A DNA stretch of 20,000 nt from an uncultured virus (IMG/VR IMGVR_UViG_3300029267_002644) (Duplodnaviria; Heunggongvirae; Uroviricota; Caudoviricetes). The stretch lies in the IMG/VR virus record IMGVR_UViG_3300029267_002644. One strand, given 5' to 3'. The notes beneath the pieces were generated by a model. That model ran no database searches. It was not told the DNA's origin and saw only the letters and a list, made by a program, of their open reading frames with translations. This document shows, piece by piece, positions 1-20,000 of this stretch (its first letter is position 1; the number at the start of each line of letters is the position of its first letter). A program made the translations under genes and the position numbers.

Positions 1-183
1 AAAAAGAATAGAATAAAAGTATTACAAATGAAGCTAAAGAATTATAAACTAGCTCTAAAGAGATGCACAACAACCAAGGATCCGAAATCATGTAAGGTTA
101 AGGTCCAAGAAAAGATTAAGTCAATCACTGCTCAAATCAAAAAAGCAAATAAACAGTTAGCTGAATTAGAGGCGGCTGCATAA
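1..183 (+). CDS. 3' end of a Lys-rich helical protein with a C-x4-DP-x2-C motif; paralog of 196..516 (5'-truncated by the window)
   Basis: Frame 1 is open from base 1: KKNRIKVLQMKLKNYKLALKRCTTTKDPKSCKVKVQEKIKSITAQIKKANKQLAELEAAA, TAA at 181-183. Aligns with the C-terminus of the next ORF (VCFKVKDTEKCKKQFSREISKIQKQI). Confidence 0.8.
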   Translation, partial: KKNRIKVLQMKLKNYKLALKRCTTTKDPKSCKVKVQEKIKSITAQIKKANKQLAELEAAA

Positions 184-195
184 CGGAGTTGTATC

Positions 196-516
196 ATGAA
201 TGATATTGATAAGCATCTTGACAATATTCAAAATGAGTATATTGTTGAGGGTCCAGTAGCTGTAGTTATGAAGATGTTGGGTAAAAAGTCTATAAAGAAT
301 GTTAAGGCTGCTAATAGATTATGTGGTTCTAAATCTGGAGCAGATAAAGCTAAATGTATTGCTGCCATTAGAAAGAAAGCATTAGAAGAAAAGGTTAGAG
401 GATTGCAAGGTGGAATGAAAGTTTGTTTTAAGGTCAAGGATACTGAGAAGTGTAAGAAACAATTTTCTAGAGAGATATCAAAGATACAAAAACAAATAGC
501 TCAACTACCAGCCTAA
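196..516 (+). CDS. Basic helical protein with two Cys pairs; putative internal head protein
   Basis: RBS GGAG upstream. Acidic N-terminus ending YIVE|G, then Lys-rich body with C-x10-C and C-x8-C pairs. Confidence 0.8.
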   Translation: MNDIDKHLDNIQNEYIVEGPVAVVMKMLGKKSIKNVKAANRLCGSKSGADKAKCIAAIRKKALEEKVRGLQGGMKVCFKVKDTEKCKKQFSREISKIQKQIAQLPA

Positions 517-531
517 GAAAGGATTAAGAAA

Positions 532-708
532 ATGGCTCAGATAATATATGAGGAAGTTGAGTTGAATCTTCCACAAGATGTATATGACCAACTAGCTCTT
601 ATTGGTTTACAAAAAATAAAGGATGATAAAGACGCGTTGGTTAACTATGCTGCGGTCTTGTTATTAAGGGAATATCTTGATTCGAAAAAGACTGACCCGG
701 AGGAATAG
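532..708 (+). CDS. 58-aa protein, possibly ribbon-helix-helix (CopG-like); below the ORF-track cutoff
   Basis: AAGGA RBS, ATG at 532, TAG at 706-708. MAQIIYEEVELNLPQDVYDQLALIGLQKIKDDKDALVNYAAVLLLREYLDSKKTDPEE has an alternating strand VELNL-P followed by two helices. Confidence 0.7.
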   Translation: MAQIIYEEVELNLPQDVYDQLALIGLQKIKDDKDALVNYAAVLLLREYLDSKKTDPEE

Positions 709-727
709 ACCAGTCTTCGTTGGAGTC

Positions 728-997
728 TTAATGCTCCAACATACATCTTGCGAAACCAATCTGATCTTCACGTGCATTAAGAGTAGTGAGATGACGAACT
801 GCGAGATGCTTCACGTTTCTCACGTTCTTGACCCCATCCACTCCCAACGCCAGACCAACTGACTTGATGACTTTTTCTTGTTTTTCTTTACTAACGATTT
901 CAGTGAACCAGCTGGTCGCTTCTAAAATTTGTCGTACTGCAGCAAACTTTCCATTAATCACTCTATGGAATTCTGCTTCTTCTAATGTTTTCTTCAT
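728..997 (-). CDS. Hypothetical protein (89 aa)
   Basis: GGAGGTGA RBS upstream; second gene of a minus-strand unit. Confidence 0.75.
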   Translation of the reverse strand: MKKTLEEAEFHRVINGKFAAVRQILEATSWFTEIVSKEKQEKVIKSVGLALGVDGVKNVRNVKHLAVRHLTTLNAREDQIGFARCMLEH

Positions 998-1014
998 GGC
1001 GGGATCACCTCCTG

Positions 1015-1197
1015 TCAGGTGTCTTGTTCCTCCAGAATCATCTCAGCCTTATCACACACGATCTCAGCTTCACGATTCGTCTTCTGGAGTTCGTCCAGAT
1101 CCTTAGACAATCTTTTCAGACGTTTAGCAATATCTGCAAGATCGTCTTTACGTTTCTGGAACATTTGTTTAACCAGCTTAGACCTGCTTAAGGTCAT
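1015..1197 (-). CDS. Small coiled-coil hypothetical protein (60 aa)
   Basis: GGAGGTGT RBS; heptad pattern LADIAKRLKRLSKDLDELQK; directly downstream of promoter motif B. Confidence 0.75.
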   Translation of the reverse strand: MTLSRSKLVKQMFQKRKDDLADIAKRLKRLSKDLDELQKTNREAEIVCDKAEMILEEQDT

Positions 1198-1232
1198 ACC
1201 ACACCTCCATACAAAAGACTACCTTCGCATAA

Positions 1233-1264
1233 TAATATATATACCTTTCGATTTTTTACGGACA
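1233..1264 (-). promoter_or_regulatory. Motif B, full copy (putative early promoter)
   Basis: Minus strand TGTCCGTAAA-AAATCGAAAGG-TATATATATTA; same boxes and 11-nt spacer at 6358-6389 and 14807-14838. Confidence 0.75.
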
Positions 1265-1266
1265 AC

Positions 1267-1294
1267 AAAAAAGAGGGTAACCCCCTTACCCTCT
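1267..1294 (-). terminator. Intrinsic terminator after 1314..1712
   Basis: 9-bp stem AGAGGGTAA/TTACCCTCT (1272-1294), 5-nt loop, followed by a T run on the minus strand. Confidence 0.8.
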
Positions 1295-1313
1295 AGTTCT
1301 TGACGCCGAAGCA

Positions 1314-1712
1314 TCACCCTCCTTTTTTGCCTTGAGGTTCTTCTGTCACCTTGATTATTTGTCTTAGCATTTTTGCAGCTTCTTCGGTCAGGCCTATCAT
1401 TACAATATTGTTGGACTTTACTGCTTGCTTGTATAGCATTTGTAAATGGGTGATGGTGTATATGAATGATGCAAACCATATCGGAGGATCACCTTCAATA
1501 CTCTCTTTGAAGTTATGTTGTTTTAAGAACTCAGCATAATCAGTCTCTAAGACTTTTATGTATTCTTTTAGTTCTTGGAATCTCCAGTTTCCAATACCAG
1601 CTTGAAGGTTGTCCATGTGGGTCAGTTCTTCATATTTATCCCCACAACTACATCTGTCCTCAATGGACCTTTCTACACCACAACACCACCAGGTTTTATC
1701 TGCCATTGTCAC
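1314..1712 (-). CDS. Hypothetical protein with N-terminal Cys cluster (possible small Zn ribbon)
   Basis: AAGGGAG RBS; WWCCG...RCSCG motif; start may be ATG at 1706 rather than GTG at 1712. Confidence 0.75.
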   Translation of the reverse strand: MTMADKTWWCCGVERSIEDRCSCGDKYEELTHMDNLQAGIGNWRFQELKEYIKVLETDYAEFLKQHNFKESIEGDPPIWFASFIYTITHLQMLYKQAVKSNNIVMIGLTEEAAKMLRQIIKVTEEPQGKKGG

Positions 1713-1754
1713 ACTCCCTTCTTTTTAGTACAAACCGTTTCTCTTCATTAGTAA

Positions 1755-1766
1755 GTAATATATATA
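1755..1766 (-). promoter_or_regulatory. Motif B core (TATATATATTAC), without the upstream TGTCCG box
   Basis: Minus strand TATATATATTACTTA, about 45 nt before the 1712 start; identical core at 12363-12374. Confidence 0.65.
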
Positions 1767-1774
1767 GTTTTCGC

Positions 1775-1788
1775 GAACAAATAATAAA
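1775..1788 (+). promoter_or_regulatory. Motif A (putative late promoter)
   Basis: GAACAAA-TA-ATAAA at the head of the 1923-5936 plus-strand block; related copies at 6395, 12378, 13374, 15523. Confidence 0.65.
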
Positions 1789-1922
1789 CCTTTCGTAGTG
1801 TCTGGTTTGTTGTTAAATTTCTATTTTAAAGGGTTTGTGTTATTACACATAACCCATATACCTTTTATATTATGAACGGCGTCCAGAGTCGTCCTTATTT
1901 GTCCTTAGAAGGAGAATGACCT

Positions 1923-2498
1923 ATGTATGAGCACACAGATCTCTATCTTGAGTATATACAAGAAGGGTTTGCGACACCTGCTATGATTACCAAGTTTGGT
2001 GATGCTCTAAAACGAGGCAACTTCAAATTGATGAAGAAAATGTCGGACATGTTTCAAGGACGAGTTGACAAATTATCAGTAGTTGAAGCAAAGCTGAAGA
2101 AACAATATAAAGATTATGATTCACTAAAGAGATTTGCTGTAAGTAAATTAAATCCAAAACTTCCAGATATTTTTAAGCAGGTTTCTGGTGGACTCTTAGC
2201 AGTCATTGGATCAACAACTGACAATCCTAGGAGGACCATTCAAGAGAAGGTTAATGAGATAAACAAAAAGGCTATTCAAGAGGGACGCAAAGTAGCCAAA
2301 TCAATAGCAGTAGACATTGATGTTGAAAAAACAGATGACGAAGGACTGGGTGAGGATCTAGCAGTCTTCATGATGGGAGCTCTTGCAATCATACTATCTA
2401 CTATAGTGGTTGGACTATTTACAGGCGGTCCAGTAATAGTAGTAGGTTATCTCGGTTTTATTGCTTGGATAATTACTATGGCTCTTATATACGGTTAA
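1923..2498 (+). CDS. Helical protein with C-terminal double transmembrane hairpin; putative virion/ejected protein
   Basis: AAGGAGA RBS; N-terminal YLEYIQE|GF; hydrophobic C-terminus LAVFMMGALAIILSTIVVGLFTGGPVIVVGYLGFIAWIITMALIYG. Confidence 0.8.
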   Translation: MYEHTDLYLEYIQEGFATPAMITKFGDALKRGNFKLMKKMSDMFQGRVDKLSVVEAKLKKQYKDYDSLKRFAVSKLNPKLPDIFKQVSGGLLAVIGSTTDNPRRTIQEKVNEINKKAIQEGRKVAKSIAVDIDVEKTDDEGLGEDLAVFMMGALAIILSTIVVGLFTGGPVIVVGYLGFIAWIITMALIYG

Positions 2499-2510
2499 TA
2501 GGAGAGATCA

Positions 2511-2729
2511 ATGGCGACAGGAACATCACTAGTTACTAAAGGATTTATTACTCCTCTCTTTACAACAGTCGCAGGCAGTGGTTCAGGAGGTGACGGCCTT
2601 GTAAGGAAGGATGATGATATTCTTTTTCCGAAAATAATAGTGAACAAATTTAAAATAAGTGAACACGAAGATAAGTCGTTGACGGCAGAGAAACTTAAAG
2701 TCACTTCAGTTAAATTAGTGCTTGATTAG
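2511..2729 (+). CDS. Hypothetical protein (72 aa) with Gly/Ser linker
   Basis: AGGAGA RBS; tight operon spacing. Confidence 0.75.
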   Translation: MATGTSLVTKGFITPLFTTVAGSGSGGDGLVRKDDDILFPKIIVNKFKISEHEDKSLTAEKLKVTSVKLVLD

Positions 2730-2738
2730 GAGATAATT

Positions 2739-3326
2739 ATGGAACAAGAATATCTACAAGAGTTGAAAAACTCTGTCGGTCGTGGAATTAAAAAACAACC
2801 TGTGGAGGAAGGATTTCTACGAGGTGTGTATACAGATGTCAAACATGCTCAACATGCTTTCACAAGTGTTGGTGATTTATTTCATTTAAGGAAAGCGAAA
2901 ATCCTACCACGTGTTAAAAAGGTCCTTAGCAAAACTAAACAGACTGTACAGAAGATGGATTTCACCCCACCCAAAGGAAGATCTCCAATTTTGTCTAATG
3001 CCCAAATGCAAGATAACTGGCGATTCTATTACTTCACTAACGATAAGATATTTAAGACCTGTATGGACAAAGCCAAGAAAGGTCAAGATCCAATCAAATT
3101 TTTCGACCTCAGTTTCAGAGATAAAGTTGCAAACGAATTATATGCGTCAAAATCAACAAACGACGTTCTTAAATTCATCGACAAGTTTGAAAAGCGTGTT
3201 GAGATGGTGCATAAAGCTGCGGAAAAGGACCCTGATAATAGTTCATGGCTTAATTTTTTAAAGCAAGCCATTTATGGTCTCCGTGATTTTGTCATTGCAG
3301 TTGAGAGATTTGTAGCATATAACTAA
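2739..3326 (+). CDS. Hypothetical basic helical protein; putative internal head protein
   Basis: AGGAGA RBS; N-terminal YLQE and VEE|GF motifs similar to 1923..2498. Confidence 0.8.
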   Translation: MEQEYLQELKNSVGRGIKKQPVEEGFLRGVYTDVKHAQHAFTSVGDLFHLRKAKILPRVKKVLSKTKQTVQKMDFTPPKGRSPILSNAQMQDNWRFYYFTNDKIFKTCMDKAKKGQDPIKFFDLSFRDKVANELYASKSTNDVLKFIDKFEKRVEMVHKAAEKDPDNSSWLNFLKQAIYGLRDFVIAVERFVAYN

Positions 3327-3339
3327 AAGAAGGTACACC

Positions 3340-4443
3340 ATGCTTAAATTAAATACTGATGAGAAAAGATCTTTACAATTTGAAGTGAATATACAAGGAA
3401 TTAATCACCAAGAATTGCAGGGTGTTTTAAAATTTGTTGTTGGGGAAGTCGAATATGGTTTCCCAGTAAAGATTTTATCCGACCATATTTCTGTAGATGT
3501 GCCACCACTTGACGACATTGTTAAAGTGGGGTTAACCGAAGGCGAAGTTGTGGATTGTAAACTTGACGTCTTTGGTAACGGGTTTTATCTCAATCCTTGG
3601 AGCGGTCAGTTTAAGCTAAAGACTCCAGTAAGGATGGAAGCTAAAATGAGAATTGCAGATGATATACCTACACTCGCTAAAGAGAAGTCCGTTGAGAAGG
3701 GCATGACAGTAACACTCAAAGAAGAAGATGTCGTGGAACGTCATATCACACAAAAACCTGAGGATACAGAAGAGGAATATGGAGTTGAAGCAAGGGAGGC
3801 TCACGAGCCTGATGTTCCTGTAGCTGGTGTTGATACTGATGACGAGGAAGAGGAAGCGGCTCCAGTTAAACGTCCTATGGAGTCTGGAACAATAGATAAA
3901 GCTGAACTCCTTGACATGCTTGAAGAAGTCCTTGCAAGGAGAGAGCGTAGACGTAAAGAAACTATTAGGAGTAAACCACTGAGGGAGAGTAAGCCAGCAA
4001 TCAAACCAGCTAAGAAGGCTTCTCCCCCTCCTCGGAAGACCAAAAAACAAAAGTTGGTGGAAGTCGTTTCAAAAACTGGTAAGCGGTATAAAGTGACACC
4101 CGATGTGGCAGAGCGTTTACAAGAAGTCTCTAATGTTGTTGATAGAAAACTCAAGAAAAAACCAGTAAAGAAAAAAGTAGTTGAATCAAGGAAACCAAAA
4201 AAGAATGATTATGATCCTCGAAGATTAATGGAATCAAGAGGAATGAAGAATAAAGCAATACAGGATGTCATGATTGAGAAGGCTGAGAGTATTGCTGGTG
4301 ATGATCCCAAAGCTAAATTCTATGCACTTGAGAAACTACTTGGAATTCAAAGGGAAGGAAACTTGCTAGCAGAATATGAGCAGGTCCATGATGCATTGCG
4401 TTTCGCAGGAAAGGTGGAGGGAAGTGAAACGGAGAAAGTGTAA
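3340..4443 (+). CDS. Hypothetical protein: ~105-aa beta-rich N-domain, acidic then Lys/Pro-rich disordered region, helical C-terminus
   Basis: 367-aa ORF with AAGG RBS; repeated x-x-E-S motifs (PMES, LRES, VVES, LMES). Confidence 0.85.
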   Translation: MLKLNTDEKRSLQFEVNIQGINHQELQGVLKFVVGEVEYGFPVKILSDHISVDVPPLDDIVKVGLTEGEVVDCKLDVFGNGFYLNPWSGQFKLKTPVRMEAKMRIADDIPTLAKEKSVEKGMTVTLKEEDVVERHITQKPEDTEEEYGVEAREAHEPDVPVAGVDTDDEEEEAAPVKRPMESGTIDKAELLDMLEEVLARRERRRKETIRSKPLRESKPAIKPAKKASPPPRKTKKQKLVEVVSKTGKRYKVTPDVAERLQEVSNVVDRKLKKKPVKKKVVESRKPKKNDYDPRRLMESRGMKNKAIQDVMIEKAESIAGDDPKAKFYALEKLLGIQREGNLLAEYEQVHDALRFAGKVEGSETEKV

Positions 4444-4699
4444 ACTCTGTAGTGTTAAACGAAAGAAATGGGAAACCGACAATTTTTTTGGTATTGAATG
4501 TAATAGACATTTTGTACCGATGATTGTTTTAAAGGAACATAGGACAGAACTAACGGATGGTGAAAAGCTTCTTGTTAAGAGTTTGATCCAATTACATTAT
4601 CCACGTTGGTATCCAGATGGCTCAAAATCTGACTCTGATGAGCACTGGCATATACATTTGTCGAGGAAAAAATCAAATGAAGACCCTCTTTCTATCTGA
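4424..4699 (+). CDS. HIT-like (histidine triad) protein with N-terminal CxxC
   Basis: GTG at 4424 after GGAGG (better than the 4376 start in the track); CKLC near the N-terminus, MIVLKEH, C-terminal HWHIHL matching H-phi-H-phi-H-phi. Confidence 0.65.
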   Translation: MKRRKCKLCSVKRKKWETDNFFGIECNRHFVPMIVLKEHRTELTDGEKLLVKSLIQLHYPRWYPDGSKSDSDEHWHIHLSRKKSNEDPLSI

Positions 4700-5357
4700 C
4701 CTACATTTAGGTAGTCCATTATTTACGAAAAAGGCTGCCGTTGTTGACCTCATATTATCACCAGAATTTGAAGAGCTTATCCTGGTAGGTGATATTTTCG
4801 ACACATGGGAAGCCAAGATAGAAAAGATTTTTAACGACAACCAAGCATTTATGTCGACTGTCTTTGAGGCCTCAAAGCATATTCCAACAACATTTATCAT
4901 GGGAAACCATGACCCAGATGCTGATATCATTAAAGCAAACTGGCCGTTTGTTGGTGTCCATGAGGAATTTCAATGGAATGGCGGCATGATTACACATGGT
5001 CATCAATTCGATGACCTCATCACTAAGTATTCATGGTTAGCAAAATTTTTATTCACAATTCATTGGATTTGCCAGCGTATTTTCTTTATTAACATTAAAG
5101 CATTTGTCAGAAGAATTCTATATTCAGTAGCTGGGCACAGACAGAAAAAGTATTACACTGAGTTGACACTAGACATTGAGAGGGGAGCAGTGGAAAAATA
5201 CAAAGAATACGCATTTGTGGTAATGGGTCACACTCATCTTCCTAAGAAGGCAGTGAGTGGTGCAACGAAGTATATTAATTGTGGAGATTGGATTCATAAT
5301 CAAACATATGTAATTCACGATTCTGAATCAAAGGAATTCACACTCAATCATTTATAG
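4677..5357 (+). CDS. Calcineurin-like metallophosphoesterase, LpxH/YbbF-like subfamily
   Basis: Motifs SDLHLG, GDIFD, GNHD, HGHQFD, GHTH, YINCGDW; start reassigned to ATG 4677 (GAGG RBS). Substrate not determinable. Confidence 0.9.
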   Translation: MKTLFLSDLHLGSPLFTKKAAVVDLILSPEFEELILVGDIFDTWEAKIEKIFNDNQAFMSTVFEASKHIPTTFIMGNHDPDADIIKANWPFVGVHEEFQWNGGMITHGHQFDDLITKYSWLAKFLFTIHWICQRIFFINIKAFVRRILYSVAGHRQKKYYTELTLDIERGAVEKYKEYAFVVMGHTHLPKKAVSGATKYINCGDWIHNQTYVIHDSESKEFTLNHL

Positions 5358-5373
5358 CGAATGGAGGTGGTCC

Positions 5374-5583
5374 ATGAAATGGATATCCCCACCACCATTC
5401 GAAGACGAGGCAGCAGCTGAAAGTTACTTCTTCACAGCTCTAACCATTATTGCAAGAAACAATAATTGTGAAATAGAAAAAGTTGATCTGAAAAACAATA
5501 TAGTCCACTTATCTGGACCACAAGAAAATCAAGTAGAATGCGCAAAAGAGATCGCAGAAAAACTTAATCAATATTTGAAATAG
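5374..5583 (+). CDS. Hypothetical protein (69 aa), weak degenerate KH-like pattern
   Basis: GGAGGTG RBS; IVHLSGPQENQVECAKEI resembles the last strand-helix of KH folds but there is no GxxG loop. Confidence 0.75.
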   Translation: MKWISPPPFEDEAAAESYFFTALTIIARNNNCEIEKVDLKNNIVHLSGPQENQVECAKEIAEKLNQYLK

Positions 5584-5594
5584 GAGGTTGCGTA

Positions 5595-5936
5595 ATGGAT
5601 ATTAAATCAGGTTGGAAAACAACTGAGTTTTGGACAAGTATCACGACTGCTGTTGCTGGTTTAGCTGTCATGTTGGGATTTATTACCCCGCAAGAATCGG
5701 GGCAGATCCTTGGCGGCTTAACTCAAGCGATTGGTGGTGTAATGACAGTAGTACCGATTGTGGCTTATGCGTGGTCGCGCGGCAAAGCAAAATCAGACAT
5801 TGACTTCTCAAGCATCTTGGGATTCCTTGGAAGCTTTGCTGGGACACCACAATCAAATATAACCGTTGAGCAGATTGAGGAGTTACTCAACAAACTCAAA
5901 GAGGAAGAAGCTCAGACAAAAAAAGTTAAACGTTAA
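5595..5936 (+). CDS. Holin-like two-TM membrane protein
   Basis: AGGAGGT RBS; KSGWKTTEFW N-terminal motif, two hydrophobic segments, YAWSRG, charged C-terminal tail. Confidence 0.65.
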   Translation: MDIKSGWKTTEFWTSITTAVAGLAVMLGFITPQESGQILGGLTQAIGGVMTVVPIVAYAWSRGKAKSDIDFSSILGFLGSFAGTPQSNITVEQIEELLNKLKEEEAQTKKVKR

Positions 5937-5973
5937 AAATAGAGTGGGGAGGGTTGCGCCTCCCCACTTCTCT
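5936..5973. terminator. Hairpin between convergent genes (probable bidirectional terminator)
   Basis: AGTGGGGAGG-GTTGCG-CCTCCCCACT with an A run on the left and TTCTCT on the right. Confidence 0.75.
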
Positions 5974-6314
5974 CATTCACTCCTTCCTTCTAGAGCATTC
6001 TCTACCATCGTTGTTAGTTCCGTCAATGTGAAAGGTTTGTGGAGAATGAATTCTCCGTCCTCTAAGTCACCTGTGCAAATCCTGACAGGTACAGTTCTAA
6101 TTGACTGAATTGCTTTCCTGACTTGAAAACCATCCACCCCTTCCAGATTTTTGTCGACGATGACCAACTCGAACTTATCTGGTGTTTCCTCAAATATAGA
6201 AATTCCGGATTCAGCTGTTTTCGTAATAGTCAACTTATGACCGCTCCGCTCCAGTAACTGCTTATAAACACCAAGGATCATGTCGTCATCGTCGATGATT
6301 AAAATGTGGCACAT
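5973..6314 (-). CDS. Stand-alone response-regulator receiver (CheY-like) domain
   Basis: ILIIDDDD acidic pocket, LVIVD phosphoacceptor with G-x-DG, ICTG Thr, HKPF Lys-Pro; ATG at 6314 after AAGGAG; no output domain. Confidence 0.92.
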   Translation of the reverse strand: MCHILIIDDDDMILGVYKQLLERSGHKLTITKTAESGISIFEETPDKFELVIVDKNLEGVDGFQVRKAIQSIRTVPVRICTGDLEDGEFILHKPFTLTELTTMVENALEGRSE

Positions 6315-6357
6315 AATCAATCTCCTTTGAAAACAATTTTTTCCTTCTTCTAATTAT

Positions 6358-6389
6358 TAATATATATAGAAAATGACTATTTACGGACA
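6358..6389 (-). promoter_or_regulatory. Motif B, full copy
   Basis: Minus strand TGTCCGTAAA-TAGTCATTTTC-TATATATATTA, upstream of the receiver gene. Confidence 0.75.
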
Positions 6390-6394
6390 TACCA

Positions 6395-6410
6395 GAACAA
6401 ATATAAAATA
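6395..6410 (+). promoter_or_regulatory. Motif A (1-nt spacer variant)
   Basis: GAACAAA-T-ATAAAATA about 25 nt before the DHH gene start. Confidence 0.6.
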
Positions 6411-6433
6411 CCCCGCAGAAAGGTTCTTATTGA

Positions 6434-7279
6434 ATGAAATGTTATTACCATACGTCGGACCTGGATGGAAGATGTTCTGGAGCAATTGTTAAACACTATG
6501 AAAGGGACTGTGAATTAGTTCCAATTGATTATGGTTACAAATCAAATCTGAAACATCTCAGAGATGAGATTGTCTATATGGTTGATTTCACGCTAGAACC
6601 ATTTAGTCGGATGATTGATTTAGACAAAAGGACTGATCTTGTATGGATAGATCATCACAAGTCAGCAATCGATGAAGCCAAAAAAAGAGGTTTCGACCCG
6701 ATGGGTTTAAGAGATTGCAGATATGCTGCTTGTGAGTTGACTTGGAAATATTGTTTTCCTAATAAGGACATTCCTTTCGGGGTAAGTTTATTAGGACGGT
6801 ATGATGTATGGGATCATCAATGGTTAATGCAAGGAGATCGAAGTGTTGTATTGATGTTTCAATATGGAATGAGAATACTCGATACGGATCCTTCGTCTCA
6901 GATATGGTCAAAAATACTGGAGTGTGATGATTTATTTATTGACCAAGTTACTACAACAGGAAGGGCAGTAGCACAGTATGTAGAGATCGACAACGAAAGA
7001 TATGCACATGGTTACTCATTTACCACCGAGTTTGAAGGTTATAATTGTATATGTTGCAATCGCGGTATGACAAATTCTAAACTCTTCGACACAATATGGG
7101 ATGAGAAAAGTCATGATCTTATGGTCACTTTCTGCAGAACAAGAAATGCTCTCTGGCTCGTCCACTTATACACAACTCATCGTGCGGTGGACTGTGGCGC
7201 TATCGCCAAGCGACATGGCGGAGGTGGGCACCAAAAAGCTGCTGGCTTTAGATGTAAGAATTTGCCTTTTAGAATCTAG
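6434..7279 (+). CDS. DHH/DHHA1 phosphoesterase (NrnB-like nanoRNase family)
   Basis: YHTSDLDG, MVDF, WIDHH, YDVWD and C-terminal GGGGHQKAAGF motifs. Confidence 0.92.
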   Translation: MKCYYHTSDLDGRCSGAIVKHYERDCELVPIDYGYKSNLKHLRDEIVYMVDFTLEPFSRMIDLDKRTDLVWIDHHKSAIDEAKKRGFDPMGLRDCRYAACELTWKYCFPNKDIPFGVSLLGRYDVWDHQWLMQGDRSVVLMFQYGMRILDTDPSSQIWSKILECDDLFIDQVTTTGRAVAQYVEIDNERYAHGYSFTTEFEGYNCICCNRGMTNSKLFDTIWDEKSHDLMVTFCRTRNALWLVHLYTTHRAVDCGAIAKRHGGGGHQKAAGFRCKNLPFRI

Positions 7280-7291
7280 GAGGGATTTGCA

Positions 7292-7609
7292 ATGGATCTA
7301 ACTGTAATTGACGGCGGATCCCCCAAAAAGATTAAGAAAAAAGATGCTGATGGAAGATTAGCCGTATTTGTAGATCATATGAGGTCCATTGAACAATCAA
7401 TGTCGATGGTTGCTAGAATGGCTGAACAGATTGGATGGGATGAATTAACAAAACGAGCATTGAATAACCACAGGGGGATTCTAGATACATTAGGTTATGT
7501 GAAGCACTACCGTAAGCAGATTATAGAGAATCTCCAAAGCAACGTTCCGAACTTGCAATCAATCCCCGGTGGTAAATTAGAAGGGGAAAAGACTGATGAG
7601 TCAGAATAA
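7292..7609 (+). CDS. Hypothetical helical protein with LxVIxGG-like motifs at both ends
   Basis: AGGAGG RBS; LTVIDGG at the N-terminus, LQSIPGGK near the C-terminus. Confidence 0.8.
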   Translation: MDLTVIDGGSPKKIKKKDADGRLAVFVDHMRSIEQSMSMVARMAEQIGWDELTKRALNNHRGILDTLGYVKHYRKQIIENLQSNVPNLQSIPGGKLEGEKTDESE

Positions 7610-7886
7610 TGATTTAACAATACTTGGATGGAAATTTTGGGACCTATGGCTTCAAAAAATATTTAGAAACGTCGCCTCAATGAAGTTTATATGGTTGTCC
7701 TTTTTGTTCATAGTAGTTGTTTACGGCATGTTCCAGGGTCAGTGGATACAGAATGAATGGGTTGCTAAAATACCACCATCTATTGGTTGTAGTTTGTTAG
7801 GTGGAGGGTTTGTGACGTTAGCAGGAACTAGAATGTATGCAAAAACGAAATTGAGAGAAACAAACGGTGATGATGACCTCACATAG
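7596..7886 (+). CDS. Two-TM membrane protein, possibly holin-like
   Basis: Overlaps the previous stop; SMKF followed by TM1 (IWLSFLFIVVVYGMF), Gly-rich TM2, charged tail. Confidence 0.75.
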   Translation: MSQNNDLTILGWKFWDLWLQKIFRNVASMKFIWLSFLFIVVVYGMFQGQWIQNEWVAKIPPSIGCSLLGGGFVTLAGTRMYAKTKLRETNGDDDLT

Positions 7887-8217
7887 TTTTGGAGACAACA
7901 ATTTTCCATCTACTATTGGAAGTCTTTCTTCCGTTGTGTTCTAAGATGATATTAGATATTTGTAATCGTTTAATTATCCTTTCTATACTGGTCCTTAAAC
8001 TCCATGGTTCATTGTAACTAAATGTGTTTGACAACTCCTTATCAACTACGTAGCTGCCTTCCTGAAGATTAACTAACCATTCTGTCAGATTTAATATTTT
8101 TTGTGTGTTCCACATGGGATTATTTGTTAAAAGTGTGTGACTACCGGTCTCCAATTGTTGGTTGATAGTTTCTTTGAGTTTTTTGATCATCTTCTTCTTA
8201 GACTCTGAGTTTTTCAT
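7879..8217 (-). CDS. Hypothetical protein with internal ~30-34 aa repeats; true N-terminus probably lies upstream of 8217
   Basis: No RBS before ATG 8217. In-frame upstream codons give RSHIFITNHPMKN, similar to internal GSHTLLTNNPMWN; frame closed by TGA at 8259-8257. Confidence 0.6.
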   Translation of the reverse strand: MKNSESKKKMIKKLKETINQQLETGSHTLLTNNPMWNTQKILNLTEWLVNLQEGSYVVDKELSNTFSYNEPWSLRTSIERIIKRLQISNIILEHNGRKTSNSRWKIVVSKTM

Positions 8218-8249
8218 TGGGTGATTTGTTATAAAAATATGGCTTCTCT

Positions 8250-8278
8250 TAGTAAGTCATATTTTAGAAGACTTACTA
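8250..8278 (-). other. 9-bp inverted repeat beginning at the stop codon of the mini-ORF MSIWK (8276..8293)
   Basis: TAGTAAGTC-N11-GACTTACTA; AAGGAGGTG RBS at 8310-8302 precedes ATG 8293. Confidence 0.7.
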
Positions 8279-8328
8279 TTTCCAAATACTCATTCAGGCA
8301 ACACCTCCTTTCCCCACTATGGGATTAT

Positions 8329-8363
8329 TTAGAAAGTGGCTGGATACCGAAATATCCAGCCAC
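8329..8363 (-). terminator. Terminator-like hairpin after 8370..9233
   Basis: 11-bp stem GTGGCTGGATA/TATCCAGCCAC (8336-8363), loop TTTCGG, short TTTCT tail, so probably leaky. Confidence 0.75.
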
Positions 8364-8369
8364 CATCTA

Positions 8370-9233
8370 TCATGGAACGACACCAATAAAAGTTGCTTCT
8401 TCTAGCGGTTTGGTGTCAACGCCCGCCTCTTTTAGTCTTTTTATTTCTTCGTTAAGTTCCGCAAGCTGCTCTGCATACATCTCGTGTATTTTGCTTAGGT
8501 CCGGATACTCTTGTTCTCTCTTGGGTGGCAATGGTGGGAGACCAGCTTCTTTGCGCATCAACTCCTTTTTGATTTGAATTTCTGTATACGCAAGTTCTGC
8601 TTCTCTTTTCATTACCATTTCCACTTCCCTTACTTTCCTCTCTGCCAATGCTCGCTCGACCTGCTGCTCAGCACGTAGCCTTGCACTCAAAGCTTCTCGT
8701 TTCGCATCAAGCAACGCCGTGGTCTTGTGATCAAATTGCCAGCTTTCCAAGAGAATACTCTTTAGAAAGATGCCATCATACATACGGAGTTCCTTAAAAA
8801 CCTCTCCTAATACAGCATCCAGTTTCTGGTTTCGATTTGCGATTATAAGACAATCATCAACATCCCAATTTTCGAAGCCACGGGTGAGATGAGATTTGAG
8901 ACGATTGGAAATCAAATCATCCGGACTCAAAAATTTACCAAGATGGTCTAACTTCTGAGGTTCTGCCATAACGCAGTTGAATATCAATCTAGCAAGAGCG
9001 CCATCAGAGAGGATTATACCAACGTCTATCGTACGCTTTGGATGATAGACAGTTGTACTGCTGGTTGGAAGGGGTTGTTTGGACACTGTATTAGCAGAGT
9101 GGTATCTGTCATAAAACCAACTACCAGCCTGCCATACTAACAACCCCCCAATTATTAAAAATGCGCAGATTACAATCCACGCGCCTTTTGGTTTATCTCC
9201 TTCTGGAGGTGCTTGAAAATCCTCTTCTGCCAT
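8370..9233 (-). CDS. Membrane-anchored protein resembling a divergent SPFH/band-7/prohibitin protein
   Basis: GGAGGTG RBS; N-terminal TM; YDGIFLKSILLESWQFD strand followed by an Ala/Glu coiled coil (AKREALSARLRAEQQVERALAERK), the usual SPFH-to-coiled-coil transition. Confidence 0.6.
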   Translation of the reverse strand: MAEEDFQAPPEGDKPKGAWIVICAFLIIGGLLVWQAGSWFYDRYHSANTVSKQPLPTSSTTVYHPKRTIDVGIILSDGALARLIFNCVMAEPQKLDHLGKFLSPDDLISNRLKSHLTRGFENWDVDDCLIIANRNQKLDAVLGEVFKELRMYDGIFLKSILLESWQFDHKTTALLDAKREALSARLRAEQQVERALAERKVREVEMVMKREAELAYTEIQIKKELMRKEAGLPPLPPKREQEYPDLSKIHEMYAEQLAELNEEIKRLKEAGVDTKPLEEATFIGVVP

Positions 9234-9248
9234 CGGCGCACCTCCCTC

Positions 9249-10418
9249 TTATACCTCCTGTTTCTCCTCACCAACCTTGATATCTTCCCAGTCCTTCTTC
9301 CACAGACCAACATGCTGCATCACTTTCACAAAGATCGTCTTCGCGAAAACGATGATGGATTTCCTTATCAACTTATAGCTGATCCTATCGACGATAACGA
9401 AGATCACAATAATCCCAAATATTTGCCACCATGTGAATCCAAACATAGTCCAATCTCCTTCTTCCTCTATTTGTTTTTGTTGTTTTACCTCTTCTTGAGA
9501 TTCGACAATTTTAGCTGCCGCGTTCTTCCCAAGTTTCTCTAAGAGGTTATCATAGACATCACTGTTAATATGACCAAAATGGTCTTCGAGGATACCTTCA
9601 TCATAGTAGAACTCATACTCCCTGTTCTCCTCTTCTGGCGTCATCCATATTGAGCCGATTTTCTTTAGTTTCCTGCCCTTGGAATCCTCATGTGTTGCCT
9701 TGTTCCAGGTTGGAACATCAATACGGAAACCTCCCGCCTCTCCTTCTAAAAATTTAGCATAGAGGTATCGTTCCTTTTTGGCTCCGGTGAGTTTATCAAT
9801 ATCAACGTCGATTGTCTCACCCTTCACCTTCATAAGAAGTTTGGTGTTCTCACCCTCTTCAGGAGTCACGACGTCTAATGATTCTTTGATTCCCTTAACT
9901 ACTTCCTTGGGATTGAAGTCAACAAGATATCTCCTGAATTTGTCTGTGACATAAAACATGTAGTAGTCGCCTTTGTTTCCACTACACTCGCAGTCAGAGT
10001 TATATATAACGTATAACCCCTCACATAAGGAGTACGGTTGTTCTTCTTCTCTGACGTATACTGCGTGTTGAACTTTGTTCTTATACTTTCCGATCTCGAG
10101 TTCTACAACACACCTCTCGTCAAAAAGACTGTCTTTCGTATCGTCAGACTGACCCATTCGAACTTGGTGGTCGCAAATTTGCATACTAAGATCGTAGTCT
10201 TTAAACTCCAACATAAACTCGTTGGTGTTCATTTTCTCTGCCCCAAGCTGCTCTTCAATCGGCGGTCCGGACTCCCACATCTTTTCCCAGTTAATGAGAT
10301 CGAGCCAACCAGTGAATCCAATAAACAAAACAACACAACCAACAATCACAATCCACATATGTTTAGCTTTGATATCCTTATCCTCCTTCGGCCATGATGC
10401 CTTCACCAAACCAGTCAC
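9249..10418 (-). CDS. Membrane protein with N- and C-terminal TM helices flanking a ~290-aa acidic domain
   Basis: TM WIVIVGCVVLFIGFTGW and TM FTWWQIFGIIVIFVIV; start uncertain (TTG 10409 or GTG 10406 fit the RBS better than 10418). Confidence 0.85.
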   Translation of the reverse strand: MTGLVKASWPKEDKDIKAKHMWIVIVGCVVLFIGFTGWLDLINWEKMWESGPPIEEQLGAEKMNTNEFMLEFKDYDLSMQICDHQVRMGQSDDTKDSLFDERCVVELEIGKYKNKVQHAVYVREEEQPYSLCEGLYVIYNSDCECSGNKGDYYMFYVTDKFRRYLVDFNPKEVVKGIKESLDVVTPEEGENTKLLMKVKGETIDVDIDKLTGAKKERYLYAKFLEGEAGGFRIDVPTWNKATHEDSKGRKLKKIGSIWMTPEEENREYEFYYDEGILEDHFGHINSDVYDNLLEKLGKNAAAKIVESQEEVKQQKQIEEEGDWTMFGFTWWQIFGIIVIFVIVDRISYKLIRKSIIVFAKTIFVKVMQHVGLWKKDWEDIKVGEEKQEV

Positions 10419-10439
10419 CCCCTCTCATGACCTCTAAGG

Positions 10440-10913
10440 TTAACGTATATACGTACTCGGTGCATCATCTCTCGGTCCACCTGGATTCTTTGTAGAGGTT
10501 TTCGATTTCATCTTTTTGGGTTTGACAGTCTCAAGTCTTTTCATGGGAAACCATAGTTCCTTGATTGGTTTGCCATCATGCATCTCTTGACTTGTCACTC
10601 CAACCTCGACACGCTCGTTGACCCAAACAGTGAGACCAGTAACAATACCTTTGAAACCACAAATTGGGTCAGTAACTTGATCACCGAACTGGAAGTCACA
10701 AGGTATTTCCTCGTAAGGGAGCGTCTTTTCAATAAATTCAGTCCGAGTCAAGTCAAACCATTGACCTTCTTCGGGTTTCCCATCTTTGAGAGTTTGAGGA
10801 TGAACCAGAACCCTTGCACACCCTTCCATCCAGGTTCCCACCGCAACCACCACTCCTTCAAAACCAGTAATCTTGTCCCGTACTTTACTTCCCGGGATAA
10901 TCTCCTTTTCCAT
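10440..10913 (-). CDS. Phage protein with two tandem copies of a small SH3/KOW-like domain
   Basis: GSKVRDKITGFEGVV...DGKPEEGQWFD and GDQVTDPICGFKGIV...DGKPIKELWFP; C-terminal PGGPR. Confidence 0.85.
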   Translation of the reverse strand: MEKEIIPGSKVRDKITGFEGVVVAVGTWMEGCARVLVHPQTLKDGKPEEGQWFDLTRTEFIEKTLPYEEIPCDFQFGDQVTDPICGFKGIVTGLTVWVNERVEVGVTSQEMHDGKPIKELWFPMKRLETVKPKKMKSKTSTKNPGGPRDDAPSTYIR

Positions 10914-10934
10914 GCTAATTCTCCTCCCTTCCTG

Positions 10935-11462
10935 TTAAAATATGTCTTCTTTCATCTTCCCCATAAATGAATCCATCGAGCCATCGTGATTTTGATGCAT
11001 GCAACGATACGCCCAGCGAGCTACCACTTTTGCTGTTTTTTCATCTCTACCATCTAATTGTAACTCCATTACAAATCTGGAGAAAACAAACGACATTAGA
11101 TCTGGACTCAGCATCCTTTCGGCACCCAAACATTTCAAAAACATTTGGAATATAGATGGCAGAGGATTGACAAGGCTGTCCTCAAGGACAACCTTCGTAC
11201 GGTCTTGAAGATTTTCTCTCCATTCATTGAACAGGCTCATACAACATCCTGCTCCTACAGCCAGTTCTTCTCTGTATGTTTCACCAAGGATCCCGCCAAA
11301 TTCACAGAGCTTACAGAAGTGGCGATTCTCGACCTCATCCCATCTCAGCGCGGGACAAGGTCGAGTCTCACCATACAATCTTTGCCCGGCAGAACATGTT
11401 GCTTTGATGCAGCAATATCCACACCCGACACATTCTTTAGCTCCCGGAAATAGTTCACCCAT
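10935..11462 (-). CDS. Cys-cluster protein, YkgJ/CxxCxxCC-like (Zn or Fe-S binding)
   Basis: CVGCGYCC-x4-C, CPAL, CKLC, GAGCC; AGGAGG RBS. Confidence 0.75.
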   Translation of the reverse strand: MGELFPGAKECVGCGYCCIKATCSAGQRLYGETRPCPALRWDEVENRHFCKLCEFGGILGETYREELAVGAGCCMSLFNEWRENLQDRTKVVLEDSLVNPLPSIFQMFLKCLGAERMLSPDLMSFVFSRFVMELQLDGRDEKTAKVVARWAYRCMHQNHDGSMDSFMGKMKEDIF

Positions 11463-11470
11463 ATTTCCTC

Positions 11471-11833
11471 CTAATGAGTTATCAAACCTTTAAGAGGGTT
11501 CTTTGGTCTCATCACACCATCTCTGTGTTCTTCTAAAGGTTTGATACTGTCCTTGTAGTTTGGTGGAAACAATTTCTTAAACGGCACGTTGCCGAAGTTA
11601 CAGATATGAACTAGCTCCCACCGGACTCTTGTCTTTGCTTTTTCGGTTAATATTCGTTCGAGGAAATCCCGTTTGTTCCTCAAAATCCTTTGCTTCTCCA
11701 TTTTGTAATAGTTCCTTTGACATAAAGCTACTGACCGACTTCTTCTTTGCCTGCGCATGTGAACATACATGCAGGTTAAGAGAACAGCGACAGTCATCAG
11801 GAACATATAGACTCCCAACATCAAGTAGTACAT
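11471..11833 (-). CDS. N-terminally anchored basic membrane protein
   Basis: Hydrophobic residues 1-24 then MRRQRRSR; GGGAG RBS. Confidence 0.75.
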   Translation of the reverse strand: MYYLMLGVYMFLMTVAVLLTCMYVHMRRQRRSRSVALCQRNYYKMEKQRILRNKRDFLERILTEKAKTRVRWELVHICNFGNVPFKKLFPPNYKDSIKPLEEHRDGVMRPKNPLKGLITH

Positions 11834-11846
11834 TTCTCCCTTCCTC

Positions 11847-12167
11847 CTACAAATTTATCCATTCACCCTGTTCATTCAATGCGGCTTCAACCTCATCTCG
11901 AGTAAAATCAATTGCTGTTCCACATGGAATGTCAACGACGACGGGGTCATTATCAGTTACTCCTTTGAGTTCATAATCAGACCTCTGAGATTTTTCAAGA
12001 ACCCTAACCCAGAGATGTTCCTTCCGATTTCCGCTCTCAGGTGGAGCGTCAAAACCCAACTTTACCCACTTTCCAATATACCATTCTGGAGGGTAGTTTA
12101 CTGCGTTCGGGTTGGGTTTTGCTGAGTGTTCTCCACAAGTCATAAATAAGTTACTCTGCGGTTCCAT
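11847..12167 (-). CDS. DUF2314/YegJ-like small beta protein
   Basis: VKLGF...EHLWVRV...KGVTDNDP...G..I.F...EV pattern; GGAGG RBS. Confidence 0.7.
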   Translation of the reverse strand: MEPQSNLFMTCGEHSAKPNPNAVNYPPEWYIGKWVKLGFDAPPESGNRKEHLWVRVLEKSQRSDYELKGVTDNDPVVVDIPCGTAIDFTRDEVEAALNEQGEWINL

Positions 12168-12330
12168 CTTTTTCCCTCCAAGTTTTTACTAACACCATCC
12201 GGAAATACAGACATACAATGGCTATACATAAGTTGAGTTCCCAACCGTTCCCTAATGTACAACCAAAATTTATGAATGCTACCATTGTCAAACCGAATGA
12301 TGTCGGATGTGACATTAGTATAGATTTCAA
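12151..12330 (-). CDS. 59-aa hydrophobic protein; below the ORF-track cutoff
   Basis: TTG 7 nt after AGGAG; MKSILMSHPTSFGLTMVAFINFGCTLGNGWELNLCIAIVCLYFRMVLVKTWREKDGTAE; overlaps the next start; first gene after the motif B core. Confidence 0.55.
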   Translation of the reverse strand: MKSILMSHPTSFGLTMVAFINFGCTLGNGWELNLCIAIVCLYFRMVLVKTWREKDGTAE

Positions 12331-12362
12331 AACAATTCTCCTTTCCTTGACGTATTCAATAA

Positions 12363-12374
12363 GTAATATATATA
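12363..12374 (-). promoter_or_regulatory. Motif B core (TATATATATTAC)
   Basis: Heads the 12330-8370 minus-strand block; same TATATATATTACTTA as at 1752-1766. Confidence 0.65.
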
Positions 12375-12377
12375 ATA

Positions 12378-12393
12378 GAACAAACCATAAATA
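12378..12393 (+). promoter_or_regulatory. Motif A
   Basis: GAACAAA-CC-ATAAATA running into the AAGGAGG RBS of 12408. Confidence 0.7.
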
Positions 12394-12407
12394 AGGAGGG
12401 AACTGTT

Positions 12408-13340
12408 ATGAAAATATCTATGAAGTTCGAAACTGCCAAGAATGTTTTCTTGGTTGCAATAGCCATTGCAGTCCTTGGTGCTGCTTATGTCGGCGCCCAA
12501 GAAATTATGAATCACTTTGCTCTAAAGAATAAATTGATACAAGAGCAGATGGTCGTATTGAAAGAGAGTGTTGTAAGCAATCGCATTCAGATTGATACAG
12601 CGGCTCTTGAGAAGAAGATTAGTGACCTAGATAGATCTATTACTGCCCTTGTCAAAGAAAGAGATCAACAAATCACAGATATTGGTAAGACAGTTGTTAG
12701 TATGAAAAAGTCTGTAGATTTAGTTAACAGGAAATCAGAACATGTATACAAAGGAAAGTTTGAGCAATATTATAAAGAGATAATGGCTAAAGATGCAGAA
12801 GGAAATGAGTATCCAATAGCGTGGGTTATGTTTTATCCAAATAACCCTGAGGACAAAAAATGGAAATCTGGCACATTCGCCTCTGAGATTCATCAACAAA
12901 TCGTGTTGGCTGAAAATGATGAGCGTGGTGATGTTTATGTAGAGGCTTGGAAAAAGGTCAAGAAGCGAGGTTATAAGGAGAGAGAATTCCCTCTCAAGAT
13001 TGAGTCTGCTGAATGGGTAAAGCGAGAGAAGACTGACAAAGAATGGTTCTTCAACCCAAGATTATCTCTTGGTGCAGCCTTTAGTAGTGAAATGTTTCCT
13101 CAACTAGGTGTGAGTTTTTGGAGTTATGGTAGAACAAAAACTGACATGGATTGGAGGATTTTAGATGTTGGGATCGGTGTAGATAGTGACAACACATACT
13201 TTACATTCTCTCCAGCTCAGTACAATATTGGACACTGGTTGCCTTTAATTGATAACACATTTATCGGTCCATTTATTGGCGTTAGTAGCGACAGCGATGA
13301 GTCTACTCTGTTTGGTATCTCACTAGATATCCCACTCTAA
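12408..13340 (+). CDS. Envelope protein: N-terminal TM/signal, long coiled coil, C-terminal amphipathic beta strands (spanin-like hypothesis)
   Basis: VFLVAIAIAVLGAAYVGA; heptads over about residues 35-105; alternating strands RLSLGAAF, LGVSFW, LDVGIGV, FIGPFIGV, LFGISLDIPL. Confidence 0.8.
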   Translation: MKISMKFETAKNVFLVAIAIAVLGAAYVGAQEIMNHFALKNKLIQEQMVVLKESVVSNRIQIDTAALEKKISDLDRSITALVKERDQQITDIGKTVVSMKKSVDLVNRKSEHVYKGKFEQYYKEIMAKDAEGNEYPIAWVMFYPNNPEDKKWKSGTFASEIHQQIVLAENDERGDVYVEAWKKVKKRGYKEREFPLKIESAEWVKREKTDKEWFFNPRLSLGAAFSSEMFPQLGVSFWSYGRTKTDMDWRILDVGIGVDSDNTYFTFSPAQYNIGHWLPLIDNTFIGPFIGVSSDSDESTLFGISLDIPL

Positions 13341-13373
13341 AATTACATTTATGTAATTATGGTTATATATTTA

Positions 13374-13389
13374 GAACAAATTATAAATT
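13374..13389 (+). promoter_or_regulatory. Motif A
   Basis: GAACAAA-TT-ATAAATT about 28 nt before the metacaspase ATG. Confidence 0.7.
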
Positions 13390-13416
13390 TCCTGCCAGGT
13401 TAAGGAGGTATAATAT

Positions 13417-14415
13417 ATGAGTTGGATTACGAATTTTTTTAAATGGTTGTCAAATCTATTATGTGATATTTTTGGTTTGGATTGTGGTACGGCTGGAGAT
13501 GGAAAGCCACCAGATGTTGTGATTACGGACCCACCTGGTGATCCGTTTCCCTCACAACCAAATAAGTATGCTGTAATTGTTGGGGTAAGTAAATATTGGG
13601 ATAGCAGTATGGATCTCCACGGTCCTCAAAATGATGTTACAGAGATTTGGACTTTGTTGAAAGACGTCTATGGTTTTCCTCAGGAAAACTTGAGGGTTCT
13701 TGTTAATGAAAGAGCAAAAGAGCATCATATCATTGACAGACTAGAATGGCTACTAAGTAACACTGAAGCTGGAGATGAATTAGTATTCTACTTCTCAGGT
13801 CATGGTAGTCAGTTGAGGGATCGTGATGGTGATGAACTTGATGATGGTATGGACGAATTTGTCCTACCTCATGATTTTACATGGGATACAACACATTATA
13901 TTATTGATGATCATCTTTATGATATTTTCAAGGATCTTGCACCAGGTGCTAATCTGACTATGATTTGTGATTCTTGTCACAGTGGAACAATGACAAGGAG
14001 TATCAAACCACCTAAACAAAATCCTAAGAAACTGCAAGTTCAAAAGAGAGTAGTGTATCCACCATTTGACCTTGAAGCCAGGTTTAAAGACGTAGAACTA
14101 CCTGTTAATAAATTTGGGGCAAAATCTGAAGAGGGTCAGATTAAGTCGGCAGACCAACGACATGTATTGTTGTCAGGTTGTAGAGATGATCAAGTATCTT
14201 GGAGTGCTGTATTTGACGGTGGATACTGGCATGGTGGTTTGTCATATTATCTAGTCAAAGCGCTCAAGAAGAACCCAAATTTGACATGGAGGGAAGTACT
14301 ACCAGAAATTAATAGAGGGTTGGAGGCGAAAGGTCTGGATCAAAACCCTCAGCTTTCAGGAATGGATAAATTATTGGATAGACCCGTATTTGGAGGAGCC
14401 AAAAAAGACGAATAA
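13417..14415 (+). CDS. Metacaspase / caspase-like cysteine protease (peptidase C14)
   Basis: AVIVGVSKY, LHGPQNDV, catalytic His in FYFSGHG, acidic DGDELDDGMDE, catalytic Cys in DSCHSG, p10 LLSGCRDDQVS, QNPQL. Confidence 0.95.
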   Translation: MSWITNFFKWLSNLLCDIFGLDCGTAGDGKPPDVVITDPPGDPFPSQPNKYAVIVGVSKYWDSSMDLHGPQNDVTEIWTLLKDVYGFPQENLRVLVNERAKEHHIIDRLEWLLSNTEAGDELVFYFSGHGSQLRDRDGDELDDGMDEFVLPHDFTWDTTHYIIDDHLYDIFKDLAPGANLTMICDSCHSGTMTRSIKPPKQNPKKLQVQKRVVYPPFDLEARFKDVELPVNKFGAKSEEGQIKSADQRHVLLSGCRDDQVSWSAVFDGGYWHGGLSYYLVKALKKNPNLTWREVLPEINRGLEAKGLDQNPQLSGMDKLLDRPVFGGAKKDE

Positions 14416-14450
14416 AAAATATGGGGGAGGCCGAAACCTCCCCTATTTTT
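14415..14450. terminator. Bidirectional intrinsic terminator
   Basis: A run, GGGGAGG-CCGAAA-CCTCCCC, then TATTTTT, between convergent genes. Confidence 0.85.
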
Positions 14451-14760
14451 AGTGAAAAGCCATTGGGAAATGTTCCCTAAACATTGAGATAAGTATCATA
14501 ATCTCATTTTTCATGGCTTGCACTTGACACCACTTTGTCTCGAAATCCTGAAGGGCTTCTGGAAACATCTCAGCTCCCTTTGTCTGATCGGCTTGTAAAT
14601 CATCGAGTTTTTCCAACTCACCAGATAGGAGATTCAAAATAGGGGCAACCGTTTCCGGAGGAAACTTATCAAGGTTATCATCAAGACTACGTTTTACTGA
14701 TTCACAATAATCAAGGACAGGACCTTCTGAAAGGAACTCTTTTAATGGATTTTCAGTCAT
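14449..14760 (-). CDS. Hypothetical acidic helical protein (103 aa)
   Basis: ATG 14760 follows GGAGGA (the track's 14799 start has no RBS); downstream of motif B. Confidence 0.8.
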   Translation of the reverse strand: MTENPLKEFLSEGPVLDYCESVKRSLDDNLDKFPPETVAPILNLLSGELEKLDDLQADQTKGAEMFPEALQDFETKWCQVQAMKNEIMILISMFREHFPMAFH

Positions 14761-14806
14761 GACGTCCTCCAAATATTTAAAGTCAATAATTATCCTCATT
14801 AGTTAT

Positions 14807-14838
14807 TAATATATTTAGAATTTCGAATTTTACGGACA
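14807..14838 (-). promoter_or_regulatory. Motif B, full copy
   Basis: Minus strand TGTCCGTAAA-ATTCGAAATTC-TAAATATATTA. Confidence 0.75.
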
Positions 14839-14853
14839 GGAGATTTAGCATTT

Positions 14854-15432
14854 ATGATTTTGCACGCACAGGAAATTGAAAAGTTGTTAGAGAAGAACAT
14901 GACGGCTAAGGGGTTTTCTTTTTGGAAAGCATTGAGTGAACGTTTACCAAACATCTGGGAAAGACCTACATCTTCAACTGGTAAGTATCATAAGAAGGCT
15001 GATGGAACAATTCCAGATCAGGCGGAGCATACATATCAAATGTTATATGCTGCTTCAAAAGTGTCAAGGATGTTTAACATTGCTCCAAAGACACCAAAGA
15101 TGGACATGTTGATGTTGGCAATTGCTCTCCACGATTCTCTAAAGTATGGAAAGGACGGAAAGAGACAACACACTGACTACAAACATGACCAGGCTGCTGG
15201 AAATCTTATTAAGGATAATAAAGAAACATTCCAAAAGCTATTAACAGAGTCTCAAGTTGGAATCTTGGAGGATGCAGTTAGATTCCATAGTGGGCAATGG
15301 AGCACGGACGTTAAGAGCAAAAAGAAGTTTAATTTTAACGATAGAGACCCAATAGCAATGTTTGTTCATACCTTGGATATGCTCAGCACTGCTGATGCTC
15401 TTAAAACCGACGTAGACGACATACCATTTTAA
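14854..15432 (+). CDS. HD-domain phosphohydrolase (phage type)
   Basis: SSTGKYH, EHT, ALHDSLKYG, KH, FHSGQW, VHTLDML motifs. Confidence 0.9.
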   Translation: MILHAQEIEKLLEKNMTAKGFSFWKALSERLPNIWERPTSSTGKYHKKADGTIPDQAEHTYQMLYAASKVSRMFNIAPKTPKMDMLMLAIALHDSLKYGKDGKRQHTDYKHDQAAGNLIKDNKETFQKLLTESQVGILEDAVRFHSGQWSTDVKSKKKFNFNDRDPIAMFVHTLDMLSTADALKTDVDDIPF

Positions 15433-15438
15433 GGATTC

Positions 15439-15475
15439 ATAGGAGGGAAGATTATTTAGTCTTCCCTCCTATTTT
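15439..15475 (+). terminator. Intrinsic terminator after the HD gene
   Basis: 13-bp stem ATAGGAGGGAAGA/TCTTCCCTCCTAT followed by TTT. Confidence 0.8.
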
Positions 15476-15522
15476 CCGTCGGTAATGTCAGTCAGTTTCT
15501 GTACTAAATCAAAAATCCTCAA

Positions 15523-15538
15523 GAACATATTATAAATA
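15523..15538 (+). promoter_or_regulatory. Motif A
   Basis: GAACATA-TT-ATAAATA heading the fibre module; contains TATAAATA. Confidence 0.7.
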
Positions 15539-15600
15539 CCAAACCTTTGTGTAGTACCAATCATCACAAACCAACACCACAATTAGGAGGATTTTGAATT

Positions 15601-16383
15601 ATGGGTTCTTTATCAGATTATGTAGAAAATGAAATTCTGGATCATGTATTGAAGACAGCAGACTGGGCGCAGCCAACTGCGATCTATGTCGGTCTTTCAA
15701 CTGCTGATCCTACAGACGACGCTACTGGTATTGCAGAACCTGCTGGAAACGGTTACGCCCGTGTACAACACGACAACTGGGACGCCGCTTCCGCAAGGGC
15801 AACTGAAAACACTGGTACAGTATCCTTCCCTGAAGCAACTGGCTCTTGGGGAACAATTACTCACTTCTTCCTGAGCGATCAATCCACAGGCGGCAACATG
15901 CTAGCTCACGGTGCTCTCTCAGCTTCTAAGACAATCGGCTCAGGCGATAACGCTTCCTTCCAAGACGGCGCTATTGACGTGTCCTTCAACACTGGCGGTA
16001 TCTCCACAGACTTCGCCAACAAGATTCTTGACCATATCTTCAAGAATACTGCTTATGACACGACAGCTGATATTTATGTGGCCCTTTCAAGAGCAAACCC
16101 AACTGACGATGCTTCAGGCGTAGACGAGCCATCAGGCAATAACTATGCTAGAGTACAACACAACACTTGGGATGTTTCTTCTGGCGGTGCAACAGAAAAT
16201 AACGGCGCGATCACATTCCCACAAGCATCTGCAGCATGGGGCACAGTAACTCACTTCTTCATGCAAGACGCTTCTTCAGGTGGAAACATGACCTTCTACG
16301 GAGCGCTCGACAACTCCAGAAACATTGGTCAGAACGATACGCCTTCATTTGCTGACGGTGCTCTCGACATTACTATGGACTAA
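15601..16383 (+). CDS. Virion fibre/structural protein made of two tandem ~128-aa beta domains
   Basis: Both halves share ILDH, IYVxLSxAxPTDDA, EPxGNxYARVQH, ATENxGxxxFPxA, WGTxTHFF, GGNM, GAL, SFxDGAxDxx, a pattern common in phage tail/fibre genes. Confidence 0.88.
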   Translation: MGSLSDYVENEILDHVLKTADWAQPTAIYVGLSTADPTDDATGIAEPAGNGYARVQHDNWDAASARATENTGTVSFPEATGSWGTITHFFLSDQSTGGNMLAHGALSASKTIGSGDNASFQDGAIDVSFNTGGISTDFANKILDHIFKNTAYDTTADIYVALSRANPTDDASGVDEPSGNNYARVQHNTWDVSSGGATENNGAITFPQASAAWGTVTHFFMQDASSGGNMTFYGALDNSRNIGQNDTPSFADGALDITMD

Positions 16384-16427
16384 TCCTTCGGGATTATCTG
16401 CAATAAAAGGGGGACTTCGGTCCCCCT
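16381..16427 (+). terminator. Two C(UUCG)G tetraloop hairpins (mRNA stabiliser or partial terminator)
   Basis: TAATCC-TTCG-GGATTA (16381-16396) and AGGGGGAC-TTCG-GTCCCCCT (16408-16427); no U tract on the plus strand. Confidence 0.7.
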
Positions 16428-16454
16428 CAAATTCACAAGTAAGAGGTAACTACC

Positions 16455-17234
16455 ATGGCTAATTATGTATATGGAGCTATAGCCCTTACTGGTGGTGGTT
16501 TCGGAGCACTCGACGGAATTGATGGAGCAGACCTGAATGATCAGGACGCTGCTATTGTTTTCACAGCTACTACATCTTATATGTACACACTGGATGAAAA
16601 CAGTGGCGCCTCAGAAAGCTCACCTGACGTAATTGCACCTGACGCCAACCCTGGTGACAAAAGATGGATCCTTCTCTATAAGAGAAGTGATGATATTGAT
16701 GTTGACACGACTGACTTCGATGGTATTTTAACTTCTGCTGAAGACAGTGTCCAGAAGGCGTTGGATGTTCTTGATGATGTATTTGCTGCAGAGGACTTTA
16801 CCATTACTAGTAAAGTCGCTTATCTCGATGACGATGTTCAAAAGACATATTCAACAGATTCTGGAACTGTAACACCATCTGCACACGTAACTACAGTGAA
16901 TGGTGCTGGAGGTATTACTGTTTCTGGTGCTGCTGATGTCATGACCATCACTCGAGATGACCTTGCTCTTGCAACGAAGGCAGCTGATTACCCAATGACA
17001 GCGGCTGACGATATTATCATTGGCGACTGCGCAGGTGGCAACGTGAAAATTACTCTACCAGCTGCAAATGCAAAAGACAGAGTAAGAATTATGAAGAAGT
17101 CGAATTCAAATACTTTAACAATTGAAAGAGCTGGTTCGGACACCATAGAAGGGAACGTAAACATCCAATTTACGGATGAATATCAGTCCGTCACTTTAGT
17201 TTCTGACGGAACAAATACATGGATAGAATTCTAA
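16455..17234 (+). CDS. Tail/fibre-associated structural protein
   Basis: LTGGGxGALDGID N-terminus, VIAPDxxxGxKRW, VQKALDVLD, C-terminal ITLPAA...TIEG...SVTLVSDGTNTW module typical of fibre proteins. Confidence 0.8.
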   Translation: MANYVYGAIALTGGGFGALDGIDGADLNDQDAAIVFTATTSYMYTLDENSGASESSPDVIAPDANPGDKRWILLYKRSDDIDVDTTDFDGILTSAEDSVQKALDVLDDVFAAEDFTITSKVAYLDDDVQKTYSTDSGTVTPSAHVTTVNGAGGITVSGAADVMTITRDDLALATKAADYPMTAADDIIIGDCAGGNVKITLPAANAKDRVRIMKKSNSNTLTIERAGSDTIEGNVNIQFTDEYQSVTLVSDGTNTWIEF

Positions 17235-17235
17235 A

Positions 17236-17550
17236 ATGAAACAAAACGCTTCTTTAATGATCCAAGTTGGATTATCTGGTGGCTCTGCCATCACATCAAG
17301 AAGCGAGTCTAACGTTGGAATTTTATTCTGTTTATGTGGCTCAGTTGAAGTCACAGTTGAAGTAAAGACTACTAAAAAAATAAAGATCGTTCATGTCGTA
17401 ATAGCTTCAGAAAAGTCAGATTACGAAGGGTTATCTCTCATTCATGTGTGCGTTGGAACGTCGATCCAACAACACGCTCCGCCTGCATATATGATTAGAG
17501 ATTCCCTTCCCGTCTGTCCTACCCATCGTACCTTTTCCCACATGTTTTAA
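17236..17550 (+). CDS. Hypothetical 104-aa beta-rich protein in the fibre module
   Basis: Starts 2 nt after the previous stop and fills the gap; no clear RBS; loosely resembles the downstream repeats. Confidence 0.5.
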   Translation: MKQNASLMIQVGLSGGSAITSRSESNVGILFCLCGSVEVTVEVKTTKKIKIVHVVIASEKSDYEGLSLIHVCVGTSIQQHAPPAYMIRDSLPVCPTHRTFSHMF

Positions 17551-17595
17551 AAAGGCGACTGGAGCATTTTACGTTGAACGTGGAGGGCTGTTAAA

Positions 17596-20000
17596 ATGGC
17601 TGATGTTGAATATAGGAATCGGGTTGATGTAAAATGGCATCGCGATTTCAAGAGCACCCTACTTGTTTCACAAGTTGGTGGTCAAGGAGTAGCAGGCGGT
17701 GCGATTCTTACACTTGGTGTCACAGAGGAACTTACAGCCACTTGTGCTGTGGTCGCTGATGCCCAAGCTGGTCAACTCGTCACAGGTATTGCTGAAGTTT
17801 TAGGTTCGACCGCTATTACTGCTTCAGTGGCAGAGGCGGACCTTACTCTTGGAATTGTAGAACCGCTATCATCGTCGATTTCGATAGCTAGTGTTACCTC
17901 AGGGTTCGTAACCCTTGGTATAGCGGTCGATTTATCTTCGACGTGTCAGGTACAGTCCGTTGTTGACGCTACCATCACGATGGGTGTGGTAGAGATTCTT
18001 GCATCATCGTCAAGTAACGCATCAGCCGTTGCATCACTCCTGACAATCGGCGCATCGGAATTGATGACAGCCCCTGCTGATGTCACAACCGAAGTTGATG
18101 GTCTTTTAGGGATTGGTATTGTTGAAGTTTTAGGTTCTACTTCTACAAATACATCAGTCCTGTCAGCAGTGTTGACTCTTGGTATTACGGAAGTACTAAC
18201 TGCTACTAGTACAATCAATACCGACATGACAGGAGAACTGACTCTTGGTGTAGATGTTGTTCTTTCTGCGACAGATAATGTAGTCTCAACAGCTGTTGGT
18301 CTCCTTGCACTAGGTATTGTTGAAATACTTGCATCCTCAAGTACAAACACCGCTGTTGTTGATGCTTCTCTTGACCTTGGTCAAGATGAACCATTATCAA
18401 ATTCAACTCTCATAAACTCTAATGTTGCAACTGCTACACTAGATTTGGGTATTACGGAAGTTCTTTCAAGCACATGTGCAGTAACATCCGAAGTCGACGC
18501 ACTACTTCTTGCAGGTGTTACTGAGATATTAACTGCAACTGCTGCTATTACCTCAGAGGCAGATGCAGAATTAACTATTGGTGAATTTGCTGTATTGTCT
18601 TCTACAATCAATATAGAATCATCAATCAGCGCATTCTTAATTCTTGGTATTACTGAAGTGCTTTCAAGCACTATCAATATAATTTCTACAATTCCTACTG
18701 CTACTCTGATAATTGGACATACAGAGTTGTTGGCAACAACTAATGTTATTCAGTCGTCGACATCGGCAGAGCTCTCATTTGGTCAGGCAGAACCAATAGC
18801 TCACACGCTTGAGTCAGGAACTGGTGGGCTTGATAGTTATACAAAACTACTCCTCCATGCTAATGGTGATGTTGGAAATACAGGGCATAATTTAACACAG
18901 TATGGGAACCCAAGACACATAGATACTGAAAAAGTGTTTGGCGACTCGTCTATGCAGTTAGATGGTAATGCTGACTACTGGCAAGCAGCGAATCACTCTG
19001 ACTGGAATTTAAGCAGTAGTAATTTCGTTCTAGAAACTAGAGTTAATTTCATATCTGCAGGAACTGGATCTGATCAGCAAATCATTGCGAAGTATGACGG
19101 TTCTGGTAACAACAGAAACTTTAGATGGTTCTGGTCAAATAACAACAATGTTTATTTTCAATGGACACCTGACGGAGCAACATCAAATTCAAAAACTTGG
19201 TCATTTACTCCAACATGGGGTCAATGGTACCATCTTGCTATTGTAAGAACTGGCAGTAATCTATATCTTTATATCGACGGTACTAGACATGGTACTACAC
19301 ATACAATATCAGGGTCCATTTATAACTCAAACATTCCGTTAAACATTGGTTGTCGTATTGATACTGGGTCTGCTGGTCAATATCTAAAAGCTTATATAGA
19401 TGAAACAAGAATTTCAGTTGGTACAGACAGAGGATGGAATAGTTCTTCATTTACATTACCTACTGAACAATACACATCAGATTCATATACAAAACTATTA
19501 GTACATTGGGATGGTGACGCATCAGAATATGATCATAACGTTAGATGGGTTAGTGGCGAAAATATGGTTATGTCCGCAAACCACGGCGCAGGAGCAAATT
19601 TTGAAGGGTCTTATTACTTCAATGGTTCTAGTAATCATCTTCCATTCACATCTAGTGATGATTGGAATTTAAGTAACAGTGATTTTGTTGTTGATTTCCA
19701 CATAGATTTCGACCAAACATTTTGTGGAAGATACCACAACGTTGGTGACCAGAGAGGATGGGCGTGCTATTACCATAGCTCTTCAAATATTCTAAGATTT
19801 GGCTGGTCAACAACAGGGTCTGACTGGAGTAATGTATCTTGGTCGTGGACACCAACACCAGGTCAGTTCTATCATGTAGCATTTGTGAGATCTGGAAATA
19901 CAATGTACTGTTACATTGATGGAGTGAGACAAGACGCTGGACAAACATTCACAGGCACAGTTTATAATAATTCTAGCGAATACATGTACGTCGGTGCACT
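17596..20000 (+). CDS. Large fibre/adhesin protein (>800 aa, 3'-truncated): ~17 x 22-aa repeats then tandem LamG/concanavalin-A-like domains; missing from the ORF track
   Basis: GGAGG RBS, ATG 17596, frame open to the window end (MADVEYRNRVDVKW...). LamG motifs DSYTKLLLH, WYHLAIVRTGSNLYLYIDG, YIDETRIS; second copy from 19480 with DSYTKLLVH and FYHVAFVRSGNTMYCYIDG. Confidence 0.92.
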   Translation, partial: MADVEYRNRVDVKWHRDFKSTLLVSQVGGQGVAGGAILTLGVTEELTATCAVVADAQAGQLVTGIAEVLGSTAITASVAEADLTLGIVEPLSSSISIASVTSGFVTLGIAVDLSSTCQVQSVVDATITMGVVEILASSSSNASAVASLLTIGASELMTAPADVTTEVDGLLGIGIVEVLGSTSTNTSVLSAVLTLGITEVLTATSTINTDMTGELTLGVDVVLSATDNVVSTAVGLLALGIVEILASSSTNTAVVDASLDLGQDEPLSNSTLINSNVATATLDLGITEVLSSTCAVTSEVDALLLAGVTEILTATAAITSEADAELTIGEFAVLSSTINIESSISAFLILGITEVLSSTINIISTIPTATLIIGHTELLATTNVIQSSTSAELSFGQAEPIAHTLESGTGGLDSYTKLLLHANGDVGNTGHNLTQYGNPRHIDTEKVFGDSSMQLDGNADYWQAANHSDWNLSSSNFVLETRVNFISAGTGSDQQIIAKYDGSGNNRNFRWFWSNNNNVYFQWTPDGATSNSKTWSFTPTWGQWYHLAIVRTGSNLYLYIDGTRHGTTHTISGSIYNSNIPLNIGCRIDTGSAGQYLKAYIDETRISVGTDRGWNSSSFTLPTEQYTSDSYTKLLVHWDGDASEYDHNVRWVSGENMVMSANHGAGANFEGSYYFNGSSNHLPFTSSDDWNLSNSDFVVDFHIDFDQTFCGRYHNVGDQRGWACYYHSSSNILRFGWSTTGSDWSNVSWSWTPTPGQFYHVAFVRSGNTMYCYIDGVRQDAGQTFTGTVYNNSSEYMYVGA
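17707..18810 (+). repeat. Degenerate 66-69 bp (22-23 aa) tandem coding repeats, about 17 units
   Basis: Consensus L-T-L-G-I-x-E-x-L-S-S-T-x4-S-x3-A-x, e.g. LTLGITEVLTATSTINTDMTGE, LDLGITEVLSSTCAVTSEVDAL, LILGITEVLSSTINIISTIPTAT. Confidence 0.88.

Follow-up and report, generated by a model that had tools for sequence, protein, structure and literature searches.

A putative ribosome hop site in an uncultured phage is most likely the scar of a broken HNH homing-endonuclease gene

Introduction

When a short reading frame with a strong ribosomal binding site ends at a stop codon that opens a hairpin, and a matching codon at the far foot of this hairpin lies in frame with a longer ORF devoid of such a site, do ribosomes hop across the hairpin or is the gene broken? 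A minus-strand locus (7879-8310) in the DNA of an uncultured phage raises this question. We have analysed it in the context of a 20-kb stretch of this DNA, referred to here as the window (20,000 nt of a virus record assigned to the Caudoviricetes). A preliminary description of the locus had offered three alternatives, among them a ribosome hop and an inactivating insertion.

The signals described for bypassing in T4 gene 60 comprise matched take-off and landing codons, a stop codon following the take-off codon, a stem-loop at take-off and flanking stem-loops (PMC7026636; bioRxiv 10.1101/2022.08.31.505936). In addition, the nascent chain within the exit tunnel holds the peptidyl-tRNA and is called 'a key determinant' of gene 60 bypass (PMC7026636). 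According to the comparison of bypassing cassettes in bioRxiv 10.1101/2022.08.31.505936, in most clades the landing codon is preceded at 5-7 nt by an SD-like triplet, and the known cassettes include pairs of take-off and landing codons that differ at the wobble position.

Results

Layout of the locus

The elements that had suggested a hop are all present where they had been placed. A strong Shine–Dalgarno sequence, AAGGAGGTG (8310-8302, minus strand as for all features below), is of the same type as those preceding most genes of the window, and its GGAGG core terminates 10 nt ahead of the ATG (8293-8291) of a mini-ORF (8273..8293). This consists of the five codons ATG AGT ATT TGG AAA (MSIWK) followed by TAG (8278-8276) and TAA (8275-8273). 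The TAG opens the 5′ arm of a hairpin (8250..8278, arms 8278-8270 / 8258-8250) with a perfect, AU-rich 9-bp stem, an 11-nt loop and a predicted free energy of −9.5 kcal/mol. The 3′ arm of this hairpin is shared with a weaker inverted repeat (8234..8265, 8265-8254 / 8245-8234, 11 of 12 pairs, −5.3 kcal/mol), and the two structures are mutually exclusive. The AAG codon at 8250-8248 shares its frame with an ORF of 112 aa (7879..8217), and inspection of the frames bears out that omitting 28 nt (8278-8251) or 31 nt (8278-8248) fuses the MSIWK frame to this ORF.

The frame of the 112-aa ORF is closed upstream by a TGA (8257..8259) lying within the 3′ arm of the 9-bp hairpin. A second TGA in the same frame (8290..8292) overlaps the ATG 8293-8291, and former coding sequence in that frame, if there was any, cannot have extended upstream beyond it. 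Between the first of these stops and ATG 8217 there are 13 in-frame codons, LTKRSHIFITNHP (8218..8256), without a usable start codon; they are relic coding sequence of the first repeat. The ORF itself contains the second repeat, of the form G-S-H-x-L-L-T-N-N-P-M and a winged-helix-like C-terminal domain, and belongs to a family of HNH homing endonucleases. The repetition had also been noticed before, and a manual count on the translation reproduced it: the 12 residues from the S in RSHIFITNHPMKN are identical to the internal SHTLLTNNPMWN at 7 positions.

Of the 24 further starts listed for the window, most have a GGAGG-like Shine–Dalgarno sequence 6-10 nt upstream. At this locus the only strong one belongs to ATG 8293, and none is present at ATG 8217 or ATG 8190; this gives ATG 8293 the appearance of a gene start, real or former, that is disconnected from the downstream ORF. 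The latter is incomplete and has no start signal of its own, its frame being closed by TGA 8259-8257 and the ATG with the Shine–Dalgarno sequence being out of frame. Upstream, a strong terminator-like hairpin with a weak T tail (8330..8369, −25.1 kcal/mol) lies directly behind the stop codon of a 287-aa gene and 20 nt in front of AAGGAGGTG. It was not called by the terminator scan, and the promoter/terminator scan of 7700-8700 found no promoter-like site on the minus strand.

Genomic setting and search for related loci

The window is phage DNA. It encodes a Gp80-type fibre protein (E = 7.1e-79) and a Laminin_G_3 structural protein as well as DHH, metallophosphoesterase, HD and caspase-like proteins. 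The relatives of this phage are all distant. When the phage collection was searched at the DNA and protein level, neither the locus nor the ORF returned anything, nor did the neighbouring 287-aa gene, and scans of IMG/VR with the ORF, the 287-aa gene and a 389-aa gene gave no usable relative. With the DHH gene we found 12 IMG/VR loci (27-57% identity), none of which carries another gene of the neighbourhood. A metagenome scan yielded one full-length relative on a contig (L001) and one short match broken by a stop (L002). Taken over the phage collection, IMG/VR and the metagenome scans, no related phage with the same locus or gene order was found.

The downstream ORF belongs to a family of longer HNH proteins

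An exhaustive HMMER protein search (E ≤ 0.001) with the 125-aa stop-to-stop frame 8256-7882 retrieved 20 proteins including the ORF itself. The 19 others are all longer, with 209-485 aa, the best of them matching with E = 2.0e-14. In the HNH-type matches the query pairs with the C-terminal part, e.g. with residues 186-287 of 297 or 151-251 of 264. In 13 of the 19 non-self matches the alignment starts within the first 13 residues of the query, that is upstream of ATG 8217. A word-indexed protein search with the ORF matched only the ORF itself. In neither search did we find another short member restricted to the C-terminal part, which indicates that such a stand-alone form is not recurrent in the family.

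We aligned 15 of these matches with the L001 protein and the protein of the window (alignment A1), leaving aside two GIY-YIG proteins (P0009 and P0020), a repetitive protein (P0012) and one with a long extra tail (P0011). The window protein is 25-38% identical to its relatives in this alignment. The 16 full-length relatives have four nearly invariant cysteines at the N-terminus and an HNH motif with the consensus HHEDGNHxNDNxWNLxLxLNTEH, neither of which is covered by the window protein. Then follow one to three copies of the repeat G-T/S-H-x-F/L-I/L-T-N-x-P-M and a conserved winged-helix-like C-terminal domain. The same repeat is present in the two GIY-YIG proteins among the matches, and its being common to HNH-type and GIY-YIG proteins fits the modular make-up of homing endonucleases (as described in PMC3664794).

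Domain models speak for a family of the HNH type: Pfam HNH_3 gave weak matches below the gathering score in 2 of the 19 proteins (E = 2.3e-4 and 3.1e-4), and of six full-length relatives that were scanned, four matched the PHROG HNH endonuclease family phrog_7545 (E = 4.1e-5 to 7.3e-4). The repeats, which from their motif we take to be NUMOD3-like, are not matched by the Pfam NUMOD3 model (PF07460): no row at E ≤ 10 was obtained for the 125 aa of the window, the L001 protein or six relatives, a negative that has to be read with the HMMER filters in mind, which discard most matches above E ~0.1. A search of PDB sequences with the family profile matched no solved structure, the only row being a RING finger (E = 0.12). 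Judged by these sequence comparisons, this is an uncurated HNH family without its own Pfam model or a counterpart of solved structure.

The codons upstream of ATG 8217

A family profile was built from 17 full-length relatives (16 matches and the L001 protein; of P0011, only residues 1-240 were used); P0009, P0012, P0020 and self matches were left out. The ORF read from M8217 scores 85.6 bits on this profile and the frame read from L8256 scores 101.3 bits, so that the 13 codons before ATG 8217 are worth 15.7 bits. This gain marks them as a genuine relic of coding sequence. On the profile, these codons are homologous coding sequence, now or formerly, and together with the 13 alignments starting there this upholds the earlier suggestion of a present or past coding role for the stretch ahead of ATG 8217.

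On the other hand, nothing comparable is gained further upstream. Reading through TGA 8259-8257 up to 8289, with X at the TGA, gives 103.1 bits, a gain of just 1.8 bits, on which the old frame may or may not have passed through the hairpin. The putative hop products reach 101.2 bits (31-nt skip) and 100.6 bits (28-nt skip); MSIWK adds no score to the profile. An M-x-x-I-W-K-like N-terminus is present in some HNH endonucleases of a different type; with five residues, MSIWK is too short for a comparison.

The alignment of the window protein to the profile begins at position 145-155 of 272, and the window keeps only the last ~45% of the full-length family. The N-terminal half with the four cysteines and the HNH motif, about 145 profile positions, has no counterpart in the remaining frame. 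It is not elsewhere in the window either: tblastn with the 19 relatives against the 20 kb gave no N-terminal match better than E ~0.2. The relatives are not contiguous from an MSIWK-like start; ~110-200 extra residues, comprising the four cysteines and the HNH motif, precede the homologous part.

The hairpin and the predicted fold

The 20-kb window contains 11 pairs of 9-mers that form perfect stems around a loop of 3-15 nt; first-order Markov simulations of it (n = 300) gave 1.5 such pairs on average. These pairs fall into five distinct hairpins, all of them intergenic and including that at 8250..8278; three of the other four are located just behind the stop codon of a gene. Since hairpins are common in the intergenic DNA of this phage, finding one within a spacer of ~150 nt is not very surprising. 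The RNA fold of 8325-8180 showed no extra stability over shuffled sequences (z = −0.48). An Rfam search of 7800-8500 detected no known RNA family; it returned only two rows at chance level (E = 0.21 and 0.71), far under the gathering scores.

An AlphaFold model of the 125 residues with A1 as input alignment has a mean pLDDT of 84.4, with values of 93-97 across the C-terminal domain (residues 50-120). The best structural neighbour found with VIA-align has a Z of 7.3 and an rmsd of 2.4 over 66 residues, in a list made up mostly of winged-helix domains, and the Z has to be rated as middling and may reflect a common arrangement. Foldseek against the PDB gave nothing at E ≤ 0.001 (top match E = 0.095). 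The model is suggestive of a winged-helix-like C-terminal domain. The ORF was predicted by two gene callers, as 103 aa and 112 aa, and its G+C content of 0.331 is the second-lowest among the ORFs (0.40 for the window).

Discussion

The ORF 7879..8217 together with the 13 codons preceding it probably represents the decaying 3′ part of what was once a free-standing HNH homing-endonuclease gene, and the supposed hop site is most likely the scar of this broken gene. What is left, two G-T/S-H-x-F/L-I/L-T-N-x-P-M repeats and the winged-helix-like domain, would be the DNA-binding half of the protein. The boundary of the truncation would lie between 8290 and 8256, inside or adjoining the hairpin, where the frame of the remnant is shut by TGA 8259-8257. 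The strong Shine–Dalgarno sequence and ATG 8293 would represent a real or former gene start, by now out of frame and cut short after five codons; ribosomes would simply stop at the TAG, without hopping. As to the hairpin, it could be a piece of the break junction or a later insertion of ~28 nt. Accordingly two histories can be envisaged. A deletion of the nuclease half may have left an out-of-frame junction or, alternatively, a truncated gene driven by the Shine–Dalgarno sequence may have existed first and then been broken by a palindromic insertion of ~28 nt. Among the alternatives offered by the preliminary description, the inactivating insertion, in other words a broken gene, comes nearest to these findings, while the hop is not supported.

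We infer decay of the locus rather than its expression from this pattern, and likewise the manner in which the break would have come about. The frame of 125 codons is still open, scores 101 bits and is given a confident fold, which implies that the truncation happened recently or, if not, that the fragment is maintained. A gene relic would also not by itself predict the neat geometry of the locus, with a strong Shine–Dalgarno sequence and ATG, a Lys codon, a TAG at the first pair of the stem and, at its far foot, a second Lys codon sharing its frame with the homologous coding sequence.

It is conceivable, if unlikely, that the remnant is still made, from ATG 8217 or 8190, as a nuclease-free, sequence-specific DNA-binding protein. 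Such a protein may serve to occupy the old target site or in regulation, and its translation might start by reinitiation after the mini-ORF. The intact frame, its prediction by both gene callers and the confident model of the domain would be in line with this, as would the winged-helix-like fold (the neighbours reaching the Z and rmsd given above) and the presence of a strong Shine–Dalgarno sequence and a mini-ORF just upstream. However, the internal ATGs lack a Shine–Dalgarno sequence, a terminator-like hairpin and no detectable promoter-like site are found upstream, none of the 20 matches is a short stand-alone protein other than the ORF, and the fold matches are middling and may represent a common arrangement.

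A ribosome hop, the reading favoured before, would have the peptidyl-tRNA-Lys leave AAA (8281-8279) beside the UAG, skip the hairpin of 28-31 nt and land on AAG (8250-8248), so as to produce a DNA-binding protein driven by the Shine–Dalgarno sequence. We consider this very unlikely; that a minimal hop of 28-31 nt should dispense with a long nascent peptide and turn a homing-endonuclease remnant into a nuclease-free DNA-binding protein is likewise hard to credit. There are resemblances to the cassette of T4 gene 60 and MobA: the take-off codon is immediately followed by UAG, a stem-loop, though a loosely similar one, begins at this UAG, one tRNA serves both the take-off and the landing codon (which here differ at the wobble position), and a link to an HNH homing endonuclease is common to both (PMC7026636; bioRxiv 10.1101/2022.08.31.505936). 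Furthermore, the frame after the landing site is homologous coding sequence and ATG 8293 bears the only strong Shine–Dalgarno sequence of the locus.

The locus differs in several respects from the gene 60-type cassettes described in these sources. The take-off codon is preceded by 46 codons in T4 gene 60, whereas the nascent peptide here has just five residues and no nascent-peptide signal. The 8 nt before AAG 8250 read GACTTACT, without any GAG, GGA, AGG or GGG 5-7 nt before the landing codon, in contrast to the SD-like triplet of gene 60-type cassettes. Instead of the usual tetraloop hairpin with the take-off codon inside the stem-loop, we find an AU-rich stem with a large loop of 11 nt and the take-off codon outside the 9-bp stem. 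The broken gene is an endonuclease remnant here and a host gene in the gene 60 case. Finally, MSIWK adds no homology and the fused product is colinear with no relative, and joining the frames does not restore colinearity, unlike in gene 60-type bypassing. Nor did the phage collection, IMG/VR and metagenome searches yield a conserved copy of the arrangement; the copies seen were all identical.

Yeast mitochondria offer another case of bypassing, in which short hairpin-forming inserts within coding sequence are flanked by matching codons on both sides. Many of these inserts interrupt essential genes that otherwise run colinear with homologs lacking the interruption, and they belong to a different translation system. 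Such elements are also mentioned in PMC7026636. At the present locus, in contrast, there is but one instance, and the gene concerned is a selfish one that has been truncated.

It is highly improbable that the break is an error of sequencing or assembly, for instance an indel around 8260 or within the hairpin. Errors do tend to occur at hairpins and AT-rich runs, and one additional base at 8260 had been considered before. However, three runs belonging to three different studies gave contigs (8509, 8509 and 8518 nt, word depth 17-27) that span 7400-9000 without a single differing letter or gap, which makes an assembly indel unlikely, even though the window may derive from any one of them and rare variants stay hidden in contigs. 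A further run (X5) spans 7767-7917 only. Moreover, no single 1-nt indel would join ATG 8293 to the ORF, with TAG, TAA, TAA and TAA in the frame of the ATG and TGA 8259-8257 in that of the ORF.

Still less credible is a recoding of TGA as tryptophan, by which the frame of the remnant would be uninterrupted from GTG 8304 and encode 158 aa under code 4. Table 4 indeed gives an ORF 7828..8304 with three TGA codons read through, TGA ends only 3 of the 24 genes of the window (TAA 16, TAG 5), and the TGA of the upstream gene is directly followed by TAG. We reject it because well-supported genes, including 3340..4443, 6434..7279, 9249..10418, 12408..13340, 13417..14415 and 17596..19998, gain no in-frame TGA under table 4. 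Furthermore, TGA 8259-8257 is aligned to a lysine-rich position of the profile and not to Trp, and the C-termini of the family end a few residues past a conserved W, as with table 11, while table 4 would add ~17 residues. Two successive −1 shifts were ruled out, inspection revealing no slippery heptamer.

A broken homing-endonuclease gene would not be without precedent. Phage HNH genes that lack the HNH domain, or that short insertions or frameshifts have disrupted, are on record in PMC2248197, where the degenerate cases include 'group V' of the Xanthomonas oryzae phages Xp10/OP1/Xop411, hegG/hegJ of T5 and a mobA pseudogene of T4. As at our locus, the HNH domain is lost in these cases and part of the DNA-binding region is kept. 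They differ from it by having AP2 as DNA-binding module instead of repeats and a winged-helix-like domain, and the strong Shine–Dalgarno sequence, mini-ORF and hairpin at the break, as well as a family without its own Pfam model, set our locus apart from the cases described there. The two-part layout of the full-length family resembles that of I-HmuI, I-TevI and I-BmoI, modular enzymes with an N-terminal nuclease, C-terminal minor-groove repeat modules and a helix-turn-helix-type domain (PMC3664794). Unlike these enzymes, the window lacks the nuclease domain and Pfam NUMOD3 is not matched.

A broken homing-endonuclease gene in itself carries little weight, since such remnants are documented as part of the cycle of gain and loss of selfish phage nuclease genes. 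A hop, if true, would be the bypass with the shortest peptide known, and it finds little support here. The locus rather calls for caution in sequence-only searches for hop sites, in that take-off codon, stop, hairpin and landing codon can fall into a tidy geometry at the place where a decaying gene was broken. It also points to an uncurated HNH family characterized by four cysteines, an HNH motif, repeats and a winged-helix-like tail.

A sequence resembling the probable gene remnant, and stop codon use

The remnant, read as the 3′ part of an HNH homing-endonuclease gene, has a short match in L002, a 2.9-kb contig from the metagenome scan. The stretch at positions 326-511 (plus strand) of this contig resembles the winged-helix-like C-terminal domain, with 34% identity over residues 54-124, and it is broken by a stop codon and lies directly upstream of a 532-aa ORF. 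It may represent a further decayed copy or a chance match driven by the seed.

TGA is rarely used as a stop codon in the window, ending only 3 of the 24 genes (TAA, 16; TAG, 5). The remnant is one of these three, and in another of them a TAG follows directly after the TGA. No in-frame TGA was found in the window's well-supported genes.

Intergenic hairpins and neighbouring genes

Strong intergenic hairpins with perfect stems occur at window positions 1272-1294, 5943-5968, 8330-8369 and 15439-15472. They appear terminator-like, and three of them sit directly behind gene ends; the hairpin at 8330-8369, behind the stop codon of the 287-aa gene upstream of the remnant, was not called by a simple terminator scan.

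Three genes of phosphoesterase type are present within 11 kb (4617-5357, 6434-7279 and 14854-15432, all plus strand), and their products are a metallophosphoesterase, a DHH/DHHA1 protein and an HD-domain protein. The DHH/DHHA1 protein matches the PHROG DHH phosphoesterase (E 8.9e-33), and relatives of its gene with 27-57% identity are found in 12 viral contigs, which we found to have no neighbour genes in common with the window.

A 260-aa protein (15601-16383, plus strand) contains two stretches of Gp80, the podophage GP4 fibre I family (E 7.1e-79). A tblastn search with this protein matched 128 phage records, none of which reached 60% identity; the hosts of these phages are diverse and include Caulobacter, Ralstonia and Mycobacterium. 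The Pfam caspase domain Peptidase_C14 is clear in a 332-aa phage protein (13417-14415, plus strand; E 2.9e-29); such a domain is uncommon cargo in phage.
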